DNA of 64,000 nt from Candidatus Moraniibacteriota bacterium (GTDB lineage Bacteria > Patescibacteriota > Minisyncoccia > Moranbacterales > UBA1568): positions 11,467 through 75,466 of the forward strand of contig JAHFON010000002.1 of NCBI GenBank assembly GCA_023261695.1, written 5' to 3'. Shown in pieces: positions 1 to 64,000 of this stretch. How positions within the stretch are numbered: the stretch's first letter is position 1; each line of letters opens with the position of its first letter. The translations under genes and the position numbers were made by a program. Under the pieces are notes generated by a model, which was given only the letters and a program-made list of their open reading frames with translations, did no database searches and was not told the DNA's origin.

Positions 1-6
1 TATGCA

Positions 7-468
7 ATGAGAGAAAGATTAAGCATGAAGCACGGAGTGACTTATGAAAATATTGAAGCTGCTGAGATCGAGTATTCTGATTATTTCACTACTGAGTTAC
101 GAGATGAACTTTTTTTGGCTAGTCGTTTATTAGGATTTAAGGCTGATCAGGAAAATGTTAATAGATTGATTGATATTTTAAGTAGAAAGAATGGATTTAA
201 CTCATCTGAATTAAGAACAGAACTTGGACAATATCTAGGGGAAAAGACCAGCAAATTAGGTAGAAAGAAAATCGAGGCATTCATTGAAGAGTTGTGGTGG
301 TACGGCATTTTAGGATTTAAAGAAGACAAAAAACAATTGATAAATTTCCGCTATGTCGCTGGACGTACGCCATTCGTGGTTTCTAAGATTAAAAGTTATT
401 TTCTTTTTCTTCATAGAGGTCTTTGGTGGTTTTCTCAAAAAAGAAAGATAGATAGTGACAAAACATAA
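7..468 (+). CDS. hypothetical protein; no stop codon in-frame between the window edge and the first Met, so it may be N-terminally truncated
   Basis: ORF track. No recognisable motifs. The ORF in the same frame could extend upstream of position 7. Confidence 0.3.
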   Translation: MRERLSMKHGVTYENIEAAEIEYSDYFTTELRDELFLASRLLGFKADQENVNRLIDILSRKNGFNSSELRTELGQYLGEKTSKLGRKKIEAFIEELWWYGILGFKEDKKQLINFRYVAGRTPFVVSKIKSYFLFLHRGLWWFSQKRKIDSDKT

Positions 469-472
469 ATTT

Positions 473-670
473 ATGCCATTACACAAAGATTTTCCAAAAG
501 ACCCATACGTGATACTTGACCCTATATTGAGGTGGTTTCCTGCTGCGCGAAAAAGGAGTAATACAGAAACTTCTCCCAAAGTTGCTACAAAAGGCAAGCA
601 CAAAATCGCCATAAAGGTCGTGGATATTTTCGGGAACGATACGACGAGAGTAATTGAAGTAAAAATATAA
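473..670 (+). pseudogene. remnant/duplicate of the 5' end of the Type III res gene (first ~25 codons) fused to unrelated C-terminal sequence
   Basis: Codons MPLHKDFPKDPYVILDPILRWFPA are almost identical to the N-terminus of the 897-aa Res at 2286 (MALHKDFPKDPYEILDPNIRWFPA). The nucleotide stretch around 470-545 matches 2283-2360. The ORF is only about 66 aa. Confidence 0.45.
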
Positions 671-672
671 CT

Positions 673-2112
673 ATGGAACAAGAAGATTTTGAAAAATTGA
701 TCAAGGATTTAACTGCTCTTCCTGCCGAGACAGAAACTGTTGAATTTAAGGAAAATCATTTTACCGAAGGAGAGATAGGGAAAAGGATGTCGGCACTTTC
801 TAATTCAGCAAACCTACACGATCAAAAATACGGATATCTGGTCTTTGGTATTCAAGATTCAACTCATAATATCATTGGCACCCACTTTTCTATCGATAAT
901 GAAAAGATAGGAAATGAGGCATTGGAATTCTGGTTGTCTAAGAATCTAACTCCCAAAATTGATTTTAGGGTATGTAGTAAAAGGTTTGAGGGTAAGCAGA
1001 TTGTGCTTATTATTGTTCCGCCAGCAATAAATCAACCTACTAAATTTCAGGATGTTGCTTATATAAGGGTCGGTTCAACCACTCCAAAGCTCTTGGATTA
1101 TCCTGAAAAAGAAAGAAAAATTTGGACAAACATTAATCGTAAAAGCTTCGAAAAAGGAATAGCCAAAGAAAATCTTACAGTTTCTCAAGTACTCGAATTA
1201 TTGGACTATGGAAAATACTTCTCTCTTACGAAACAGGAACTACCAACAGAAACCCAACAATTTGTGGAGAAAATGGTTCAGCATGGTTTAGTAAAAAAGA
1301 TATTTGATAATAATTATGACGTCACAAATCTAGGAGCTATCTTATTCGCAAAAGAGCTTAAGAATTTTCCTACGGTCAAAAGGAAATCCGTAAGAGTGAT
1401 TATTTACAAAGGGAATAATAGGGCCGAACGACTGAAGGAACAGGAGGGCTCTTTCGGATATGCTATCTCTTTTGAAAATCTACTCGATTATATAAATGAT
1501 AAGCTGCCACAGAACGAAGAGATTTCTAAATCTTTAAGAAAAGAAGTAAAAATGTATCCTGAAGTCGCGATTCGTGAGTTTGTTGCAAACGCGCTCATTC
1601 ACCAAGATTTGTCTATATCTGGCGCTGGTCCCATGATTGAAATATTTAAAGATCGCATTGAAATTACAAATACTGGGGAACCATTGATTGACACGGAAAG
1701 ATTTATTGATCATCCTCCAAGATCTCGCAATGAAGACATGGCCTCTTTTATGAGGCAAATTGGTGTATGCGAGGAGAGTGGAACTGGTATTGATAGAGCG
1801 CTAATAAATATGGCTTTGTATCAATTACCCGCTCCAAATTTTGAGAAGTTTGATAATTTTACGAAAATAACCCTGTATGCACACAAAGAATTAAAAGATA
1901 TGACTGCAGACGACAAAGTTCGGGCGTGTTTCCAACATTGTGTTTTGAAATATGTTGAAAATTCTAGGATGACTAACTCGACGTTAAGAGAGCGACTTGG
2001 CATAGGTGAGAAAAATTATCCAGCTGCTTCAGTGATTATCAGGGATACTATATTGAGGAGATTGATTAAGGAATCGGAGAAACCTAAGGAATATGTTCCA
2101 ATTTGGGCCTAA
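673..2112 (+). CDS. AlbA_2 (Schlafen-like, 'divergent AAA') domain protein with C-terminal HATPase_c_4 (RecG-C-terminal-like) domain; putative nucleic-acid-binding regulator/defence-associated
   Basis: The N-terminal region resembles AlbA_2. The C-terminal EFVANALIHQDLSISGAGPMIEIFKDRIEITNTGEP resembles the HATPase_c_4 family. About 480 aa is typical for this architecture. Confidence 0.6.
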   Translation: MEQEDFEKLIKDLTALPAETETVEFKENHFTEGEIGKRMSALSNSANLHDQKYGYLVFGIQDSTHNIIGTHFSIDNEKIGNEALEFWLSKNLTPKIDFRVCSKRFEGKQIVLIIVPPAINQPTKFQDVAYIRVGSTTPKLLDYPEKERKIWTNINRKSFEKGIAKENLTVSQVLELLDYGKYFSLTKQELPTETQQFVEKMVQHGLVKKIFDNNYDVTNLGAILFAKELKNFPTVKRKSVRVIIYKGNNRAERLKEQEGSFGYAISFENLLDYINDKLPQNEEISKSLRKEVKMYPEVAIREFVANALIHQDLSISGAGPMIEIFKDRIEITNTGEPLIDTERFIDHPPRSRNEDMASFMRQIGVCEESGTGIDRALINMALYQLPAPNFEKFDNFTKITLYAHKELKDMTADDKVRACFQHCVLKYVENSRMTNSTLRERLGIGEKNYPAASVIIRDTILRRLIKESEKPKEYVPIWA

Positions 2113-2285
2113 ATCATGTAGTAATTAAATGACGTATTTCTCTAAAACAGCAAAAAATCCTTTATTTAAGCGGTTAATTAATGTAGCGGGTATGTAGTAA
2201 AATTATGATACTTTATTTACTAATGACGAAAGTAAATAACCATGCCAGCCGCTCGCTATAAGCATTTTTAGACACTTTATTTACT

Positions 2286-4979
2286 ATGGCATTACACAAA
2301 GATTTTCCCAAGGACCCATACGAAATACTTGACCCGAACATTCGGTGGTTTCCTGCTGACGAAGATTTGCGGGAAAAAGGGGCTATACAAAAACTCCTCC
2401 CTCCTCTTGTGGCTGGTTTGCGGGAAAAAGTGAAAGAATGGCGAGACAAAAACTACGAGGGAGCAAGCGATACTTCTAAATCACTTCTAAATTGGTGGTT
2501 TAAAGAGGAACATATTTTGTATGACCAGCACGGAACATCTTCTCATTTCAGATATTATTTTGCGCAAAGAGAAGCTCTGGAAACAGTCGTTTGGCTCTAT
2601 GAAGTTGCAAAAGTAAAGGACAAATATGATCTCATTCGTTACAACACGACTGGCGTGCTAAGCCCGCAAATGTTTACCGAGGAATGGCTTCGCTTTGTAA
2701 TAAAGATGGCGACAGGCGCAGGCAAGACTAAGGTGATGAGCTTAATAATCGCATGGGCGTATTTTCATAAAAAATATGAGGAAGATTCTAATTTGGCAAA
2801 GAATTTTCTTTTGATAACTCCGAATGTCATTGTTTTTGAAAGAATCAAAAATGACTTTGAGGGGTTAAAAATCTTTTTTAGCGATCCTGTTTTGCCGGAC
2901 AATGGGTATCGCGGACAAAACTGGCAGGATGATTTTCAAATGACTTTGCATTTGCAGGATGATTTGCGCAATGTCTCCGACACAGGAAATATATTTTTGA
3001 CCAATATCCACAGAGTTTTTGAGGGTGATGTACGAGACGCGAGCGCGGAAGATGAGGACACTTCGCGATATTTCTTGGGCGATAAGCCAGTTACGAAAAC
3101 AAGCGATTCTACTGTTGATCTCGGTATGATTGTGAGAGACATTGATGAATTGATTGTTATCAACGATGAAGCTCATCACTTGCACGATGACAAATCGGCT
3201 TGGGTTAAATCTATCACAGACATAGACAATAGATTGAAACAGAAAGGAACTGGACTATCTTTGCAAATTGATCTAACCGCTACTCCAAAAAAGAATGACG
3301 GCTCTATTTTTGTGCAGACAATTTCTGATTATCCGCTTGTTGAAGCAATACATCAGAGAGTTGTAAAAAATCCAGTTGTGCCAGACGCGGCGAGCCGGGG
3401 GAAACTGAAAGAAAATCAGAGCACTCTATTTAGCGAAAAATACAGGGATTATATAAATCTTGGCATTGAGGAATGGCAGAAAACATACGATGTACTGAAG
3501 CCGATGGGTAAAAAATCCATTCTTTTCATAATGACGGACGATACAAAAAACTGCGATGAAGTAGCGGAATATATTGAAACAAGTTTTAAAAATCTGAAAG
3601 GCGCGGTTTTGACCATTCACACGAATAAAAGCGGAGAAATTTCTGAAAACGTGTCTGGTAAAAGCAAAGAAGAATTGGATTTGCTTAGAAAACAAGCAAA
3701 CGAAATTGATAGTTGGGAAAGCCCGTTTAAGGTGATCATTTCTGTGATGATGCTCAAGGAGGGTTGGGATGTAAAAAATGTAACAACGATTGTGGGATTG
3801 CGTCCTTATGCCGCCGATTCAAAAATTCTTCCCGAACAAACTCTTGGACGAGGGCTCCGCAGAATGTTTTTTGGTAGAGATGATGTTGAAGAATATGTGA
3901 GTGTCGTTGGAACTTCCGCTTTTATGGACTTTGTTGAGTCAATCAAGGGAGAGGGCGTTATTCTTGAGAAAAAAGCGATGGGAACAGGGGCTAAACCGAT
4001 TGCTCCGATGGTTATTGAAGTTGATAAGGATAATCCGAAAAAGGACATTGAGAAACTTGATATTGAGATTCCGGTGATGTCCCCAAGGATTCAAAGAGAA
4101 TATAAAAATCTTGCAGAATTGGATGTTTCTAAATTTGGAAATAAAAAAGTTAAGGTAAAAACTTTCTCCGAGGAGGAAAAGAGAGAAATTGTTTTTAAGG
4201 ATGTCGTTGATGAAAAAACTCACCACACAACAATACTTTCGGGCGATATTGAGCCCGATTATCAAAGTGTTGTCGGCTTTTTTGCGCAAGCAATAATGCG
4301 GGAACTGCGACTGTTCGGTTGCTATGACATTTTGTTCGGCAAAGTAAGAGAATTTGTGCAGAGTAATATGTTTGATAGCAGAGTGGACTTGTCAGACCTC
4401 AATATTTTAAGAAACTTGTCGGAAGTTGAGTATATTCGGCTTATAAAAGATTCTTTCAAGAAAGCCATTAATGATCTTACGGTCGAAGATAAAGGAGATA
4501 CAGAGATAAAAAATTATATAAAAATAAGCGAAGCGCGTCCTTTTGTCGTCAATGATAAGTCGTACTTGATACCTAAAAAATCTGTTTTCAATAAGATTGT
4601 AGGAGATAGTGATTTTGAGTTGGTATTTTCTGACTTTCTTGAGAATTGTGAGGATGTAATTTCTTTTGCAAAAAACTTTCAAAATAAGGAAGCGGGTGCG
4701 CTTAGAATTGAATATAAAAATTCAGAGGGATTTATAGCTACCTATCACCCAGACTTTTTTGTTAAGAAAGATGAAAAAACCGTTTACATTATCGAGACAA
4801 AGGGGCGCGAAGAAGATGACGATAAATTAAAATTTGAAAGACTGCAAAAGTGGTGTGAGGACGTGAACGATCGACAAAGCAGAGTCATCTACAAAGCCCT
4901 ATATATAAAACAGGAAGAATGGGAGAAGGACAAGCTCAAAAACTTTGATGAAGTTATCAGAGTATTTAGCAAAAAATAA
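2286..4979 (+). CDS. res: Type III restriction endonuclease Res subunit (SF2 DEAH helicase + C-terminal PD-(D/E)xK nuclease)
   Basis: Walker A-like AGKT and the DEAH box VINDEAHHL are present. A C-terminal PD...E.K motif (HPDFFV...YIIETKG) is present. The N-terminal LDPNIRWFP-type leader is typical of ResIII proteins. Length 897 aa. Confidence 0.7.
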   Translation: MALHKDFPKDPYEILDPNIRWFPADEDLREKGAIQKLLPPLVAGLREKVKEWRDKNYEGASDTSKSLLNWWFKEEHILYDQHGTSSHFRYYFAQREALETVVWLYEVAKVKDKYDLIRYNTTGVLSPQMFTEEWLRFVIKMATGAGKTKVMSLIIAWAYFHKKYEEDSNLAKNFLLITPNVIVFERIKNDFEGLKIFFSDPVLPDNGYRGQNWQDDFQMTLHLQDDLRNVSDTGNIFLTNIHRVFEGDVRDASAEDEDTSRYFLGDKPVTKTSDSTVDLGMIVRDIDELIVINDEAHHLHDDKSAWVKSITDIDNRLKQKGTGLSLQIDLTATPKKNDGSIFVQTISDYPLVEAIHQRVVKNPVVPDAASRGKLKENQSTLFSEKYRDYINLGIEEWQKTYDVLKPMGKKSILFIMTDDTKNCDEVAEYIETSFKNLKGAVLTIHTNKSGEISENVSGKSKEELDLLRKQANEIDSWESPFKVIISVMMLKEGWDVKNVTTIVGLRPYAADSKILPEQTLGRGLRRMFFGRDDVEEYVSVVGTSAFMDFVESIKGEGVILEKKAMGTGAKPIAPMVIEVDKDNPKKDIEKLDIEIPVMSPRIQREYKNLAELDVSKFGNKKVKVKTFSEEEKREIVFKDVVDEKTHHTTILSGDIEPDYQSVVGFFAQAIMRELRLFGCYDILFGKVREFVQSNMFDSRVDLSDLNILRNLSEVEYIRLIKDSFKKAINDLTVEDKGDTEIKNYIKISEARPFVVNDKSYLIPKKSVFNKIVGDSDFELVFSDFLENCEDVISFAKNFQNKEAGALRIEYKNSEGFIATYHPDFFVKKDEKTVYIIETKGREEDDDKLKFERLQKWCEDVNDRQSRVIYKALYIKQEEWEKDKLKNFDEVIRVFSKK

Positions 4980-5267
4980 CTCATGCAAATGAAGTCAAAA
5001 TAACCCCACAGCAAACACGCCGTGTTGCAACGGGGCAGACAAACTCTTGAATGGAGAAAAGAAACTGCCATACAACACATTTTCAAAAAGTGCTAAAATA
5101 TAGACAGTAGCATTTCTATATTATTAGTTATATTAATTTATTTACATGAAATTCATATTCGTATCGCGGCCGTTTTCAAAAGAAAGTAAAAGGGAAGCGA
5201 TCAGGGAGCTTCTGGAAAATACCGTTCCCGATCGTGGCAAATAAAAAAAAGCATTTAACTAAAAGCT

Positions 5268-5579
5268 ATGCAACAAAATATTATCACTTTGAAAGACGCC
5301 GTGGAATATCAAAAAGGCGCGGTGGTCAGCAAAGAAATCCTAAAAACGTCCAATGGCACGGTCACTATTTTTGCTTTTGATGAGGGGCAGGGATTAAGCG
5401 AACACACGGCGCCGTTTAGCGTGCTGGTTCAGATTTTGGACGGCCAAGCGCAAATCAATATTGAAAAAACGCCGCATATTGTGGCAGATGGTCAGATGAT
5501 TGAATTGCCTGCCAATAAAACGCATTCCCTTCAGGCGTTGGAGAGGTTTAAGATGCTTTTGATAATGTTAAAGAAGTAA
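5268..5579 (+). CDS. cupin domain protein
   Basis: A 103-aa small beta-barrel-like sequence with His residues in the cupin_2 pattern (GLSEHTAP...HSLQA). Confidence 0.5.
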   Translation: MQQNIITLKDAVEYQKGAVVSKEILKTSNGTVTIFAFDEGQGLSEHTAPFSVLVQILDGQAQINIEKTPHIVADGQMIELPANKTHSLQALERFKMLLIMLKK

Positions 5580-5594
5580 AGCGGTAAAAAATAT

Positions 5595-6776
5595 ATGATT
5601 TCAGAAGTTATTATTTCTGTCATCGCGGTGGTTTTGGCGTTAGGCGTAACAATTTTTTTGTTAAAAGGCGTTGTTTCGCGGTATTTGCAAGTATTTTTGC
5701 AAAAGATGCTGGAGGAAAACTTCAGTATTGCCGAACAAAGGAACAAAGAGCTTTTTCGGGAGGAGCGGGAGAGACTGTCCGAGCAATACCGCTCGGAAAA
5801 AGAGTTGCTTCAGGAAAAATTGAAAGCAGGCGAACAATATATTGAACACAAAAAAGACAGCATCAAAGAACTGGTGGAAAAAATTCATAATGAACTGTCG
5901 GAAAGCCAAAAGAAACTGGAGCATACGGAGAAAGAGAGAATCGGGGAATTCAGCACGCTGAAAGCGGTTTTGAACGAATACAAAATTATCACCGGCGGTT
6001 TGAAAGAATCCACCGACCACCTCAAAAACATCTTGTCCAATAATCAATTGCGCGGAAAGTATGGCGAAGAAGTGGCGGAAAATTTGCTCAAATCAGTAGG
6101 TTTTGTGAAAGGGCAAAATTATGTGGCGAACGAAAGCCAAGATTCTGTCGCTTCCCGTCCGGACTTCACCATTTTTCTGCCGGACGGCACCAAGGTGAAC
6201 GTGGACGCGAAATTTCCTTTGCAGGCCTTGATCAAATATCAGGAGAGCGAAGACAAACAGGAAAAGGAGAGATATTTGCGGGAGTTTACTGCCGATGTCA
6301 AACAAAAAATCAAACAAGTGACTACGCGGGACTACATAAATCCGGAAGAGAAGACCGTGGACTTTGTGATCTTGTTCGTGCCGAACGAAATGATTTTCAG
6401 TTTTATTTATGATCGCTTGAACGAAGTGTGGGATGAAGCGATGAAAAAGAAAGTGATTATGGCGGGGCCGTTTAGTTTTACGGCGATGCTCCGAATGATA
6501 TTTCAGTCGTATAAAAACTTTAAGTATCAGGAAAATCTGTATGATATTATCAAGTTGATTAAAATTTTTGAGCAGGAGTACGAAAAGTTTAACGCGGCGC
6601 TGGATATTCTCGGGACGAGAATGCAGTCGGCGGCCAACCAGTATCAGGTGGTTTCCGTTACCAGAACCAAAAAGTTGTCAGGCGTAGTGGAAAAAATCAA
6701 AGGGGAAAATGTTTTGTTTGAAAATCCGGAGGCCGGTCCCGCGATTGAAGCTCCGGAATTAGCTGAAGAAAAGTAA
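5595..6776 (+). CDS. rmuC: DNA recombination protein RmuC
   Basis: N-terminal TM segment, long coiled-coil, then the conserved RmuC core (GKYGEEVAENLL...RPDFTIFLPDGTKVNVDAKFPLQA). Confidence 0.8.
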   Translation: MISEVIISVIAVVLALGVTIFLLKGVVSRYLQVFLQKMLEENFSIAEQRNKELFREERERLSEQYRSEKELLQEKLKAGEQYIEHKKDSIKELVEKIHNELSESQKKLEHTEKERIGEFSTLKAVLNEYKIITGGLKESTDHLKNILSNNQLRGKYGEEVAENLLKSVGFVKGQNYVANESQDSVASRPDFTIFLPDGTKVNVDAKFPLQALIKYQESEDKQEKERYLREFTADVKQKIKQVTTRDYINPEEKTVDFVILFVPNEMIFSFIYDRLNEVWDEAMKKKVIMAGPFSFTAMLRMIFQSYKNFKYQENLYDIIKLIKIFEQEYEKFNAALDILGTRMQSAANQYQVVSVTRTKKLSGVVEKIKGENVLFENPEAGPAIEAPELAEEK

Positions 6777-6788
6777 GCGCGCAAAATT

Positions 6789-7019
6789 ATGAAAAAAGAA
6801 GGACAAACATCGGAGCAATTGAGTCTCGGTATCAATGGGGCTAATGGGCAAACTGAAATAGACTCGTCTTTGGCGGAAGGCGAAGCACTAATGAGTTCTG
6901 ATGAAAAGGAATCCGGTGTTCCCAGAATAATTACAAAGAAGAAACTAGAAGAGGAGCGTGAGAGGGCGCGCGCTGTTAGAGACGATTCTCTTAGGCGGGT
7001 TAAAGAAATACTTAAGTGA
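6789..7019 (+). CDS. hypothetical small acidic protein
   Basis: ORF followed immediately by a bidirectional terminator. The RBS is weak. Confidence 0.25.
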   Translation: MKKEGQTSEQLSLGINGANGQTEIDSSLAEGEALMSSDEKESGVPRIITKKKLEEERERARAVRDDSLRRVKEILK

Positions 7020-7026
7020 AAAAGCG

Positions 7027-7064
7027 AAAGCCCCTCTTGAACCGATGTTCGCGAGGGGCTTTGA
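7027..7064. terminator. bidirectional rho-independent terminator hairpin (agcccctc...gaggggct)
   Basis: An 8-bp GC-rich inverted repeat between convergent ORFs, flanked by T/A runs. Confidence 0.5.
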
Positions 7065-7073
7065 ATGTGTAAC

Positions 7074-7328
7074 TTAATATTGCAAGAGTTGGCGGAACTC
7101 AGCTTCTAGTTCCGCCCACTCCTCACTTGTGAGGAGTGTGGCCTCATCGATGTCGGGCGGCGTACTTTCAGACTTCACGCTCCTAAAGCTTAACTGGTGA
7201 AGTTTTTTCCAAAAAGTTCTGTGAGCAGGGGATCTTTCCGTGAATTGCCAGTGGTCCATTTCTGGCAATCCGGTCTCCTTGAATATCAAATTTCTAAAGT
7301 CTCGTACCGTCCCTATCAATTTTCTCAC
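7074..7328 (-). CDS. hypothetical protein
   Basis: ORF track only. Confidence 0.3.
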   Translation of the reverse strand: MRKLIGTVRDFRNLIFKETGLPEMDHWQFTERSPAHRTFWKKLHQLSFRSVKSESTPPDIDEATLLTSEEWAELEAEFRQLLQY

Positions 7329-7458
7329 CTCCTTTCCCTTGTCTATTTTGACAAGAAGACCTGATAGTTTAAATTTAAATGTACAAAACCCATCACATAT
7401 TTATGTGATGTTTCAGTATAGCGTGTTGCCATAAAAAATCAAGTGCTGATGAGAAAAG

Positions 7459-7541
7459 TGCTGCGGGAGAGACTCGAACTCTCACGCCCTTACGGACACT
7501 TGGTCCTAAACCAAGCGCGTATACCATTCCGCCACCGCAGC
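7459..7541 (-). tRNA. tRNA-Leu (anticodon TAG), long variable arm
   Basis: Hand-folded. Acceptor GCTGCGG/CCGCAGC, anticodon stem CTTGG/CCAAG with loop TTTAGGA, long variable arm, T-arm GAGAGTTCGAGTCTCTC. No encoded CCA. Confidence 0.8.
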
Positions 7542-7544
7542 AGT

Positions 7545-7856
7545 CTAAATTATCTTTGCTTTTTCTCCAAAAATACCGATAAGCCGTGAAACTTCTTCTT
7601 TTAACGGGCCTCCGTTTTCGTATTCTCCGTGGTGTCGCGTCGTTTCGCCGTAAGTGTGTTTTTTTTGATCCAGATGCAAATTGAGAGTGAGCGTAAGTTT
7701 ATCCAGTTTGGCGTAGCAGTGGAAGCGGGGATAGCCGGCGCTCGCCAGCGCGCGGATAAAACTCATCTCCGCATTTTCTTCGCGCTGAAAAACATATCCC
7801 GCTTTACGAAGCAGGGATACGGGATTTTCAGTGATGGGGTTGATAATAATTTTCAT
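7545..7856 (-). CDS. hypothetical protein (103 aa) sandwiched between two tRNA genes
   Basis: ORF track. No motif recognised. Confidence 0.35.
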   Translation of the reverse strand: MKIIINPITENPVSLLRKAGYVFQREENAEMSFIRALASAGYPRFHCYAKLDKLTLTLNLHLDQKKHTYGETTRHHGEYENGGPLKEEVSRLIGIFGEKAKII

Positions 7857-7857
7857 G

Positions 7858-7928
7858 TCGGAGTGCCGGGAATTGAACCCGGATTACACGAACCCGAATC
7901 GTGCGTAATGCCGTTATACCACACTCCG
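7858..7928 (-). tRNA. tRNA-Pro (anticodon CGG)
   Basis: Hand-folded. Acceptor CGGAGTG/CACTCCG, anticodon stem CACGA/TCGTG with loop TTCGGGT (G37), T-arm CCGGGTTCAATTCCCGG. Confidence 0.7.
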
Positions 7929-7966
7929 AAAATAACTCTAAATTCTTACCACTTTGAATTTCACAT

Positions 7967-9490
7967 TTACTCCACCCAATGTCTTTTTTTAATTTTATCA
8001 TTTTCCGCCACTTTTTTTTCTTGGATTTTTTCTCTGGCTAGCTCGCGCAAAGTTTGCAAGTCGCTTTCCTGAAGAATTTGAGCGCGTTTTAATAATATCT
8101 CTTTCGTGTTTAATTCAGGATTCTCAATAACTTCCGCGAGCAATACTTCCACGATCGCGCCGATCTTGGGTCCGGCCGGAATGCGAAGCTCATTCATCAG
8201 ATCGTGCCCATTGACGGCGAGCATTTTGGCGGAAATCGGATCGTGAGAAACCTTCTCAATCATATATTCCAAATGACGCAGTTTGTAGGGTTTGGCTTTG
8301 GGCACGCCGGAACCCAGTCTATCACCAATGCGCACCGCCATCAAATCCTGCATATTTTCCAGTCCGACGCGTTTGATGAGACGGCGCACGGAAGCCTCGG
8401 TCACTTCGCCGACATTGTAATAAAAAAGATGGTTGTCCACGAGAAGCGCGGATTTTCTGATGATTTCTTTGGGAAAGCGCAAACGCGTGAGCATCTGCTC
8501 CGTAAGGCGCGCGCCGATATGATCGTGGCTGTAAAAAGTGGAATAATATCCTTCGCCGCGTTTGGCGCGGGGCTTGCCGACATCGTGAAGCAAAGCGGCC
8601 AATCTTGTTTCCAGTTTGGGCGACGGGCAAGTGGCGAGCGCGCGCAAATTATGTTCCCAGACCGTATAGATATGATGCAAATTTTGGGTTACGCCGATAC
8701 CTTCTCTCAATTCTGGAAGTACAAAGCGAAGCAAGCCGGTTTTCTCCAGCATAGCAATGCCTTCGCTCGGGCTGTCGGAGAGAATAATTTTAGAAAGTTC
8801 GTCGCGGATGCGTTCGGGAGAGACTGCCTTTAGATGTTCGGAAAGTTTGCTTATGGCCACTTCGGTGTTTTCTTCGATGCGCCACTGGTGCGCCAGTTTG
8901 GTTTTTTTTGTCTCGCTTGTAACTGTAGGCGGGGTGCGATCGCGCAACTTAGCGAAGAGGCGCACGGCGCGCATCAGACGCAGAGCGTCCTCGTTGAAAC
9001 GTTCCTCCGGCTCACCCACCGTGCGAATAATTTTTTTTTGCAAATCCTTCGCTCCGTCGTAAGGATCAATCACTTCCCATTTCTCGTCTGCGGTTGGACC
9101 ATACGCTATGGCGTTGATGGTAAAATCGCGGCGCGCCAGATCCTCCTTTAGAGAAAGCGTGAAATTGACTTCGCTGGGACGGCGTTTGTCTTTATATTGC
9201 CCTTCCGTGCGGTAAGTGGTAACTTCCACGATGTCATATTCATAGTCAGGCATCGTTTCCAGAAAGCGCGGCACTTTGACGCCGACGGTGCCGAACGTAT
9301 TTTCATAGAAACTTTCCGGAAAAATTTTCAGAACCTGATCCGGCGTGGCGTTGGTGGTGATGTCCCAATCTTTGGGCGCGTGTTCCAAAAGGAGATCGCG
9401 TACGCACCCGCCCACCACAAACGCCTCAAAACCGGCCTTTCGCAAGGCCTGAATAACATTCAAAATTGGTTCTGGAATTTTTCTTATCAT
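7967..9490 (-). CDS. cca: CCA-adding tRNA nucleotidyltransferase with HD domain
   Basis: GGCVRD head motif of the poly(A) polymerase/CCA family. HD motif (LHDVGK). 507 aa. Confidence 0.85.
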   Translation of the reverse strand: MIRKIPEPILNVIQALRKAGFEAFVVGGCVRDLLLEHAPKDWDITTNATPDQVLKIFPESFYENTFGTVGVKVPRFLETMPDYEYDIVEVTTYRTEGQYKDKRRPSEVNFTLSLKEDLARRDFTINAIAYGPTADEKWEVIDPYDGAKDLQKKIIRTVGEPEERFNEDALRLMRAVRLFAKLRDRTPPTVTSETKKTKLAHQWRIEENTEVAISKLSEHLKAVSPERIRDELSKIILSDSPSEGIAMLEKTGLLRFVLPELREGIGVTQNLHHIYTVWEHNLRALATCPSPKLETRLAALLHDVGKPRAKRGEGYYSTFYSHDHIGARLTEQMLTRLRFPKEIIRKSALLVDNHLFYYNVGEVTEASVRRLIKRVGLENMQDLMAVRIGDRLGSGVPKAKPYKLRHLEYMIEKVSHDPISAKMLAVNGHDLMNELRIPAGPKIGAIVEVLLAEVIENPELNTKEILLKRAQILQESDLQTLRELAREKIQEKKVAENDKIKKRHWVE

Positions 9491-9654
9491 AAAACTATCG
9501 TAGCAAAAGAAAGCTGACTTGACGAGACTGGGTAAATAAAGAAATTGTAGTAATACGACGCGATTTGTTTTCGAGGCAAAGGGCGGCTATTTGAACACAC
9601 GGCACGAATTGGCGGTTGTTATTTGAAGCCGTATTGATTTTGTGAAAATTAAGA

Positions 9655-10737
9655 ATGACGCGACGTATTTTTTTTGCTATGATGAACGTAAAAAATAGTA
9701 TGTATGAAAGTGGTCCTGATAATATACATCGCCAGCAGAATGCGAAAAAGGAAGTAGAGCAGAAGCGTTATTCTCGAGAGTCTGTGGATGAGGCGTGGCG
9801 GAAATTGCATTTTGAGGTGAACGGTAGGCAAGTTGAGTTGTATGGCGTTTTACACGTGCCTGAAACGCTTGAAGTTGACGAATATCGCGAAACACTGAAA
9901 CAAGCGATCGCGCGCGCTTCGCTTGTTGTGATTGAGTCTATGCCAACCGCCTCCGGAATGCATTCGGAGAGATTTATAAAATTTATACTGGAAATGGCGG
10001 AAAAATCTAGCGAGAAAATATCACGGGAGCCAATTGTGAATTTTTTTGAGACAGAAAAGTCTGGCCGATTTTTTCGCCAAATTGAAAATTTTGCTGCGAA
10101 TCTGCACAAAAAAGCGGCTATGGTAGATCCGTGGATTCAGAACATTGAACATCCAGTCGTCGTGTATGATTTGTTGCGCAGAGACTCCGATGTTCTTACC
10201 ACGAAAACAGTACTTGGAATGTTGGGGACAATAGCTTTTGCTTTTTATAATCTCACCGGCAATAAAGCGAATATAAAAAATGAACAAACGGATAACAGCC
10301 CCGGTTTGTCGGGGAAAAGCGGTTTGACGCGGAGACAATTTTTAAAAGGTTTGTCCGGGGCCGTTATGGGCGGCGGTTGGTTGTCTTCTATGGCCTCTGT
10401 GATAGACAGCAGTTCTGGGATTAGTGTGCGGGGTGGTCGCGCGGACAATCCGCTGGGTCCTTTTTTATACAATCTTCTAGATTATAGAGATGTGACTGTT
10501 GCAAAGGGACTGGATATACTAACGAAAAAAGAGTTAGGTGAAGGTCCGATCGTGATGATTTACGGCGCTGGTCACGCGTCGGCGATACGCCATTACGCTG
10601 AAGCTTCTTTGGAACGCGAGGCAAAATATACCACCTACGCGCCTTATCGCTCGGTGGATCCGCCGCAGCTACACACTTATGAGTTTGACGCGTCCAAAAA
10701 AGAATGGGTTACGGTTGAAATGGCGGATATCTTATAG
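9655..10737 (+). CDS. TraB/GumN family protein
   Basis: N-terminal VELYGVLHV...LVVIESMP and C-terminal IVMIYGAGHASAIRHY match the TraB-family GxxH signatures. The true start may be an internal Met. There is an internal RRQFLKG twin-arginine-like segment. Confidence 0.45.
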   Translation: MTRRIFFAMMNVKNSMYESGPDNIHRQQNAKKEVEQKRYSRESVDEAWRKLHFEVNGRQVELYGVLHVPETLEVDEYRETLKQAIARASLVVIESMPTASGMHSERFIKFILEMAEKSSEKISREPIVNFFETEKSGRFFRQIENFAANLHKKAAMVDPWIQNIEHPVVVYDLLRRDSDVLTTKTVLGMLGTIAFAFYNLTGNKANIKNEQTDNSPGLSGKSGLTRRQFLKGLSGAVMGGGWLSSMASVIDSSSGISVRGGRADNPLGPFLYNLLDYRDVTVAKGLDILTKKELGEGPIVMIYGAGHASAIRHYAEASLEREAKYTTYAPYRSVDPPQLHTYEFDASKKEWVTVEMADIL

Positions 10738-10774
10738 TGGGTTATAAGAAAACGCATCAAAAATTTTTAGAAAG

Positions 10775-11611
10775 CTAGAACTTAGTTGGCTTATCATATT
10801 TTCCTTCCAAGCCTTTCCACGTAATTTCAAATACTTCACGCAAAGCCTTGGCTAATTTGGGGGATTCAATGATGAGTGATTGAACGCTCTCAATGAGCGC
10901 GATGCGTACGAACTGGTCGTCGCATGATTCAATAGATACTTTAGCGCTATACATATTTTCAGGGAGAAATTTACCCGTAATTTCTGTTGTTTCTGGCAAG
11001 AGCCACTTCGCGTATGGCTTTAGTGTCGGCGTGTCCACCGTCAATCCCATCACATGGGTATGATGGCGTTCTTTGTATTCGTTCCATTCATAAAAAACTT
11101 CGTTTACTTCGGATGAAGCATCTTCAGGGTTGGCAAAAAATCCAACTATATTTTTTTCATGCAATTCCTTTTTTTTATAATCATACGCCTGTCGCAAGCC
11201 TTCAATACCTTCAAAGTACAGAACACTTGCCTTTTCAGAGGTTTCTTTTTGGAGAGACTTCAATTCCGGTAAAACACTTTTTGTTTTAAGCAGTTTCGCT
11301 TCTTGCGCTTCCAAAACAGCTTCCGGTGAACGGGCGATGTAGCGTTTTGGCTCTTCGCCGGGAACGTGTACGATTAGGCCCTTTACCACCAATTCTTCGG
11401 CAATCACATAGGCCGTCGGGCGTTTCAATCCCGCTTTTTGCGCGATCCGGTACGGGGTGGCCGGTCCAAGCTGAAGTAAAGCCAAATATATCTTTGCCTC
11501 TTTTTCACTTAATCCGAGATTTTTCAATGGTTCAATGAGATGTTGCATAGGGATGATTATGTCCAGTATACACCTATTTGTAATATTAGTCAATAATTTT
11601 GACAAATACAA
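10775..11611 (-). CDS. TrmB family transcriptional regulator
   Basis: N-terminal winged-HTH (LGLSEKEAKIYLALLQLGPATPYRIAQKAGLKRPTAYVIAEELVVKGLI) followed by a TrmB C-terminal-like region. The start may be the internal Met at 11548. Confidence 0.6.
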   Translation of the reverse strand: MYLSKLLTNITNRCILDIIIPMQHLIEPLKNLGLSEKEAKIYLALLQLGPATPYRIAQKAGLKRPTAYVIAEELVVKGLIVHVPGEEPKRYIARSPEAVLEAQEAKLLKTKSVLPELKSLQKETSEKASVLYFEGIEGLRQAYDYKKKELHEKNIVGFFANPEDASSEVNEVFYEWNEYKERHHTHVMGLTVDTPTLKPYAKWLLPETTEITGKFLPENMYSAKVSIESCDDQFVRIALIESVQSLIIESPKLAKALREVFEITWKGLEGKYDKPTKF

Positions 11612-11929
11612 CTGTCATATTGTCGAGCACTCTTTATATTAAGCCACAAAGTAGCTATATTTAGGGATATTTTTACCATAAAAATAGACTATATTATTGA
11701 CCTTTTGACGATTATTTGCTATACTGCTCTTTCAATGATGAGGACAGCAACACTCGCTTTGAAAAGTTCTTTAATTTCCATATTAAAGTTTGCGCGTTCG
11801 CTAAATCCGTATCGGCGAAATGAGAGAAGGCCTATGAGTTCGGGCGCTCTCGGCTATGCCGTGTTCCGAGACATCTCGGAATGTTTCCGAAATAACCAAA
11901 AAGTTGTTTCGGATAGTCAGAGAACTTAA

Positions 11930-12900
11930 TCTTGGACAGGGGACGTAAAATACCACAACCCCAGCGTATTGGTAACGGTCATACCAATTTCCAAGAGACG
12001 CACAAAAAATAAGTAACGAGGTGTGGTTTGTAAATAAAATGGAAAGTTACTTGCAACCATAATCGTAACCGAGCAGGAAAACCGTTTTGATGCGGCATAG
12101 GAGGGCGCAACAAAAACGGCGAGTACGTAAGCTCTCGGTGAATAACCGAAAGGAGGCCGATACTGAAAAGTGTCGCCTTTGTCACCTACAACGCAGTAGG
12201 TGAAGACCTTTCGAGCGGTTGGCACGGCTCAGACGACCGAATGGCCCTCGTGTTGCAAAACACGAAGGGCGATGGGGGTCTCAATAGAGGCCACATCGGG
12301 ACCGAGCGACGTCGTGAAGAGATCGGCATTCTCTGGGAGAAACTCCAAGAGTCACTACCCTATCTCGATCACGTCGTGGTCTACGTCGGAGCGTCAGGGT
12401 CGGAGCGAGTCATTGCACTGGCAGCACAGTTGCCTGCGTCAAAGGTCACGTTCGTCGGCTGTGATTGCGGGCTTCCTAACAAGGAGGCTCTCATCCAAGC
12501 GGCTGACTTGGACGATGCGCGGCGGATACTCTGCGAGTGCGGTGGTCGCCGAACCATGAAGTTGCTTTTTCAGAACTTCATGGAAACCGGTGAGCTCCTT
12601 CTGGCTGTGCCAGCCTAGCTCTCGCTCACCAAGAATGGTGCTCTCTGCGGAAGAGGGTTCTGGCAGTAGGCAGTAATCGGTCCTGCCAGAAGCGCTGTCA
12701 AAGGGGAAGCATTCCGCAAGTGCCCGTGCAAACCCAAGCAGGGTTCGCCCTGAGATGTCGCCACCGAAAAGCGCGGCATCGCGAAAGACTAATGCACGGC
12801 TCTACCGTCACTCTAGAACACGAGTCAAAACTGTTTGGTTGCGAGGTAAGCTGGTGGGAATAACTCGCAACCTCTTCCGCAAGGAAGACGGCAAGGTCAA
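11930..12900. other. anomalous GC-rich (~55-58%) hairpin-rich block without convincing coding frame; candidate large structured RNA/leader or horizontally acquired fragment
   Basis: Composition differs sharply from the ~40% GC flanks. Several perfect 8-10 bp hairpins: ggccctcgtg..cacgaagggc, tctggcag..ctgccaga, gttgcgag..ctcgcaac. Only short mutually overlapping ORFs in several frames, none with a Shine-Dalgarno. Confidence 0.3.
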
Positions 12901-13038
12901 CGCCGATAATGACTACCACTTTGGAGAAAAAGAATGAATCTATTTTTTTTCTCCTCTCAATTGAGATTTCAATTATGAAATTGAAGTTTCATAGAGAAAA
13001 AGTTCTTTTCAAACCTTTTCAAACAAGGAGGAATACAA

Positions 13039-13190
13039 TGAGGGAATTGAGCGGTGCAGAAATGATCGCGCGAGGACTCGGTATGCTGTTAGCGGAAAGT
13101 GTAGGAAATCAAGAGGCAATAGAGATCTGCAATGAAATGATGATAATGTTGTTCAAACTGGAAAAAACTGCAAAAAACCATCAAGGATAG
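13039..13190 (+). CDS. small protein (~50 aa), first gene of a three-gene small-protein operon
   Basis: Strong RBS aaggaggaatacaATG. Preceded by an AT-rich region with the palindrome atgaaattgaagtttcat. Confidence 0.45.
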
Positions 13191-13201
13191 GAGGAAAAAT
13201 C

Positions 13202-13510
13202 ATGGCAAAGTTGAATTTCTATCAGCTAACAGATCGTCAATCCGATGAAAGTAAGACTGTTCTTCGTGAAGGCGACAAGATGATTTTTTACCGTGAAAGC
13301 GGACTTGTTCGCTTTTCCCGAGATGGTAGGCCGCTTTACGGGTGTATGGGTGATGATAAATGTATCATTGGAAATAATAAAAGCTTTATGATTAGCGTAC
13401 TTCATCATTTTGGGATAGGCGTGGATCTGGTTGCTGAGAAAAATGATTTGATAATATATAAGCTCCGACAGTTGAGTAGTTTTTCAACGAGGTCTGCGCG
13501 AAAAGCGTGA
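13202..13510 (+). CDS. hypothetical small protein (102 aa)
   Basis: RBS aggaggaaaaatcATG. 11-nt spacing from the upstream gene. Confidence 0.5.
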   Translation: MAKLNFYQLTDRQSDESKTVLREGDKMIFYRESGLVRFSRDGRPLYGCMGDDKCIIGNNKSFMISVLHHFGIGVDLVAEKNDLIIYKLRQLSSFSTRSARKA

Positions 13511-13525
13511 GGGAGGAAGGTAAAA

Positions 13526-13828
13526 ATGGTACAGTTCTTGAGATTTGTGACTGATCTTGTAGAGGTTTGGTTGGAAGTGATGATGACAATAGTCACGACC
13601 TATCCGTGGCTTGCGTGGACTCTCGTTGTATTGGTGGTTCTTGGGATTGTTTTGGAGCTGTATTGGCAGATATTCGCCAGTCCTGAGGAGCGCCGCCGCG
13701 ATGAAGAATGCCGGCGCTATGTCAAAGAACATCGCCGTAAAGAGATGTCCGAGAGTTTGCGGCGTGAAGTGGATAGGCGGAGAGTAGTTTACTCTTCGTT
13801 ATTAAAGCCGTCGAGTAGGTGGCGATAA
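13526..13828 (+). CDS. hypothetical small membrane-anchored protein (100 aa) with highly charged C-terminal tail
   Basis: RBS gggaggaaggtaaaaATG. One hydrophobic helix (LAWTLVVLVVLGIVLELYW), then an Arg/Glu-rich tail. Confidence 0.5.
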   Translation: MVQFLRFVTDLVEVWLEVMMTIVTTYPWLAWTLVVLVVLGIVLELYWQIFASPEERRRDEECRRYVKEHRRKEMSESLRREVDRRRVVYSSLLKPSSRWR

Positions 13829-13844
13829 AGAAGGGGAAAGTTTC

Positions 13845-13889
13845 TGGGGACGAGAGAAGTAATAGCTTCACTCTCGTCCCCATTTTTAT
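13845..13889 (+). terminator. rho-independent terminator (tggggacgagag...ctctcgtcccca + TTTTT)
   Basis: A 12-bp perfect stem followed by a T-run, directly after the small-protein operon. Confidence 0.65.
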
Positions 13890-14030
13890 GATCTAATTTT
13901 AGTAACGAGTAACTTCCTAATCAAGTTTTCTATAAGTAATTCTCTGGATTGTTTTTATATCATCTTGTGGAGCCTAGATTCCCGCCTTCGCGGGAATGAC
14001 AAAGAAACAAATTTAATGTCATGTTTATAA

Positions 14031-15809
14031 TTACAGCGCGCGTTTCTTTTCCTCCTCTTTGTAACAAATGAGAGTATCGCCGACCTGGATTTTGACATTG
14101 CCTTCAAAGACGATGCCGCATTCGTTGCCTTGATTGACTTCATCTGCGTTTTGTTTGTTCTGCTGAAGATTCATCATTTTACCTTGTCCGATAATTTCTC
14201 CATCGCGTTTGATTTCAATCAGCGAGCCGCGCAACATTTTGCCGGAACTCACGCGTCCGCCGACGATCATATCGCGTTTGCCGGTTTTGAAAATGGCCAG
14301 CACGGAAAGTTCTCCGTAGTCCGTCCGTATGATTTCCGGAGGCAGGAGCGCCGCCAGTTTTTCTTTGACCGCTTCCACTAATTTGTAAATGATGTTATAG
14401 GTTTCTATTTGTATCTTGCTGGCTTCAGCCAGGCGTTTAGCAACGGAAGTCGGCTCACTATTGAAGCCCAAAATAAGAGCGCCGGCGCTTTCCGCGATTC
14501 TGACATCGGATTCTGTAATACTGCCCACGCCCGATGAAATGATGTTCAGCGCCACTTCTGGAGATTCAATGCTGGAAAGAATTTGTTCAACGGCTTCCAA
14601 CGATCCTTGCATATCGGCTTTAAGGATGAGCGTCAGTTTTTTCTTTTGGTCATCTTCTTCTTGAATTTTGCTTAATTTTTTAACGCTGGCTTCTTGGGAT
14701 TTCTCGCGCGCTAAAGTCTTGCCGCTGACGACTTGCACGACGTCATTGACTTGCGGCGCGGTATTGAATCCATAGATGATGGTCGGAACGGATGGACCGG
14801 CTTGCTCCAAATTCTTGCCGCTCCAGTCTTCAATGCGGCGGATGCGGCCGAAAGAACCTCCGCTGATAATGTCTTGGCCGACTTTGAGTGTGCCGGTACG
14901 CACCAGTGCGGTGGCCACAGGCCCCTTTTGAGGATCCAAGTGGGACTCCAGCACGATGGCCAGTCCGTCGCGTTTGGAATCGGCGCGAAAATCTTCCACT
15001 TCGGCGAGCAGAGCGATATTTTCCAGCAGTTTGTCTATACCGATATTGTTTTTGGCGCTAATTTCCGCGCACATAGTGTCGCCGCCCCATTCTTCAAAAA
15101 GAATGCCGTGCTCGGCTAATTCCTGTTTCACCCGCTCAGGTTTGGCATCCGGTTTGTCTATTTTGTTGATGGCCACTATGACCGGCAATTTGCGTTCCTT
15201 GATGTACGCGATGACTTCTTTGGTTTGCGGACGCACGCCGTCATCCGCCGCGACCACGAGAATGGCGATGTCGGCGATGGACAATCCGCGCTTACGCATC
15301 GCGGCGAAGGCCTCGTGTCCCGGAGTATCAATGAAGGTGATGATTTGTTTGCGTTTTTTCGTTTGATAGGCGCTGATGTGTTGGGTGATGCCGCCCGCTT
15401 CGCCGGCCGCGACGTTAGCTTTGCGTATCGTGTCCAGTAATGTCGTCTTGCCATGATCCACATGGCCTAAAATTGTCACGATCGGTGCGCGCGGGAGAAG
15501 ATTTTTTCCGGAACTTTTTTCTTGAGCAATGAGTTTGTCCAGCTCTTCCAGAGTAAGGCGGCCGCCCTCGGTTTTCTCTTCGGCTGGTTCTGTTTCAAAT
15601 TCCAAATCTCCCGCGATAATACTGGCGGTATCATAATCAATCTCCTCGTTGATAGTTGCCAGAATGCCGTTTTTCATCAATTCTGTAATGATAGTCGCTA
15701 CCGGCAATTGCAAAATCTCGCTCAATTTTTTGACGCTGACGGAAGAAGGGATTGTCACTTTTTTCTTAGGCTGGCTAGCGGTATCGCTAGAATTTTCCTG
15801 TGGAGACAT
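14031..15809 (-). CDS. infB: translation initiation factor IF-2 (short form)
   Basis: GHVDHGKTTLLD G1 motif, DTPGHEAF and NKIDK motifs. 592 aa. Confidence 0.9.
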   Translation of the reverse strand: MSPQENSSDTASQPKKKVTIPSSVSVKKLSEILQLPVATIITELMKNGILATINEEIDYDTASIIAGDLEFETEPAEEKTEGGRLTLEELDKLIAQEKSSGKNLLPRAPIVTILGHVDHGKTTLLDTIRKANVAAGEAGGITQHISAYQTKKRKQIITFIDTPGHEAFAAMRKRGLSIADIAILVVAADDGVRPQTKEVIAYIKERKLPVIVAINKIDKPDAKPERVKQELAEHGILFEEWGGDTMCAEISAKNNIGIDKLLENIALLAEVEDFRADSKRDGLAIVLESHLDPQKGPVATALVRTGTLKVGQDIISGGSFGRIRRIEDWSGKNLEQAGPSVPTIIYGFNTAPQVNDVVQVVSGKTLAREKSQEASVKKLSKIQEEDDQKKKLTLILKADMQGSLEAVEQILSSIESPEVALNIISSGVGSITESDVRIAESAGALILGFNSEPTSVAKRLAEASKIQIETYNIIYKLVEAVKEKLAALLPPEIIRTDYGELSVLAIFKTGKRDMIVGGRVSSGKMLRGSLIEIKRDGEIIGQGKMMNLQQNKQNADEVNQGNECGIVFEGNVKIQVGDTLICYKEEEKKRAL

Positions 15810-15872
15810 AAAATATACAGTTTAGTTACGCGTTGATGATAAATATAAGTAAATAAGTTTGAAATTTTTGCG

Positions 15873-16391
15873 TTAAACGGCGACAGGTTTGCCTTGCATG
15901 GCTTGAGTGATGGCTGACTTTTCTTCTTCGGTGAAAGGGAAACTGCCGGCCTGTCCGGCGACGACTGGTTTGGCGTAAACGCGCGTGCTTTCGCGAGTAT
16001 GGAGCGATGAGATAACGAGTCCGGAATTCTTGCCGTCTAGGAGTACCACGCAAAAGCTTTGATTGCCGCCGACTTCTTTGAAGGGATTGAAACGGAGCAC
16101 GCTCGTTTTGTGAAGACTTTTCATTCCGAGCTCGCGCAAGCGATTGGAAATTTCAAAAAGTTCCTGAATTTCCCCATCCAATTCCCTGATTTCTTTTAGT
16201 TGATCCAGCAACACCTTTTCCAAATCCTGGGCATTTTTACCGGAAAAGAAAGCGGACAATTTTTGGTTTAGCCGGCGGTTCTGCATCCACAAAAAAATCA
16301 AAATCACAAAAAGAATCGCCTCTCCCAATATCAGAACCCCAAAACTGAGGTTTATGACAGCGGGCGAAAATTCTTGGGTGAAAACCAACAT
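15873..16391 (-). CDS. DUF4446-like membrane-anchored protein
   Basis: N-terminal TM followed by a coiled-coil and conserved C-terminal region. Recalled family resemblance only. Confidence 0.4.
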   Translation of the reverse strand: MLVFTQEFSPAVINLSFGVLILGEAILFVILIFLWMQNRRLNQKLSAFFSGKNAQDLEKVLLDQLKEIRELDGEIQELFEISNRLRELGMKSLHKTSVLRFNPFKEVGGNQSFCVVLLDGKNSGLVISSLHTRESTRVYAKPVVAGQAGSFPFTEEEKSAITQAMQGKPVAV

Positions 16392-16521
16392 AGGCGGCGT
16401 TTATGGGACTTCTCGTTCACGTTATCACCATTTTGGCTTAATGTAAACTCTGGCTGTCGCAAAGCGTATCAATGGACGAGCGGGTTAAACTCAAGTATAA
16501 TCCACATAAAGAGCGAAAAAT

Positions 16522-17352
16522 ATGATACATTTTTTCAATGGTAAATTGGTTTCCGAGAGCGAGCTTGTGATATCGCCTCGTGACTTGGGATTTTCCCGCG
16601 GCTACGGGGTGTTTGATTTCTTGAAAACCTATCCGCATCATCGCCCGTTCAAATTACGCGAACACATTGACCGGCTTTTTAACTCGGCTAATCTGATCGG
16701 CCTTCAAATCCCTTGGGATAAAGAACAGATGCAGAAATGGGTGATGACCACGCTGGAAGCTAACCAAACCGCTGAAGAAAAATTCATCAAAATTATTATT
16801 TCCGGCGGAGCGTCTGACACGATGTTGCCTGCGGGGGATCCGACTATTGTGGTATTGGTGAACGAGGCGGTGGCATATCCGAAGGAGCATTACGAAAAAG
16901 GCATCGGCGTGATCGCAGTCAAACATACGCGCTATACTCCGGAGGCGAAATCCAATAATTATATTGAAGGCGTCAAGCAAACACAGAAAGCTCACAAGCT
17001 GGGAGCGGTGGAACCGATTTACTATTCCGACACCCAAGTTTTTGAGGGTTCCAACAGTAATATTTTCGCTATACTCAATGGCAAGCTGACAACTTCCGCC
17101 AATAATATTTTAGAGGGCGTAACTCGGAGCGTGTTGCTGGAAATTTTGAAGTTGGATGTGCCGGTTGAAGTGAGAGATTTTAGTTTTGACGAATTGCTGA
17201 GCGCGACAGAAGTGTTTTTAACCGGTAGCGGCAAAGAGGTTACGCCGGTTACTTTGATTGACGGCCAGCCGGTAGGGAGTGGCGCGGTGGGACCGGTGAC
17301 CCAAGAAGTGATGCGTCAATATCAAGCGTATGTTTATTCCGATTTGTGGTAA
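16522..17352 (+). CDS. class IV aminotransferase (branched-chain amino acid / D-amino acid aminotransferase family)
   Basis: Fold-type IV PLP enzyme pattern, including EGSNSNIF. 276 aa. Confidence 0.7.
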   Translation: MIHFFNGKLVSESELVISPRDLGFSRGYGVFDFLKTYPHHRPFKLREHIDRLFNSANLIGLQIPWDKEQMQKWVMTTLEANQTAEEKFIKIIISGGASDTMLPAGDPTIVVLVNEAVAYPKEHYEKGIGVIAVKHTRYTPEAKSNNYIEGVKQTQKAHKLGAVEPIYYSDTQVFEGSNSNIFAILNGKLTTSANNILEGVTRSVLLEILKLDVPVEVRDFSFDELLSATEVFLTGSGKEVTPVTLIDGQPVGSGAVGPVTQEVMRQYQAYVYSDLW

Positions 17353-17364
17353 TTTATCTATTTT

Positions 17365-18069
17365 ATGAGACTGCTAATAAAATTATCTGGTGAGAGTTTG
17401 AGCGATGGCACGGACGCTGTACACAATCAGTACAATGAACGGACGCTGGAAACTATAGTCGCTGGAATAAAAGCGCTTCAGGAAAAAAAACATGCCATCG
17501 CGTTGGTAGTGGGCGGCGGCAATCTGTTTCGCGGCCGTGAACTGACGGGGAAACTCGCCATTGAACGTCCGACGGCGGATTATATCGGAATGTTGGCTAC
17601 GGCCCAAAACGCATTGGTGCTTCGTGATTACTTCAAGTCAAAAGGGGTGGAAACGCGCGTGTCCTCAGCGATTTCTATGCCGCAAATTTGCGAGGGTTAT
17701 ATTCCCAAAAGAGCGGAAAGACATCTGGCGAAAGGCAGAGTGGTGATATTCGCCGCGGGGTTGGGCGCTCCGTACTTTACAACTGATTCTACTTCTGTTC
17801 AGCGCGCGCTGGAAATGAATATGGATCTCTTGGTTATGGCCAAAAACGGAGTAGACGGATTGTATACCGCCGCTCCGGAAAACGACGCGTCAGCCACTCT
17901 TATCAAAGAGATCAGCGCGAGCGAAGTGTTGGAAAAGAACCTCAAGATAGCCGATCAATCCGCTATCGCGCTGGCCAAAGAGCATAACCTGACAATCAAG
18001 GTCATCGGCGTGGCGGATATTGCCCGCGCGCTTAACGCGGAAGTCGGCTCTATCATCCAGCCAAAATAG
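17365..18069 (+). CDS. pyrH: UMP kinase
   Basis: KLSGESL, VVGGGNLFRG, and the GMLATAQNAL signatures. Confidence 0.85.
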   Translation: MRLLIKLSGESLSDGTDAVHNQYNERTLETIVAGIKALQEKKHAIALVVGGGNLFRGRELTGKLAIERPTADYIGMLATAQNALVLRDYFKSKGVETRVSSAISMPQICEGYIPKRAERHLAKGRVVIFAAGLGAPYFTTDSTSVQRALEMNMDLLVMAKNGVDGLYTAAPENDASATLIKEISASEVLEKNLKIADQSAIALAKEHNLTIKVIGVADIARALNAEVGSIIQPK

Positions 18070-18129
18070 CGTATGCAGAATACTATTTCCCGATGTATCT
18101 TAAAGAAAGAGCGCTTAAGATAATCACCT

Positions 18130-19947
18130 ATGAAAATAGTCAACCTGCTACTTTTGCTCGTGAGTGCCCTGCTCGCTTTGGTTATTATCAATGGCGGAAT
18201 TATTTACTACTTTAACAATCAAATGACGAGTGACAGCCGGGTAGTCAACTATGCCGGTATTATACGAGGGGCAACTCAGCGGGTCATCAAATTGGAATTG
18301 GCCGGAGATTACTCGCAGGCCGATGAACTGATCGCCGAATTAGATCAGATCATCAGCGGATTAAAAAACGGTGACAAGAATCTAAATTTACCTCAAGCGA
18401 GCGGTGACAAGTTTATAGCGGTTATAAATGAAGTAAGCGATACTTGGATTACTCTCAAGCAGACGCTCTATCAGACCAGACAGGATTCCGATTCAAGAAG
18501 CCGGCTTGTAGAAGAAAGTGAGGATTATTTTTATTTAACCAATCAAGCGGTAGGCGTTGCCGAAGAATTTTCTCGGAATAAAGTTACGAACTTGAAGACA
18601 GTCATTATTGTTTCCTCGATAATTTCTCTCGGTATAATTTCAGCAATGTGGGTGGTGATCAGAAGAAAAATCTTCAAGCCCCTAATCAATTTAGCCGAAA
18701 TATTGCCTAAAATAGCGGGCGGCGACTTGTCTCAAAGACTCAAGGTAGAATCAAATGACGAGTTTGGAATTCTGGCTTCTCTGTTTAATATTACGGCCAC
18801 TAAATTGCAGCAGTCGTATGAAAAAATAAAAGAGAAAACCGGCGAACTTTCCGTAAAAGTGGGGGAGCTCCAAAAATTTCAATTGGCCGTTGAGAATGCC
18901 AACGAGCACGTGATTATTACTGATGCCGACGGAAATATTTTGTACGTCAATCCCGCCGCTGAACGTATTACTGGTTATTCACGAAGAGAAAGCATCGGCG
19001 CCAGACCGTCGCTCTGGGGTAATCTGATGACAAAAGAATTTTACGCGAACCTGTGGAGGATTATAAGAGATGAAAAAAAAGTTTTCACCGGAGAAATTAC
19101 CAACCGCAGGAAATCCGGCGAGTTGTATCAGGCGATAGTGAACATCAGCCCTATTCTCGGCGCTGGCGGGGAAGTAAAATTTTTCGTCGGTCTGGAGCGC
19201 GATGTTACGCTCGAGCGCAATATTGACAAAGCCAAGACTGAGTTTGTTTCGCTCGCTTCGCATCAGTTGCGCACGCCGCTTTCCGCGATTAACTGGTATA
19301 CCGAAATGCTCTTGGCTGGAGACGCGGGCAAGATCAACGCGGTTCAGAAGAGATATTTGGAAGAAGTGTATCAGGGAGGCCAGCGGATGGTCGGGCTGGT
19401 CAATGTGTTTTTGAATGTTTCCAGAATTGAGCTGGGAACGTTTGTGATAGAACCGGAGCCGGTGAATTTGCAAGAAGCGGCTCAGATCGCGTTAAAAGAA
19501 TTGAGGCTGATTATCAGGGAGAAAAAAATAAAAGTCACCGCAACATACGACGCAAAACTGCCCAGTATACTGCTTGATCCAAAGCTCATTAATATTATTT
19601 TTCAAAACCTGCTTTCCAACGCGGTAAAATATACTCCAGCCGAAGGCGCCGTGTCACTTGAGGTGTCCCAAGATGAAAAGAATGCTATAATTAGAGTGTC
19701 GGATACGGGCTGTGGCATCCCTCGGAATCAGCAGGCCAAGATTTTTTCCAAACTCTTTCGAGCCGACAATGCGGCTTCCCAAGAAACCGAAGGGACCGGT
19801 TTGGGACTGTATATTGTGAAAGCCATTATTGACCGTTTGGGAGGAAGCATCCGATTTGAATCAGAGCAAGATAAAGGAACGACGTTTTTCGTAACCTTGC
19901 CGCTTGCGGGGATGGCCAAAAAAGAAGGAATTAAAACATTGGAATAA
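18130..19947 (+). CDS. sensor histidine kinase (TM - HAMP - PAS - HisKA - HATPase_c)
   Basis: Two TM segments, a HAMP-like linker, a PAS region, an H-box (SLASHQLRTPLSAI), and N/G boxes (SNAVKYT, GTGLGL). Confidence 0.8.
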   Translation: MKIVNLLLLLVSALLALVIINGGIIYYFNNQMTSDSRVVNYAGIIRGATQRVIKLELAGDYSQADELIAELDQIISGLKNGDKNLNLPQASGDKFIAVINEVSDTWITLKQTLYQTRQDSDSRSRLVEESEDYFYLTNQAVGVAEEFSRNKVTNLKTVIIVSSIISLGIISAMWVVIRRKIFKPLINLAEILPKIAGGDLSQRLKVESNDEFGILASLFNITATKLQQSYEKIKEKTGELSVKVGELQKFQLAVENANEHVIITDADGNILYVNPAAERITGYSRRESIGARPSLWGNLMTKEFYANLWRIIRDEKKVFTGEITNRRKSGELYQAIVNISPILGAGGEVKFFVGLERDVTLERNIDKAKTEFVSLASHQLRTPLSAINWYTEMLLAGDAGKINAVQKRYLEEVYQGGQRMVGLVNVFLNVSRIELGTFVIEPEPVNLQEAAQIALKELRLIIREKKIKVTATYDAKLPSILLDPKLINIIFQNLLSNAVKYTPAEGAVSLEVSQDEKNAIIRVSDTGCGIPRNQQAKIFSKLFRADNAASQETEGTGLGLYIVKAIIDRLGGSIRFESEQDKGTTFFVTLPLAGMAKKEGIKTLE

Positions 19948-19986
19948 TCACTAGCCACTTATGTTTTAGCAATTGAAAATTTATCT

Positions 19987-20376
19987 ATGACCAAAAAAAG
20001 CCAAACAATTTTAATCGTGGAAGACGAAAAGCCTCTCATCCGCGCCCTGTGTGATAAATTTCGCCACGAAGGTTTTAACGTGCTGGAGGCAAGAAACGGA
20101 GCAGAAGGGTTGGAAGTCGCTCTGCGCGAACATCCGGATTTGATCCTGTTGGATATTATAATGCCGGTGATGGATGGTGTTTCTATGTTCAAAAAATTAC
20201 GCGAGGACGAATGGGGTAAAAGTGTTCCGGTGATTATGTTAACGAACTTGATTTATAACGAGAAAATCGCCGAGGCTATTATGCAGGGCAGTCATGAATA
20301 TCTGGTAAAATCTGATTTTAAGCTAGAGGATGTGGTGGCAAAAGTCAGAGAGCGGCTAGCAATGCCTCATAATTGA
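19987..20376 (+). CDS. response regulator, receiver domain only (CheY-like)
   Basis: ILIVEDE...D(54)-type motif LLDIIMPVMDG and the conserved K. 129 aa. Confidence 0.8.
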   Translation: MTKKSQTILIVEDEKPLIRALCDKFRHEGFNVLEARNGAEGLEVALREHPDLILLDIIMPVMDGVSMFKKLREDEWGKSVPVIMLTNLIYNEKIAEAIMQGSHEYLVKSDFKLEDVVAKVRERLAMPHN

Positions 20377-20539
20377 GACCCGGACGGTTTCGAACAAATT
20401 GCTCTCTCATTATTTTTTGTGGTAAGCGAAGTTTTTTCCAGCGCTAAAACAACCCAATCAAAAATCCGAACTGATTTTGCGACCGATTGACTCGGCGGGC
20501 GGAATACAAATGCGAGCATACGGAGCACGCATAAAAGTT

Positions 20540-20588
20540 CTTTATAAAAAGAATGAGCCCATCAGCGGTCCGAAGACATGATGGGCTC
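20540..20588 (-). terminator. rho-independent terminator for the 144-aa zinc-ribbon gene
   Basis: A 9-bp stem gagcccatc/gatgggctc followed, on the minus strand, by a T-run. Confidence 0.5.
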
Positions 20589-20611
20589 GTTGGTGACGTT
20601 CGGTGTCTCGC

Positions 20612-21046
20612 TTAGGCGTAAACCGGAGCGCCGTGGAAATCCGGCTCCTTCTCGCAGTTCGGACAGTATAGAGCCGTCTCGTACCGGCACTCGCCGAGTC
20701 TGGCGTCAGGCATCTCGCGCAGGTGAACAGGATGCCCCACCAATCTGCCGAGAATTGCCCCACCGCAGCCCTTGCATTTGTAAGCTTCGCCGTCCTTGAC
20801 GTAGTTGTCCATATTTCCGGGCGCGCGCTTCTCGCTGTCTGGCTTCTCTTTCGCCGACGGCTTGCCGTCGACGATCTGTCCGTCGAAAACGAGAAACCGC
20901 TCGTTATTGTCGTCCGGCCAGAGGCGGGCGATAGCTTCTCTGACTGCCTTGTCGTCCCCATATGGACCGTAGATGGAGCTGATAAGCGAGTAGTCGCCAT
21001 CACGGCCTTTGTTGTAGCGAAAACCAAGCGGGATGAAGAACTTCAT
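20612..21046 (-). CDS. hypothetical protein with C-terminal CxxC...CxxC zinc-ribbon; GC-rich (~58%) gene in a 40% GC background
   Basis: Strong RBS aaggaggaaaagcaaATG. Cys pairs CKGC...CPNC. Competing ORFs in other frames lack an RBS. Confidence 0.5.
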   Translation of the reverse strand: MKFFIPLGFRYNKGRDGDYSLISSIYGPYGDDKAVREAIARLWPDDNNERFLVFDGQIVDGKPSAKEKPDSEKRAPGNMDNYVKDGEAYKCKGCGGAILGRLVGHPVHLREMPDARLGECRYETALYCPNCEKEPDFHGAPVYA

Positions 21047-21301
21047 TTGCTTTTCCTCCTTCTTAATGAACTGGTTGACTGCATCAAACCACCGCGGCTT
21101 GATTTCGCACCATCATAACATTACTAACCTAATACATCAAGAAGCCGCAGTAATCCCTCGCGCCCCCCTTGAACGTGATGGAATAACGCCGTCATTGAGA
21201 GGCCTCCACGAGCTCGCAGAGGTACGGAGCAAGCCGTAACCGCATACGCGGTGTTATATGATGTTTGGGTTCGAACAAAGGAACTATCTAACAGCATCCA
21301 T

Positions 21302-21943
21302 TTATGCCTCGAAGCGTTTTTCAATAAGGGAGATCAATTCATCGTAAAAGGATAATAAAAAAGTATTCCATTCCATTTTGTCTCGGTCTTTCTTGACCGC
21401 TTTGATGATGTCAAAGCCAAAGTAGGCGTGACGTTTTTGTGCTAATTCCTTTTCTACGATCAGCTCATATAAATTTGGTGAAATTTTGTCGACCGAATGG
21501 GCAAACTTTGCTTCGTTGGAATTGTTGTTGTTAAATTCCTTGTAAAGAGGGTGATAGTTTTTATTGAGCTGATGCAGCGCCGCCTCGTCTTCATTTTTTA
21601 TTTCTTTGGTCGTTTTGTTCCGTTTCACGGTTAATACGTCGCCAACTTTAGTTTCTCCAATATCGTGGACTGCGAGCATAGTAAGTACCTTTCCAATATC
21701 TATATTTTCATTGAGATAAGGATAAAGAAAGGTGGCTATAACTGGAAGCGCTCCAATATGATCAATAAGTGACTCACGTAAAATTTTACTGCCCGGCGGT
21801 GCCGTCGTTTGAGTTACTCTCGATGGAGCATAGGGGCCCCGATAAACGTTGGAATACCGAATAAGAAGATCTAATAGATTGGATAGTTCCGTTGATATTT
21901 TATTTGTTTTCATACCTTCTGAATAAAAGAGTGTTCGAACCAA
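21302..21943 (-). CDS. HD domain phosphohydrolase (YfbR-like 5'-deoxynucleotidase family)
   Basis: H...HD motif (LAVHDIGE) and an N-terminal region resembling YfbR. The start may be the internal Met at about 21913. Confidence 0.6.
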   Translation of the reverse strand: MVRTLFYSEGMKTNKISTELSNLLDLLIRYSNVYRGPYAPSRVTQTTAPPGSKILRESLIDHIGALPVIATFLYPYLNENIDIGKVLTMLAVHDIGETKVGDVLTVKRNKTTKEIKNEDEAALHQLNKNYHPLYKEFNNNNSNEAKFAHSVDKISPNLYELIVEKELAQKRHAYFGFDIIKAVKKDRDKMEWNTFLLSFYDELISLIEKRFEA

Positions 21944-22072
21944 AATTTCGCATAACGTTTATGTATCATCCGAAGTTTTTGTTTCTCCTCCTTGATATAT
22001 AAAAAGAAAAGGGAAACAAAAATTTTAGAAAGGGGCTGTCCGTTGGTTGGACAGCCATGAAGGGGTTGCTTG

Positions 22073-22306
22073 TTAAGCGGCGAGTTTCAGAGGAATCTCC
22101 TCGAAACATGTTTCTTCAATCTCATCATCGGGATCGGGCGGATAATCGCAACTTGGCTCAATATGAGTTTTGAAAACGATCAGTTGGTGGTTATCGTACA
22201 GATGAACTGACCCCTCATAATATTCGCCAGGCTCGATATATCTGCAACATCGATCGCACCAATGTTGCGTTTGTGCAACGTGTCTATACGTGCGCAGTAT
22301 ACGCAT
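22073..22306 (-). CDS. hypothetical Cys-rich small protein (77 aa)
   Basis: Strong RBS aacaggaggtgaaacATG. Downstream terminator hairpin ggctgtcc..ggacagcc. Motifs CDRCC, CDY. Confidence 0.45.
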   Translation of the reverse strand: MRILRTYRHVAQTQHWCDRCCRYIEPGEYYEGSVHLYDNHQLIVFKTHIEPSCDYPPDPDDEIEETCFEEIPLKLAA

Positions 22307-22536
22307 GTTTCACCTCCTGTTTTTTTGTAGGCCCCTTTCTAAAATTTTTATTTAAAAGAGCAATATTTCCGATAATGTATCCGAGTATACGAAGTTCGCT
22401 TTTCTGATTTATTGATTGTTATTTGAATTATCTAATTACTATTTTAGCTGATTTTAGCTTAAATTACCACTAAACAGAGAAAAACGAATTTACCTGCCGG
22501 CAGGTAGCGGGCGAGCCAATGAACCCATTTCCTAAC

Positions 22537-22626
22537 TGGCGGAAGCGGGAGGATTCGAACCTCCGATACCCTTGCGAGCATACCGCATTTCGAGTGCGGC
22601 CCATTCAACCTCTCTGGCACGCTTCC
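22537..22626 (-). tRNA. tRNA-Ser (anticodon CGA) with encoded CCA
   Basis: Hand-folded. Acceptor GGAAGCG/CGCTTCC + G + CCA. Anticodon stem CCGCA/TGCGG with loop CTCGAAA. Long variable arm. Followed by a perfect 16-nt palindrome tacctgccggcaggta that serves as a terminator. Confidence 0.8.
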
Positions 22627-22676
22627 AAATTTTCTGTATATTATTTTTTCAAATGACCAAATTGTTCTTTAATCTA

Positions 22677-22694
22677 TCTCTCTGGCACGCTTCC
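22677..22694. repeat. 18-nt direct duplicate of the 5' end of tRNA-Ser (ctctctggcacgcttcca) about 50 nt upstream of the tRNA
   Basis: Exact match to 22610-22627. Confidence 0.5.
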
Positions 22695-22807
22695 ATTCTT
22701 TTGTTGTACAGGAAAATGGTTAGGGAATCAATCTTGTGTAAGGCTAAACTGTTTTGACGCGGGGACATCCGGTGGTATACTGAAAATATAATTTTTATTT
22801 AAGCTAT

Positions 22808-23446
22808 ATGAAAAAAAACCTGCTGATTGTGCTGGTGCTGATTATTCTGGCGCTGGTTATCGGGTGGTATCTGGTCAAAAGTCGGAACACGGCGCCTGTC
22901 TCGGTCATGGAAACCGGCAAAGATATCGTGAATACCAATGAAGCGCCGCCGTCTGCCGGAGGGGCGAGTGGCGTGATTGGTTCTATCAAGGATGCCATGG
23001 GACTTGGGAAAAAGATGAAGTGCGCTTATTCTGGGAAAGACGGAGGAACCACTTCCACGGTATTTGTGGATGGCCAAAAATTCAAATTCGTTTCAGAAAT
23101 GAACGGAGAGAAATTGTACGGTCTTTTTGACGGGGAAACACAATATACCTGGACGGCCGGCGCGCAGAAGCAGGGCTGGAAAATGACTAAATCTTGTATG
23201 GATGAACTGGGGACGCTCTCCGCGCGGGAAACACAAAGCGCCGGTAATGATACCGCGCCGCAGGACTACCAGAAATCTTTTGATGCCGCGCAAAACGTGC
23301 GGTGCGAAGCCGCAGCGGGAGAAGACTTCTCCGTGCCGGCGGATATTGTTTTTGCCGATCAATGCGCAATGCTCAAAAACAGCATGAAGAGTTTGCAAAA
23401 CATTAAGGGACAGCTTCCGTCCGGCGTGAATATCCCGGGATATTAG
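22808..23446 (+). CDS. hypothetical secreted/membrane-anchored protein
   Basis: N-terminal signal/TM (LLIVLVLIILALVIGWYLV). Confidence 0.45.
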   Translation: MKKNLLIVLVLIILALVIGWYLVKSRNTAPVSVMETGKDIVNTNEAPPSAGGASGVIGSIKDAMGLGKKMKCAYSGKDGGTTSTVFVDGQKFKFVSEMNGEKLYGLFDGETQYTWTAGAQKQGWKMTKSCMDELGTLSARETQSAGNDTAPQDYQKSFDAAQNVRCEAAAGEDFSVPADIVFADQCAMLKNSMKSLQNIKGQLPSGVNIPGY

Positions 23447-23510
23447 ATATCTTGCGAATTTTTGTTGTATAATATATATGTTTGCGCATAAAATTTTTTA
23501 AATATATTTT

Positions 23511-24056
23511 ATGGACACGCCATCGGCTCTGACGTTTGCCGACCCATCCGCTATCGTAGATCAGTTGGATATAGAATTGAAAAGCCAGGTCGCCGACTTT
23601 GGTTGCGGTTCGGGATTTTTTTCTTTTGAATTCGCGAAACGCGTGGGAGCGGAAGGGGTGGTGCACGCTTTTGATATTCTGCCATCGGCGCTGGAAGCGG
23701 TAGCCAGCCGCGCAAAAATTCTTAATCTGTCCAATATTGTCACCAAACGAGTGAATCTGGAAAAGGAGGGCGGGTCGGGACTCGCTTTGCAAAGTATGGA
23801 TTGGGTTGTGATCAAAGACGTTTTGTTTCAAAACAAAAACAAAAAACTGATTCTGGAAGAAGCGGCGCGTATTTTGAAGTCTGGAGGGCATGCTATCCTA
23901 ATGGAATGGGATCCTCGGAAATCTCTTGTTGGTCCGGACGCAGGATTGCGGGTGACTCCGGAACAATTGCGTACGCTGGTGGAAGCCGCCAATTTGGCCG
24001 TGGAGAAAGAGTTAAATGTAGGGGGGTTTCATTATGCTTTTCTGGTAAAAAAATAA
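23511..24056 (+). CDS. class I SAM-dependent methyltransferase
   Basis: Motif I VADFGCGSGFFS. 181 aa. Confidence 0.7.
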   Translation: MDTPSALTFADPSAIVDQLDIELKSQVADFGCGSGFFSFEFAKRVGAEGVVHAFDILPSALEAVASRAKILNLSNIVTKRVNLEKEGGSGLALQSMDWVVIKDVLFQNKNKKLILEEAARILKSGGHAILMEWDPRKSLVGPDAGLRVTPEQLRTLVEAANLAVEKELNVGGFHYAFLVKK

Positions 24057-24094
24057 TTATTACTGCGCTCAAGCGTGTAAGCCCAGAATCTTTT

Positions 24095-25513
24095 ATGTCT
24101 ATCAAATTTTTTTTTCGTAAGAGATTCTTTTTTTTGATAGGGGTTGTTTTCGCGACCATGTCGCTTTCCGGTTGTATTTTCAAGCAAACCGCTCCAGAAC
24201 AATACAAAGTTAATTTGGAAGTGTGGGGGGTTTTTGATGACAGTGATGCTTACGCGGATGTTTTTAACCAGTACCGAAAAATCAATCCGTATATTGGAGA
24301 GATTAATTACCGCAAGCTTCCGCTGGAAACCTATAAAGACGACATTTTGAACGCTCTGGCGGCCGGCAAAGGGCCGGATATTTTTATGATTCGCAACGCG
24401 TGGCGCGGTTCTTTTGAAGACAAAATCGCGCCGGCGCCGGAATATCTGCTGACGGAAAAGCAGTATCGGGATGTGTTTGTGGACGTGGTGGCGGAAGATT
24501 TTATCGGCAATGGCAAGATATACGGCGCGCCGCTGTCCGCTGATTCTCTGGCGCTCTATTACAATAAAGATCTGTTCAACGCGGCGGGCATCGTGAATCC
24601 GCCGACCACTTGGGATGAGCTTCTTGGTGATATTTCAAAACTGAATAGGGTTGACCAGTTTGGTAATGTCGTTCAATCGGCTGTGGCGCTCGGTACGGCG
24701 TATAATATCAATCGTTCTATGGATCTTCTCACCGTATTGATGTTTCAAATGGGGTCATCTATTTTGCCGCCCGGGCAGAAACGCGTTGAACTGACCGATG
24801 AAAACAGCCGCAAAGCTCTGGAATTTTACACTCAATTTTCACGTATCAACTCCAATACCTATACATGGAATCCGAGCCTGCATTATTCTATCGATAGTTT
24901 TTATGAAGGGACGCTGGGTATGATGATAGATTATTCTTGGCATTTTGCCACTGTCAAACAAAAAAACTCCAAGCTGAATTTTGCCGTGGCGCCTCTGCCG
25001 CAATTTTCTGACGGTAAACCTGTGAACTTTGCCAATTATTGGGGATTCGCGGTAGCTAAAAATAAAGTTGCAGAAGATAAGCCGGGGCAGGCGGCGCCAC
25101 AGGGAGCGGTGAAACCAGATTTAGAAAAACAAAATTATTTGCGTATTCACGAGGCTTGGCAATTTTTGAATTATCTGACCTTGCCGCATCCCGACAACAA
25201 AATAACTTTACAAAACGGCATTGCCGGTACTACCAAGGAATTTACTTTGAGTTTTGATCCGGCGAAAAAATACCTGGAAAAAACTGACAAACCGGCGGCG
25301 CGCCGCGATTTGATAGAAGAACAGAAAAATGACGTCAGGCTGGCGCCTTTCGCGACGGGAAACCTGATCGCGAAAAATTGGTATCAGGGAAATATGGAAT
25401 TGGTGGAGGCAATTTTCGCGGAAATGATTGACAGCGTGAATAAAGGCGAGAAAAGTGTTTACGACGCTCTTACGATCACTACCAATCGCGTCAATGTGTT
25501 GACAAAGCAGTAA
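24095..25513 (+). CDS. ABC transporter substrate-binding lipoprotein (extracellular solute-binding family 1, sugar-type)
   Basis: Lipobox LSGC after a signal peptide. SBP_bac_1-like length and composition. The track ORF starts at 23801, but it overlaps the upstream MTase, and the Met at 24095 followed by a signal peptide is the likely start. Confidence 0.65.
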   Translation: MSIKFFFRKRFFFLIGVVFATMSLSGCIFKQTAPEQYKVNLEVWGVFDDSDAYADVFNQYRKINPYIGEINYRKLPLETYKDDILNALAAGKGPDIFMIRNAWRGSFEDKIAPAPEYLLTEKQYRDVFVDVVAEDFIGNGKIYGAPLSADSLALYYNKDLFNAAGIVNPPTTWDELLGDISKLNRVDQFGNVVQSAVALGTAYNINRSMDLLTVLMFQMGSSILPPGQKRVELTDENSRKALEFYTQFSRINSNTYTWNPSLHYSIDSFYEGTLGMMIDYSWHFATVKQKNSKLNFAVAPLPQFSDGKPVNFANYWGFAVAKNKVAEDKPGQAAPQGAVKPDLEKQNYLRIHEAWQFLNYLTLPHPDNKITLQNGIAGTTKEFTLSFDPAKKYLEKTDKPAARRDLIEEQKNDVRLAPFATGNLIAKNWYQGNMELVEAIFAEMIDSVNKGEKSVYDALTITTNRVNVLTKQ

Positions 25514-25582
25514 CAACCAGATACACTGCGGAAGTGTTTTAAGGCGTGGCCACGCCTTTTTTTCAATGAACTTTTTATTTTT

Positions 25583-27370
25583 ATGGAGATTAGAAATATC
25601 GCCATCATTGCGCACGTGGATCACGGCAAAACTACTTTGACCGATGCTTTGATGCGCCAGACGGGAATGGTGACGGCCGCCGGTGTTTCTATGGATTCCA
25701 ACGCTCTGGAGCAGGAGCGCGGTATCACGATTTATGCCAAGAACGCCGCCTTGTTGTGGAAAGATACGAAAATCAATATCGTGGACACACCTGGGCACTC
25801 CGATTTCGGTTCGGAAGTGGAGCGCGTTTTGCGTTCCATTGACAGTGTGATATTGGTGGTGGACGCTCAGGAAGGGCCGATGCCGCAGACGCGTTTCGTT
25901 TTGAAAAAATCTTTGGAATTGGGTTTGAAGCCGATCGTGGTTTTGAACAAAATTGACAAGCCGGCCGCGCGTCCGAAGGAAGTGCAGGAAATGGTGTATG
26001 AATTATTTCTTGATTTAGGCGCGAGCGATGAGCAACTGGACTTCGCGCTCGTCTATGCTATCGCCCGCGAGGGCATAGCCAAACTTTCTTTAGAAGATGA
26101 TAGTAGCGATTTGGCGCCTCTTTTGGATACTATCTTGAAAAAAGTGCCGGCCGCGCTGTCGGATACAACCAAGCCTTTACGCGCCCAGCCGTTCAATTTG
26201 GGTTACGACAATTTTGTCGGCCGGTTGGCGGTCGCGCGCGTTTATGAAGGCGCGCTCAAGATCAACGATGCCGTGCTGATGAGAAACATTCATGGTAAAA
26301 ATGAAACTGGTCGTGTCGTGAAATTATTTACCTTTCGCGGTTTGGAACGTGTGGCGGTGGACGAAGTTACGGCGGGCGATATCGTGATGATTGCCGGTCT
26401 GGCCAAAATTGAAATCGGCGACACAATTTGCGCGAGTGCCGATCAGGAATTATTGCCGGCCATCGCCATTGATGAACCGACCATCTCTTTGAATTTTCTG
26501 GTCAACGATTCGCCATTCGCCGGACGCGAGGGCAAGTTTGTCACCAATAAACAATTGCGCGAGCGGTTGGAAAAAGAGCTGGAAATCAACGTGGGTTTGA
26601 AGATAGAGTTTTCGGACGATCATTATAAAGTCTACGGCCGCGGAGAATTGCACGTGGCGATTCTTTTGGAAAATATGCGCCGCGAAGGTTACGAAGTGCA
26701 AGTTTCCCAGCCGCAGGTTATCATTAAAGATGTGGACGGCGTGAAGTCGGAGCCGTTTGAAGAAGTGACGGTGGAATGCCCGATGGCGGTTTCCGGTACA
26801 GTGATTGAAAAAATGGGCAAACGCAAGGGGATTATGACGGAAATGAAAGAGGGGTCGGGAGGTTTTACACGGCTGATTTTTGAAGCGCCGACGCGCGGAT
26901 TGTTGGGGTATCGCGGAGAATTTACGGTGGATACGCGCGGTGAAGGTGTTCTCTACACTCGGGTGATCGGTTTCAGACCTCATGTCGGTGTCATCAAGAA
27001 GCGCGACGAAGGTTCAATGGTATCCATGGCCACCGGTAAGGCGCTGGCTTTTTCTCTCAACAATTTGCAATCGCGCGGTACGCTGTACATTGCTCCGTCC
27101 ACGGAAGTCTATGAAGGTATGGTGGTGGGTAACGTGACCAAGGGCACTGATATGGCCGTCAACCCGATCAAGGGGAAAGCTATGAGCAATATGCGTTCTT
27201 CCGGCGCGGATGAGGCTATCAAACTCACGCCGCCCATTGAAGTATCCATTGAACGCGGGTTGGAAATTATTTTGGCTGATGAATATTTGGAGGTGACACC
27301 CAAAAGCGTGCGTTTGCGCAAGCAGTATTTGACTGAAACCGAGCGCGTGCGGTACGCGAGAAAAAAATAA
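25583..27370 (+). CDS. typA: translational GTPase TypA/BipA
   Basis: IAIIAHVDHGKTTLTD and DTPGHSDF. 595 aa with an EF-G-like domain arrangement. Confidence 0.9.
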   Translation: MEIRNIAIIAHVDHGKTTLTDALMRQTGMVTAAGVSMDSNALEQERGITIYAKNAALLWKDTKINIVDTPGHSDFGSEVERVLRSIDSVILVVDAQEGPMPQTRFVLKKSLELGLKPIVVLNKIDKPAARPKEVQEMVYELFLDLGASDEQLDFALVYAIAREGIAKLSLEDDSSDLAPLLDTILKKVPAALSDTTKPLRAQPFNLGYDNFVGRLAVARVYEGALKINDAVLMRNIHGKNETGRVVKLFTFRGLERVAVDEVTAGDIVMIAGLAKIEIGDTICASADQELLPAIAIDEPTISLNFLVNDSPFAGREGKFVTNKQLRERLEKELEINVGLKIEFSDDHYKVYGRGELHVAILLENMRREGYEVQVSQPQVIIKDVDGVKSEPFEEVTVECPMAVSGTVIEKMGKRKGIMTEMKEGSGGFTRLIFEAPTRGLLGYRGEFTVDTRGEGVLYTRVIGFRPHVGVIKKRDEGSMVSMATGKALAFSLNNLQSRGTLYIAPSTEVYEGMVVGNVTKGTDMAVNPIKGKAMSNMRSSGADEAIKLTPPIEVSIERGLEIILADEYLEVTPKSVRLRKQYLTETERVRYARKK

Positions 27371-27409
27371 ACTTCAGAAAAAAGCTAAAGCGTCTCACGG
27401 GAGGCGTTT

Positions 27410-29236
27410 TTATTTTTCCACCTTGATAACTTTAATAAAATTGCCAGGATGGTTGCCGATGAAAAGTTGCCAGTCCGGATTTGAAACATTGTAGTATTTG
27501 TAGGCGGTGAGACCGGATTTCATTTCCCAGTTATCGTATTTGGACATATAGCGGATGCCGCCGCGGCGGGTAAGGACGTAGTAATCCGGCTTGATTTTTT
27601 CCTTGTCGAAAGTGTAGGCGGTTAAGCATCGGCCGACAAAAAATTCGCAGACACCATAATAATCCGACCAGATTGCGGAATTTTTGGCGTTTGGTAATGT
27701 ATTGAGATATTGAGCCGCCTCGTAGCCGCCATAGCCCCAGGCGTCATTGATGATTATCTTTTGCGGCAAAAGAAGGTTAGTGTAATTAAAATAAAATGGT
27801 CTGATGAAAATAATACTGACAACGGAGGCTATGAAAATAAGAGCAGTAATGAGAAGTTTACTTAAGGGATATTTTGCGAAACGTTTTGCAATATGCCAGA
27901 AGCCGAGAGCGGCGAGCACGGAGAAAATGGGGTAGAGCAGGATGGTATAGCGTACGGTGGCGAGGATATTGGAATGTAAAAGAATGCTGATATAAATGAG
28001 AATGAGAAGCGGCAAAAGAGAAGAGAGAAATAGATACTGATTGTTTTTAGAACGCAGGGTGTGTATCCAGAGGTTGCCTAATCCGAAGAGCGTGATGGGA
28101 GTAAGCGAAAAGACGAGCGGCGACCATTCAAGCAGAAAAGATTGAAAAGTATTGAGCGGTATTCCGTAATAGCGTGAGTTGGTGATGTTTTTAATGTCAA
28201 AAGGAATTTGAGTGAAAATGTTCCAGTCAGGAAACAGGTGGCGTGTGAGGATGACAAACGTGAAAAGAAACAGAAAGAAAGCTGGAATGACAAAAGCAAA
28301 GTGCAAATGTTTCCGGCAGAAGGCGCGTAGTTTGATCAGGAATCTACTGTGAAAAAAACAGGTGTCAATGAGGAAGAGTATAAGAGGAACACTGGCGGCG
28401 ATAAGCGGAGGTGTTTTATCGGGAATGGTAGCGAAAAAAAGTCCGAGAGTTTTGGGGTTGAGCAGAATAGCCGGGAGGAAAAAACAGAGGATGCCAAGCG
28501 CTACGATTGCGATGATGCTGAAAGAGAAAAGTTGGCGGAGAAGCGTTGCGCGCGGTGTCGGCAGTTCCTCATCAGGAGCAATGAGGAAATAGGCAGTGAT
28601 AAGGAGAAGGTAAAACGGCAGAAGAATGATGGCGGTATATTTGGAGAGAAGAGCTAGCCCGGTAAAGAGAGCGGCTAGTGCGATATATTTTTTTTCCGGA
28701 TATTTGAGGACGACGAGGAAAGAAAAAATCCCGATACTGCCGAAAGACCAGAGCAGCGCATCCGGGTTTACGATTTGTGAAATACCGAGCAAGATAGGCG
28801 AGAGAGCGATGAGCATAGTGCTCCAGAGAGCGATCCAAGAATTGGTGAGCTTGGAGATGAGGAAGAAGCAAAGAATCAAAAGTACCCCGTTGATAAGCAG
28901 AATAGGAAGACGAAAGGCAAAATAGAGAGTTTCTGTTTCGTCTGTTTTGCAGGTATAAAATTTATCATCATTTTGTTCACAATGTTTTGTAGAATCTGGG
29001 TGCAAGAAATATCCGATTCCCGATACCAGTGCCAGACTGACGCCGGGTTTGTCGTTGATGAAAGTTTTTTTCCACTTGTGTTCCGCAATGGCCTTCCAGT
29101 ATTGCGGGATGCGTTCATAGACCCAATAATGTTCGTCGGCCGTGATGAACTGCGTGACGTGATACAAGCCAAAAGCAAAATAACTCACAAGTATGAGTCC
29201 GAGAAACAGGTGTCTGATGTTGAAGAATGAGTGCAT
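27410..29236 (-). CDS. polytopic membrane glycosyltransferase, GT39/ArnT-PMT-like
   Basis: 608 aa with more than 10 TM helices and a C-terminal soluble domain, typical of GT-C family 39 enzymes. Family assignment is from architecture only. Confidence 0.45.
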   Translation of the reverse strand: MHSFFNIRHLFLGLILVSYFAFGLYHVTQFITADEHYWVYERIPQYWKAIAEHKWKKTFINDKPGVSLALVSGIGYFLHPDSTKHCEQNDDKFYTCKTDETETLYFAFRLPILLINGVLLILCFFLISKLTNSWIALWSTMLIALSPILLGISQIVNPDALLWSFGSIGIFSFLVVLKYPEKKYIALAALFTGLALLSKYTAIILLPFYLLLITAYFLIAPDEELPTPRATLLRQLFSFSIIAIVALGILCFFLPAILLNPKTLGLFFATIPDKTPPLIAASVPLILFLIDTCFFHSRFLIKLRAFCRKHLHFAFVIPAFFLFLFTFVILTRHLFPDWNIFTQIPFDIKNITNSRYYGIPLNTFQSFLLEWSPLVFSLTPITLFGLGNLWIHTLRSKNNQYLFLSSLLPLLILIYISILLHSNILATVRYTILLYPIFSVLAALGFWHIAKRFAKYPLSKLLITALIFIASVVSIIFIRPFYFNYTNLLLPQKIIINDAWGYGGYEAAQYLNTLPNAKNSAIWSDYYGVCEFFVGRCLTAYTFDKEKIKPDYYVLTRRGGIRYMSKYDNWEMKSGLTAYKYYNVSNPDWQLFIGNHPGNFIKVIKVEK

Positions 29237-29308
29237 AATCTTCCGTTAGCATAGCAGTTGTGATAGTATAAGAGCAAACGCTTCATCCCATTCCAATTTT
29301 TTACATTT

Positions 29309-29776
29309 ATGATCTTACCATACAAGTCAGCACGTTATTTTTTCTTGAGCCTTTTTATATTTTCTTTCACGCTGATGGCTTTACCATTACCGGCGGGCGC
29401 TGCGATAGTTCCTTGTGGACGATCAAGTAACGACGCTCCTGCTGAAGAAAAAAAACCTTGCACTATTTGTCACTTGGTGGTCGGCGGTAATAGAATTATT
29501 AAGTGGGGTTTGACAGTAATGACTTTTATAGCGATAGCCGTGATCGTGGCGATGGCGATTTTTTATATCGTGTCTACCGGCAACGAGGGAATGATGCAGA
29601 CCGCGAAAGGCGGCATTACGGCGGCGCTGGTCGGTTTCGCCATAATGCTGGCGGCGTGGCTGATCGTGAATACGACATTGAGAATTTTCACGGCCACAAT
29701 TCCTGGTCTTACGGTCTCAAGTACAGGGTTTAGCTTTACCTGCGATACCACTTCTTCAGCTGGCTCGGCTCAATAA
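29309..29776 (+). CDS. TrbC/VirB2-like (T4SS-pilin-like, PF18895-type) small membrane protein, paralog 1
   Basis: Signal peptide plus two C-terminal hydrophobic helices with a conserved loop (YIVSTGNEGMMQTAKGGI). Shared with four downstream paralogs. Confidence 0.55.
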   Translation: MILPYKSARYFFLSLFIFSFTLMALPLPAGAAIVPCGRSSNDAPAEEKKPCTICHLVVGGNRIIKWGLTVMTFIAIAVIVAMAIFYIVSTGNEGMMQTAKGGITAALVGFAIMLAAWLIVNTTLRIFTATIPGLTVSSTGFSFTCDTTSSAGSAQ

Positions 29777-29859
29777 AATGATATGCGCAGATATTAAATA
29801 TGAGAAAAATTGAGATTTCTCTACATAAGGAGCGATATTTGAAGTAGCACTACGCGGGT

Positions 29860-30153
29860 ATGTTTGATTTTTTCCTCATAGATACGGCATTCGCCGCCGG
29901 TTCCATTACCAACGCGCCGCAAGTAGCGGATATACTTTTGAACATATTGTATTTTTTATTGTCAATCGTGGGAATTGTTGCTATAATCGGGTTGGTAGTG
30001 GCGGGGGGGTTTTATTTGACGGCCGGCGGCAATGAGCAGCGTATAACTCTTGCAAAACGCGCGTCGCTCGCGTCCGTCATCGGAGTCATTGTGGCGTTGG
30101 GAGCGCTGGTGATAGTCAGCCAGTTGACGAAGTTTTTCTTGATGCCACTTTGA
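29860..30153 (+). CDS. TrbC/VirB2-like pilin-family protein, paralog 2
   Basis: LNILYFLLSIVGIVAIIGLVVAGGFYLTAGGNEQRI...VIGVIVALGALVIV matches the paralog consensus. Confidence 0.55.
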   Translation: MFDFFLIDTAFAAGSITNAPQVADILLNILYFLLSIVGIVAIIGLVVAGGFYLTAGGNEQRITLAKRASLASVIGVIVALGALVIVSQLTKFFLMPL

Positions 30154-30229
30154 TTTCGCGCGATGTTTCTCGTCTGGTTCGCTTACGAATTATAAAATCA
30201 AAAATAAAACAGAAAGGAGGTGAGACGTT

Positions 30230-30598
30230 ATGAAACAAATTAGACAAGTATTATATGCGGCTTTCGCGGTTGCTCTTACGACAGCCCCGGTTGTGGCGAG
30301 CGCTGACTGGAATTCGGGGTTTCAGAATGCTCAAGGTTCACAATTGCCGAGAGGTAGCATTTATAACATTATTCAGTCAACGATGAATTGGCTTTTGGCC
30401 ATTCTCGGTTTTATCGGCATTATCGGGTTTGTGATTGCAGGTATCCTCTATCTCACCGCCGCCGGCAGTGAAGAGCAAATAGAAAAGGCTAAGAGCGCTA
30501 TGTTGTATTCCATCATTGGTATCGTAGTTGCACTTCTCGGTTTCGTCATTATCAAAGCAGTAGACACCTGGTTGCAAGGCAGTGCGTCGGCATTCTAA
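30230..30598 (+). CDS. TrbC/VirB2-like pilin-family protein, paralog 3
   Basis: RBS aaaggaggtgagacgttATG. NWLLAILGFIGIIGFVIAGILYLTAAGSEEQIEKAK... Confidence 0.6.
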   Translation: MKQIRQVLYAAFAVALTTAPVVASADWNSGFQNAQGSQLPRGSIYNIIQSTMNWLLAILGFIGIIGFVIAGILYLTAAGSEEQIEKAKSAMLYSIIGIVVALLGFVIIKAVDTWLQGSASAF

Positions 30599-30725
30599 AT
30601 TATCGCCGAGCATTTATTTTTTGGACAGGTGCGAATAAAATACCTTGCAGTAAACTAGCGAGGTATTTTATTTTTTCTCAAAATAGAGTAATATGGAAGC
30701 ACGCTGAAGTTGTAAAAACAAAAAT

Positions 30726-31124
30726 ATGTTGCGTTTGTCTTTTTTGAGTTTATTGTTTTTGGCGGGCGTGGTTTTTTTGTCTTTTAATATTCCTGTGGTT
30801 GAGGGTTCCGTCGTCTGTACTGGAGCTCAAGATATAGGACCAGGTGGCATCTGCATTCCCAATAATACGGGGCTCGCCGATAAGCCGGCGGCGGATATTC
30901 TCAAGGGGCTGATGAATTGGCTTTTAATCATTTTGGGATTTATCGGGATTATAGCGTTTGTGATTTCCGGCATGCAGTATCTTTTGGCGGCAGGCAGTGA
31001 GGATATGGTAGAAACAGCCAAGCGCAATATGTTGTATTCTATCGTGGGTATTGTCGTGGCGCTCTCTGGTTTGGTGATTATTATGGCGATTAATCAGGCA
31101 CTCCGCGGTAGCAGTGCGTTTTAA
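30726..31124 (+). CDS. TrbC/VirB2-like pilin-family protein, paralog 4
   Basis: NWLLIILGFIGIIAFVISGMQYLLAAGSEDMVETAK... is nearly identical in pattern to paralog 3. Confidence 0.6.
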   Translation: MLRLSFLSLLFLAGVVFLSFNIPVVEGSVVCTGAQDIGPGGICIPNNTGLADKPAADILKGLMNWLLIILGFIGIIAFVISGMQYLLAAGSEDMVETAKRNMLYSIVGIVVALSGLVIIMAINQALRGSSAF

Positions 31125-31143
31125 GAGTCTAAAGTTTTAACTT

Positions 31144-31905
31144 ATGTTTGCTGAAAAGTTTTTCGTTTGGGATAAATACTTATTGCTGGCGCTTGCTGTT
31201 TTTTTAGGCGTTCTTTTTTTCGCACCGCGCGTTTTGGCTGGGACCTGTGCGAGTGCTGGTGGACAATGTGTGGCGAGCGGAACTCCTTGTCCTTCTGGTA
31301 CGAATCCGTCAGGCGCGTGTACTATTGCTGATGATAATTTTACTGGTACTTGTTGTAAGAATCCAGCTCCCCCTAGCGGAGGCGGTAGTATAGAGTTTAA
31401 AAATCCTCTCGCGTACGATACAGTAGAAGGGGTGCTGAACAGCATCCTTGGCACATTGAGGAGCATAATCGTAACTCTGTCTCTGGTCTTCATTGTGGTG
31501 GGCGCGGTGATGTATATCGTATCGTCGGGCAATGACAAGATGATGACACTGGCCAAAGGCGCCATCACGGCCGCTATGATCGGGCTGGCTATTGGCTTGG
31601 CCGCCCCGTCCTTCCTCCTGGAAATCGGAAAAGTGCTCGGTTGGGGAGCTGTGAATAGCGGTCCTGTAGCCGACGCGCTCACTTTGTCTCAAATTGCTCT
31701 CAATGTGCTGGACTTCTTGCTTTCCATCGTGGGTATTTTGGCGATTATTATGCTGGTAGTGGGCGGTATAATGTATCTGACGTCCGCCGGTGATGAGGAT
31801 CGTATGGAGACCGGCAAGAAAATTGTGATTTATTCAATTGTCGGTATATTTGTGGCTTTGGCTGCTTTAGTGATTGTGAAACAGATTACCAATTTTTTCG
31901 TATAA
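31144..31905 (+). CDS. TrbC/VirB2-like pilin-family protein with Cys-rich N-terminal region and two tandem pilin domains, paralog 5
   Basis: Two copies of the ...VGAVMYIVSSGNDKMMTLAKGAI... / ...VGGIMYLTSAGDEDRMETGKKIV... module within one 253-aa ORF. Confidence 0.55.
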   Translation: MFAEKFFVWDKYLLLALAVFLGVLFFAPRVLAGTCASAGGQCVASGTPCPSGTNPSGACTIADDNFTGTCCKNPAPPSGGGSIEFKNPLAYDTVEGVLNSILGTLRSIIVTLSLVFIVVGAVMYIVSSGNDKMMTLAKGAITAAMIGLAIGLAAPSFLLEIGKVLGWGAVNSGPVADALTLSQIALNVLDFLLSIVGILAIIMLVVGGIMYLTSAGDEDRMETGKKIVIYSIVGIFVALAALVIVKQITNFFV

Positions 31906-31978
31906 TTTTTTTTGAGAAAAAGAAAACGACGGGACAATGAGTATTATCATCGCCCGCCGTTTGTCGTCGTCTTACCTC

Positions 31979-32923
31979 TTACCTGAAATTTGCCCGCAAG
32001 GTTTGCGGGTCAATTGTTTTCTCCAACACCTCCTTGGGCAAGGCGTAAGAGACTTCCACTTTACCCGTGCTCTCAACTTCAAGGCTTTCGTTCGGTGGCG
32101 TTCCATTCATCCGAACGTAGCTGGTTATATCTTGATCTTCTCCATTGATCCGGATGTATTGTTTTTCCGGAATGGAGAATTTTCTTCGCCCTGGTTTTAT
32201 GCCGCCCAACTTTTGCGGCTGGAGCGATTTCACCTCGAACTCCACTGTTTTGGAATAGGTGAGGTCGCTGACGATATTATTCAGTGGTCGCGGTTTTTCT
32301 TCCGCGAACACTTGGTGGAATGACGCCAGCGCTCCGATCACAAGTACCGCGATTGTAATGCGCCGGTACCATTTAGTTGCGCCACCCAAAGCAAATGACC
32401 ACATTCCAATACCAGCTAGAGCGGGAAAGAAAACCAGCGCTGCGGTCGGATGGTTGACTTGCCATAACTCCAACACCGTCCCGGTCGCGATGGCTACTAT
32501 TAGGAAATGCGCCGGTAGTTTAAGCGCCGACACACAAGCTTGCCATCCTTGCTTCGCAATTTCACTGATCTGGATGTCTGGGAATACCACCGCTTCATCC
32601 AGGAATATATTTCTCCACGACCAGTTGTAACCAACCAGTTTCCACCCAGCGCCAGCTCCAAACATTGTCAAGAATGTTGCTGGTGTTGACATATAGAATC
32701 CCAGCACAAGCATAATCGCCATGTTGACGATAGCGATTATCAGCGGAGCCCCCGCATAACTCATCATCACATCAATGACAATGACGAGTATCAGGGATGG
32801 CACACCAATCCAGTACAGCGTCTTGTGCAACCTGACTGCTTCTTGATAGATTTCCTCTGGGGTATTAGTTGCCCCAGTGAAAAATCTTCTCGCCCGTTCT
32901 CTAGCAGTAGCAGTAGTAGGCAT
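31979..32923 (-). CDS. hypothetical polytopic membrane protein
   Basis: Multiple TM helices. No motif recognised. Confidence 0.4.
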   Translation of the reverse strand: MPTTATARERARRFFTGATNTPEEIYQEAVRLHKTLYWIGVPSLILVIVIDVMMSYAGAPLIIAIVNMAIMLVLGFYMSTPATFLTMFGAGAGWKLVGYNWSWRNIFLDEAVVFPDIQISEIAKQGWQACVSALKLPAHFLIVAIATGTVLELWQVNHPTAALVFFPALAGIGMWSFALGGATKWYRRITIAVLVIGALASFHQVFAEEKPRPLNNIVSDLTYSKTVEFEVKSLQPQKLGGIKPGRRKFSIPEKQYIRINGEDQDITSYVRMNGTPPNESLEVESTGKVEVSYALPKEVLEKTIDPQTLRANFR

Positions 32924-32958
32924 AGCCTCCTCCCATTAGTTATAATTTTGTCGTTTCG

Positions 32959-33915
32959 TTAATGGAACAAAATGCCAGAAAGGATCGTTAAGAATGCCAC
33001 CCCCACTATAATCGTTATAATTCTTCTGCTTCTGGGTGTTATTCTTTTTCGATCGCCTGTTCGGATTCGTCTTGCGCGGCGTTCCTCACGTGCTTGCAAA
33101 TGCTGGAGACGTAATTTTTGCAGTTGTTTTTCCGAGCTTCGTGTATGTCGCTTCCCAATTCGCTCGTATGTTTTTCCGAGCCGGAAGCGCAGCACTTCTT
33201 CGAGGCCAGCCTCCAATGTTTTTTCGGCCTCTTCTTTGATTTGTTGGCGCATCTTGCCCGTTGTTAGGAACCCGTCAGCCTCCAGCGAATCAATCACCGA
33301 AGCGATAGCTTGAGCTTCGGTTACATTTACATTTATCTGGGCTGACACCAACCCGGCAAGACGTTTGAGATATAAAATCCTCAAATCCTTGTCGGTGAAG
33401 CGCGGATCGTTTTTACGGATCACAGTTTCCTGAGGTCCATCCGACTTTCCCGGTTTCTTTTCGTCACGTTGAGCTTTGGAGGCGCCGCTAGCCCCTTTAT
33501 CTTGATCTGGCGGGACCTGTGCTTTTTTTGTGACGACTTCCTCTGTCACCCGATTGGGCATAATGAGGACGCCGACACGAAACGAGTCTACACGCCTACC
33601 CCGATCTTCATCATCGCGACGTTTCATTTCCGCGACGAGTTTCTGTATGACGCTGAAAGTACCAGCGTCCACAAGGGTCATCATGGCCTGCCAATAGCTG
33701 TCGTCCACTTTTGTGAACTTTTCCGTAAGCAGACCTTTTGGAAGAGTGTCGTCGCTTTTGATTTCAGACGACGCTTTAACACCCTGCCCTCTTCCTCTGC
33801 TAAATAGTCCATCCAGCCCTTTGATGCCGAGTATATTCATCCAACCTCCGACATCTCCGGCAACGTCTAGGGTCCCACTTACAAACTCCAGTATTTTTTT
33901 TACGAAGCCAAACAT
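32959..33915 (-). CDS. hypothetical protein
   Basis: ORF track. Charged, low-complexity C-terminal half. Confidence 0.35.
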   Translation of the reverse strand: MFGFVKKILEFVSGTLDVAGDVGGWMNILGIKGLDGLFSRGRGQGVKASSEIKSDDTLPKGLLTEKFTKVDDSYWQAMMTLVDAGTFSVIQKLVAEMKRRDDEDRGRRVDSFRVGVLIMPNRVTEEVVTKKAQVPPDQDKGASGASKAQRDEKKPGKSDGPQETVIRKNDPRFTDKDLRILYLKRLAGLVSAQINVNVTEAQAIASVIDSLEADGFLTTGKMRQQIKEEAEKTLEAGLEEVLRFRLGKTYERIGKRHTRSSEKQLQKLRLQHLQAREERRARRIRTGDRKRITPRSRRIITIIVGVAFLTILSGILFH

Positions 33916-34228
33916 AGCTCCCCCCTTCCACTTAACTTATCATCAGTTGTCAATGAGCCAGAGACGGGGAACCCGCCTCGTTACAATCAGACTTTTTGTC
34001 CAACTTTGTAACCTTGTATTTTACACTAAAAAACGAAAAACGTCAATACGACAAAAATGGCTTTAGAATGGGATAAAATTGACGTTTGACAAAAGTCAGC
34101 GCGTCAGCTATTATAGTTGCATAAGTATGAGATTCTGTGTATGAAAGTTCGCTATAAGCGAGCTTTTTTCATTCAGAGCCAGCCGACATAATCATTGAGA
34201 GGAAAATTAATTTTATAAAAGTGAAAGT

Positions 34229-35554
34229 ATGCCAAAGAGAAAAGTTATAAAAGTGGAAGACGAGGCCGCTGAAGAGAGCAGTCTTTCCGGCCGTTTGGGA
34301 GAATTTGGAAGCGCGGTGATGCAGATCGCCGAAGAAAAAGGTATTTCCAAAGAACGGGTGTTGGAAGTGGTGGAGGCGGCGCTGGCGGCGGCCTACAAGA
34401 GAGACTACGGTAAAAAAGGCCAAGTGATTCGCGCACAGTTTGATGAGGTAAGCAAGGAAACGAAATTTTTTCTGGTGAAAGAAGTTGTGGATGAAACCAC
34501 GCGCGAGTTTGCGGAGGAACCCGACCAAACGGCTTTGCAGACCGGAACGAGCAAAGATGAAATTATTGATTCCGTTGAATCTGACGCGGACCGTTTGCCG
34601 CGTTTCAATCTGGAGCGCGATATACTAATGGCGGAAGCTAAAAAGCTGAAGAAAGGCATCAAGCTGGGTGAAACTATAGACCTGCCGCTGGAAACGCACA
34701 ATGAATTTGGTCGCGTGGCCGCCCAGACCGCCAAGCAAGTAATTATTCAGCGTATTCGCGAAGCCGAACGCGAGAATATGTTTGAAGAGTACAAGGAGAA
34801 AGAAGGTCAAGTCGTGAGCGGCATAGTCCAGCGCGTGGAAGGACGCAATGTGTTTGTGGATTTAGGCAAATCCATCGGTATTTTGTTTCCTTCGGAACAA
34901 ATTGAAGGAGAAAATTATCGTATCGGCAAACACCTGAAAGTTTATCTGGTGCGTGTGGAGTCGGACACCAAGGGGCCGGGACTGCTTCTGTCGCGCGCGC
35001 ATCCGGAAATGGTGAGGCATCTCTTTACGCTGGAAGTGCCGGAAATTTTTACCGGTACTGTGAAGATCAAGGCCATTGCCCGCGAAGCCGGATCGCGCAC
35101 CAAGATCGCGGTATTTTCGGCGGAAGAGGGAGTGGATCCGATCGGTTCCTGCGTGGGACAAAAAGGCACACGCGTGCAGGCGATTATTGACGAACTCGGA
35201 GGCGAGAAAATCGACATCATTGAGTGGAAAGAAGACACGGGAAAATTTATCAGCGCCGCATTGTCGCCGGCCAAGGTGCTGAATGTCAAATTATTTGAAA
35301 AAGAAAAACGCGCTTTAGTGACGGTGCCGCAAGATCAGCTGTCTTTGGCTATCGGCCGGCGCGGTCAGAACGTGCGTTTGGCGGCCAAACTGACAGATTG
35401 CAAAATTGATGTTACGGCCGATACCGTTTCGGAGGAAACTGTAGCCGAAAGTGAAGCTGTGCCGGAAGCCACCGAAGAAGCTGCGCCAGCGGTTATTGAA
35501 GAAGTCGTTGAAAAAGCGGATCCAGTTTCCGAATCTGAAGCAACGAAAGAGTAA
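34229..35554 (+). CDS. nusA: transcription termination/antitermination factor NusA
   Basis: NusA N-domain, an S1-like region (VSGIVQRVEGRNVFVDLG), tandem KH domains, and an acidic C-terminal tail. Confidence 0.85.
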   Translation: MPKRKVIKVEDEAAEESSLSGRLGEFGSAVMQIAEEKGISKERVLEVVEAALAAAYKRDYGKKGQVIRAQFDEVSKETKFFLVKEVVDETTREFAEEPDQTALQTGTSKDEIIDSVESDADRLPRFNLERDILMAEAKKLKKGIKLGETIDLPLETHNEFGRVAAQTAKQVIIQRIREAERENMFEEYKEKEGQVVSGIVQRVEGRNVFVDLGKSIGILFPSEQIEGENYRIGKHLKVYLVRVESDTKGPGLLLSRAHPEMVRHLFTLEVPEIFTGTVKIKAIAREAGSRTKIAVFSAEEGVDPIGSCVGQKGTRVQAIIDELGGEKIDIIEWKEDTGKFISAALSPAKVLNVKLFEKEKRALVTVPQDQLSLAIGRRGQNVRLAAKLTDCKIDVTADTVSEETVAESEAVPEATEEAAPAVIEEVVEKADPVSESEATKE

Positions 35555-35597
35555 AATATTCTAAAATAAAAAATCTTAAATCTTAAATCAAAATAAT

Positions 35598-36128
35598 ATG
35601 AACTTGTGGCATGAAATTTCAGCCGGTAAAGAGTCCCCGAATCTCATCAATGTGATTATTGAGATTCCCAAGGGCTCAAAGAACAAATACGAGATTGACA
35701 AAGAGAACGGTCTGATCAAATTGGATCGCGCGATGAAATCTTCACAAGATTATCCGTTTGATTACGGTTTTGTGCCGCAATCTTATTGGGAAGATGATGA
35801 TCCGCTGGATGTGGTTCTCTTGACCACTTATCCTTTATCCCCGGGAATTTTAGTGGAGGCGCGGCCGGTGGCTGTGATGTGGATGAAAGATGGCGGCGAT
35901 GGCGATGACAAGATTATTGCCGTGCCGAAAAACGATCCTCGTTGGGATGAGGTAAAAGATCTCGCGGATGTCAACAAGCACACCATCAAAGAAATTCAGC
36001 ATTTTTTTGAGACTTACAAGTCCATTGAAGGCAAGGAGGTCAAAGTGAGCGGCGTTGATGGACGAGAACGGGCGTTGGAGATTATCAAGAAGGGGCTTGA
36101 GATGTATCGTGAAAAATTCAGCAAGTGA
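35598..36128 (+). CDS. ppa: inorganic pyrophosphatase
   Basis: Family I PPase signature (KYEIDKENG...DPLDVVLL). Confidence 0.9.
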   Translation: MNLWHEISAGKESPNLINVIIEIPKGSKNKYEIDKENGLIKLDRAMKSSQDYPFDYGFVPQSYWEDDDPLDVVLLTTYPLSPGILVEARPVAVMWMKDGGDGDDKIIAVPKNDPRWDEVKDLADVNKHTIKEIQHFFETYKSIEGKEVKVSGVDGRERALEIIKKGLEMYREKFSK

Positions 36129-36131
36129 TTT

Positions 36132-37421
36132 ATGGACACAGTTGTAAAAAAACTTCCCAAATCAAAAGTGGAATTGCGAATTTCTCTCCCGTGGGAAGAA
36201 TGGAAGGGGGAAATTGAACACGCGGCGGAACATCTGGCGCGAGAAATAAAAGTGCCCGGTTTTCGTCCCGGCAAAGCGCCGCGCGCCGTGATGGAAAAGC
36301 GTTTGGGTAGGGAAGCTATTTTGAATGAAGCGGCAGAACATATTGTCTCGCATTCTTATTCAAAAGCGCTGGCGCAAGAAAAGGTACAGGCGATCGGTGC
36401 TCCGGAAGTGAAGTTAGGAAAATTGACGGAGGGCGAAACTCTGGAATATGTCGTTACCGTCGCAGCTTTGCCTGAAGTGGTACTTAGTCCGTGGCGGGAC
36501 GCAGTGAAAAACGTGAACGCGGAGTTTGCCAAACATCAAGAAATTGTGGAAGAGAAAGAAATTGACACGGAGCTAGAGAAGCTGGCCGCGATGCGCGCGA
36601 AATTGGTGACCGTGAATCGCGAAGCCAGACTGGGCGACAGCGTCTTGGTGGACTTTTCCGTTTTGCAAGACGGAGTATTGATAGAAAACGGCAAGGGCGA
36701 AAAGCACCCGCTGGTTTTAGGTAGCGGCGTCTTTATTCCCGGATTTGAAGAAAAACTTTTGGGTATGCGGGCGAACGAAGAAAAGTCTTTTGATCTGACG
36801 TTTCCCAAAGAGTATTACGCCAAGCGTTTGGCGGGTAAGAAGGCGACATTTCAGGTGAAAATAAATGTGGTGCAGGAACGCGACTTGCCGACGGTGGATG
36901 ACGCGTTTGCTAAAGGTCTAGGAAATTTTGAATCTCTGGAAAAATTAAAGGAAAATATGCGCGAGGGGATGCCGGAGGAAAAGAAGATAAAAAGAGAGGA
37001 AGATCATCGCGCTAAAATTCTTGACGCGCTTGCGGAAAAATCAGAAATTGAACACCCGGACATTCTCGTAGAGGAAGAACTGAAGCGTATGGCGCGCGTT
37101 CTTCAAGCGCAAGCAGAGTCAATGGGACTCAATTTTTCCGAATATCTGGTTCAAATGCAAAAAACAGAAGCTGATCTGAAAAAAGAATGGGAACCGCAGG
37201 CGAAAAAGATGTTGGCTGTGAATTTGATTTTGGATGTTTTGGCCAAAGAAGAGGAAATAGACGTGGATAGTCCGGAGGTGGAAGCGGAAATGAATAAGAC
37301 GCTCGCGCAGTATCAAAATATCAAGGACATCAAGAAAAAAATTGATATGGAGCGTCTCTACATCTCCGCGCGTAACCAATTATTGCAAGAGAAAACTCTC
37401 TCTTGGCTGAAATCTTTGTAG
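36132..37421 (+). CDS. tig: trigger factor
   Basis: N-terminal ribosome-binding GFRPGKAPRAVME motif, an FKBP-type PPIase middle domain, and a C-terminal arm. Confidence 0.85.
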   Translation: MDTVVKKLPKSKVELRISLPWEEWKGEIEHAAEHLAREIKVPGFRPGKAPRAVMEKRLGREAILNEAAEHIVSHSYSKALAQEKVQAIGAPEVKLGKLTEGETLEYVVTVAALPEVVLSPWRDAVKNVNAEFAKHQEIVEEKEIDTELEKLAAMRAKLVTVNREARLGDSVLVDFSVLQDGVLIENGKGEKHPLVLGSGVFIPGFEEKLLGMRANEEKSFDLTFPKEYYAKRLAGKKATFQVKINVVQERDLPTVDDAFAKGLGNFESLEKLKENMREGMPEEKKIKREEDHRAKILDALAEKSEIEHPDILVEEELKRMARVLQAQAESMGLNFSEYLVQMQKTEADLKKEWEPQAKKMLAVNLILDVLAKEEEIDVDSPEVEAEMNKTLAQYQNIKDIKKKIDMERLYISARNQLLQEKTLSWLKSL

Positions 37422-37475
37422 AATAATGAGTCGGTGAGAACCATAAGTTGTCTATAATAATTTATTCCAATCAAT

Positions 37476-38060
37476 ATGCAAAATCAATATCTCATTCCGA
37501 TGGTGGTGGAGAAGACGAGTTTCGGCGAACGGGCTTATGATATTTACTCGCGCTTGCTCAAAGACCGCATTATTTTTATCGGCGCGCCGATTGATGACGG
37601 GGTGGCGAATACGGTGATCGCGCAGTTGCTTTTTTTGGAATCGCAAAATTCCAAAGAGGACATCAAGATGTACATCAATTCTCCCGGAGGGGTTGTGACG
37701 GCGGCGTTGGCGATTTATGACACGATGCAGTATGTGAAGCCGGAAGTGCAGACAATCTGTATCGGTATGGCGGCTTCGGCGGCGGCTTTACTTTTGGCCT
37801 CCGGTCAAAAGGGCAAGCGGATGATCTTGCCGAACGGCGAGGTGCTGATCCATCAGGTGCTGGGCGGCGCGCAAGGACAAGCCACGGACGTGGATATTCA
37901 CGCCCGCCATATTCTGAAGACGCGCGACCGTTTGAATCAGATATTAGTCAAGCACACCGGCCAAAAATTATCCAAAATTGAAAAAGATACCGAACGCGAC
38001 TATTTTATGTCAGCCGCGGAAGCCAAACAATACGGCATCGTTGATAAAGTGATACAGTAA
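37476..38060 (+). CDS. clpP: ATP-dependent Clp protease proteolytic subunit
   Basis: Ser-His-Asp triad context ([16 protein letters not shown]). 194 aa. Confidence 0.9.
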
Positions 38061-38061
38061 T

Positions 38062-39633
38062 TTATTTCAAAACGGCGAGAAGGCTGGTGCCGTTCATTTC
38101 AGCCGGTTTTTGTTTTTGAAGCCCCATAACCTCCAGCACGGTGACGGCGATGTCTGAAAGCAAACCGTTCACTTCGTTTTGTTCGCGCACCATTTGTTCT
38201 GCGTTTTTTTCATGGTGATTGTCGGGAGTGATATACCAGAGCGGGACCGGATTGGTAGAATGTTCCGTGTCTATTTCGCCGCTCGTTACTTTTTTCACCT
38301 CTTCCACGTTGCCGTGATCGGCCGTAACGATCAGCGCCCCGCCTATTTTGAGTACGGCCGGCACTAAAATGGAGAGGCTTTTGTCCGTGGCTTCCACGGC
38401 CTTGATGGAAGCTTCTTCGTTGCCGGTGTGTCCCACCATATCGGGGGCGGCGTAGTTGACCAGTATAAAATCATACTCGTTTTTTTTGAGAAGATTGATC
38501 AGTGTTTCGGTAATCTGCGGCGAGCTCATCTCCGGCACTTCATCAAAATGTGAAACACTGGGGGAAGGCACCAGAATGCGATCTTCCCCGGAGAAGGCTT
38601 TTTCTTTGCCGCCGTTGAAAAAATAGGTGACGTGGGCGTATTTTTCCGTTTCGGAAATACGCAGTTGTTTTTTACCAGCCAGACTCAAAGTTTCGCCCAA
38701 GCTATGTTGGATGTCTTCCGGCGGAAACGCCACTAACACCGGCAAATCGCGTTCATATTCCGTCAGCGTGACGAATTGGATATTGAGCAGTTTGCGTTTG
38801 AAACCGTCAAAATCAGGACTGACAAACGCGCAAGTGAGTTCGCGGGCGCGATCCTCGCGGAAGTTAAAAAAAATGACGCTGTCTTTATCCTCTATAAGCG
38901 TTGGAGGTTTGTTCCCTTCGGTAATGAGGGTGGGCTCAATGTATTCATCCGTGATATTTTTTAGGTAAGACTGTTCAAGGGCTATCAGGGGATCGGTGGC
39001 GCTATCGCCCTGACCTTCCGTCAGCATCCGGTAAGTTTTCTCAATCCGATCCCAATTATTATTGCGGTCCATAGAAAAATTGCGACCGGAGATGCTGGCT
39101 ATTTTTCCGATGCCGATCAAACGCATTTCTCTCGCCAATTCTTTAATTTGTTGGATGCCGGCGGTGGGCGCTGAATCGCGTCCGTCCATAAACGCGTGCA
39201 GATAAACTTCGTCCACTCCCTCATTCTTGGCGAGACGCAAAAGCGCAATGACATGATCTTTGTGCGAGTGCACTGAACCGGAACTGATGAGCCCCATAAA
39301 ATGCAGTTTGCTTTTATTCGTCTTGGCGGCGTTTATCACTTTCAGTAAATTTTCATTTTTGAAAAAACTGCCGTCTTGGATAGCGAGTGAGATGCGCGGC
39401 ATATTTTGATAAATAATGCGTCCGGCGCCCATGGTCATATGGCCGACTTCGCTGTTACCGGCGGTGTTCCAGGGCAAGCCGACGGAAATGCCCGAAGCCT
39501 GAATGGTCGTCATCGGATAAAAACGATTCAGTTTTTCAAAGGTCGGTAAAACAGCTTCTTTAATAGGATTTCCCTGCACGCTGTTGCTGACACCCCAGCC
39601 GTCTAAGACGACCAATACGACAGGCTTGTACAT
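38062..39633 (-). CDS. gpmI: 2,3-bisphosphoglycerate-independent phosphoglycerate mutase
   Basis: N-terminal VLVVLDGWG and the iPGM domain order. 523 aa. Confidence 0.9.
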   Translation of the reverse strand: MYKPVVLVVLDGWGVSNSVQGNPIKEAVLPTFEKLNRFYPMTTIQASGISVGLPWNTAGNSEVGHMTMGAGRIIYQNMPRISLAIQDGSFFKNENLLKVINAAKTNKSKLHFMGLISSGSVHSHKDHVIALLRLAKNEGVDEVYLHAFMDGRDSAPTAGIQQIKELAREMRLIGIGKIASISGRNFSMDRNNNWDRIEKTYRMLTEGQGDSATDPLIALEQSYLKNITDEYIEPTLITEGNKPPTLIEDKDSVIFFNFREDRARELTCAFVSPDFDGFKRKLLNIQFVTLTEYERDLPVLVAFPPEDIQHSLGETLSLAGKKQLRISETEKYAHVTYFFNGGKEKAFSGEDRILVPSPSVSHFDEVPEMSSPQITETLINLLKKNEYDFILVNYAAPDMVGHTGNEEASIKAVEATDKSLSILVPAVLKIGGALIVTADHGNVEEVKKVTSGEIDTEHSTNPVPLWYITPDNHHEKNAEQMVREQNEVNGLLSDIAVTVLEVMGLQKQKPAEMNGTSLLAVLK

Positions 39634-39897
39634 TGTAAGTTTCTCTAAAATTTGATTAAAATATCTTCAGCATCCGCCACAACAATTCATTCGTGTTTTT
39701 ATAATAACATCATTTTCACCGCTAAACAAAATTGAGAGCTTGCTCTTTGGCGCGATACACGCTATGATGCGTTTATAACATTAATTGTTGAATTATTGCC
39801 TCAATTGAACCTATGTTGCAGAATCACTTGTTTTTTTTCGTGAAAGGCGAAGCTTTTGCGTCATTTCCAAGTTATCAATTGCGGGCAGTGCACTCGT

Positions 39898-41430
39898 ATG
39901 ATGCTGAATCTTGTTTACGTTTTTCTTTCGGCTGGATTTTTGGCCGGAGGAGCTATTTTGGGGTATCTGGTTAGACAAAGTGTTGCCAAAAGGCAACTTT
40001 CTACCGCCGAAGGTCAGGCGGCGAAAATGCTAGAAGAGGCCGGAATCAAGGCTAAAGAGATCACGCTGGACGCTAAAAATAAAGCCGTCGAGATTCTTGA
40101 GGAAGTGAAAAAAAATGAAAAAGCGCGCGATGAGAAACTCTTGTTTCAAGAACAGCGCGTTGAGAAACGCGAAGATCAAATCGAAAAGGAAGCGCAAGAA
40201 ATAGATTCTGAAAAACGGCGCTTGTTGCAAAAAGCTGAAGAAATAAAGGCTATCCGCGCGGAAGCGGAAAAATTGCGTCAAGAGGAGTTAGGTTATCTGG
40301 AAAAAATTTCCAAACTTTCCAGGGAAGAGGCGCAGGCAAAAATATTCACCTTGGTGGAAGAAGAGAGTAAGGAGGCTCTGGTGAAGAGAATGTCCAAACT
40401 GGAAAATGAGGGATATGAAGAGCTGGAGAAGAGCGCGCTCAATGTTATGGCGACGGTTATTCAGAAATACGCCCGTTCTCACGTTTCTGAATTTACGACG
40501 ACGACGGTCGCCATTCCTTCTGATGAAGTGAAGGGGAAAATTATCGGTAAAGAAGGCCGGAATATTCGGTCGCTGGAAAAGGAAACCGGCGTGGAATTTA
40601 TCATTGATGATACGCCGGAGACGGTGATTATTTCCGGATTTGATCCGGTGCGCCGTGAAATCGCCCGCATTGCTTTGGAAAAACTGATTGCCGACGGCCG
40701 TATTCATCCGGCGCGCATAGAAGAAATCGCGGAAGCCAGCAAGAAGGAAGTGGATTTGAAAATTAAAGAAGCCGGCGAGGCCGCCGCTTACGATGCCGGT
40801 ATTGCCGGACTGCATCCGAAATTGCTCTATATTCTCGGGCGTTTGCGTTTTCGCTATAGTTATAAACAAAACGTCCTTTTACATTCGCTGGAGGTAGCCT
40901 ATTTGGCCGGAGCTTTGGCATCCGAGCTGGGAGCGGATGTGGCTTGCGCCAAGAAGGCCGGCCTGCTTCATGATATCGGCAAGGCTGTGGATCACGAAAT
41001 TGAAGGGACGCACGTCAAGATTGGTATGCGCATCCTGGAGAAATTCGGCATCGGTCAAAATGTGATTGACGCTATGAAGGCTCATCACGACGAATATCCA
41101 AACCAAACTATAGAGTCGTTTATCGTCACGGCGGCTGATGCTATTTCGGCGGCGCGTCCCGGTGCGCGCAAAGAGACGGCGGAGAAATACATCAAACGTC
41201 TGGAAGAATTGGAAGCGCTGGTTAATTCATATCCGGAAGTGGAGAAGTCTTACGCGATTCAGGCGGGGCGCGAAGTGCGTATTTTCGTCAATCCGGAAAA
41301 AACCGATGACTTGGGCGCTATGAAATTGGCGCGCGACATCGCCAAGCGAATTGAAGAGGAGTTAAAATATCCCGGTGAAATCAAAGTCAACGTGTTTCGC
41401 GAAACGAGGGCGATTGAGTATGCCAGATAA
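39898..41430 (+). CDS. rny: ribonuclease Y
   Basis: N-terminal TM, coiled-coil, KH domain (GKIIGKEGRNIRSLE), HD domain (LLHDIGK). The track ORF begins at 39856, and the Met at 39898 is the likely start. Confidence 0.85.
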   Translation: MMLNLVYVFLSAGFLAGGAILGYLVRQSVAKRQLSTAEGQAAKMLEEAGIKAKEITLDAKNKAVEILEEVKKNEKARDEKLLFQEQRVEKREDQIEKEAQEIDSEKRRLLQKAEEIKAIRAEAEKLRQEELGYLEKISKLSREEAQAKIFTLVEEESKEALVKRMSKLENEGYEELEKSALNVMATVIQKYARSHVSEFTTTTVAIPSDEVKGKIIGKEGRNIRSLEKETGVEFIIDDTPETVIISGFDPVRREIARIALEKLIADGRIHPARIEEIAEASKKEVDLKIKEAGEAAAYDAGIAGLHPKLLYILGRLRFRYSYKQNVLLHSLEVAYLAGALASELGADVACAKKAGLLHDIGKAVDHEIEGTHVKIGMRILEKFGIGQNVIDAMKAHHDEYPNQTIESFIVTAADAISAARPGARKETAEKYIKRLEELEALVNSYPEVEKSYAIQAGREVRIFVNPEKTDDLGAMKLARDIAKRIEEELKYPGEIKVNVFRETRAIEYAR

Positions 41431-41565
41431 TGAAAGTTGCGTGCTTTGGAAAAAAGGCTTAAAATAAAGAGCAGGAAGTCGTAACTAGCACTTTTTCCCA
41501 TATAATGCTTTTTGAAGTAATATAGAGTGGAATCAAGTTCTAAACTAGAAAGGCAGGTGAAAAGT

Positions 41566-41847
41566 ATGAATAATGTCAATAAGGACACGCTGGTTCACAT
41601 GATTATGGAGAAGACCGAGCTTTCCAAGAAAGACGTGGAAGCTGTTTTGGAGTGCTTCGTGGATCAAGTAACCTCGGAACTTAAGAAAGGTAACAAGGTG
41701 ACCCTTACCGGTTTTGGCACGTTTAAGGTTTCCAACCGCGCCGCTCGTGAAGGTATCAACCCGCAGACCAAAGCCAAGATCACGATTCCGGCTATGACCG
41801 TGCCGAAGTTTACAGCCGGCAAGACTTTGAAAGAGGCTGTAAAATAA
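41566..41847 (+). CDS. hup: HU family DNA-binding protein
   Basis: MNNVNKDTLVHMIMEKTELSKKDVEAVLE...GFGTFKVSNRAAREGINPQTKAKITIPAMTVPKF is a classic HU/IHF fold sequence. RBS aggcaggtgaaaagtATG. Confidence 0.8.
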   Translation: MNNVNKDTLVHMIMEKTELSKKDVEAVLECFVDQVTSELKKGNKVTLTGFGTFKVSNRAAREGINPQTKAKITIPAMTVPKFTAGKTLKEAVK

Positions 41848-42007
41848 TTTAAATTCCGTCCAGAGGCGTTTGTTTCGAGGCGGAAAAAAGAAAAAGATAG
41901 AATGACAATCCCGCTTTGGCGGGATTGTCGCTTTGTATCAACAGCAGTGTTTAATGTAAAGTATTTTGGGATTTATTGTATACTATAATATAAAGAGAGG
42001 ATCGTAT

Positions 42008-42078
42008 CGGGGTGTCGTATACCGGCAGTACGCATGCTTTGGGAGCATGTTGACTGGGTTCGATTCCCAGCACCCCGA
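42008..42078 (+). tRNA. tRNA-Pro (anticodon TGG)
   Basis: Hand-folded. Acceptor CGGGGTG/CACCCCG, anticodon stem CATGC/GCATG with loop TTTGGGA, T-arm CTGGGTTCGATTCCCAG. Confidence 0.7.
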
Positions 42079-42199
42079 CTAACAAAGACATTTTGAAAAA
42101 TTTATACCAATCCAAGCAACAGAAACATACTTAGTTTTTAAGTTGATATATGCTTTACGACGAATTCAATTTATATAAAAACTTTGCTAAAACAGCAAT

Positions 42200-43051
42200 A
42201 TGAAAAAAAATAAACCAAAAAATTTAGCGATTTTTGAAGGCAAAAGAGTGCGGCGGATTTGGGATGAGAAAAAGGAAATGTGGTATTTCTCTGTAGTGGA
42301 TATTGTGCAAGTTTTAACCGATCAGCCGAATTATCAATTAGCGAGAAATTATTGGAAAGTGCTAAAAAATCGCTTAAATAAAGAAGGGAGTGAAACGGTT
42401 ACAAAATGTAACCGGTTGAAAATGGAAGCAGAGGACGGAAAATTAAGAGAAACAGATACGGCTGATGTTGAAACATTATTACGCCTAATTCAATCTGTTC
42501 CCAGCCCAAAAGCCGAGCCGATTAAGTTATGGCTTGCCAAAGTCGGTTATGAAAGGATACAGGAAATAAATGATCCGGAAAAAGCACTCAATCGTAGCCG
42601 CGAATACTGGCAAAAAATGGGGCGAAGCGAGAAGTGGATTCAGCAAAGGATGATGGGGCAGGAGATACGGAATAAATTGACGGATTATTGGAAAAATAAT
42701 GAAGTTAAAGAGCAAAGTAAATACGCGATTTTGACGAATATAATCCATCAGGAATGGAGCGATATTTCAGTGAAAGAACATAAAAATTTGAAAAGCTTGA
42801 AAACGGAAAATCTGCGCGATCATATGACGGACGCGGAGCTGGTTTTTACGGCATTGGCGGAATTGTCCACGCGCCAAATCGCCGAAACAATGAAGGCAAA
42901 AGGTTTTGAAGAAAACAAGATTCCTGCCAAAAAAGGCGGAGCGGTTGCCAAGAATGCCAGACTGGAATTGGAGCAAAAGACCGGCAAAAAAATCGTGAGC
43001 GGCGGTAATTTCAAATCATTGCGAGAGCATAAGAAATTAAAAGGCAAATAG
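42200..43051 (+). CDS. DinD-like / Bro-N domain protein (DNA-damage-inducible protein D family)
   Basis: The N-terminal Bro-N-like region (KRVRRIWDEKKEMWYFSVVDIVQVL) and the C-terminal KNLKSL...TELVFTALAELSTRQIAE...KGG pattern resemble E. coli DinD. Confidence 0.5.
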   Translation: MKKNKPKNLAIFEGKRVRRIWDEKKEMWYFSVVDIVQVLTDQPNYQLARNYWKVLKNRLNKEGSETVTKCNRLKMEAEDGKLRETDTADVETLLRLIQSVPSPKAEPIKLWLAKVGYERIQEINDPEKALNRSREYWQKMGRSEKWIQQRMMGQEIRNKLTDYWKNNEVKEQSKYAILTNIIHQEWSDISVKEHKNLKSLKTENLRDHMTDAELVFTALAELSTRQIAETMKAKGFEENKIPAKKGGAVAKNARLELEQKTGKKIVSGGNFKSLREHKKLKGK

Positions 43052-43073
43052 CTCTTTATGCTTTACGAAGATT

Positions 43074-43856
43074 TTGATGCGAAAACTCGAAAGGTGTTCG
43101 GGCGGGTTGTTGGTTGCCGTTTGCCTTGCTATAATGGGCTATATGAATACATATTCCGTCCGTTTGAAAAATAAATATGAGATAGCCGAGCGGACGCTCG
43201 CTTTTGTTTTTGAAAAACCTAAGGGGTTTCAATTTCAAGCCGGGCAATACACGGCTATGACTTTGCCTAAACTGGATTTCGCGGACGCGAAAGGGGCAAC
43301 GCGCGTTCTTTCCATCGCTTCCGCTCCGAGCGACGATGAACTGGTGTTTGGCGCGCGCATTACCGAAAGCGCGTTTAAAAAAACCTTGGCGCAAATGCCC
43401 GTGGGCGGAGAAGTGACGATTCACGAGGCGACGGGGCATTTTGTTTTACCGGAAGATCAAACGCGTGAGATTGTTTTTTTAGCTGGCGGTATCGGCATTA
43501 CTCCGGTGCGGAGTATTTTGCGGCAAGCCTTCGCAGAGAAACGAAACAATCCATTCGTTTTATTTTATTCCAATCGTCGTCCGGGAGACGCGTCATTTTG
43601 CCAAGAGATGCAAAATTTTTCCGGATTGAATTACCGGTGTATTGATACATTGACGCAGAATGAGGGTGTGTGCGACTGGCAGGAGGAATCCGGGTATATC
43701 TGCGCCGCTATGCTGAAAAAATATTTGAAGGAAATTCCGCACGCGCTTTATTATATTGTCGGCGCGACCGGTTTTATTCAAGCGATGGGAAAAATACTTG
43801 AAGAGCTTGGCGTGCCGGATACAAATATCAAGAAAGATCCGTTTACCGGATTATAG
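43074..43856 (+). CDS. FAD/NAD(P)-binding oxidoreductase (ferredoxin-NADP reductase-like fold)
   Basis: FAD_binding_6-like region (FQAGQYTAMTL...RVLSIASAP) and NAD-binding region (LAGGIGITPV). The start may be the internal Met around 43134. Confidence 0.55.
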   Translation: MMRKLERCSGGLLVAVCLAIMGYMNTYSVRLKNKYEIAERTLAFVFEKPKGFQFQAGQYTAMTLPKLDFADAKGATRVLSIASAPSDDELVFGARITESAFKKTLAQMPVGGEVTIHEATGHFVLPEDQTREIVFLAGGIGITPVRSILRQAFAEKRNNPFVLFYSNRRPGDASFCQEMQNFSGLNYRCIDTLTQNEGVCDWQEESGYICAAMLKKYLKEIPHALYYIVGATGFIQAMGKILEELGVPDTNIKKDPFTGL

Positions 43857-43859
43857 ATT

Positions 43860-43933
43860 GCGGGAGTAGCACAATGGTAGTGCACCTGCCTTCCAAGCAG
43901 GGTACGCGGGTTCGATTCCCGTCTCTCGCTCCA
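43860..43933 (+). tRNA. tRNA-Gly (anticodon TCC) with encoded CCA
   Basis: Hand-folded. Acceptor GCGGGAG/CTCTCGC (one G-T pair), anticodon stem CCTGC/GCAGG with loop CTTCCAA, T-arm CGGGTTCGATTCCCG, 3' TCCA. Confidence 0.8.
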
Positions 43934-43936
43934 TAA

Positions 43937-43973
43937 AAACACAGGAGTCCCGCTAAGGACTCCTGTGTTTTAT
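43937..43973 (+). terminator. rho-independent terminator after tRNA-Gly (aacacaggagtcc...ggactcctgtgtt + TTATT)
   Basis: A 13-bp perfect stem. Confidence 0.6.
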
Positions 43974-44245
43974 TGAGCTCAATTCTAAATTTTGCACGAA
44001 CCTACTACGAACGGGAAACTGACCTCGAAAGCGGAAGTTGTTTCGCTGCCGCTCGTCACCCAAAAGAAAAGTTTTGTTCGCTTTTTCTGATGGGCGCGCG
44101 CCCGAGTTTTCTTTCAAAAAGGAAAAGTCAGTTTTTCTGGACTGTTCTGCTCTTTGGAGCAGAGTGGCGTGGCCGTCTGCTTATTCCAGTATACCAGAAT
44201 ATCTAAAGTTTAGATATTTACTTTCCGTATATATGCTGATAGTAT

Positions 44246-44467
44246 ATGGACAAGACAATACAGACAAAAGAATACGCACGATTTATCGAGAAATTGCACA
44301 AAGCAAGGCTTGAGGCTAGTTTGAAACAGATCGAGGTTGCCAAGAAGCTCAAGCGTCCGCAATCCTATATTTCTCGCGTGGAATCCGGGGAGTATCGTCT
44401 TGATATTCTTGAGGTGAAGCGATTTGCAAAGATTTATGGAAAGAGCGTTGATTATTTTGTGAAGTAG
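44246..44467 (+). CDS. XRE-family helix-turn-helix transcriptional regulator
   Basis: HTH_3 pattern LKQIEVAKKLKRPQSYISRVESGE. 73 aa. Confidence 0.75.
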   Translation: MDKTIQTKEYARFIEKLHKARLEASLKQIEVAKKLKRPQSYISRVESGEYRLDILEVKRFAKIYGKSVDYFVK

Positions 44468-44468
44468 C

Positions 44469-45110
44469 ATGATTACAAAAGTCATCACAGATAAGGATGG
44501 TGAAAGATACATAGGTATCTGTAATCACTGCGGTAATAATACTTCTCAAAAAGTATTGTTTACACATATTGGGTCTGAAATCGCATATATACCAAATGGG
44601 GATGAAGTCAGTTTTGAAGTTGAATATCGACTCACAGAATGTGGGACTTGCGAAAATATATCGCTTTATGGAAAACCGGAATTTGATGATCATCTCTTCG
44701 GTCACGTGCTCTATCCACGACAAAGTAATTTATCAAGTTCTATCCCTGCAGAGATACGCAAAGTCTATGATGAAGCAAAATTAATATCAAAATTAGCCCC
44801 GAATGCCTTTGCAGTCCAGATTCGCCGCGCGCTGGAATTTCTTTGTAAGGATAAAAAAATAAGTGGGAAGAATTTAAGTGGACAACTAAAGGAGATGGCT
44901 AAACAGGGATTGATTCCACCTATCTTGGCAACGATGACTGATGGCATTCGTATCTTAGGTAATATTGGAGCACATGCCTCTAACATGGGGGTTAAATCAG
45001 AGGATATCTCTCTTATAGATGATTTTTTCAAAGCGATTTTAGAGTATGTTTATGTAGCCCCAAACAAGATAGAGGTTTTTAAGAAGCGTTTGGGCGAAAT
45101 AAAGAAGTAG
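44469..45110 (+). CDS. DUF4145-domain protein with N-terminal Cys4 zinc-ribbon-like region
   Basis: C-terminal IRRALEFLCKD...ILGNIGAHAS resembles DUF4145. N-terminal C..C(x~35)C..C. The start is 2 nt after the XRE stop codon. Confidence 0.5.
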   Translation: MITKVITDKDGERYIGICNHCGNNTSQKVLFTHIGSEIAYIPNGDEVSFEVEYRLTECGTCENISLYGKPEFDDHLFGHVLYPRQSNLSSSIPAEIRKVYDEAKLISKLAPNAFAVQIRRALEFLCKDKKISGKNLSGQLKEMAKQGLIPPILATMTDGIRILGNIGAHASNMGVKSEDISLIDDFFKAILEYVYVAPNKIEVFKKRLGEIKK

Positions 45111-45151
45111 TAGCAATTTTTTTATATCTCGTTTATTTTCCGAAAATAGCT

Positions 45152-45352
45152 ATGAGCGAACCATATACTTTCAAAAGTTTTCTCGGTCGGAATTGGTGGT
45201 TTCTTGTTATTGGGCTTTTTAGTGCCCTACGACAATCACAAAGAGAAAGTGTTTCAGGATCTATTGTGTTAGATGCGCTTTTTGGTGAGGGAATTATTTT
45301 GGTGATGATGTTTGCTTATTGGTTTGTTAGGTATGGCAGAAAATTAGAATAA
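45152..45352 (+). CDS. hypothetical small two-TM protein
   Basis: ORF with two hydrophobic helices. Confidence 0.3.
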   Translation: MSEPYTFKSFLGRNWWFLVIGLFSALRQSQRESVSGSIVLDALFGEGIILVMMFAYWFVRYGRKLE

Positions 45353-45356
45353 TTAT

Positions 45357-46019
45357 ATGGGGCTATTCAACTTTAACAGCTACAATCAGATTGAACAGGG
45401 ATTGTTAGACATATATTCTTTAATGTTGACAGCAAGTGGTATTGATAAAGAAGAGGCGAAAAAAATGATTGAGGATATGCTTAACACAGCTATCGAGCAA
45501 TCCAAAAAAGGGGGAAACTATTTTCTTCCTCAAAATTTAGGGAGCATTATTGTGGGGGAAGCCGAAACGGACGATCAGGGTATACAGAAATATACGCAAG
45601 CTCTTAGAGAAAGGATGCCCCAGAATGAGGGAATAAGCTTAGATGATATACGGATGTGGTGGAATTTGAATGATGTGGAGCGTCGTATGATACAAATGCA
45701 GGACATGGCTACGAAATCAACAGCGATGTTCGGATTTTTGAAATCAGGAATGGCTTCTAGCCCAGAGCAAGCAATTGCTATGGTTTGTAAAATTCATCCA
45801 GTCTACGGAAACCCGAATGACAATAGTCAGAGCAGTGGGGATGATCGGCCACTACCTTACGAGCTGAAAGATAGAATAAATATTTACATTCAAAAAAGGT
45901 CGGTCAAGGTTCGGAAGAGTACAAAAAAGAAATGGAGCAGTCATCCTCTTTCAATGCCTTGGTTCGAAAAGAAATTAGAAATGATAATTTATGATTGGTG
46001 GAAAAATAAACATTATTGA
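45357..46019 (+). CDS. hypothetical protein
   Basis: ORF track. 5-nt gap from the previous ORF. Confidence 0.4.
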   Translation: MGLFNFNSYNQIEQGLLDIYSLMLTASGIDKEEAKKMIEDMLNTAIEQSKKGGNYFLPQNLGSIIVGEAETDDQGIQKYTQALRERMPQNEGISLDDIRMWWNLNDVERRMIQMQDMATKSTAMFGFLKSGMASSPEQAIAMVCKIHPVYGNPNDNSQSSGDDRPLPYELKDRINIYIQKRSVKVRKSTKKKWSSHPLSMPWFEKKLEMIIYDWWKNKHY

Positions 46020-46135
46020 AGTACCTATTTGGATTATCGGCTGTGTTATTGCTTACAAAACAGACCTTTTTAAATTGGATGGGGCTTTTGGTATAGGAAA
46101 TAAAAAGGTATAACAACTCAAAATTTCAAAAATAT

Positions 46136-46858
46136 ATGAAAAAATGTCCATTTTGTGCAGAAGAAATTCAAGATAATGCTAAAAAATGCAGGTATTGTGG
46201 AGAATGGATTACAGCTCAATTGGGTAATAGTGATGATAAAGAAAAAACCAGTGACAGAGAAGTTAGGAAGTTAAATAAAGAATTCGTTTTTTGGAAAACT
46301 TTTGTGTGGTCAACGCTGGTTGTAGCGGTTATTTTTGTGATTCTGTTTGGATTTATTGGTGAACTTAAGAATGATACTACAGATGCATTACTTGGAATTT
46401 TAATTATTTCTGGGCTTATAGGGGTGTTAATTACTTTTATCATCAAGGGTCTTAGGGGTGGGAAAAAAGAGGATGGTCTCGAATTAACTACTGAAGAAAT
46501 TTCTAAATATAACGGACTTGCAGGCTGGCTTTTTTTGGTTGCACTTGGATTAGTTATAAGTTTTTTTAGAATTTCTTCAAATGTTTCTATGCTGAATGGT
46601 AGTATCGATAAGGTATTTAATGGGATTTTCGCAATATTTATTGCTTATGTTTTGTATCTATTCTTTGCTAAGAAAAAGAAGTTTAAGCCATTTTTTATTG
46701 CGTTTATTGTTATTAATTTATTATTTGCGACACTAGCTGTTATTACAGATAATAGTGGTGAAATAATGAAGGATTTTTTTGCATCAATAGTTTCTTTGAT
46801 GATCTGGATTCCATATATAATTAAATCAAAGCGAGTCAGGGCAACTTTTATAGAATAA
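46136..46858 (+). CDS. membrane protein with N-terminal zinc-ribbon (CPFC...CRYC) and four TM helices
   Basis: MKKCPFCAEEIQDNAKKCRYCGEW followed by hydrophobic helices. Confidence 0.5.
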   Translation: MKKCPFCAEEIQDNAKKCRYCGEWITAQLGNSDDKEKTSDREVRKLNKEFVFWKTFVWSTLVVAVIFVILFGFIGELKNDTTDALLGILIISGLIGVLITFIIKGLRGGKKEDGLELTTEEISKYNGLAGWLFLVALGLVISFFRISSNVSMLNGSIDKVFNGIFAIFIAYVLYLFFAKKKKFKPFFIAFIVINLLFATLAVITDNSGEIMKDFFASIVSLMIWIPYIIKSKRVRATFIE

Positions 46859-46888
46859 CTCGTTAGATTTTGAGGTAAAGTATTTATT

Positions 46889-47689
46889 ATGACAAATATA
46901 GCGCTAACGGCAGTAAAAAGGGTATTTAGAAATGCAGATGATGTGCAGAGCTTCTTCGATAATATGCTTAAAGCTACATTGACATATAAATTCAAAGAAC
47001 TAACCAAGGATAATCCCAAAGTATTGATAAATAGTAAAGATTTGACGGAGGCTATTTTTACGCTAACAGCCAAGGATAAAATTGAAATTTATAATCAGAC
47101 AATCAGCGGGTTAAGAATAAAGGAGCTTTTTATTGCAACAATTTATTTGAAGTATCTTGTATCCACTTTGAAAAAAGAGATTATTTTGGTAGCCTTTCCT
47201 TTTCAAGAAGAATACTACGATATTGCTTTCTTTGTTATAGAAGAAGCGACTTATGCTGTTTTGGGTAGTAAATTTCATATACCCGAAAATTCAACGGCTT
47301 ACTATATTCAAATCAAGGAGGATTTTGACTATGAAGAATACAAAAAATTCAATGAGTCAAATGAGCCTAAAAAATTTGATTCCCAAAAAATTAAAGATAC
47401 CGCTTCAAAATATACTGACGTCCTCGCTCTCTTTTTCAGCAGAAACTATGCCTTATTTGAATCAGGAAACATAACATCTTTTTTAGATAAGAACAGAAAT
47501 GTAGGAATTATTTTAATGCCGTCTTTGGCTAACCCAGAAATTGAATTAACAGGAGGAAAAGATAAGGGCAAAAAAATCCCACTGGATAAGGACAAATATA
47601 ACTTTCTATTGGAAACAGGGGGTAAAACTGTTCATATAAAATTCAGCGTTCCAAAATTTATGGAAAAAACTGATCCTCCTCAAAATTGA
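46889..47689 (+). CDS. hypothetical protein
   Basis: ORF track. Confidence 0.4.
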   Translation: MTNIALTAVKRVFRNADDVQSFFDNMLKATLTYKFKELTKDNPKVLINSKDLTEAIFTLTAKDKIEIYNQTISGLRIKELFIATIYLKYLVSTLKKEIILVAFPFQEEYYDIAFFVIEEATYAVLGSKFHIPENSTAYYIQIKEDFDYEEYKKFNESNEPKKFDSQKIKDTASKYTDVLALFFSRNYALFESGNITSFLDKNRNVGIILMPSLANPEIELTGGKDKGKKIPLDKDKYNFLLETGGKTVHIKFSVPKFMEKTDPPQN

Positions 47690-47822
47690 AAGCTCCGATT
47701 TTAACTATTGCCATATTTATGTTAAAATATGCATAAAGAAATAACCACTTGTTTGTGGCTGTATTTATTGACAAATCCATTGGATTTACATAAAATAAAA
47801 AACCAAACTTAATACAACTACT

Positions 47823-48308
47823 ATGTCTATTAAAAAAACAACCCATTCCGCGTTAGAAGTCGGCTTGTATTTTTTGTATTTAGCCAATCAGTCAGGAAAG
47901 AAAATTACCAATAAAAAAATGCAAAAGCTTGTTTATTATGCACAAGCTTGGTCTTTGGTTGTAAATAATAAGAAGCTTTTTGGGGATAAAATTGAAGCTT
48001 GGGTTCACGGTCCAGCTGTAAGAAGTTTATATGTCAAATATAAAGAATTTGGTTTCAATCCAATAATTAAGGAGATTGATCAACAAACAGCAGAAGTATT
48101 TTCAACAAAAGACAAAAAGCTTATAGATCAGGTATGGAGCTTGTATGGATCGCTGGACGCCGGATATCTTGAAATGCTTACTCACTCCGAAAGACCGTGG
48201 CAGGAAGCAAGAGAGGGACTTCAAAGTTCTGAAAGTTCAAGCAGCGAAATATCTACGAAGATAATGAAGGAGTTTTATTCCGAAAAGCTTCAAGAGGCTA
48301 AAAAGTAA
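47823..48308 (+). CDS. Panacea-domain (DUF4065, SocA/GepA-like) antitoxin-type protein
   Basis: MQKLVYYAQAWSLVVNNKKLFGDKIEAWVHGPAVRSLYVKYKEFG matches the DUF4065 consensus. Confidence 0.65.
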   Translation: MSIKKTTHSALEVGLYFLYLANQSGKKITNKKMQKLVYYAQAWSLVVNNKKLFGDKIEAWVHGPAVRSLYVKYKEFGFNPIIKEIDQQTAEVFSTKDKKLIDQVWSLYGSLDAGYLEMLTHSERPWQEAREGLQSSESSSSEISTKIMKEFYSEKLQEAKK

Positions 48309-48314
48309 AATTAT

Positions 48315-48755
48315 ATGGTAGATATACCTAATGAGGTAACTCAAATGCAAAATGACGGTGATATACCAAAGACTGTCGCAGAGTTACCACAAGATTCTGA
48401 TGTATCAGAAGTTGAACCCTATAAAATATCCTTTTCCAAATATAATAATAAGCTTTGCGAAATTTCTGAATTAGGAAAAAACAAGGGCAATAAGGCACTT
48501 ACCATTCTCAAAGAAATTGGAACAAAGGTATTTTCCAGGGCAGATTTCCAAAAACACAACATTCAAACAAAAGGAATTTCTTATGACGGAGCTTACAAGC
48601 CTCTTTATAGTAAGATTGCTGATGGCATAGAAATCAAGGAGCTTTTTTTACAAGGGACTGGTCGTATTTTTTATTTTGACATTGAACCGGAAAGAATGCT
48701 TTATATTGTTGCTATCAAGGAGAATCATTTTGAAACTGAAAAAGTAAGGCGATGA
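48315..48755 (+). CDS. putative RelE/HigB (Gp49-like) family toxin
   Basis: C-terminal QGTGRIFYFDIEPERMLYIVAIKENHFE resembles the HigB/Gp49 beta-strand core. Lies 6 nt downstream of the Panacea gene. Confidence 0.4.
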   Translation: MVDIPNEVTQMQNDGDIPKTVAELPQDSDVSEVEPYKISFSKYNNKLCEISELGKNKGNKALTILKEIGTKVFSRADFQKHNIQTKGISYDGAYKPLYSKIADGIEIKELFLQGTGRIFYFDIEPERMLYIVAIKENHFETEKVRR

Positions 48756-48923
48756 AAGTATTATGCTTGTGTACTTAAATTAAGGACATAAATGTATTCT
48801 CGCGTATTCATAAAGAAAGTTCTAACTTCCTCCACAGTCCGGCTCCATAAATAAAAAAATGGCTCCGCGGGACAGATGTCACACGCGGAGCCGGAACGGG
48901 GTTGACTGAGGACTTAACTTCGA

Positions 48924-49424
48924 TCAGAGAAAACGGCCGCGATAACGCGGTCTTTCGTCTTTGACGACAAGCCAGAGGCCGTTTTCGGCGGCCACTGACC
49001 AGCTCAATCCAGGTTTCCAAGTGCCGTCTTTATTACATAGGCAGGCTATACGGCGCACGCCGTTGTGGGACATCTCCCATTCTGATGTCCCAAAAAAGAC
49101 GAATTTCGCTTCCGGCCGGTTGTTATCCGGCACGGGAAATCTTTTTTGGAAGCTTTCCCAGGCTTGTCCTTCCAAAAGTCGCCCGCCCAATTTTTTGGCT
49201 TCCACTTGCGCTTGAGCGAGATTTGTGACGCCGAAATATTGCAACGTCACGTTTGTATATATAGACCGCCCCTCAAAGTAGGGGCCGATAAAAGCGCACT
49301 CGCCCTTGTTAATGCCCGCGAGTTCCGCCAGAACAGCTGGTTCTCTATAGATCACATCCAGCTGAAATTCCTCGCCGATCTTTGGCAGAAATGCGTGCCT
49401 GTGAGATTCAAGCAATTGTGTCAT
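48924..49424 (-). CDS. hypothetical protein in GC-rich patch
   Basis: ORF. Followed by a strong hairpin ggctccgcg...cgcggagcc at 48862-48897. Confidence 0.4.
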   Translation of the reverse strand: MTQLLESHRHAFLPKIGEEFQLDVIYREPAVLAELAGINKGECAFIGPYFEGRSIYTNVTLQYFGVTNLAQAQVEAKKLGGRLLEGQAWESFQKRFPVPDNNRPEAKFVFFGTSEWEMSHNGVRRIACLCNKDGTWKPGLSWSVAAENGLWLVVKDERPRYRGRFL

Positions 49425-49619
49425 CAGTCGCCCCTTTCATTGGTTGCGGCTTTCCCTATCTCGCTTTGGAGAATGGGGAATGAGCCAGGTTTTAGAGCCT
49501 CAAAGATAAGATGTCAAAGGACAGCAAAGTAATGTAATATCAAAATTGGCAATTTGTCAATCTCAAGTCCCAGTTTTTTGTTTATTTAACGGGTGATATA
49601 ATACGCTCATCTTTCTGAA

Positions 49620-50876
49620 ATGACTATGTGGCAATTTTATTTTCTTAAACTGCGACAGATATTTTCCAAGAAGATTTTTTGGAGCGTAATTTTGGGAATT
49701 AGCGTTTTCGCGGCCGGCGCTTATTTTTTTCAACGGAGTTATTTCGCCGATGTTTTGAAAAAAAAGAACGTTTTGGAAAAAGAAAGCGCGCTTTCCGATT
49801 GGGTGGATGAATCGCCTGTGTTTGACGCGCAAGATGTTTCGCCCAATGGCGGGGAAGAAATTTTTCCCGCGCCCCCGCCTCCTCCTCCGTCAATGGAACG
49901 CATGAAAAAACAAGGCTGTGTGGCGGACGGCTTTCTCTCCGGTTACGGAGGCGATATCAATAGCTCCATCGCTTTGATCAATCGCTCGCAGTGTTATTAT
50001 TTGCATCGGGCGCTGGAGACGTGGTTGCGGCCGCCGGATTTCAAATTGGCGCGCAAAATTATGAGCAAGGTGACGAAACCCAACACGGTATACGGGATGT
50101 TTATAGCGGAGGCTATAGACACCAAAGCCAATTATTTTTATCCGGCGGGGAAACGCGACTTCAATTTTGACGAGATGTGCGCTGTAGGCAGTAAAAATTA
50201 TTGGGGAGAACACACGTGCAAACCTTCGTTTACGCGCAAAGAATATCGAAAATACGTTCAATACATTGCTGAACAGGCGATGGATTTGGGCATCCAGAGT
50301 TTTATTTTTGGGCAGGTGTTTTATCAGGATGGAGGGGATACGGCGCCGGAGATTATGGCTGAAGTAATCCGTGATATGCGCGAGTACGCTGATTTTCGCG
50401 GTATGAAAATTGTAATTGGCGCGCAGACCAACGACATCACGGATGAAAAATATTTGCGTCTGTTTGATTATATTGAAGGCGGTGTGGGGCTGCAGAGCGA
50501 CGGCAGTATTGAAGACGGACCTTGCTTTTCGCGCTGGTGGCAGAAGCCGGGTGATTGGTGCTGGGCGCTTCTCTGGCATCCGGATTTTTTGAACAAAGCC
50601 AACAATGTTTTCACGCATTTTGATTGGAGCGGAAAAATGGGGGATGATATGAGTGTTTTCACGCGTATGGATCAGGATCAACGCGAGACAACCTTGCGCC
50701 GCCTCCATAATTATTTCACTGATCGCAACGTGGGATTTCTGATGCCCCTTCTAGCCACACTGCATCGGGACAACGGCGGTTGCAGCGGACCGAAAAAACG
50801 CTTTTATTCGGCGAGCAAAAAGTATTCCTGCGCGGACGAAGATGCGATTAACCAGATTATTTCCGGCAAAAAATAA
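49620..50876 (+). CDS. hypothetical membrane-anchored/secreted protein (possible TIM-barrel hydrolase-like)
   Basis: N-terminal TM and a poly-Pro linker (PAPPPPPPS). Confidence 0.4.
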   Translation: MTMWQFYFLKLRQIFSKKIFWSVILGISVFAAGAYFFQRSYFADVLKKKNVLEKESALSDWVDESPVFDAQDVSPNGGEEIFPAPPPPPPSMERMKKQGCVADGFLSGYGGDINSSIALINRSQCYYLHRALETWLRPPDFKLARKIMSKVTKPNTVYGMFIAEAIDTKANYFYPAGKRDFNFDEMCAVGSKNYWGEHTCKPSFTRKEYRKYVQYIAEQAMDLGIQSFIFGQVFYQDGGDTAPEIMAEVIRDMREYADFRGMKIVIGAQTNDITDEKYLRLFDYIEGGVGLQSDGSIEDGPCFSRWWQKPGDWCWALLWHPDFLNKANNVFTHFDWSGKMGDDMSVFTRMDQDQRETTLRRLHNYFTDRNVGFLMPLLATLHRDNGGCSGPKKRFYSASKKYSCADEDAINQIISGKK

Positions 50877-50917
50877 ATCTCGTCAATTGGCCGCTAAGTT
50901 TTGCATTATGTGGTACA

Positions 50918-51253
50918 ATGCGTTTAAGTTTTGCGATGTCACAATTTCAGAATAAAATATTTCAGCGGCGCAAGGAGGATTTCATCTGCGAACAATGCGG
51001 CGAGTTTGTCGGCGGCGACGGCTACACGAATCATTGCCCGAAATGTCTGTATAGCAAGCACGTAGACATTTTTCCGGGAGACCGCCAGGCGCCGTGCGGA
51101 GGACTGATGCGGCCGGTGGTATTTGAACAGAGTCGGGGCGGATATTCTCTTACGCATCGTTGTATTTCTTGCGGATACATGAAAAAAAACAAAACCGCCA
51201 AAGACGATGATTTTGAAACACTGGTTGCGCTTTCATGCAGTCTTATTGGCTAG
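50918..51253 (+). CDS. RNHCP domain protein
   Basis: YTNHCPKCLYSKHVD...CISCGY matches the RNHCP zinc-binding motif. The start may be the Met at 50936. Confidence 0.5.
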   Translation: MRLSFAMSQFQNKIFQRRKEDFICEQCGEFVGGDGYTNHCPKCLYSKHVDIFPGDRQAPCGGLMRPVVFEQSRGGYSLTHRCISCGYMKKNKTAKDDDFETLVALSCSLIG

Positions 51254-51277
51254 CGGTTCAAATAAATACAAAATGTT

Positions 51278-53845
51278 ATGGTGTGGAAAAAGTTTTCTTC
51301 AGAAGACTTAGCTCAAGTTTTCGCTGAACTGCAAAGCTCTGCGGCGGGATTGTCTACCTCTGCGGCGGCGGAACGTTTGCGGATCACGGGAGAAAACAGA
51401 TTAGAAGAAGAGTCTTTTTCTCTTATCAAGCTGATCAAGCGGCGCGCGCATTCTTCTTTTTTGTATCTGCTGTTGGCGGCGGCGTTACTTTCCTATTTTC
51501 TGGGAGAACATTTGGAAGCCTTGCTAATTTTGATTTTTATCACGATCAATGTCTCGCTTGAGACATATCAGGAATATCATTCCGAGAAAGTAACACGACT
51601 TCTCAAGCGCTATCTCGTGGCCTATGCGCGCGTGCGCCGCGATGGCAAAATAGTAGCCGTGGAAAGTAAAGAGATTGTTCCAGGGGACATTCTGCTGGTG
51701 GAAGCCGGTGACCGCTTGTCCGCGGATGTGCGTTTTATTGTTACTCGGGGATTGGAAATAGATGAAAGTTTACTGACCGGAGAATCGGCGGCTATCAGTA
51801 AGTCGACGGCCGCCTTGAATGTGCTGCCGACCGAAATGTATGAAGCGCAGAATATCGGTTTTGCCGGTACGGCCGTGACAGCCGGCCGAGGAGAAGCGGT
51901 GGTTTTGGCGACAGCCGGAGAAACAGCCTTAGGAGAAGTCTCTTCTTTGACAGCCGGGAACGGACACAAGACGGAATTTGAAAAATGGATTGAGGAATTC
52001 AGCCGCTTTATACTCAAGTTTGTTATTTTGACGCTGGCGTTTGTTTTTATTGCTAATATTCTGATTAAAGGAAACGGTATTGATATACCAGCCCTCCTCA
52101 TTTTTTCTTTGGCGCTGGCTGTGTCGGCGGTTCCCGAAGCTTTGCCGATTATTGTTACGGTGGCTTTTGCTCGCGGATCATTGAGACTGGCTCAAAAAAA
52201 AGTGATCGTGAAACGGCCGTCAGCCATAGAAGATTTGGGCAGTATTGAAGTCTTGTGTGTGGATAAAACGGGAACGCTTACGGAAAATATCTTGTCTGTC
52301 AGTCAGGTGAAGGCAAAAAATGAGGAAGAATGTCTGAAGCTGGCTTTTCTGTCTGCTTTGGAAACGCCCGATCATCACGGCAACCTTCATGATGCTTTTG
52401 ACTTGGCATTGTGGCGGAAACTTTCTCCTCAAGCGCGCTTGGTCGCTCAGAAGTCGCGGCGCCTAGATAGCATACCGTTTGATCCGGAGCGTCGCCGCAA
52501 TAGCGTTCTGCTCCAAATGGCGGATGGGAAAAAAGAAATTGTGGTGAGGGGAGCGCCGGAAGAAATTATCCGACTTTCTAGTAATTTGGATGCGTACACG
52601 GCAAAAAATTTGATGCACTGGATGGGAGAGGCGGGACATAAAGGCGAGCGTGTTTTAGCAGTAGCTCGCAAGCCGCTTTTACGCGAACAGCAACTGACTC
52701 TTTATCAGGAACAGCATTTGGAATTTATCGGTCTTATTTCTTTCGCCGACACATTGAAGAAAACAGCCAAAGAAACTATCGCGCAAGCTCAAGAATTCAA
52801 TATACAGGTGAAAATTTTGACAGGAGATAGCCTGGAAGTGGCGGGCGCTGTGGGTTGTGCCGTCGGTTTACTCAATCGTCCAGAAGCGGTTGTGACAGGC
52901 AAGAAGCTTACTTCAATGGCGTATGAAGAACGCCGCCGGGCTATTTTTTCGGGATCTGTTTTTGCGAGAATTTCTCCAAGTGAGAAGCACGAGATTGTCA
53001 AAATTATTCAAGAAAAATATATAGTGGGATTTTTGGGCGAGGGCATCAATGATGCTCCCGCGCTCAAAGCGGCCAATGTCGGACTGGTCGTGCAGGGAGC
53101 TTCCGATATAGCGCGGGAAGCGGCGGATGTCGTGTTGTTGCAGAAAAGTTTGGAAACCGTGATTGACGGCGTGAAAGAAGGACGCGTGATTTTTGCGAAC
53201 ATTTTCAAATATATAAAAATCACCCTCACATCTAATTTTGGCAACTTTTATTCCGTGGCTTTGGCCTCGCTGTTTATGCCGTTTATTCCGCTTCTGCCTA
53301 TCCAAATTCTTTTGCTGAATCTTTTGTCAGATTTTCCGATGCTTGCCATAGCCACTGATACGGTAGATGCGGAGAAGAAAGAAAGCTCAAAAAATTACCA
53401 AGCGCACTCCATTATATTGGCCGCTATTTTGCTGGGCGGAGTGAGTTCATTGTTTGATTTTATGTTGTTTGGAATTTTCGCGCGAGTTTCTCCTCAGGTC
53501 TTGCAGACAGCCTGGTTTATTTTGAGCGTGATAACGGAAGTGTTTCTGATTTTCTCTTTGCGCACGCGGTTAGTTTTTTTCCGCGCGCGCCGGCCGTCTT
53601 TTATGTTGATATTTTTTTCGCTAGTTATTTTGGCGGTTACCGTCTTAATTCCATTTGTTCCTTGGGGAGCCGGTACTTTTCATTTTATCCAGCCGAACAT
53701 TTCTTTTATGCTGATTATAATGAGTCTGGCCGTCGGTTATTTCATAGCCACGGAGTTAGTGAAACACTTGTATTACAATCATCTTAATGGGCGGCGTGTT
53801 TCGCACGGAAAAATCAGCGGGCAAAAAATATTAGTCAGCGCGTAA
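51278..53845 (+). CDS. cation-transporting P-type ATPase (P2/P3 type, Ca2+/Mg2+-like)
   Basis: CVDKTGTLT phosphorylation motif, TGES-like region, GEGINDAPALKAANVG hinge, 10 TM pattern. 855 aa. Confidence 0.85.
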   Translation: MVWKKFSSEDLAQVFAELQSSAAGLSTSAAAERLRITGENRLEEESFSLIKLIKRRAHSSFLYLLLAAALLSYFLGEHLEALLILIFITINVSLETYQEYHSEKVTRLLKRYLVAYARVRRDGKIVAVESKEIVPGDILLVEAGDRLSADVRFIVTRGLEIDESLLTGESAAISKSTAALNVLPTEMYEAQNIGFAGTAVTAGRGEAVVLATAGETALGEVSSLTAGNGHKTEFEKWIEEFSRFILKFVILTLAFVFIANILIKGNGIDIPALLIFSLALAVSAVPEALPIIVTVAFARGSLRLAQKKVIVKRPSAIEDLGSIEVLCVDKTGTLTENILSVSQVKAKNEEECLKLAFLSALETPDHHGNLHDAFDLALWRKLSPQARLVAQKSRRLDSIPFDPERRRNSVLLQMADGKKEIVVRGAPEEIIRLSSNLDAYTAKNLMHWMGEAGHKGERVLAVARKPLLREQQLTLYQEQHLEFIGLISFADTLKKTAKETIAQAQEFNIQVKILTGDSLEVAGAVGCAVGLLNRPEAVVTGKKLTSMAYEERRRAIFSGSVFARISPSEKHEIVKIIQEKYIVGFLGEGINDAPALKAANVGLVVQGASDIAREAADVVLLQKSLETVIDGVKEGRVIFANIFKYIKITLTSNFGNFYSVALASLFMPFIPLLPIQILLLNLLSDFPMLAIATDTVDAEKKESSKNYQAHSIILAAILLGGVSSLFDFMLFGIFARVSPQVLQTAWFILSVITEVFLIFSLRTRLVFFRARRPSFMLIFFSLVILAVTVLIPFVPWGAGTFHFIQPNISFMLIIMSLAVGYFIATELVKHLYYNHLNGRRVSHGKISGQKILVSA

Positions 53846-54018
53846 AATTCTCTTCTTTATTTTTTGCGGCCATAAAAGTGGAAGAACCCGGAATCGTGGC
53901 TCGCGACTCCGGGTTCTTTGCGCGTGGGCGTTACCACGCTGGGCGGTCAGCACGCAGGGGACGTGCCTTTTATTACTATCAATGTAGCACGGGGAAGATA
54001 TTTTTGTAAAGTCTCGTT

Positions 54019-55248
54019 TTAACTTTTATCAGCAATGGCTTTTTGGATAATTTCGAGAGATTTTGAAAGTGTTTGTGTTCCAAGCGATCCGGTGTCGCGA
54101 TGTTCCATACTTACGCTTTGTGTTTCCACTTCTTTGTCTCCTATGACGAGCAAGTAGGGAATTTTTTGCGTCTTGCCGGAGCGCACACGTTTGCCAAGCG
54201 GTTCGTTGTCTGCGTTGAGTTCCGCGCGAATATTGTTTTCTTGGAACAGGTATGCGACTTTTTCCGCGAAGTTTCTGTGTTTTTCTCCGATCGGCAGTAC
54301 GATTACTTGGACAGGCGCAAGCCACACCGGAAAGCTACCTCCATAATGCTCAATGAGCACGCTCAAGAAGCGTTCTATGGAACCCATAATGGCGGCGTGG
54401 ATCATCACGATGCGTTCTTTTTCTCCTTTTTCGTTCACGCAAGTGAGATCAAAGCGCTCCGGCATATTCATATCCAGTTGGATAGTGGCCACTTGCCATT
54501 CCCGTCCGAGATTGTCTTTGGCCATAAAATCCAGTTTGGGTCCGTAAAAAGCCGCTTCACCGATTCCGTCAACGGTTTCTGCGCCCTTATCCCGCGTAAT
54601 CTCACGTAAGATATTTTCCGCGCTTTGCCAGCGCGCTTGATCGCCTAAAAATTTTTCCGGCTGTTTCGGATCGCGGAAAGACAAACGGATTTTCAAATGA
54701 AACCCGAATGTTTTATAAAAAGTTTCCACAATTTCCCAGATTTTCAGAAATTCTTCCTTCACTTCCGTTTCCCGACAAAAAACGTGAGCGTCGTCTTGGG
54801 TGAAAGCGCGCGTACGGGCCAGGCCATTTAATTCCCCGGTTTGTTCATCACGATAACACATCGTGGAATTGGCGTAGCGCTGGGGCAGTTCGCGATAACT
54901 CCATAATTTGCGCGCGTAAATCTGGGTATGATGGGGGCAATTCATCGGTTTTAGAGCAAATAGGTCTCCTTCACGCGTGGTAATTTTGAAAAGATCGTCT
55001 TGGAATTTATCCCAATGCCCGCTGGTTTCGTAAAGATCGCGCTTGGTGATGTGCGGAATTTCCACTTTTTGATAACCGTATTGTTTGCGCAATTGCCAAA
55101 CAAAATCGTCTAAAGTATCGCGCAAAAGGGTGCCTTTCGGAGTCCAGAGCGGCAAGCCGCTTCCCACCAGATCGGAAAATACGAAAAGGTCCAGTTCTCG
55201 TCCGAGTCGTTTGTGATCATTTATTTTTTCTTCCGCGGTGGTTGGCAT
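54019..55248 (-). CDS. thrS: threonyl-tRNA synthetase, catalytic + anticodon-binding core only (409 aa)
   Basis: Class II motif 2 (FRDEQTGELNGLARTRAFTQDDAHVFC) characteristic of ThrRS. Lacks the N-terminal TGS/editing region. Confidence 0.8.
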   Translation of the reverse strand: MPTTAEEKINDHKRLGRELDLFVFSDLVGSGLPLWTPKGTLLRDTLDDFVWQLRKQYGYQKVEIPHITKRDLYETSGHWDKFQDDLFKITTREGDLFALKPMNCPHHTQIYARKLWSYRELPQRYANSTMCYRDEQTGELNGLARTRAFTQDDAHVFCRETEVKEEFLKIWEIVETFYKTFGFHLKIRLSFRDPKQPEKFLGDQARWQSAENILREITRDKGAETVDGIGEAAFYGPKLDFMAKDNLGREWQVATIQLDMNMPERFDLTCVNEKGEKERIVMIHAAIMGSIERFLSVLIEHYGGSFPVWLAPVQVIVLPIGEKHRNFAEKVAYLFQENNIRAELNADNEPLGKRVRSGKTQKIPYLLVIGDKEVETQSVSMEHRDTGSLGTQTLSKSLEIIQKAIADKS

Positions 55249-55258
55249 AAGTAGAGAG

Positions 55259-56770
55259 TTACTTATTTTCTTCTATGGTTTGGATGGAAAAATTGAGGTC
55301 TTTGGTTAGCTCGGCGTTTTCTGTATATTCTTGATCTTTGGTTTTCAGGTGAACAGTTACTGGCAGACTGCCTACGCCGGATTGTTTTTGGATGAGCAGG
55401 CGATAATTCTCCGGCGTAATAGTGTCGGGAAGTTCATATTGGATGGAAGTTTCCAGCGTTTGTCCGATGACCGCGTCCACCTTGTAGCCGAAGACGGTTT
55501 TTTTCAACTCAGGAGAATCTTGGGTCAGAATGCCGCCGGTGTTTTTGCGGGTCTGCTCTATGTATTTTGCTCCTTGGGGAGCAAGAATACGGGTATAAGT
55601 GTGGTAATCACTGGTACGCCAATCGCCGTGCGTAGCCGTATGATTGTAAGTGTATGTGACGGTGGCTCTTGGTTTTTCGCCTGTGAAATCCACCAGATAA
55701 TCAAGCGAGCGCTTGATGTAATAATCAGTTTTCAGCGCTCCCAGATTAGCATCCACGAGCATCAGGTAGTCGCTTGGCCAGTCTTTGGCGACACCACCAT
55801 CCCAATGGACGCTTTCCGCAAGCGATTGGAGATTTTCATCCGGGAAGTAGAGCATTACGTTTTTATTGCGGAGCTCTTGCTGAACGAACTCGGCGATTTT
55901 CGGAATACTTTCTATATGATTGAGACGCTGGATGATTTCCGCCGCGATTTGTTTCATTAAGTTTTTGCGGTTCTGTTTGAGTTCGGCCGGCACATCTTTA
56001 TCATCAATAAATTTTTTTTCCACGGCTTCTTCCAGAAGCAGAGTGCCGTTTTCTCCGCTGAAAGTTCTGGTGTCAATTTTTTTTACATAAGCCCCGTCCA
56101 GGGTCTTCGTGAAGCTTTCCACGGAAACCGTGATCGGACCGGCGAGCTCCAGTATGTGATTGAAAACATCGGAATTGACCGCGATCACCCCGTCAAATTT
56201 TTCACGGCCTCCGCCGAGCCGGTAGAAATACTCGGCCTTTTCCGCGTTAAACGGAAAATCCGGGGAAAAATTGGAATCATGAAGCAACCAGCGTTTCGTT
56301 TGAGCGTAGCGGATGAGCGGCCAGGGCGGCGTAATTTTGATATTGGCGTTTTTGATGCGCTGATCCAGCAGGTTGGCGTCTTCCACGAAGGATGAAATCA
56401 CCGCCCCATTTTTGATTTTGATGATGGCATATTGACCCAAGAAACCGCCACCGGGACGAAGCTCGTGATCGTTTTGGAGAAGTATCATAAAGGAGCGAAT
56501 TTTGTCGTCCTGTTTTGTGAATTCTTGGACCAGCGTGTTGGTTATCTCAATTTCCTTTTTGGTATCCGGAGCCAGCGGGAGCAGTTTGGAAACTTTTTGA
56601 AAAAGATTTAAAGAGTTTACGGCAAACTCTGTTTTGTGATTTTTGGCATAGAAGAAAAGATAGACTCCGCCTGCGATGATTATCGCGATAACAGAAAAAG
56701 CAATAAGCCGGTTTTTAGCAGGCAATTGATACATAAAGAAAGTGAAACAGATGAAAAAATTGTAAGCCAC
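55259..56770 (-). CDS. DUF4012-like membrane-anchored protein
   Basis: N-terminal TM and the conserved RPGGGFLGQY segment recalled from DUF4012. Confidence 0.45.
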   Translation of the reverse strand: MAYNFFICFTFFMYQLPAKNRLIAFSVIAIIIAGGVYLFFYAKNHKTEFAVNSLNLFQKVSKLLPLAPDTKKEIEITNTLVQEFTKQDDKIRSFMILLQNDHELRPGGGFLGQYAIIKIKNGAVISSFVEDANLLDQRIKNANIKITPPWPLIRYAQTKRWLLHDSNFSPDFPFNAEKAEYFYRLGGGREKFDGVIAVNSDVFNHILELAGPITVSVESFTKTLDGAYVKKIDTRTFSGENGTLLLEEAVEKKFIDDKDVPAELKQNRKNLMKQIAAEIIQRLNHIESIPKIAEFVQQELRNKNVMLYFPDENLQSLAESVHWDGGVAKDWPSDYLMLVDANLGALKTDYYIKRSLDYLVDFTGEKPRATVTYTYNHTATHGDWRTSDYHTYTRILAPQGAKYIEQTRKNTGGILTQDSPELKKTVFGYKVDAVIGQTLETSIQYELPDTITPENYRLLIQKQSGVGSLPVTVHLKTKDQEYTENAELTKDLNFSIQTIEENK

Positions 56771-56894
56771 TCCAGTGTATCAGGATCGGAGAGGTTTGAA
56801 AAGTAAAGCAGTCCGCGTTACAATAACTCTATCGGGTTCTTTATCTGTGGAATACGCGTGACAAATGAGCTTTTTGTCACGTTAAAAATATTAT

Positions 56895-56965
56895 GCGAGT
56901 GTAGTACAATGGTAGTACACGACCTTCCCAAGGTTGAGACAGGGGTCCGATTCCCCTTACTCGCT
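56895..56965 (+). tRNA. tRNA-Gly (anticodon CCC)
   Basis: Hand-folded. Acceptor GCGAGTG/TACTCGC (G-T), D-arm GTAC..GTAC, anticodon stem CGACC/GGTTG with loop TTCCCAA, T-arm AGGGGTCCGATTCCCCT. Confidence 0.65.
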
Positions 56966-57038
56966 CAAAGATTTAGGGTGCGACCTAGATGAAAAAAGAT
57001 TTTGAAAATTAAATAATAAGCTGTTAAAATCAGGTTTT

Positions 57039-57491
57039 ATGAAAAAAATTATCTTAATTATTTTAGTTTTAGCTATTGTCGGCATTGCCTATCGGCTTGC
57101 TTCGCCGCTTTTTATAAATAAAAAGGTGATAGAAAAAATTGAAGATATTGCGCCGCAGGGAAACGTGAATCAAGTAGAAACGACCGCCGCCGGAACATTT
57201 GTCGGACTTGAAGGACATACGGCGCAAGGTACGGCAAAACTTATCAAAAATGGCAGTGATTATTTTGTAAGGTTGGAGGACGACTTCCGCGTGACCAACG
57301 GGCCTGATTTATTCGTATACCTTGGCAAAAATGGGGCGTACGATCCTAAGGCTCGTCTCGGCGAACTCAAAGGCAATATCGGATCGCAGAATTATGCAAT
57401 TCCCAGCTCTCTGAATGTATCCGACTACGATGAGGTGTGGGTATGGTGTTGGAGTTTTTCAGTAGCCTTTGGTAAAGCGGTTCTTAAATAA
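57039..57491 (+). CDS. DM13 domain protein (secreted/membrane-anchored)
   Basis: Signal/TM, then GTFVGLEGHTAQGTAKL...FRVTNGPDLFVYL resembling the DM13 pattern. Confidence 0.5.
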   Translation: MKKIILIILVLAIVGIAYRLASPLFINKKVIEKIEDIAPQGNVNQVETTAAGTFVGLEGHTAQGTAKLIKNGSDYFVRLEDDFRVTNGPDLFVYLGKNGAYDPKARLGELKGNIGSQNYAIPSSLNVSDYDEVWVWCWSFSVAFGKAVLK

Positions 57492-57537
57492 GCAGAACGT
57501 CTTCTTAAAAAACTGAATTACACAAATAGTAAAATAG

Positions 57538-58893
57538 ATGAAAGGTGTTCAGTCAAAAAATTACAACGTGGTGATCGTTGGCGGCGGGATTACCGGCGCC
57601 TCCCTGCTTTACGTATTGAGCCGGTACACGAATATTCCGCGTTTAGTTCTTATCGAGAAATATAATGAAATTGCTCACGTAAATTCACACTTCAATAACA
57701 ATAGCCAAACTCTCCATTTCGGCGACATTGAAACGAATTATTCTTTGGAAAAAGCCAGGCGAGTTAAAGAGGCGGCCGAGATGTTAAAGCGCTATCTTGA
57801 ACAATATGCCAGAGGAGCCTTCCGCAAAGGATATAAAATGGTGCTGGCGGTAGGTGAAAGCGAAGTTGCCGAACTGGAGCGTCGTTATGAGGAATTTCTG
57901 CCGTTATTTCCTAAACTTAAAAAAATAAATAGAGAAGAAATAGCTCGCCTAGAGCCTCGGGTTGTGAAAGGGCGAAATCAGAACGAAAAAATACTCGCTC
58001 TTTTTACTGAAGATGGTTACGCGGTTAATTTCAAAAAACTGGCTGAATCTTTTATTCGAGAATCGCGAAGCGTGGAAAAAGAAGGAAAACAGATTGATAT
58101 AGTACTTGACACTGAAGTAGCAGACATTGTTAAGAGTGATGACGGGTATCGCCTAGAAACAAGCCGTGAAGTTTTCACAACTGATGCGGTAGTGGTAGCG
58201 GCTGGTCCGCATAGCCTGATCTTCGCGCACTCTTTGGGATACGGCAAGGAATTCGGTATTTTACCGGTGGCTGGCAGTTTTTACTTGGCAAATAACGTCT
58301 TAAACGGCAAAGTTTATACAATGCAGATTAAAAAATTGCCATTTGCCGCTATTCACGGTGATCCGGATGTAGACAATCCGCAAGAAACTCGCTTTGGTCC
58401 GACGGCCAAAGTGCTTCCTCTGCTTGAACGCCACAAATATCGTACGGCGCTGGATTTTTTGCAAACTTCCGTTTGGAATGTTCGCGGGGTAAGGAGTTTG
58501 ATGAAAATTATTTCTGACAAAACAATATTTTTCTACGTGTTAAAAAATATTCTTTATGATTTACCGATTATCGGAAAACGGATTTTTCTGAAAGAGGCAA
58601 AAAAAATCGTCCCGCTGTTAGAAATTAGCGAGTTGCGATATGGCAGAGGCATTGGCGGAATTCGTCCGCAAGTTGTCAATACAATAACTAAAAAACTCGA
58701 GATGGGAGAAGCGAAAATCACAGGAAACCGGATTATTTTCAACATAACTCCCTCGCCCGGCGCTTCGGTGAGTTTGAAAAACGCGGAACAGGATGCGTTG
58801 CAAGTAGTATCAATGCTGGGCGCGCCGTTTCAATTTTATGAAAAGAGGTGGTGTGAAGATATCGGGTCCTCTATGGTAGAATGCAGAGAGTAA
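57538..58893 (+). CDS. FAD-dependent oxidoreductase, malate:quinone oxidoreductase (Mqo)-like
   Basis: VVIVGGGITGASL dinucleotide-binding motif. NSQTLHFGDIETNY resembles the Mqo NAGTGHSAL.ELNY segment. Confidence 0.5.
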   Translation: MKGVQSKNYNVVIVGGGITGASLLYVLSRYTNIPRLVLIEKYNEIAHVNSHFNNNSQTLHFGDIETNYSLEKARRVKEAAEMLKRYLEQYARGAFRKGYKMVLAVGESEVAELERRYEEFLPLFPKLKKINREEIARLEPRVVKGRNQNEKILALFTEDGYAVNFKKLAESFIRESRSVEKEGKQIDIVLDTEVADIVKSDDGYRLETSREVFTTDAVVVAAGPHSLIFAHSLGYGKEFGILPVAGSFYLANNVLNGKVYTMQIKKLPFAAIHGDPDVDNPQETRFGPTAKVLPLLERHKYRTALDFLQTSVWNVRGVRSLMKIISDKTIFFYVLKNILYDLPIIGKRIFLKEAKKIVPLLEISELRYGRGIGGIRPQVVNTITKKLEMGEAKITGNRIIFNITPSPGASVSLKNAEQDALQVVSMLGAPFQFYEKRWCEDIGSSMVECRE

Positions 58894-58939
58894 TAGGTCG
58901 AATTACTTTTTGGAGTTAATCAAGATTAATTTATAAACT

Positions 58940-59320
58940 ATGTTGGAACAACTAACGCAATACAATGATATCGGGCTTTTTATTTTACGTTTGGCGATCG
59001 CGGCAATATTTATTTACCACGCTATGCCGAAACTGCAGAACGCCAAAGGTATGGCACAAATGATTGGTGTGCCGACGGGAATGATATTGGCATTGGGTAG
59101 TATGGAATTTCTGTCATCAGTAGGATTGGTGTTGGGCATTTATATCCAACTGGCCGCGTTGCTTTTGGTAATCGTTATGATCGGCGCGATCGGTATGAAA
59201 GTGATGAAGTGGGGCGTACCTTTCGCCGCAATGGATAAAACGGGCTGGGAATTTGATTTGATTTTGTTGGCCGGAAGTCTCGCGCTTCTTTTGGGCGGCG
59301 GCGGCGCCATTGGGATTTAA
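58940..59320 (+). CDS. DoxX family membrane protein
   Basis: FILRLAIAAIFIYHAMPKL and a four-TM pattern. Confidence 0.65.
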   Translation: MLEQLTQYNDIGLFILRLAIAAIFIYHAMPKLQNAKGMAQMIGVPTGMILALGSMEFLSSVGLVLGIYIQLAALLLVIVMIGAIGMKVMKWGVPFAAMDKTGWEFDLILLAGSLALLLGGGGAIGI

Positions 59321-59321
59321 T

Positions 59322-59645
59322 TTACAAAGTAGCTTGGGTGATAGCCTGTTCTGTACTTGTGACGAGGCTATCCACTCTTTGGAAAGACTGCCTTATCCGG
59401 CCTTCAACGAATTCGCGACGCAAAACATAGACTTTATCTTTAGGTAACTTTGCGTTTTCGCAGACACTATTGAGCTCTGCCGTAGTGTCGTTTTTCGCAG
59501 TGGCCGCCTCACTGCCCACTTCCTCTTTTATTTCCTCCCCGTATTGCATCAGCGCTTCAGGGCTGTTAATATCAGCGCTCTCTGGCGTGTGCTGAGGATC
59601 TTCTGGTTTTTCGGCAATGTGTAATTCTCCTCTGTTGTAGCTCAT
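59322..59645 (-). CDS. hypothetical acidic protein
   Basis: ORF. Its start overlaps the upstream small ORF stop (ATGA). Confidence 0.3.
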   Translation of the reverse strand: MSYNRGELHIAEKPEDPQHTPESADINSPEALMQYGEEIKEEVGSEAATAKNDTTAELNSVCENAKLPKDKVYVLRREFVEGRIRQSFQRVDSLVTSTEQAITQATL

Positions 59646-59824
59646 ATAATACCGAGAGATTTTTTAACTTCTTTGAGTCTTTCACCGCGGAGCACTTCTT
59701 CAAAATCAGCGATGATTTTGTCTTGTTCTTTTTTCAGTTCCAAAAGCCGATCCAGATACGTGGCATAAATTTTTTCTATTTCTTTGACTCTTTCTTGGAT
59801 TTCTTCTTGGGTCATAGGATTCAA
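59642..59824 (-). CDS. hypothetical small coiled-coil protein
   Basis: ORF track. Confidence 0.3.
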   Translation of the reverse strand: MNPMTQEEIQERVKEIEKIYATYLDRLLELKKEQDKIIADFEEVLRGERLKEVKKSLGII

Positions 59825-59879
59825 AATAATTACAATTACTTAACGTGAGTATAGCCGAAACGCTCTTTTTATGAAAGAC

Positions 59880-61877
59880 TCACTCGTTGGATGGGGCATT
59901 TCGTATATTATTGAGATAGGCGTTGAATTTAAAAAACGTTTCTTGTATCAGGGATAATGCTTGTCGCGCTAAGCCTGGATTGCTATCATGATAAGTAAAT
60001 CCTATATCCTCCGGAGGAGCTGTGTCTGTTCCGAGACTGATCAATCGCAACCACTGTCTGTCGCGCACGTCTTGATTTGTCGGCGGCTCTGTAATAGACG
60101 CGCCCAAGACTTCTTTTTCCGCACTTGGATCATCTGGCGACTCGGGAATGGCGGAAGTGTCGTTTGTAGGGGCGGAATCTTCATTAGAAGGCGGCTCGGT
60201 GGGGGAAACGGAAAACGCATTTTTTTCCGAATCAACATCTTCAGTTTCTGTTATTTCAAAACTCCACCGTGTTCCTTTGGTCTTCTTATAGACGATATTG
60301 TCAGCGAGGGATTTTTCCGGTTTATATTTTATTTTCTGCAAGACTTTACCGTCTGGCGCACGCAGTTCAACTTTGCCCTTCTGATTGGTAAGCGTGAAGA
60401 GAGAATTTGCCCGCGTCAGTTTGAGTTCTTGTTTGGGCTTGATGATAAAATTTTCGCGGACGGGATGATTAACGAGATTTTTCCAGCCGGTGGCGATACC
60501 AAAGCCTTTGAGATTGACGGCTTTCTTGTCTTGGTTTTCCAGCATCACCCATTCATTGTCCGTATCCTTTCCCGCAGGATTGGGCATCAATGCTGTGATG
60601 CGAAGTTTCGGATAAGTCAAAGAACGTATTTCAATAGTGAAAGTTTCCAGCAGGTCTTCTTGTCCGTCGGTAGTTTTGAGTGTGACCGTATATGTCCCGT
60701 TTTGTTGGTAAATATGAGAAGTTTTTCCCTTATAACTTTTGTGGCCATCGCCGAAATCCCAAACATATTTGAGCGTGTCGCCATCCGCGTCTTCTCCTTT
60801 GGCTCTGAATTCTACGGATGTACCGCGGTAACCTTTTTTGGGAACTTTTTCTTTGACTTCAGGCAGATTGTTAATTTGATTGAGCGTTCCCGGCGTGGGC
60901 GTGCCGCCGCGCCAGCCGGAGGGGGTGTAGTTGAGCGAGATATCTTCTCTGGTTTTTTCATAGCGCATAGAATCAACTAAGATATTTGAAACATCAAACA
61001 GCGAGATAGTTTCACTGGTATTGTTGAGAGAAATCTTGAATGTCTGATCGGTTATGAGGAAATATGTTTGCGCCTTGATGTTTGACTCTGGCGGGAAAAC
61101 GTATTTGCCGGTCTTAGTGGCATCTCGAATGATCCAGCCAGAAACATCTTCATCGGTGTTGCCAAAATTATAGAGCTCAATGAATTCGCCCGCATCACCC
61201 TTGGCCGATGGGTTAGGAAGGAGTTCATTGAGGCGGATGGAATATGTTTTGGGCGGGGCGGAAGGAGGAGGGCTTGGTGGTGGATCTGGCAATGGTGGTT
61301 CGTAGGTCTTGCCTTGGCTATTAGTCGGGGTTGGAAGTGCGTTTTCTTCCCAAAGCAATGTTGCGGGATTGCGTGTATGAGATTTGTTTTTAGTGGGATT
61401 GGACAAAAGAGGCGATGGTGAAAAAGGCAAGGTATGTCCGGTTCCCCAAGTCACGGAATCTATGAGAACATCTTTGTCATCAAACAGCGCCAGTGAATTA
61501 TTGTCCGTCAAGGAATCTGTGGTTTTGATGTCTGCGATATCAATATATTTTTTTCCGCCACCGTTTACCCAAAGCAAAAATGTTTTTGGCGCAATGTTAT
61601 CGGCCGATGAGAAAGCTTTTATTGAATTGCTGCTTGATTTGCAATCAGCAATGTTACTTTTTGTGCGCCGACACAAATGCCACCCTTTTAACGAGATAAT
61701 CGCATCTCCGGGATTATAAAGCTCGATGAAGTCATCATTCGCAGTGTTGTCGCCAGCAATTTGAATTTCGCTTATGATGACTGGCGGCAAAGTTTCAGCC
61801 TGAACTTTGGGTATTGGGACGTATGCCTGTATAAGTAAAAGAACAGCAATGCCAATAAGAGCAGTTTTCATTCGCAT
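59880..61877 (-). CDS. secreted protein with lamin-tail (LTD) and PKD domains
   Basis: Signal peptide. Two LTD-like segments (EIQIAGDNTANDDFIELYNPGD..; LNELLPNPSAKGDAGEFIELYNFGN). PKD-like YVWDFGDGH...GTYTVTLKTTDG. Confidence 0.55.
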   Translation of the reverse strand: MRMKTALIGIAVLLLIQAYVPIPKVQAETLPPVIISEIQIAGDNTANDDFIELYNPGDAIISLKGWHLCRRTKSNIADCKSSSNSIKAFSSADNIAPKTFLLWVNGGGKKYIDIADIKTTDSLTDNNSLALFDDKDVLIDSVTWGTGHTLPFSPSPLLSNPTKNKSHTRNPATLLWEENALPTPTNSQGKTYEPPLPDPPPSPPPSAPPKTYSIRLNELLPNPSAKGDAGEFIELYNFGNTDEDVSGWIIRDATKTGKYVFPPESNIKAQTYFLITDQTFKISLNNTSETISLFDVSNILVDSMRYEKTREDISLNYTPSGWRGGTPTPGTLNQINNLPEVKEKVPKKGYRGTSVEFRAKGEDADGDTLKYVWDFGDGHKSYKGKTSHIYQQNGTYTVTLKTTDGQEDLLETFTIEIRSLTYPKLRITALMPNPAGKDTDNEWVMLENQDKKAVNLKGFGIATGWKNLVNHPVRENFIIKPKQELKLTRANSLFTLTNQKGKVELRAPDGKVLQKIKYKPEKSLADNIVYKKTKGTRWSFEITETEDVDSEKNAFSVSPTEPPSNEDSAPTNDTSAIPESPDDPSAEKEVLGASITEPPTNQDVRDRQWLRLISLGTDTAPPEDIGFTYHDSNPGLARQALSLIQETFFKFNAYLNNIRNAPSNE

Positions 61878-62048
61878 AATCTTTATAAAATAAGTGTTTC
61901 TGGTATTTATCCCGCCTAGTCACATTTTTATCGTATCTCGTTTTAGAATTTAGAGAGCGAGGCATTTTATGTTCATAGCACAGGAAAACGCGTTTGGCAA
62001 CTGGAAATAGCGCGGCAGATATGCTATACTGGAAAAGTTGAAAAAAAT

Positions 62049-62366
62049 ATGGAAGAGAAAATGAAAACACCAAAAAACGAAAATAGCGGCTGGATGGGAT
62101 TCCTACTGGAGAATATTTTTGGTATTATCCGATCTTTTGCGGAAAGTCTGTTTGAGAATGCGGAGGAAGCGACGTTTGCGTTTACTAGAAAATTAGCCAG
62201 GCGGGTTTTTCTGACTTTTTTCGCCTGCGCGGGAGTGGTTTTTATTTTGGCGGGTGTAGCGCGCTTCTTGAGTCTGTGGTATCGGTTGCCCGGTGCCGGC
62301 GAAGTATTGGTGGGAGCGTTCGTGCTTTTAATATCATTTATGCTATACTTTTTTACTAGTGATTGA
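62049..62366 (+). CDS. hypothetical small membrane protein
   Basis: ORF with two TM helices. Confidence 0.3.
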   Translation: MEEKMKTPKNENSGWMGFLLENIFGIIRSFAESLFENAEEATFAFTRKLARRVFLTFFACAGVVFILAGVARFLSLWYRLPGAGEVLVGAFVLLISFMLYFFTSD

Positions 62367-62426
62367 TATTGATCGGTGTTATGTAAGTAACTAATTATAA
62401 AAAAGTAATCAATTAAAATAAATGTT

Positions 62427-62687
62427 ATGGTGAGTCAGAAAAATGTGGTTGAGGAGATGAAAGAAATGAAGACGCGTGTGATCGGTAAACTGGAAGAAAG
62501 TCGCAAGCAGGCCGAAAAAGAAATGGCCAAAGTCAGGCAGTATGTCGGATCCTCTATCAAGCAGATTGAAGGTTATGTCAAGAAAAATCCGGAAAAGGCG
62601 GCTATGATTTCAGCTGGTATTGGCGCGGCCTTTGGCGCGGCTCTGGCTTTGCTGACTGGTAATACAAAAAAAACCAAGAAAAAATAA
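62427..62687 (+). CDS. DUF883 (ElaB/YqjD-like) membrane-anchored protein
   Basis: Coiled-coil, then NPEKAAMISAGIGAAFGAALALL C-terminal anchor. Confidence 0.45.
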   Translation: MVSQKNVVEEMKEMKTRVIGKLEESRKQAEKEMAKVRQYVGSSIKQIEGYVKKNPEKAAMISAGIGAAFGAALALLTGNTKKTKKK

Positions 62688-63053
62688 ATGAAAAATATTG
62701 AGCCGCAGGTTTATCGCCAGCGATTGGTGATTGAGGCGCGTTATACCATTGAAGTAACCCGTGAAACTGTAAAAAAATACCTTCTGGATCTGGCTAAAGA
62801 ATTGGGGATGACTTTGCATCCGAGTTTAGCGGAACCGATTATCACTTCCGCTACCGGCAAAAGCAATCCCATTCATGACGGTTATGAAGGTATTGTTATC
62901 TGGCTGGAATCAGGCTCTTCTCTTTATATTTGGGAAAAATTTAAGTTTCTTACAGCCGATATTTATACCTGTAAACCTTTCCCGGCCCAAAAAGCCATTG
63001 ATTTTACCGCTCAATTTTTCCAGACGAGCGAAATGGAACATTTGGAGATATAA
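62688..63053 (+). CDS. S-adenosylmethionine decarboxylase proenzyme (SpeH-type, small form)
   Basis: IHDGYEGIVIWLESGSSLYIWEKFKFLTADIYTC resembles the AdoMetDC cleavage site/core (..ESH..IHTWPE...DIFTCG). Confidence 0.5.
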   Translation: MKNIEPQVYRQRLVIEARYTIEVTRETVKKYLLDLAKELGMTLHPSLAEPIITSATGKSNPIHDGYEGIVIWLESGSSLYIWEKFKFLTADIYTCKPFPAQKAIDFTAQFFQTSEMEHLEI

Positions 63054-63064
63054 GACCATAAACT

Positions 63065-63799
63065 ATGGGACTAGTCGGGCTGTTGATCGCGGTAATTTTT
63101 ATGGCGTTTGGCGCGTGGCATTTTTTTTCAAACGGTTCTAATTTAACCACAATCACCAATGATGCGTCTCCTATAGCGTTCACGGAAGGACTGGTGCGTT
63201 ATGAAGATGCCAAGGAACAAGCTTTGAACGTGAAGCATCTGGTGGAACAAAAATCCGCGGATACAAACATTGACGCGCCCGATAAATTGACAGAAAAAAA
63301 AGTTACGGAAAACCGGGAAGCAAAAGCTGATGAAGTGAAAATTATAAACCGTCTGATGACTTCCGGTTTTGCAGTCTCGGTGAAAGCGCGCGCGATAGAT
63401 ACGATTGTTTTGCACTCTTCTTATGATCTGACGGGGCAGGATCCGTATTCTGTCAGCGGCGTTATTCAGGAGTACGGGGATTACGGAGTTTCCGCACACT
63501 ATCTCATTGATCGCGCGGGCACTGTGTATCGTCTGGTGGAAGATAAAGACGTGGCTTATCACGCGGGAGCAAGCCAAATGCCGGACGGCCGAAAAAATGT
63601 CAATGATTTTTCTCTCGGTATCGAAATGCTTGGTACTTTAGACGGGCAATATACTGAAGCGCAATACAAATCAGTGAACGAGCTTATAGATTTTTTAAAG
63701 ATACAATATCCCATCAAATTTATAGTCGGACACAAAGATATCGCTCCCGGACGTAAAACTGATCCGTGGAACTTTGATTGGACACGTTTGAAATTTTGA
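63065..63799 (+). CDS. N-acetylmuramoyl-L-alanine amidase (Amidase_2/PGRP family) with N-terminal membrane anchor
   Basis: DTIVLHSS...SAHYLIDRAGTVYRLVEDKDVAYHAG...GHKDIAPGRKTDP. Confidence 0.7.
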   Translation: MGLVGLLIAVIFMAFGAWHFFSNGSNLTTITNDASPIAFTEGLVRYEDAKEQALNVKHLVEQKSADTNIDAPDKLTEKKVTENREAKADEVKIINRLMTSGFAVSVKARAIDTIVLHSSYDLTGQDPYSVSGVIQEYGDYGVSAHYLIDRAGTVYRLVEDKDVAYHAGASQMPDGRKNVNDFSLGIEMLGTLDGQYTEAQYKSVNELIDFLKIQYPIKFIVGHKDIAPGRKTDPWNFDWTRLKF

Positions 63800-63815
63800 T
63801 TTTTCAGCTTGCTTT

Positions 63816-64000
63816 ATGCCGTATACATTCAAACTGCTTGTGGGAAAAGAAAAAACCAAGCTGGCGCTTTTCAATGAAAGTAAAGAAACGGATAGCATAG
63901 AATGGACGGAAGGCCGTGATATGGGAAAGCGCTTGCTTCAAGCTATTGAGGAATTGTTGAAAAAAAACCATCTTCAGCCGGAAGATGTGAGTGATTTCGC
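63816..64000 (+). CDS. partial CDS running off the window; possibly TsaB/YeaZ-like (Kae1 family N-terminal region)
   Basis: ATG at 63816. KLLVGKEKTKLALF...RDMGKRLLQAIEELL weakly resembles TsaB. Confidence 0.25.
   Translation, partial: MPYTFKLLVGKEKTKLALFNESKETDSIEWTEGRDMGKRLLQAIEELLKKNHLQPEDVSDF

What the first reader, a model, noticed from the sequence alone, without database searches (positions are those of the whole stretch)
44246..45110. Translationally coupled XRE regulator + zinc-ribbon/DUF4145 protein pair
The 73-aa HTH_3 protein's stop codon sits 2 nt before the start of a 213-aa protein whose C-terminus resembles DUF4145, a helical domain repeatedly fused to restriction and abortive-infection components. 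Its N-terminus has a Cys4 arrangement. Upstream (44150-44245) are inverted repeats (ctaaagtttag; tatatatgctgatagtatat) suitable as the XRE operator. This architecture of autoregulated HTH followed by effector matches toxin-antitoxin and Abi modules. The specific zinc-ribbon-DUF4145 combination is not a described system to my knowledge.
Basis: partly seen in the sequence, partly recalled or inferred. Interest (0 to 1): 0.6.

Follow-up and report, generated by a model that had tools for sequence, protein, structure and literature searches.

The report
RAZR-type defence RNase behind conserved XRE
The 213-aa protein is a distant relative of RAZR (PD-T7-4), a characterised anti-phage RNase. The small XRE regulator in front of it is not a dedicated partner: related candidate-phylum bacteria have the same XRE gene ahead of dozens of unrelated genes.

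Summary
A 73-aa HTH_3 gene (44246-44467) is followed after 1 nt by a 213-aa gene (44469-45110) with four invariant cysteines and a C-terminal DUF4145 domain. A perfect 10-N-10 palindrome lies upstream.

The pair is not a conserved module. None of the independent RAZR-family loci examined has this XRE gene. None of about 85 XRE loci examined has a RAZR gene directly downstream.

The XRE gene and its operator are 70-97% conserved, in contigs that are named Moranbacteria wherever a name is given. They are followed, usually within about 25 nt, by at least 50 unrelated gene families, including PD-Lambda-1. XRE is therefore best read as an autoregulator heading a variable slot, and RAZR as one horizontally acquired (low-GC) occupant. 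A toxin-antitoxin reading is unlikely.

The parts
43860..43933 (+). tRNA-Gly(tcc), immediately upstream of the XRE block. This is context: several other XRE loci also sit within 400 nt downstream of a same-strand tRNA gene.
   Evidence: ARAGORN; Rfam tRNA 71 bits; tRNAs of various identities upstream of XRE in L042/43, L050, L063, L089, L095, L109
43936..43971 (.). Perfect 15-nt-arm hairpin flanked by A and T runs. It is probably the terminator of the tRNA gene and isolates the XRE promoter from upstream transcription.
   Evidence: the repeat finder I1, 100% complementary, 6-nt loop
44198..44218 (.). Candidate XRE operator: perfect 10-N-10 palindrome AATATCTAAA g TTTAGATATT. Its last two bases overlap the -35-like hexamer.
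   Evidence: conserved in 53/58 non-redundant XRE loci at 26-30 nt from the ATG, and unique in the window
44217..44245 (+). Conserved sigma-70-like promoter: TTTACT (TTGACT in most relatives), 17 nt, TAGTAT. It ends at the base before the ATG, which implies a leaderless or near-leaderless XRE mRNA (inference).
   Evidence: Conservation across 52/58 loci. The generic scan did not call it. Codons 2-16 show coding periodicity, so the ATG at 44246 is the start.
44246..44467 (+). 73-aa XRE-family HTH protein consisting of a DNA-binding domain only. It is highly conserved, in contigs named Moranbacteria or other Patescibacteria wherever a name is given.
   Evidence: Pfam HTH_3 E 5.8e-11; 514 homologues, the top 120 at 75-97% identity; alignment A2 mean column identity 87%; closest solved structures 3eus, 3f6w, 2ef8
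44469..45110 (+). 213-aa RAZR / PD-T7-4 homologue (zinc-ribbon sensor domain plus DUF4145/HEPN RNase domain)
   Evidence: PADLOC PD-T7-4 E 6.8e-17, profile positions 16-189 of 211; PDB 9y9c E 7.3e-5 for the single sequence and 1.6e-9 for the profile; phrog_1305 E 1e-26
44469..44714 (+). N-terminal beta-rich zinc-ribbon domain (residues 1-82). Cys codons are at 44520-22, 44529-31, 44640-42 and 44649-51 (C18, C21, C58, C61).
   Evidence: Invariant Cys4; AF2 strands over residues 4-82 with high pLDDT; sequence read directly
44748..45104 (+). C-terminal helical DUF4145/HEPN domain (residues 94-212). Predicted catalytic R161 (44949-44951) and H169 (44973-44975) lie in the motif R-ILGNIGA-H.
44468..48755 (+). 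Low-GC variable island headed by XRE. It holds RAZR, a 66-aa ORF, a 220-aa ORF, a zinc-ribbon/DUF2569 membrane protein (46136-46858), a 266-aa ORF, and a SocA/Panacea antitoxin (47823-48308) with a 146-aa partner (48315-48755).
   Evidence: Island genes 31-39% GC against 44-45% for the window; Pfam. The DUF2569 gene directly follows XRE in L043 and follows one inserted gene in L051.

Best explanation
The 213-aa gene encodes a RAZR-type (PD-T7-4) abortive-infection effector. By homology, it should sit in the cell as inactive oligomers. Its N-terminal Cys4 zinc-ribbon domain should bind a ring-shaped phage protein, such as a portal. Assembly around that ring should then position the HEPN (DUF4145) domains so that R161 and H169 form active RNase sites. 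These would cut tRNA, rRNA and mRNA and stop translation in the infected cell.

The 73-aa XRE protein is not part of that mechanism. It is a DNA-binding-only repressor conserved across its lineage. It most likely binds the 21-bp palindrome next to its own promoter (negative autoregulation). Through a 1-nt stop-start junction, it passes transcription and translation on to whatever gene lies downstream.

In related CPR contigs (named Moranbacteria wherever a name is given), that downstream position is a variable slot filled by at least 50 unrelated gene families. Here it is filled by a low-GC, horizontally acquired island that begins with RAZR.

Shown: the homology, the conserved catalytic and zinc-binding residues, the fold, operator conservation, and non-conservation of the pair. 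Inferred: RNase activity, the phage trigger, XRE binding and co-transcription.
For: RAZR membership:
- PADLOC PD-T7-4 E 6.8e-17 across both domains.
- The RAZR chain of PDB 9y9c is the best solved-structure hit for the single sequence and the only hit for the profile.
- C18, C21, C58, C61, R161 and H169 are invariant in 32 homologues.
- The R and H align with the R...H motif of the RAZR chain, which the paper numbers R146/H154 and shows to be essential.

RAZR needs no partner:
- It is a single-gene system and is not toxic when overproduced.
- No XRE gene in any independent RAZR-family locus: 35 genome-collection loci, 10 contigs of the closest relatives (48-76% identity), two plasmids and one phage.

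XRE as a general head-of-slot regulator:
- 514 homologues, the top 120 at 75-97% identity.
- DNA conservation is confined to window 44190-44467.
- Palindrome and promoter are conserved at fixed spacing.
- 80 downstream genes fall into 50 families, mostly 11 nt of overlap to 25 nt of spacer from the XRE stop.
- These include PD-Lambda-1 (E 5e-151) and PDC-S31.
- Related contig pairs share the XRE block, and four of the five a downstream flank as well, but differ in between.
- Island GC is 31-39% against 44-45%.
Against: - Similarity to E. coli RAZR is distant: the pairwise E-value is only 7e-5, and the printed alignment covers residues 52-190 and not the first CxxC.
- 9y9c did not appear among the top structural hits.
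- Nothing is known about phages of this host or whether their ring proteins would trigger the enzyme.
- XRE binding to the palindrome is untested.
- The best promoter match ends directly at the ATG, which is unusual geometry. CPR promoters are uncharacterised.
- A regulatory link specific to RAZR cannot be excluded from one locus.
Confidence: 0.7

Rival explanations
1. Type II toxin-antitoxin or two-gene abortive-infection module. XRE is an antitoxin that neutralises the HEPN toxin by protein-protein contact and represses the operon, and loss of XRE during infection frees the toxin.
For: The gene order (small HTH first, effector second), the 1-nt coupling and the palindromic operator resemble many type II modules. 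HEPN domains are toxins in HEPN-MNT systems. There is a weak NCBIfam hit to Y4mF/HipB-type antitoxins, E 0.0034, far below cut-off.
Against: - RAZR is not toxic when overproduced and functions alone.
- The pair occurs nowhere else.
- The same XRE precedes 50 unrelated families, many of which appear to be membrane or secreted proteins.
- XRE is 73 aa, with the HTH domain covering residues 17-71, so there is no separate neutralisation domain.
- XRE (75-97% conserved) and its partners have completely different evolutionary patterns.
Confidence: 0.07
2. Dedicated inducible defence. XRE is a CapH- or BrxR-like sensor-repressor that keeps RAZR off until a phage or damage signal removes it. The pair would then be a regulated variant of RAZR.
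For: PADLOC hits of XRE to capH (E 4.6e-7), to R-M control proteins (E 6e-4) and to HTH models of defence systems. Operator plus coupling.
Against: - The hits are generic HTH similarity.
- No CapP-type protease is adjacent here, and XRE has no ligand or sensor domain.
- The identical regulator and operator precede apparent surface proteins, peptidases and other non-defence genes, so any signal is not RAZR-specific.
- RAZR is already gated after translation by its trigger.
Confidence: 0.12
3. The 213-aa protein is not an RNase effector. It would be a nucleic-acid-binding or phage-derived structural or accessory protein that merely shares the DUF4145 fold.
For: PHROG 1305 is labelled 'DNA binding protein'. 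The only phage homologue lies in a tail-gene region of Virgibacillus phage Mimir87 as a longer protein. About 20% of DUF4145 domains lack the catalytic motif.
Against: R161 and H169 with the GN spacer are invariant here and across the family. The full-length match is to the experimentally validated PD-T7-4 model. PHROG labels are not experimental.
Confidence: 0.05

Closest known systems
RAZR (ring-activated zinc-finger RNase) = PD-T7-4 of E. coli UMB1727; PDB 9y9c; PMC13017515, PMC9519451
   Same: Same two-domain architecture and similar size (213 aa against 219 aa). N-terminal Cys4 zinc ribbon, a linker, and a C-terminal DUF4145/divergent HEPN domain. The R-x7-H catalytic pair aligns. The match to the PD-T7-4 HMM spans both domains.
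   Different: Only distant identity, roughly a quarter to a third of residues over the aligned part. The host is a CPR bacterium, not an enterobacterium. It is expressed from an XRE-headed operon. [quoted passage not shown] Trigger and activity are untested.
HEPN-family toxins (HepT/HEPN-MNT, e.g. 5yep, 7ae2)
   Different: No MNT antitoxin gene. R-x7-H spacing instead of the canonical R-x4-6-H. An extra zinc-ribbon sensor domain. 6-11% sequence identity.
Controller (C) proteins of restriction-modification systems and similar small autoregulatory XRE proteins
   Same: A small HTH_3-only protein with a palindromic operator at its own promoter. It is encoded first and tightly coupled to a potentially harmful effector gene. 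Weak PADLOC 'Control_protein' hits (E 6e-4).
   Different: No restriction or methylase genes. The same regulator precedes at least 50 unrelated genes. The score is far too weak for family membership.
Core-gene-anchored defence or variable hotspots, and integron cassette arrays
   Same: A conserved anchor with a promoter, followed by exchangeable and sometimes stacked genes that include validated defence genes. Short repeats of the anchor's 3' end separate stacked genes.
   Different: No integrase, no attC-like sites and no identified recombinase. The repeats are of uneven length (40-102 nt). The cargo looks mostly like membrane or secreted proteins, not defence genes.

Membership tests
RAZR / PD-T7-4 | Significant full-length match to the PD-T7-4 profile or the RAZR sequence | tested here: met
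   PADLOC PDLC04109 E 6.8e-17, protein residues 18-202 against profile positions 16-189 of 211. PDB 9y9c E 7.3e-5 for the single sequence and 1.6e-9 for the profile.
RAZR / PD-T7-4 | N-terminal Cys4 zinc-ribbon domain (the trigger sensor) | tested here: met
   C18, C21, C58 and C61 are invariant in 32 homologues. The AF2 model has a beta-rich N-domain over residues 4-82. The second CxxC aligns with CSHC of RAZR. Metal binding itself was not tested.
RAZR / PD-T7-4 | C-terminal DUF4145 / divergent HEPN domain with catalytic Arg and His (R146/H154 in RAZR) | tested here: met
RAZR / PD-T7-4 | Functions as a single gene with no obligate partner | tested here: met
   No RAZR-family locus outside this genome carries the XRE gene. 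This shows that the family does not need XRE. It does not show that this copy works alone.
RAZR / PD-T7-4 | Higher-order oligomers; activation by ring-shaped phage proteins; ssRNA cleavage; abortive-infection phenotype | not testable with these tools
   Needs biochemistry, cryo-EM and phage assays, as described for E. coli RAZR.
HEPN superfamily (Pfam clan CL0291) | Helical HEPN fold with an R...H motif | tested here: met
   DUF4145 is assigned to this clan by Anantharaman et al. 2013. Structural hits. The motif spacing is R-x7-H, not the canonical R-x4-6-H, as in RAZR.
Type II toxin-antitoxin pair (XRE antitoxin + toxin) | The two genes co-occur and co-vary across genomes | tested here: not met
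   No further co-occurrence among about 47 RAZR-family loci and about 85 XRE loci. 50 alternative partner families.
Type II toxin-antitoxin pair (XRE antitoxin + toxin) | The toxin is harmful when expressed without the antitoxin | not testable with these tools
   The homologue RAZR is non-toxic when overproduced in E. coli. This copy is untested.
CapH/CapP-type defence regulator | XRE repressor paired with a CapP metallopeptidase that cleaves it | tested here: not met
   The capH hit is E 4.6e-7 over the HTH only. No peptidase gene is adjacent in the window.
R-M controller (C) protein | Small HTH autoregulator with C-box operators controlling a restriction endonuclease gene | tested here: not met
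   A palindromic operator is present. There are no R-M genes in 44-49 kb. The 'Control_protein' hits are only E 6e-4 and 2.5e-3. It may work like one but is not a member.
Integron | IntI tyrosine recombinase, attI site and attC-flanked cassettes | tested here: not met
   No recombinase was seen next to XRE in the window or among the called genes of the loci inspected. The repeats are XRE 3'-end fragments of 40-102 nt, not attC sites.

The most novel reading that the evidence does not exclude
The roughly 280-bp operator-promoter-XRE block is the fixed head of a gene-exchange slot in Moranbacteria-type CPR bacteria.

New genes arrive at, or about 40 nt before, the XRE stop codon and are expressed by coupling to XRE. 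Older occupants are pushed downstream, each still carrying a fragment of the XRE 3' end. This would be an integron-like expression and capture platform with no recognisable integrase. It would use the unusually conserved XRE gene as the recombination anchor, and it would hold both defence genes (RAZR, PD-Lambda-1, PDC-S31) and variable genes that look like surface proteins.

Evidence so far:
- 50 downstream gene families at spacings of mostly 11 nt of overlap to 25 nt of spacer.
- XRE 3' remnants after the first downstream gene in L043-45, L051, L068 and L122.
- Swaps between conserved flanks in L080/L081 (a single gene), L056/L065, L091/L112 and L119/L121.
- The XRE block is 86% identical between L042 and L043, while the neighbouring housekeeping genes are 66-69% identical.
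Probability: 0.35. Interest if true: 0.65.

Novelty: new member of a known kind. Interest (0 to 1): 0.4.

Why it matters
For the finding as given, the effector is explained. It extends the RAZR family into the episymbiotic candidate phyla radiation, whose phage defences are barely studied, and it shows the catalytic and zinc-binding residues conserved at about 40% identity across many bacterial phyla and some archaea. That is a modest gain.

The pairing with XRE should not be catalogued as a new two-gene defence system. More useful is what the XRE side revealed: one highly conserved small regulator with a fixed operator precedes dozens of unrelated, rapidly exchanged genes in related genomes. 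If this is a real capture-and-expression site, it could serve as a guide to accessory and defence genes in CPR genomes, and as an example of gene-cassette turnover without an integron integrase.

Tried and rejected
- Looked for the XRE gene next to RAZR homologues in 29 genome-collection loci, by phmmer and ORF listing, and next to seven closest relatives at 48-76% identity. Found none. A tblastn over all 137 loci held gave the same answer.
- Looked for an HTH partner in annotated records: an Enterobacter plasmid, a Calothrix plasmid and Virgibacillus phage Mimir87. Found none.
- Searched viral contigs for the XRE gene and for close RAZR relatives. Found nothing, so there is no support for a phage origin of the XRE block.
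- Searched the window for a repeat of the tRNA-Gly 3' end or of the XRE 3' end that would mark island boundaries. Nothing was above chance, and only a doubtful resemblance lies upstream of 46136.
- Ran Rfam on 43800-45200. Only the tRNA was found, and no RNA gene lies between the tRNA and XRE.
- The generic promoter scan did not call the conserved promoter.
- The DUF4145 protein 2 kb downstream of XRE in L046-49 is not RAZR-type: 25% identity in the HEPN part only.
- The right-hand flanks of the slot are not a common gene.
- The AFDB Foldseek library was unavailable.

Full report
**Observation**

The first runs 44246-44467 (+) and encodes 73 aa. It matches Pfam HTH_3 (E 5.8e-11, residues 17-71) and HTH_31. 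Its TAG stop ends at 44467, one base follows, and the ATG of the second ORF is at 44469.

The second ORF runs 44469-45110 and encodes 213 aa. It matches Pfam DUF4145 at E 4.8e-18 over residues 102-187. The 'ctaaagtttag' repeat is the centre of a perfect 10-N-10 palindrome at 44198-44218.

**What the 213-aa protein is**

The PADLOC library gives a single hit, PD-T7-4. The E-value is 6.8e-17 and the match covers residues 18-202 against profile positions 16-189 of 211, so both domains are included.

PD-T7-4 was found by functional selection in E. coli (PMC9519451). It has since been renamed RAZR, for ring-activated zinc-finger RNase (PMC13017515). That paper describes:
- an N-terminal Cys4 zinc-ribbon domain and a C-terminal DUF4145 domain that is a divergent HEPN RNase;
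- catalytic R146 and H154;
- an abortive-infection phenotype;
- activation by assembly of 24 RAZR protomers around ring-shaped phage proteins (SECphi27 Gp77, or the portals of T7, T3 and SECphi18);
- cleavage of single-stranded RNA, with tRNA, rRNA and mRNA all affected.

The RAZR chain of the cryo-EM entry 9y9c is the best hit among solved structures for the single sequence (E 7.3e-5). It is the only hit for a profile of 32 homologues (E 1.6e-9). 'GIRILGNIGAH' of the window protein aligns with 'ICRIVGNQAVH' of RAZR.

DUF4145 was placed in the HEPN superfamily in 2013, and a fusion to a zinc ribbon was already listed there. The statement that this combination is not a described system therefore no longer holds.

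**Is the XRE gene a partner of RAZR?**

From the RAZR side:
- The 29 genome-collection loci that hold a complete RAZR-family gene come from many bacterial phyla and from archaea, including two other CPR lineages. None has a relative of the XRE gene nearby.
- The seven closest relatives (76, 66, 63, 61, 60, 51 and 48% identity) are preceded by unrelated genes. One sits beside a DpnII restriction-modification pair.
- Annotated homologues on an Enterobacter plasmid, on a Calothrix plasmid and in a Virgibacillus phage also lack an HTH neighbour.
- RAZR itself acts alone and is not toxic when overproduced.

From the XRE side the picture is the reverse:
- The 73-aa protein has 514 homologues. The best 120 are 75-97% identical, and where a source gives a name it is mostly Candidatus Moranbacteria or another Patescibacteria group.
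- In 88 further loci (8 from exact look-ups, 80 from a metagenome scan), DNA similarity to the window is confined to about 44190-44467. It reaches back to about 44084 in the closest relatives, and in most loci it ends at or within about 50 nt before the XRE stop codon.
- The gene that follows differs from locus to locus. The 80 downstream proteins fall into 50 unrelated families, and the junction is mostly between 11 nt of overlap and 25 nt of spacer.
- Only the window's own genome has RAZR there.
- The cargo includes an M48 peptidase, a trypsin-like secreted protease, bestrophin-like, RDD, DUF805 and DUF2569 membrane proteins, and many proteins with no hit whose N-termini look like signal peptides or membrane helices.
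- It also includes PD-Lambda-1 (E 5e-151) and the candidate system PDC-S31.

The pair in the window is therefore a single occurrence and not a conserved module.

**What the XRE gene most likely does**

The protein is a bare DNA-binding domain. Upstream, 53 of 58 non-redundant loci keep the palindrome (ATATCYRRA-N-TTTAGATAT), and 38 keep it as a perfect palindrome. It always lies 26-30 nt before the ATG. It is followed by TTGACT or TTTACT, then 17 nt, then TAGTAT, which ends at the start codon.

Codons 2-16 show third-position variation, so the ATG at 44246 is the real start. The simplest reading is a self-repressing promoter that produces a leaderless or near-leaderless message. The downstream gene would then be translated by coupling. 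This part is inferred. It resembles the logic of controller proteins of restriction-modification systems, but the family test fails: there are no R-M genes and the scores are weak.

**Context**

The XRE gene lies 312 nt downstream of tRNA-Gly(tcc), which is followed by a strong hairpin. Everything from 44468 to 48755 has 31-39% GC, against 44-45% for the window. That stretch also contains a zinc-ribbon/DUF2569 membrane protein and a SocA/Panacea antitoxin with a 146-aa partner.

The DUF2569 gene follows XRE directly in L043. In L051 it follows one inserted gene plus a fragment of the XRE 3' end. Relative to those contigs, the window therefore carries RAZR plus two small ORFs (44468 to about 46130) inserted at the head of the slot.

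**The variable slot**

Three observations suggest active exchange at this position:
1. Fragments of the XRE 3' end (40-102 nt) lie directly after the first cargo gene and about 20 nt before the next gene's ATG. This is seen in L043-45, L051, L068 and L122.
2. Pairs of related contigs share the XRE block and a downstream flank but differ in between. L080/L081 differ by a single gene. In L091/L112 the break falls 40 nt before the XRE stop.
3. Between L042 and L043 the XRE block is 86% identical, while the flanking ThrRS and DUF4012 genes are 66-69% identical.

No recombinase was seen beside these loci, and the window itself has no such remnant. Homologous recombination through the conserved XRE gene would be enough to explain the pattern. 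An integron-like capture mechanism is possible but not shown.

**Verdict**

The effector is a new, distant member of a known and mechanistically characterised family. The XRE gene is a lineage-wide head-of-slot regulator and not a toxin-antitoxin partner. The XRE-headed variable slot is the only part of this region that may be new.

Noticed in passing
window 44190-44467; loci L042-L129: The operator-promoter-XRE block is conserved in 88 further loci held here (named Moranbacteria or other Patescibacteria where a name is given). It is followed by 50 unrelated gene families at tight spacing. XRE 3'-end fragments (40-102 nt) separate stacked genes in L043-45, L051, L068 and L122. Gene swaps between conserved flanks are seen in L080/L081, L056/L065, L091/L112 and L119/L121.
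   Followed up: partly
L074:3737-5005 and L075 (same gene); L109:3743-4378: Two other genes directly downstream of the same XRE are defence genes: PD-Lambda-1 (DUF4041 + T5orf172, E 5e-151) and the PADLOC candidate PDC-S31 (E 3e-36).
   Followed up: yes
window 47823-48308 and 48315-48755: A SocA/Panacea-domain antitoxin (Pfam E 2.7e-22; NCBIfam SocA E 7e-19, below cut-off) is followed 6 nt later by a 146-aa ORF with no family hit. This is probably a Panacea toxin-antitoxin pair with an unclassified toxin. A Panacea homologue also lies in XRE-led locus L078 (4657-5112).
   Followed up: no
window 42200-43051: A Bro-N domain protein (283 aa) matches the PADLOC candidate defence model PDC-S13 at E 8.5e-122 and phrog_15286 at E 2e-92. 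It lies just after tRNA-Pro(tgg) (42008-42079).
   Followed up: no
window 46136-46858: A membrane protein with an N-terminal zinc ribbon and a DUF2569 domain. Its homologues are the first gene after XRE in L043-45 and the second in L051, so it is a recurring occupant of the slot.
   Followed up: partly
window 44217-44248: The conserved -35/-10-like pair ends at the base before the XRE start codon, although codons 2-16 are clearly coding. The promoter geometry or the transcript 5' end is unusual (leaderless?).
   Followed up: partly
L056, L058, L059, L065, L070, L095, L097, L100, L106, L119, L121, L122, L124: about 60-90 nt upstream of XRE: A GC-rich, hairpin-like motif ('cccgcccgtgcgcgggcaac') recurs upstream of the XRE operator in many loci but not in the window. 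Its nature is unknown.
   Followed up: no
window 43860-43933; L042, L043, L050, L063, L089, L095, L109: In about 8 of 50 loci checked, the XRE block lies within 400 nt downstream of a same-strand tRNA gene of varying identity (Gly-tcc, Gly-ccc, Ser, Ala, Gln). A rough estimate for small genomes would put chance at about 2%. No tRNA-derived direct repeat was found in the window.
   Followed up: partly
window 54019-56966 compared with L042/L043: In L042 and L043 the XRE block follows ThrRS, DUF4012 and tRNA-Gly(ccc). The window has that same gene group at 54-57 kb but no XRE after it. Its XRE follows tRNA-Gly(tcc) instead, so the block's position differs between related genomes.
   Followed up: no

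Follow-up and report, generated by a model that had tools for sequence, protein, structure and literature searches.

We asked whether four adjacent open reading frames (ORFs) in a 64,000-nt stretch of a Candidatus Moraniibacteriota genome (the window) form one multi-gene system, as their tight packing had led the original prediction to propose. As predicted, the four ORFs lie close together on the forward strand; the gaps measure 4, 116, and 30 nt: g1 (45152..45352), g2 (45357..46019), g3 (46136..46858), and g4 (46889..47689). Gene finders predicted identical genes in two independent assemblies (L001 and L002), and relatives were found for each of them (13 for g1, 173 for g2, one full-length protein for g3, and 13 close plus 56 distant ones for g4), indicating that all four are real coding genes. 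Being co-directional and closely spaced, g1 to g4 may be co-transcribed.

The genes are part of a low-GC island (~43.9 to 48.9 kb) that fills roughly 5 kb between a tRNA-Gly(TCC) gene (43860..43933, + strand; ARAGORN, Rfam 71 bits), its left border, and a conserved host gene encoding 418 aa. GC3 ranges from 0.23 to 0.49 in the island genes, compared to 0.48 to 0.57 in the flanking genes. In a syntenic relative (L093), where the gene order is iPGM, RNase Y, HU, tRNA-Pro, FNR-like, tRNA-Gly, the tRNA-Gly gene is again the border of the hotspot and is followed by a g4 homologue (79% nucleotide identity) and then by the 418-aa gene. The g4 homologue is the sole island gene at this site, and the occupancy of the island hence differs between these related genomes. 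The right end of the island carries a conserved 40-nt element (48809..48851, no strand assigned), present in one copy within the window; an identical block lies directly 3' of the Abi_C region in five other contigs (L003 and L006 to L009). Within this element, the 3' end of the tRNA-Gly gene is repeated as a 10-mer, GCTCCATAAA, which is confined to 43928-43937 and 48842-48851 (two or more matches occurred in 3 of 100 shuffles). No long att-type direct repeats or terminal inverted repeats exceeding 26 nt surround the island, and an Rfam scan of 41.8 to 49.6 kb returned two tRNAs and nothing else. Adjacency to a tRNA, deviant composition, and variable occupancy are shared with tRNA-flanked defence islands, as is the presence of known defence or toxin-antitoxin modules; furthermore, g4 homologues elsewhere adjoin Abi_C, AbiU2, and restriction-modification genes as well as integrases. 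The difference is that no integrase or recombinase is encoded within 43.9 to 48.9 kb, this island being marked just by the 10-nt repeat and the shared 40-nt end element.

Two modules flanking the four genes confirm that the surroundings are defence-like. Upstream, a gene at 44469..45110 (+ strand) encodes a zinc-finger HEPN (DUF4145) protein resembling RAZR/PD-T7-4 (Pfam DUF4145, E 4.8e-18; PADLOC PD-T7-4, E 6.8e-17). RAZR is a zinc-finger HEPN RNase that functions as a single gene (PMC13017515). Like it, the window protein combines a Cys4 ribbon (C18/C21/C58/C61, read from the translation) with DUF4145, and its R151-x7-H159 pair has the same spacing as R146/H154 of E. coli RAZR (PMC13017515). 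However, it is only distantly related to E. coli RAZR, and its gene is preceded, after 1 nt, by an XRE gene and set in a frame formed by XRE and g1. By analogy with RAZR, it is a putative self-sufficient single-gene defence RNase that occupies a variable slot between XRE and g1. Downstream, a SocA/Panacea-domain antitoxin of 161 aa (47823..48308, + strand; Pfam SocA_Panacea, E 2.7e-22; phrog_1281, E 1e-45) is followed after 6 nt by its probable cognate toxin of 146 aa (48315..48755, + strand). This is the arrangement of the described PanA pairs (PMC8832971), in which a Panacea antitoxin is likewise accompanied by a small unrelated protein. Unlike the partners in those pairs, the 146-aa protein belongs to no described toxin family: it matched none in Pfam, PADLOC, PHROGs, or NCBIfam, and a RelE/ParE-like motif at its C terminus, read by eye, is putative. 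The region's best sigma-70-like match (TTGACA-17-TAAAAT, 47768..47796, + strand; 11 of 12 consensus positions, a consensus match only) lies 5' of the pair, and this promoter-like site of its own is a further likeness to PanA pairs. Antitoxin and toxin would thus form a separate, self-sufficient module with its own promoter.

We then considered the possibility that g1 to g4, perhaps together with XRE and the DUF4145 protein, constitute one new anti-phage system in which g3 is the membrane effector. The shared strand, the short gaps, and the defence-like context speak for it, and zinc-ribbon membrane proteins could in principle serve as effectors. Nevertheless, the four genes co-occur in no other genome, and no other locus joins g4 to g1, g2, or g3, an absence that concerns the near neighbourhood since the comparison contigs are mostly short metagenome fragments. 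The scattering of homologues without conserved adjacency, named beforehand as the observation that would speak against one system, was indeed found for three of the four genes (g2, g3, and g4), while g1 is linked. The site in L093 holds g4 alone, g2 stands alone in 61 genomes, and the g3 homologue is located elsewhere. Recurrent pairings are limited to XRE with g1 and g1 with g2. In 8 of the 10 informative loci, g1 is preceded by a small XRE gene; in 5 of 13 loci it is followed by a g2 homologue, a linkage that the two closest g2 homologues also show, whereas the downstream genes vary in the rest. The suggested link to the XRE-DUF4145 pair holds for XRE and g1, but does not extend to a four-gene unit. 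In addition, the window copy of g2 is frameshifted, GC3 is heterogeneous among the four genes (0.23 to 0.41) rather than compositionally coherent, PADLOC gives no match, and RAZR is a single-gene system. Because the homologues of g2, g3, and g4 are scattered separately, a four-gene system is unsupported; these distribution data largely refute it, and we regard it as very improbable. The locus is an ordinary mosaic hotspot holding a few new families, and the island was likely pieced together from at least five modules, each inherited independently, g1 to g4 not being one system. Tight same-strand spacing at this tRNA hotspot would then have arisen as unrelated cassettes accumulated, one of which is probably already decaying, and recognizing this keeps a false "new four-gene defence system" out of catalogues.

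A phage source for the island was also weighed, in which the region would be what remains of a prophage and g1 to g4 would be phage morons. Several features are compatible with such an origin, namely the tRNA adjacency and low GC, the PHROG relatives of XRE, the DUF4145 protein, and SocA, and a Bro-N gene nearby. However, the island contains no integrase, structural, or replication genes, and g1, g2, and g4 have no PHROG match. Moreover, a scan of 2.9 million IMG/VR contigs found no relative of these three families, and IMG/VR contained no match to the 40-nt end element either. Because these scans were empty, we reject a phage origin, which has a minimal probability in our estimate.

The gene shared with L093, g4 (266 aa), is the most remarkable piece of the island, representing a small family of probable nucleases. 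The original prediction saw no recognizable catalytic motif in any of the four proteins. This does not hold for g4: in an alignment of 42 diverged members (A6, 25% mean column identity), F57, E79, D111, Q141, and K143 are the only invariant residues, and the last four of them resemble an active site. In the AlphaFold2 (AF2) model, which has an alpha-beta-beta-beta-alpha-beta core, E79 is on helix 74-91, D111 at the start of strand 112-118, and Q141 and K143 on strand 136-144. The best matches in a fold search were restriction-endonuclease-fold proteins, though weak ones. The PD-(D/E)xK superfamily shows this arrangement too, its Glu being carried by helix 1, its Asp located where strand 2 begins, and its x-K belonging to strand 3. 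g4 differs from this superfamily in having a Gln in place of the second acidic residue (a non-canonical QxK) and in its 70-residue N-terminal helical part and C-terminal beta region, which have no known counterpart; nor could sequence profiles link it to a family in Pfam, the PDB, or PADLOC. Indeed, neither the single protein nor the 42-member set matched Pfam, PADLOC, PHROGs, NCBIfam, or PDB sequences, and the family, which no Pfam or PADLOC model covers, is rare and undescribed. Judging by its invariant residues and modelled topology, g4 is most likely a PD-(D/E)xK-fold nuclease.

The contexts of g4 suggest that it acts alone. We found its homologues in seven contexts, whose neighbouring genes are not homologous to one another; these neighbours include Abi_C, HEPN_AbiU2, a type IIG restriction-modification gene, a helicase-PLD protein, an integrase, and a trypsin-like protein. 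Nucleotide homology between the window and seven contigs (L003 to L009) is limited to the g4 ORF. We also looked for a hidden conserved partner upstream of g4 homologues and discarded this idea, the upstream genes not being homologous. We propose that g4 works on its own as an enzyme whose core is restriction-endonuclease-like and whose active site is E...D...QxK. It would most likely be a metal-dependent nuclease, serving as a single-gene defence or selfish element. In any case, this rare family (~260 aa), with its clear E/D/QxK signature and its location beside Abi and restriction genes, is a lead worth following as a candidate single-gene nuclease defence.

The neighbouring g3 (240 aa) was described as a zinc-ribbon protein with four transmembrane (TM) segments. 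The N-terminal zinc ribbon is present, but hydropathy analysis gave about six hydrophobic segments instead of four. The C-terminal four of these correspond to DUF2569 (PF10754), whose match covers residues 160-239 and scores 69.8 bits against a gathering cut-off of 26.5 (E 4.3e-19). g3 is thereby similar to DUF2569 membrane proteins, and its ribbon resembles the N-terminal ribbons of TcaA, RDD, DUF805, and YdbS-type proteins. However, it is set apart from DUF2569 proteins by its combination of ribbon, two TM segments, and DUF2569, which recurs only once among 5.8 billion proteins. This sole full-length homologue (P0135, 44% identity), on which the co-occurrence of g3 was assessed, lies among unrelated small genes. 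The proposed likeness of g3 to membrane effectors of abortive-infection systems was not borne out, as its PADLOC matches are at chance level (E 0.014 to 0.017) and the same zinc ribbon is joined to many ordinary membrane domains. We would view g3 as a near-orphan zinc-ribbon/DUF2569 polytopic membrane protein that presumably forms a module of its own.

Since only 30 nt separate g3 from g4 and their GC is similar (0.31 and 0.32), the two could instead form a module in which g3 is a membrane sensor or anchor and g4 the nuclease effector. Similarly, the gene 5' of the g4 homologue encodes an N-terminal hydrophobic segment in two contigs (L088, 236 aa; L091, 205 aa). Yet the genes that precede g4 homologues are unrelated to one another and to g3, the g4 homologue of L093 directly follows a tRNA and has no partner, and the nucleotide homology with L003 to L009 and L093 begins 1 to 9 nt before the g4 start codon. 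Furthermore, no g4 is found in the neighbourhood of the sole g3 homologue. A two-gene module is thus unlikely, and we keep to separate modules for g3 and g4.

Upstream of g3, the 220-aa g2, which starts with MG(L/F)F, is a member of a family spread over many phyla. Alignment to its homologues revealed a 1-nt deletion near position 45907, the conserved C terminus of the family (GSEEYKKEMEQSSSFNALVRKEIRNDNL, followed by the stop) being encoded in another frame at 45908-45994. The identical frameshift is present in both independent assemblies (L001 and L002), and the window copy is, as far as can be read from the alignment, a probable pseudogene or truncated variant in the course of decay. The gene finders also predicted, in both assemblies, a 40-aa ORF in the spacer between g2 and g3 (45991..46113, + strand), which overlaps the frameshifted g2 tail and is doubtful as a gene. 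Across 61 genomes, the neighbourhoods of g2 homologues contained no g1, g3, g4, XRE, or DUF4145 gene; synteny was lineage-specific only, partly or often among housekeeping genes. An AF2 model of the family (pLDDT 92) is all-alpha. It had no informative fold match in the PDB, the family profile gave no usable match to PDB sequences, and the single protein found nothing in Pfam, PADLOC, PHROGs, or NCBIfam. g2 domains also occur fused to DUF805, to zinc ribbons, or to two to six TM segments, and several closer relatives have small membrane proteins encoded upstream. g2 is a soluble all-alpha protein, but since other members of the family frequently occur in fusion with membrane domains or downstream of them, it probably acts at the membrane together with g1. 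As a widespread and confidently folded all-alpha family with no structural relative, it is a second lead from this locus.

The 66-aa hydrophobic g1 is the one gene of the four with recurrent partners. Its 13 relatives, all from metagenomes, are 61 to 67% identical, and their alignment (A5) has a mean column identity of 86%. The third codon position diverges about three times faster than the first two, indicating purifying selection. Pfam, PADLOC, PHROGs, and NCBIfam returned nothing for it. The prediction of two TM segments is only partly correct: hydropathy supports one full-length segment, while the second stretch is short (13 hydrophobic residues). The XRE-family HTH regulator upstream (44246..44467, + strand, 73 aa; Pfam HTH_3, E 5.8e-11) is 50% identical to the XRE proteins encoded 5' of g1 in two other contigs (L078 and L079). 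It is itself preceded by a conserved non-coding stretch (44043..44153, no strand assigned; no Rfam family match) with ~75% identity to L081 and L078, where its counterparts are likewise located 5' of XRE genes and where both contigs carry g1 modules. XRE is thus the likely regulator of the g1 module. In the two closest g2 homologues, an N-terminal extension corresponds to the 3' end of g1 read in an alternate frame. The L081 module lies inside a perfect 374-nt inverted repeat that may be an assembly artefact.

We propose that related genomes, probably of Patescibacteria type, contain cassette-like arrays in which XRE and g1 are the constant frame, and that variable genes occupy the positions between XRE and g1 and after g1. 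In the window, the slot between them would be taken by the RAZR/PD-T7-4-like zinc-finger HEPN RNase and the first position downstream of g1 by g2. One could also imagine a toxin-antitoxin-like or abortive-infection pair made up of XRE-g1, with or without g2, in which g1 is a membrane-damaging toxin, XRE represses or neutralizes it, and the downstream genes are passengers. The frequent linkage of XRE and g1 would fit such a pair, as would the small size, hydrophobicity, and strong conservation of g1 and the defence-type genes around it (RAZR in the window, a PD-T7-5-like gene in L083, a SocA pair in L084). Against it, XRE and g1 are often split by a variable gene, and L083 and L086 have g1 but no XRE. 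Moreover, the cargo genes downstream of g1 have a peculiar MG(L/F)F N terminus in common, which suggests that they are functionally tied to g1 and are not passengers. Altogether, we consider a toxin-antitoxin-like pair rather unlikely. The cargo proteins were also tried as distant relatives of g2, and this was dismissed, hhalign aligning the first five residues and no more.

Returning to the constant frame of XRE and g1, it can be extended to a bolder reading, in which it belongs to an undescribed modular system of Patescibacteria-like bacteria where g1 partners interchangeable soluble proteins, g2 among them, that come from unrelated families and have nothing but an MG(L/F)F(S/N) N terminus in common, and in which, separately, g4 founds a new QxK-type PD-(D/E)xK nuclease family of single-gene defence or selfish nature. 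Taken as a whole, this reading is speculative, and we give it a low probability. Even so, the XRE-g1 arrays, with the puzzling MG(L/F)F tag at the N terminus of their cargo, are a third lead to emerge from this island.

Four adjacent open reading frames (ORFs) were found on the forward strand: g1 (45152-45352, 66 amino acids [aa]), g2 (45357-46019, 220 aa), g3 (46136-46858, 240 aa), and g4 (46889-47689, 266 aa), separated by 4, 116, and 30 nucleotides (nt). The arrangement described in the original prediction is thus confirmed, with corrections to details of g1, g2, and g3. Identical copies occur in two independent assemblies, L001 (Logan SRR14366796) and L002 (ENA ERZ27279977), where gene finders predict them as genes; all four are genuine genes. 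In the g2-g3 spacer, a 40-aa ORF (45991-46113), called by gene finders in L001 and L002, overlaps g2's out-of-frame tail and is without homology support.

The four genes sit within a low-GC island (GC3, 0.23 to 0.49 versus 0.48 to 0.57 in flanking host genes) that begins immediately after tRNA-Gly(TCC) (43860-43933). An XRE regulator (44246-44467) and a zinc-ribbon/DUF4145 protein (44469-45110) precede g1, and g4 is followed by a SocA/Panacea antitoxin (47823-48308) and a 146-aa probable toxin (48315-48755). The DUF4145 protein has a PADLOC match, PD-T7-4 (E = 7e-17), and is like RAZR in its Cys4 ribbon and R-x7-H spacing; RAZR is an abortive-infection HEPN RNase working as a single gene (PMC13017515). 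Panacea pairs are an established kind of two-gene toxin-antitoxin module (PMC8832971), and the best promoter-like site in the region (47768-47796) lies ahead of this pair. Both flanks of the four genes are therefore self-sufficient known modules.

The four genes had been proposed to form one multi-gene system. Apart from a link between XRE, g1, and sometimes g2, this interpretation found no support. The homologues do not travel together, and we consider it quite probable that the region is a mosaic of independent cassettes. For g4, which represents one new putative nuclease family, we found 13 close relatives, and when 1.84 billion proteins were searched exhaustively with a profile, 56 representatives of the family emerged. 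We compared the surroundings of its homologues in seven contexts besides the window. It lies flanked by a 270-aa unknown and an Abi_C protein (L003-L009, islands that also carry a type IIG restriction-modification gene plus an integrase, or SNase), behind three unknowns close to ribosomal genes (L010-L012), beside an integrase and in overlap with a lipoprotein-like gene (L088-L090), with a helicase-PLD protein on one side and HEPN_AbiU2 on the other (L091), behind a trypsin-like protein (L094), behind an RNase H-like gene and a 290-aa unknown (L095 and L096), and at a syntenic locus (L093). Relatives of g1, g2, or g3 were encoded at none of these seven contexts, and the genes upstream of the g4 homologues had no homology among themselves or to g3.

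The decisive case against joint travel of g4 with g1 to g3 is L093, which belongs to a related genome. It shares the window's gene order (iPGM, RNase Y, HU, tRNA-Pro, an FNR-like gene, and tRNA-Gly) at 72 to 78% nt identity; after tRNA-Gly, it carries a g4 homologue alone (79% nt and 77% aa identity), followed by a homologue of the window's 418-aa gene. The interval between tRNA-Gly and the 418-aa gene is thus a variable hotspot, at which g4 can be present without XRE, RAZR, g1, g2, g3, or the toxin-antitoxin pair. Moreover, nt homology between the g4 copies of the window and those of L003-L009 and L093 starts 1 to 9 nt ahead of the start codon and stops before the stop codon, so g4 acts like a gene-sized unit.

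A similar picture emerged for g2, which has 173 relatives. Scanning 185,579 species genomes with a pattern gave 61 loci in Patescibacteria, Saccharibacteria, Methanoperedens, Planctomycetota, Acidobacteriota, WOR-3, and others, and relatives of g1, g3, g4, XRE, or the DUF4145 protein were present at none of the 61. Clustering of the neighbours revealed lineage-specific synteny only; in Acidobacteriota and WOR-3 they are housekeeping genes (molybdopterin oxidoreductase, CoA-transferase, thiolase, NadA, and cytidylate kinase). The window's g2 is frameshifted by a 1-nt deletion, the conserved family C terminus being legible in another frame (45908-45994); L001 and L002 encode the same 220-aa product, so the deletion is common to both. 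Elsewhere, the g2 domain is fused to DUF805, double zinc ribbons, a six-segment membrane domain, or a family-2 glycosyltransferase (L063 7602-8639, L064 1861-3348, L043 3712-5325, and L041 7089-8552).

The zinc ribbon predicted for g3 is present; the four transmembrane segments are instead about six hydrophobic segments, the ribbon being followed by two transmembrane segments and a C-terminal Pfam DUF2569. Among 32 matches, P0135 alone was full length (44% identity), and its neighbours showed no relationship to g1, g2, or g4. The others share the N-terminal ribbon only (CPFCAEEI...KCRYCGEW), which is joined to many different membrane domains, such as RDD, DUF805, and YdbS-PH. We found no link to the abortive-infection membrane effectors that g3 had been said to resemble.

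The exception to independent travel is g1. Its 13 relatives, all metagenomic, are 61 to 67% identical, and codon differences are about threefold more frequent at third positions (0.29) than at first and second positions (0.10). Rather than a two-transmembrane mini-protein, g1 has one full-length transmembrane segment and a short 13-residue hydrophobic stretch. In 8 of 10 informative cases among the 13 loci, g1 has a small XRE gene upstream of it, directly or with one variable gene between, and a g2 homologue comes after g1 in 5 of 13; other loci have variable unknown genes downstream. In P0015 and P0016, the closest g2 homologues, an N-terminal extension corresponds to the g1 3' end translated in an alternate frame, indicating that g1 lies upstream of these two as well. 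The window agrees with this frame: XRE, a variable slot (the RAZR-like gene), g1, and cargo starting at g2.

These XRE-g1 arrays are a curious cassette frame. Among ORFs of 100 aa or more in the g1 loci (L075-L087), 14 of 67 begin with MG(L/F/I)(F/L/G), compared with 35 of 921 elsewhere, most of the latter probably being g2 homologues (32 loci, not checked individually). About 10 of the 14 fall into four or more families with no relationship to g2, which hhalign aligns over the first five residues only, and these had no Pfam or PADLOC match. The sole common feature of unrelated g1-adjacent cargo (~170 to 220 aa) is an MG(L/F)F(S/N) N terminus. One cargo gene (L083 7813-8721) matches PADLOC PD-T7-5 and PD-T7-1 (E of ~1e-20), so known defence genes can occur in g1 arrays. 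In L084, a 51-aa fragment repeats the N terminus of a PIG-L/LmbE-like gene (2203-2358 and 3430-4086), the two flanking a SocA-toxin pair; this duplicate beyond the pair suggests that a toxin-antitoxin module inserted into the PIG-L/LmbE-like gene with partial duplication. Upstream of the window's XRE gene, ~100 nt of noncoding sequence (44043-44153) have counterparts with ~75% identity upstream of XRE genes in L081 (1784-1870 and 5472-5558) and L078 (2760-2867); the L081 counterpart lies inside a perfect 374-nt inverted repeat around an XRE-g1-cargo module, although this repeat may have arisen artificially during assembly.

We propose that a hotspot adjoining tRNA-Gly gathered independent cassettes. 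The g1-led unit would probably be under XRE regulation, with g2 as a presumably decaying passenger within the g1 frame; the RAZR-like RNase, the putative g4 nuclease, and the Panacea pair would each work alone, and g3 would be a membrane protein aboard the mosaic. A prophage origin is unlikely, as the g1, g2, and g4 families were not found in IMG/VR viral contigs. We regard the region as an ordinary mosaic island.

The island's right end carries a conserved 40-nt element (48809-48845). It recurs just 3' of the Abi_C region in L003 (9874-9922) and L006-L009 (9596-9632), likewise at the right end, and all of these islands bear g4 homologues. The 10-mer GCTCCATAAA (48842-48851) overlaps the element's 3' end and has its only other occurrence at the tRNA-Gly 3' end (43928-43937); on this thin evidence, the element may be an att-like (attachment or recombination) site. 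A reverse-strand 166-aa gene (48924-49424) of host-like GC (0.51), without a family match and missing from L093, separates the island from the 418-aa gene. A second variable slot follows tRNA-Pro: the window (42200-43051) holds a Bro-N protein matching the PADLOC candidate PDC-S13 (E = 8.5e-122), whereas L093 (3898-4920) has a CofD-family gene in its place.
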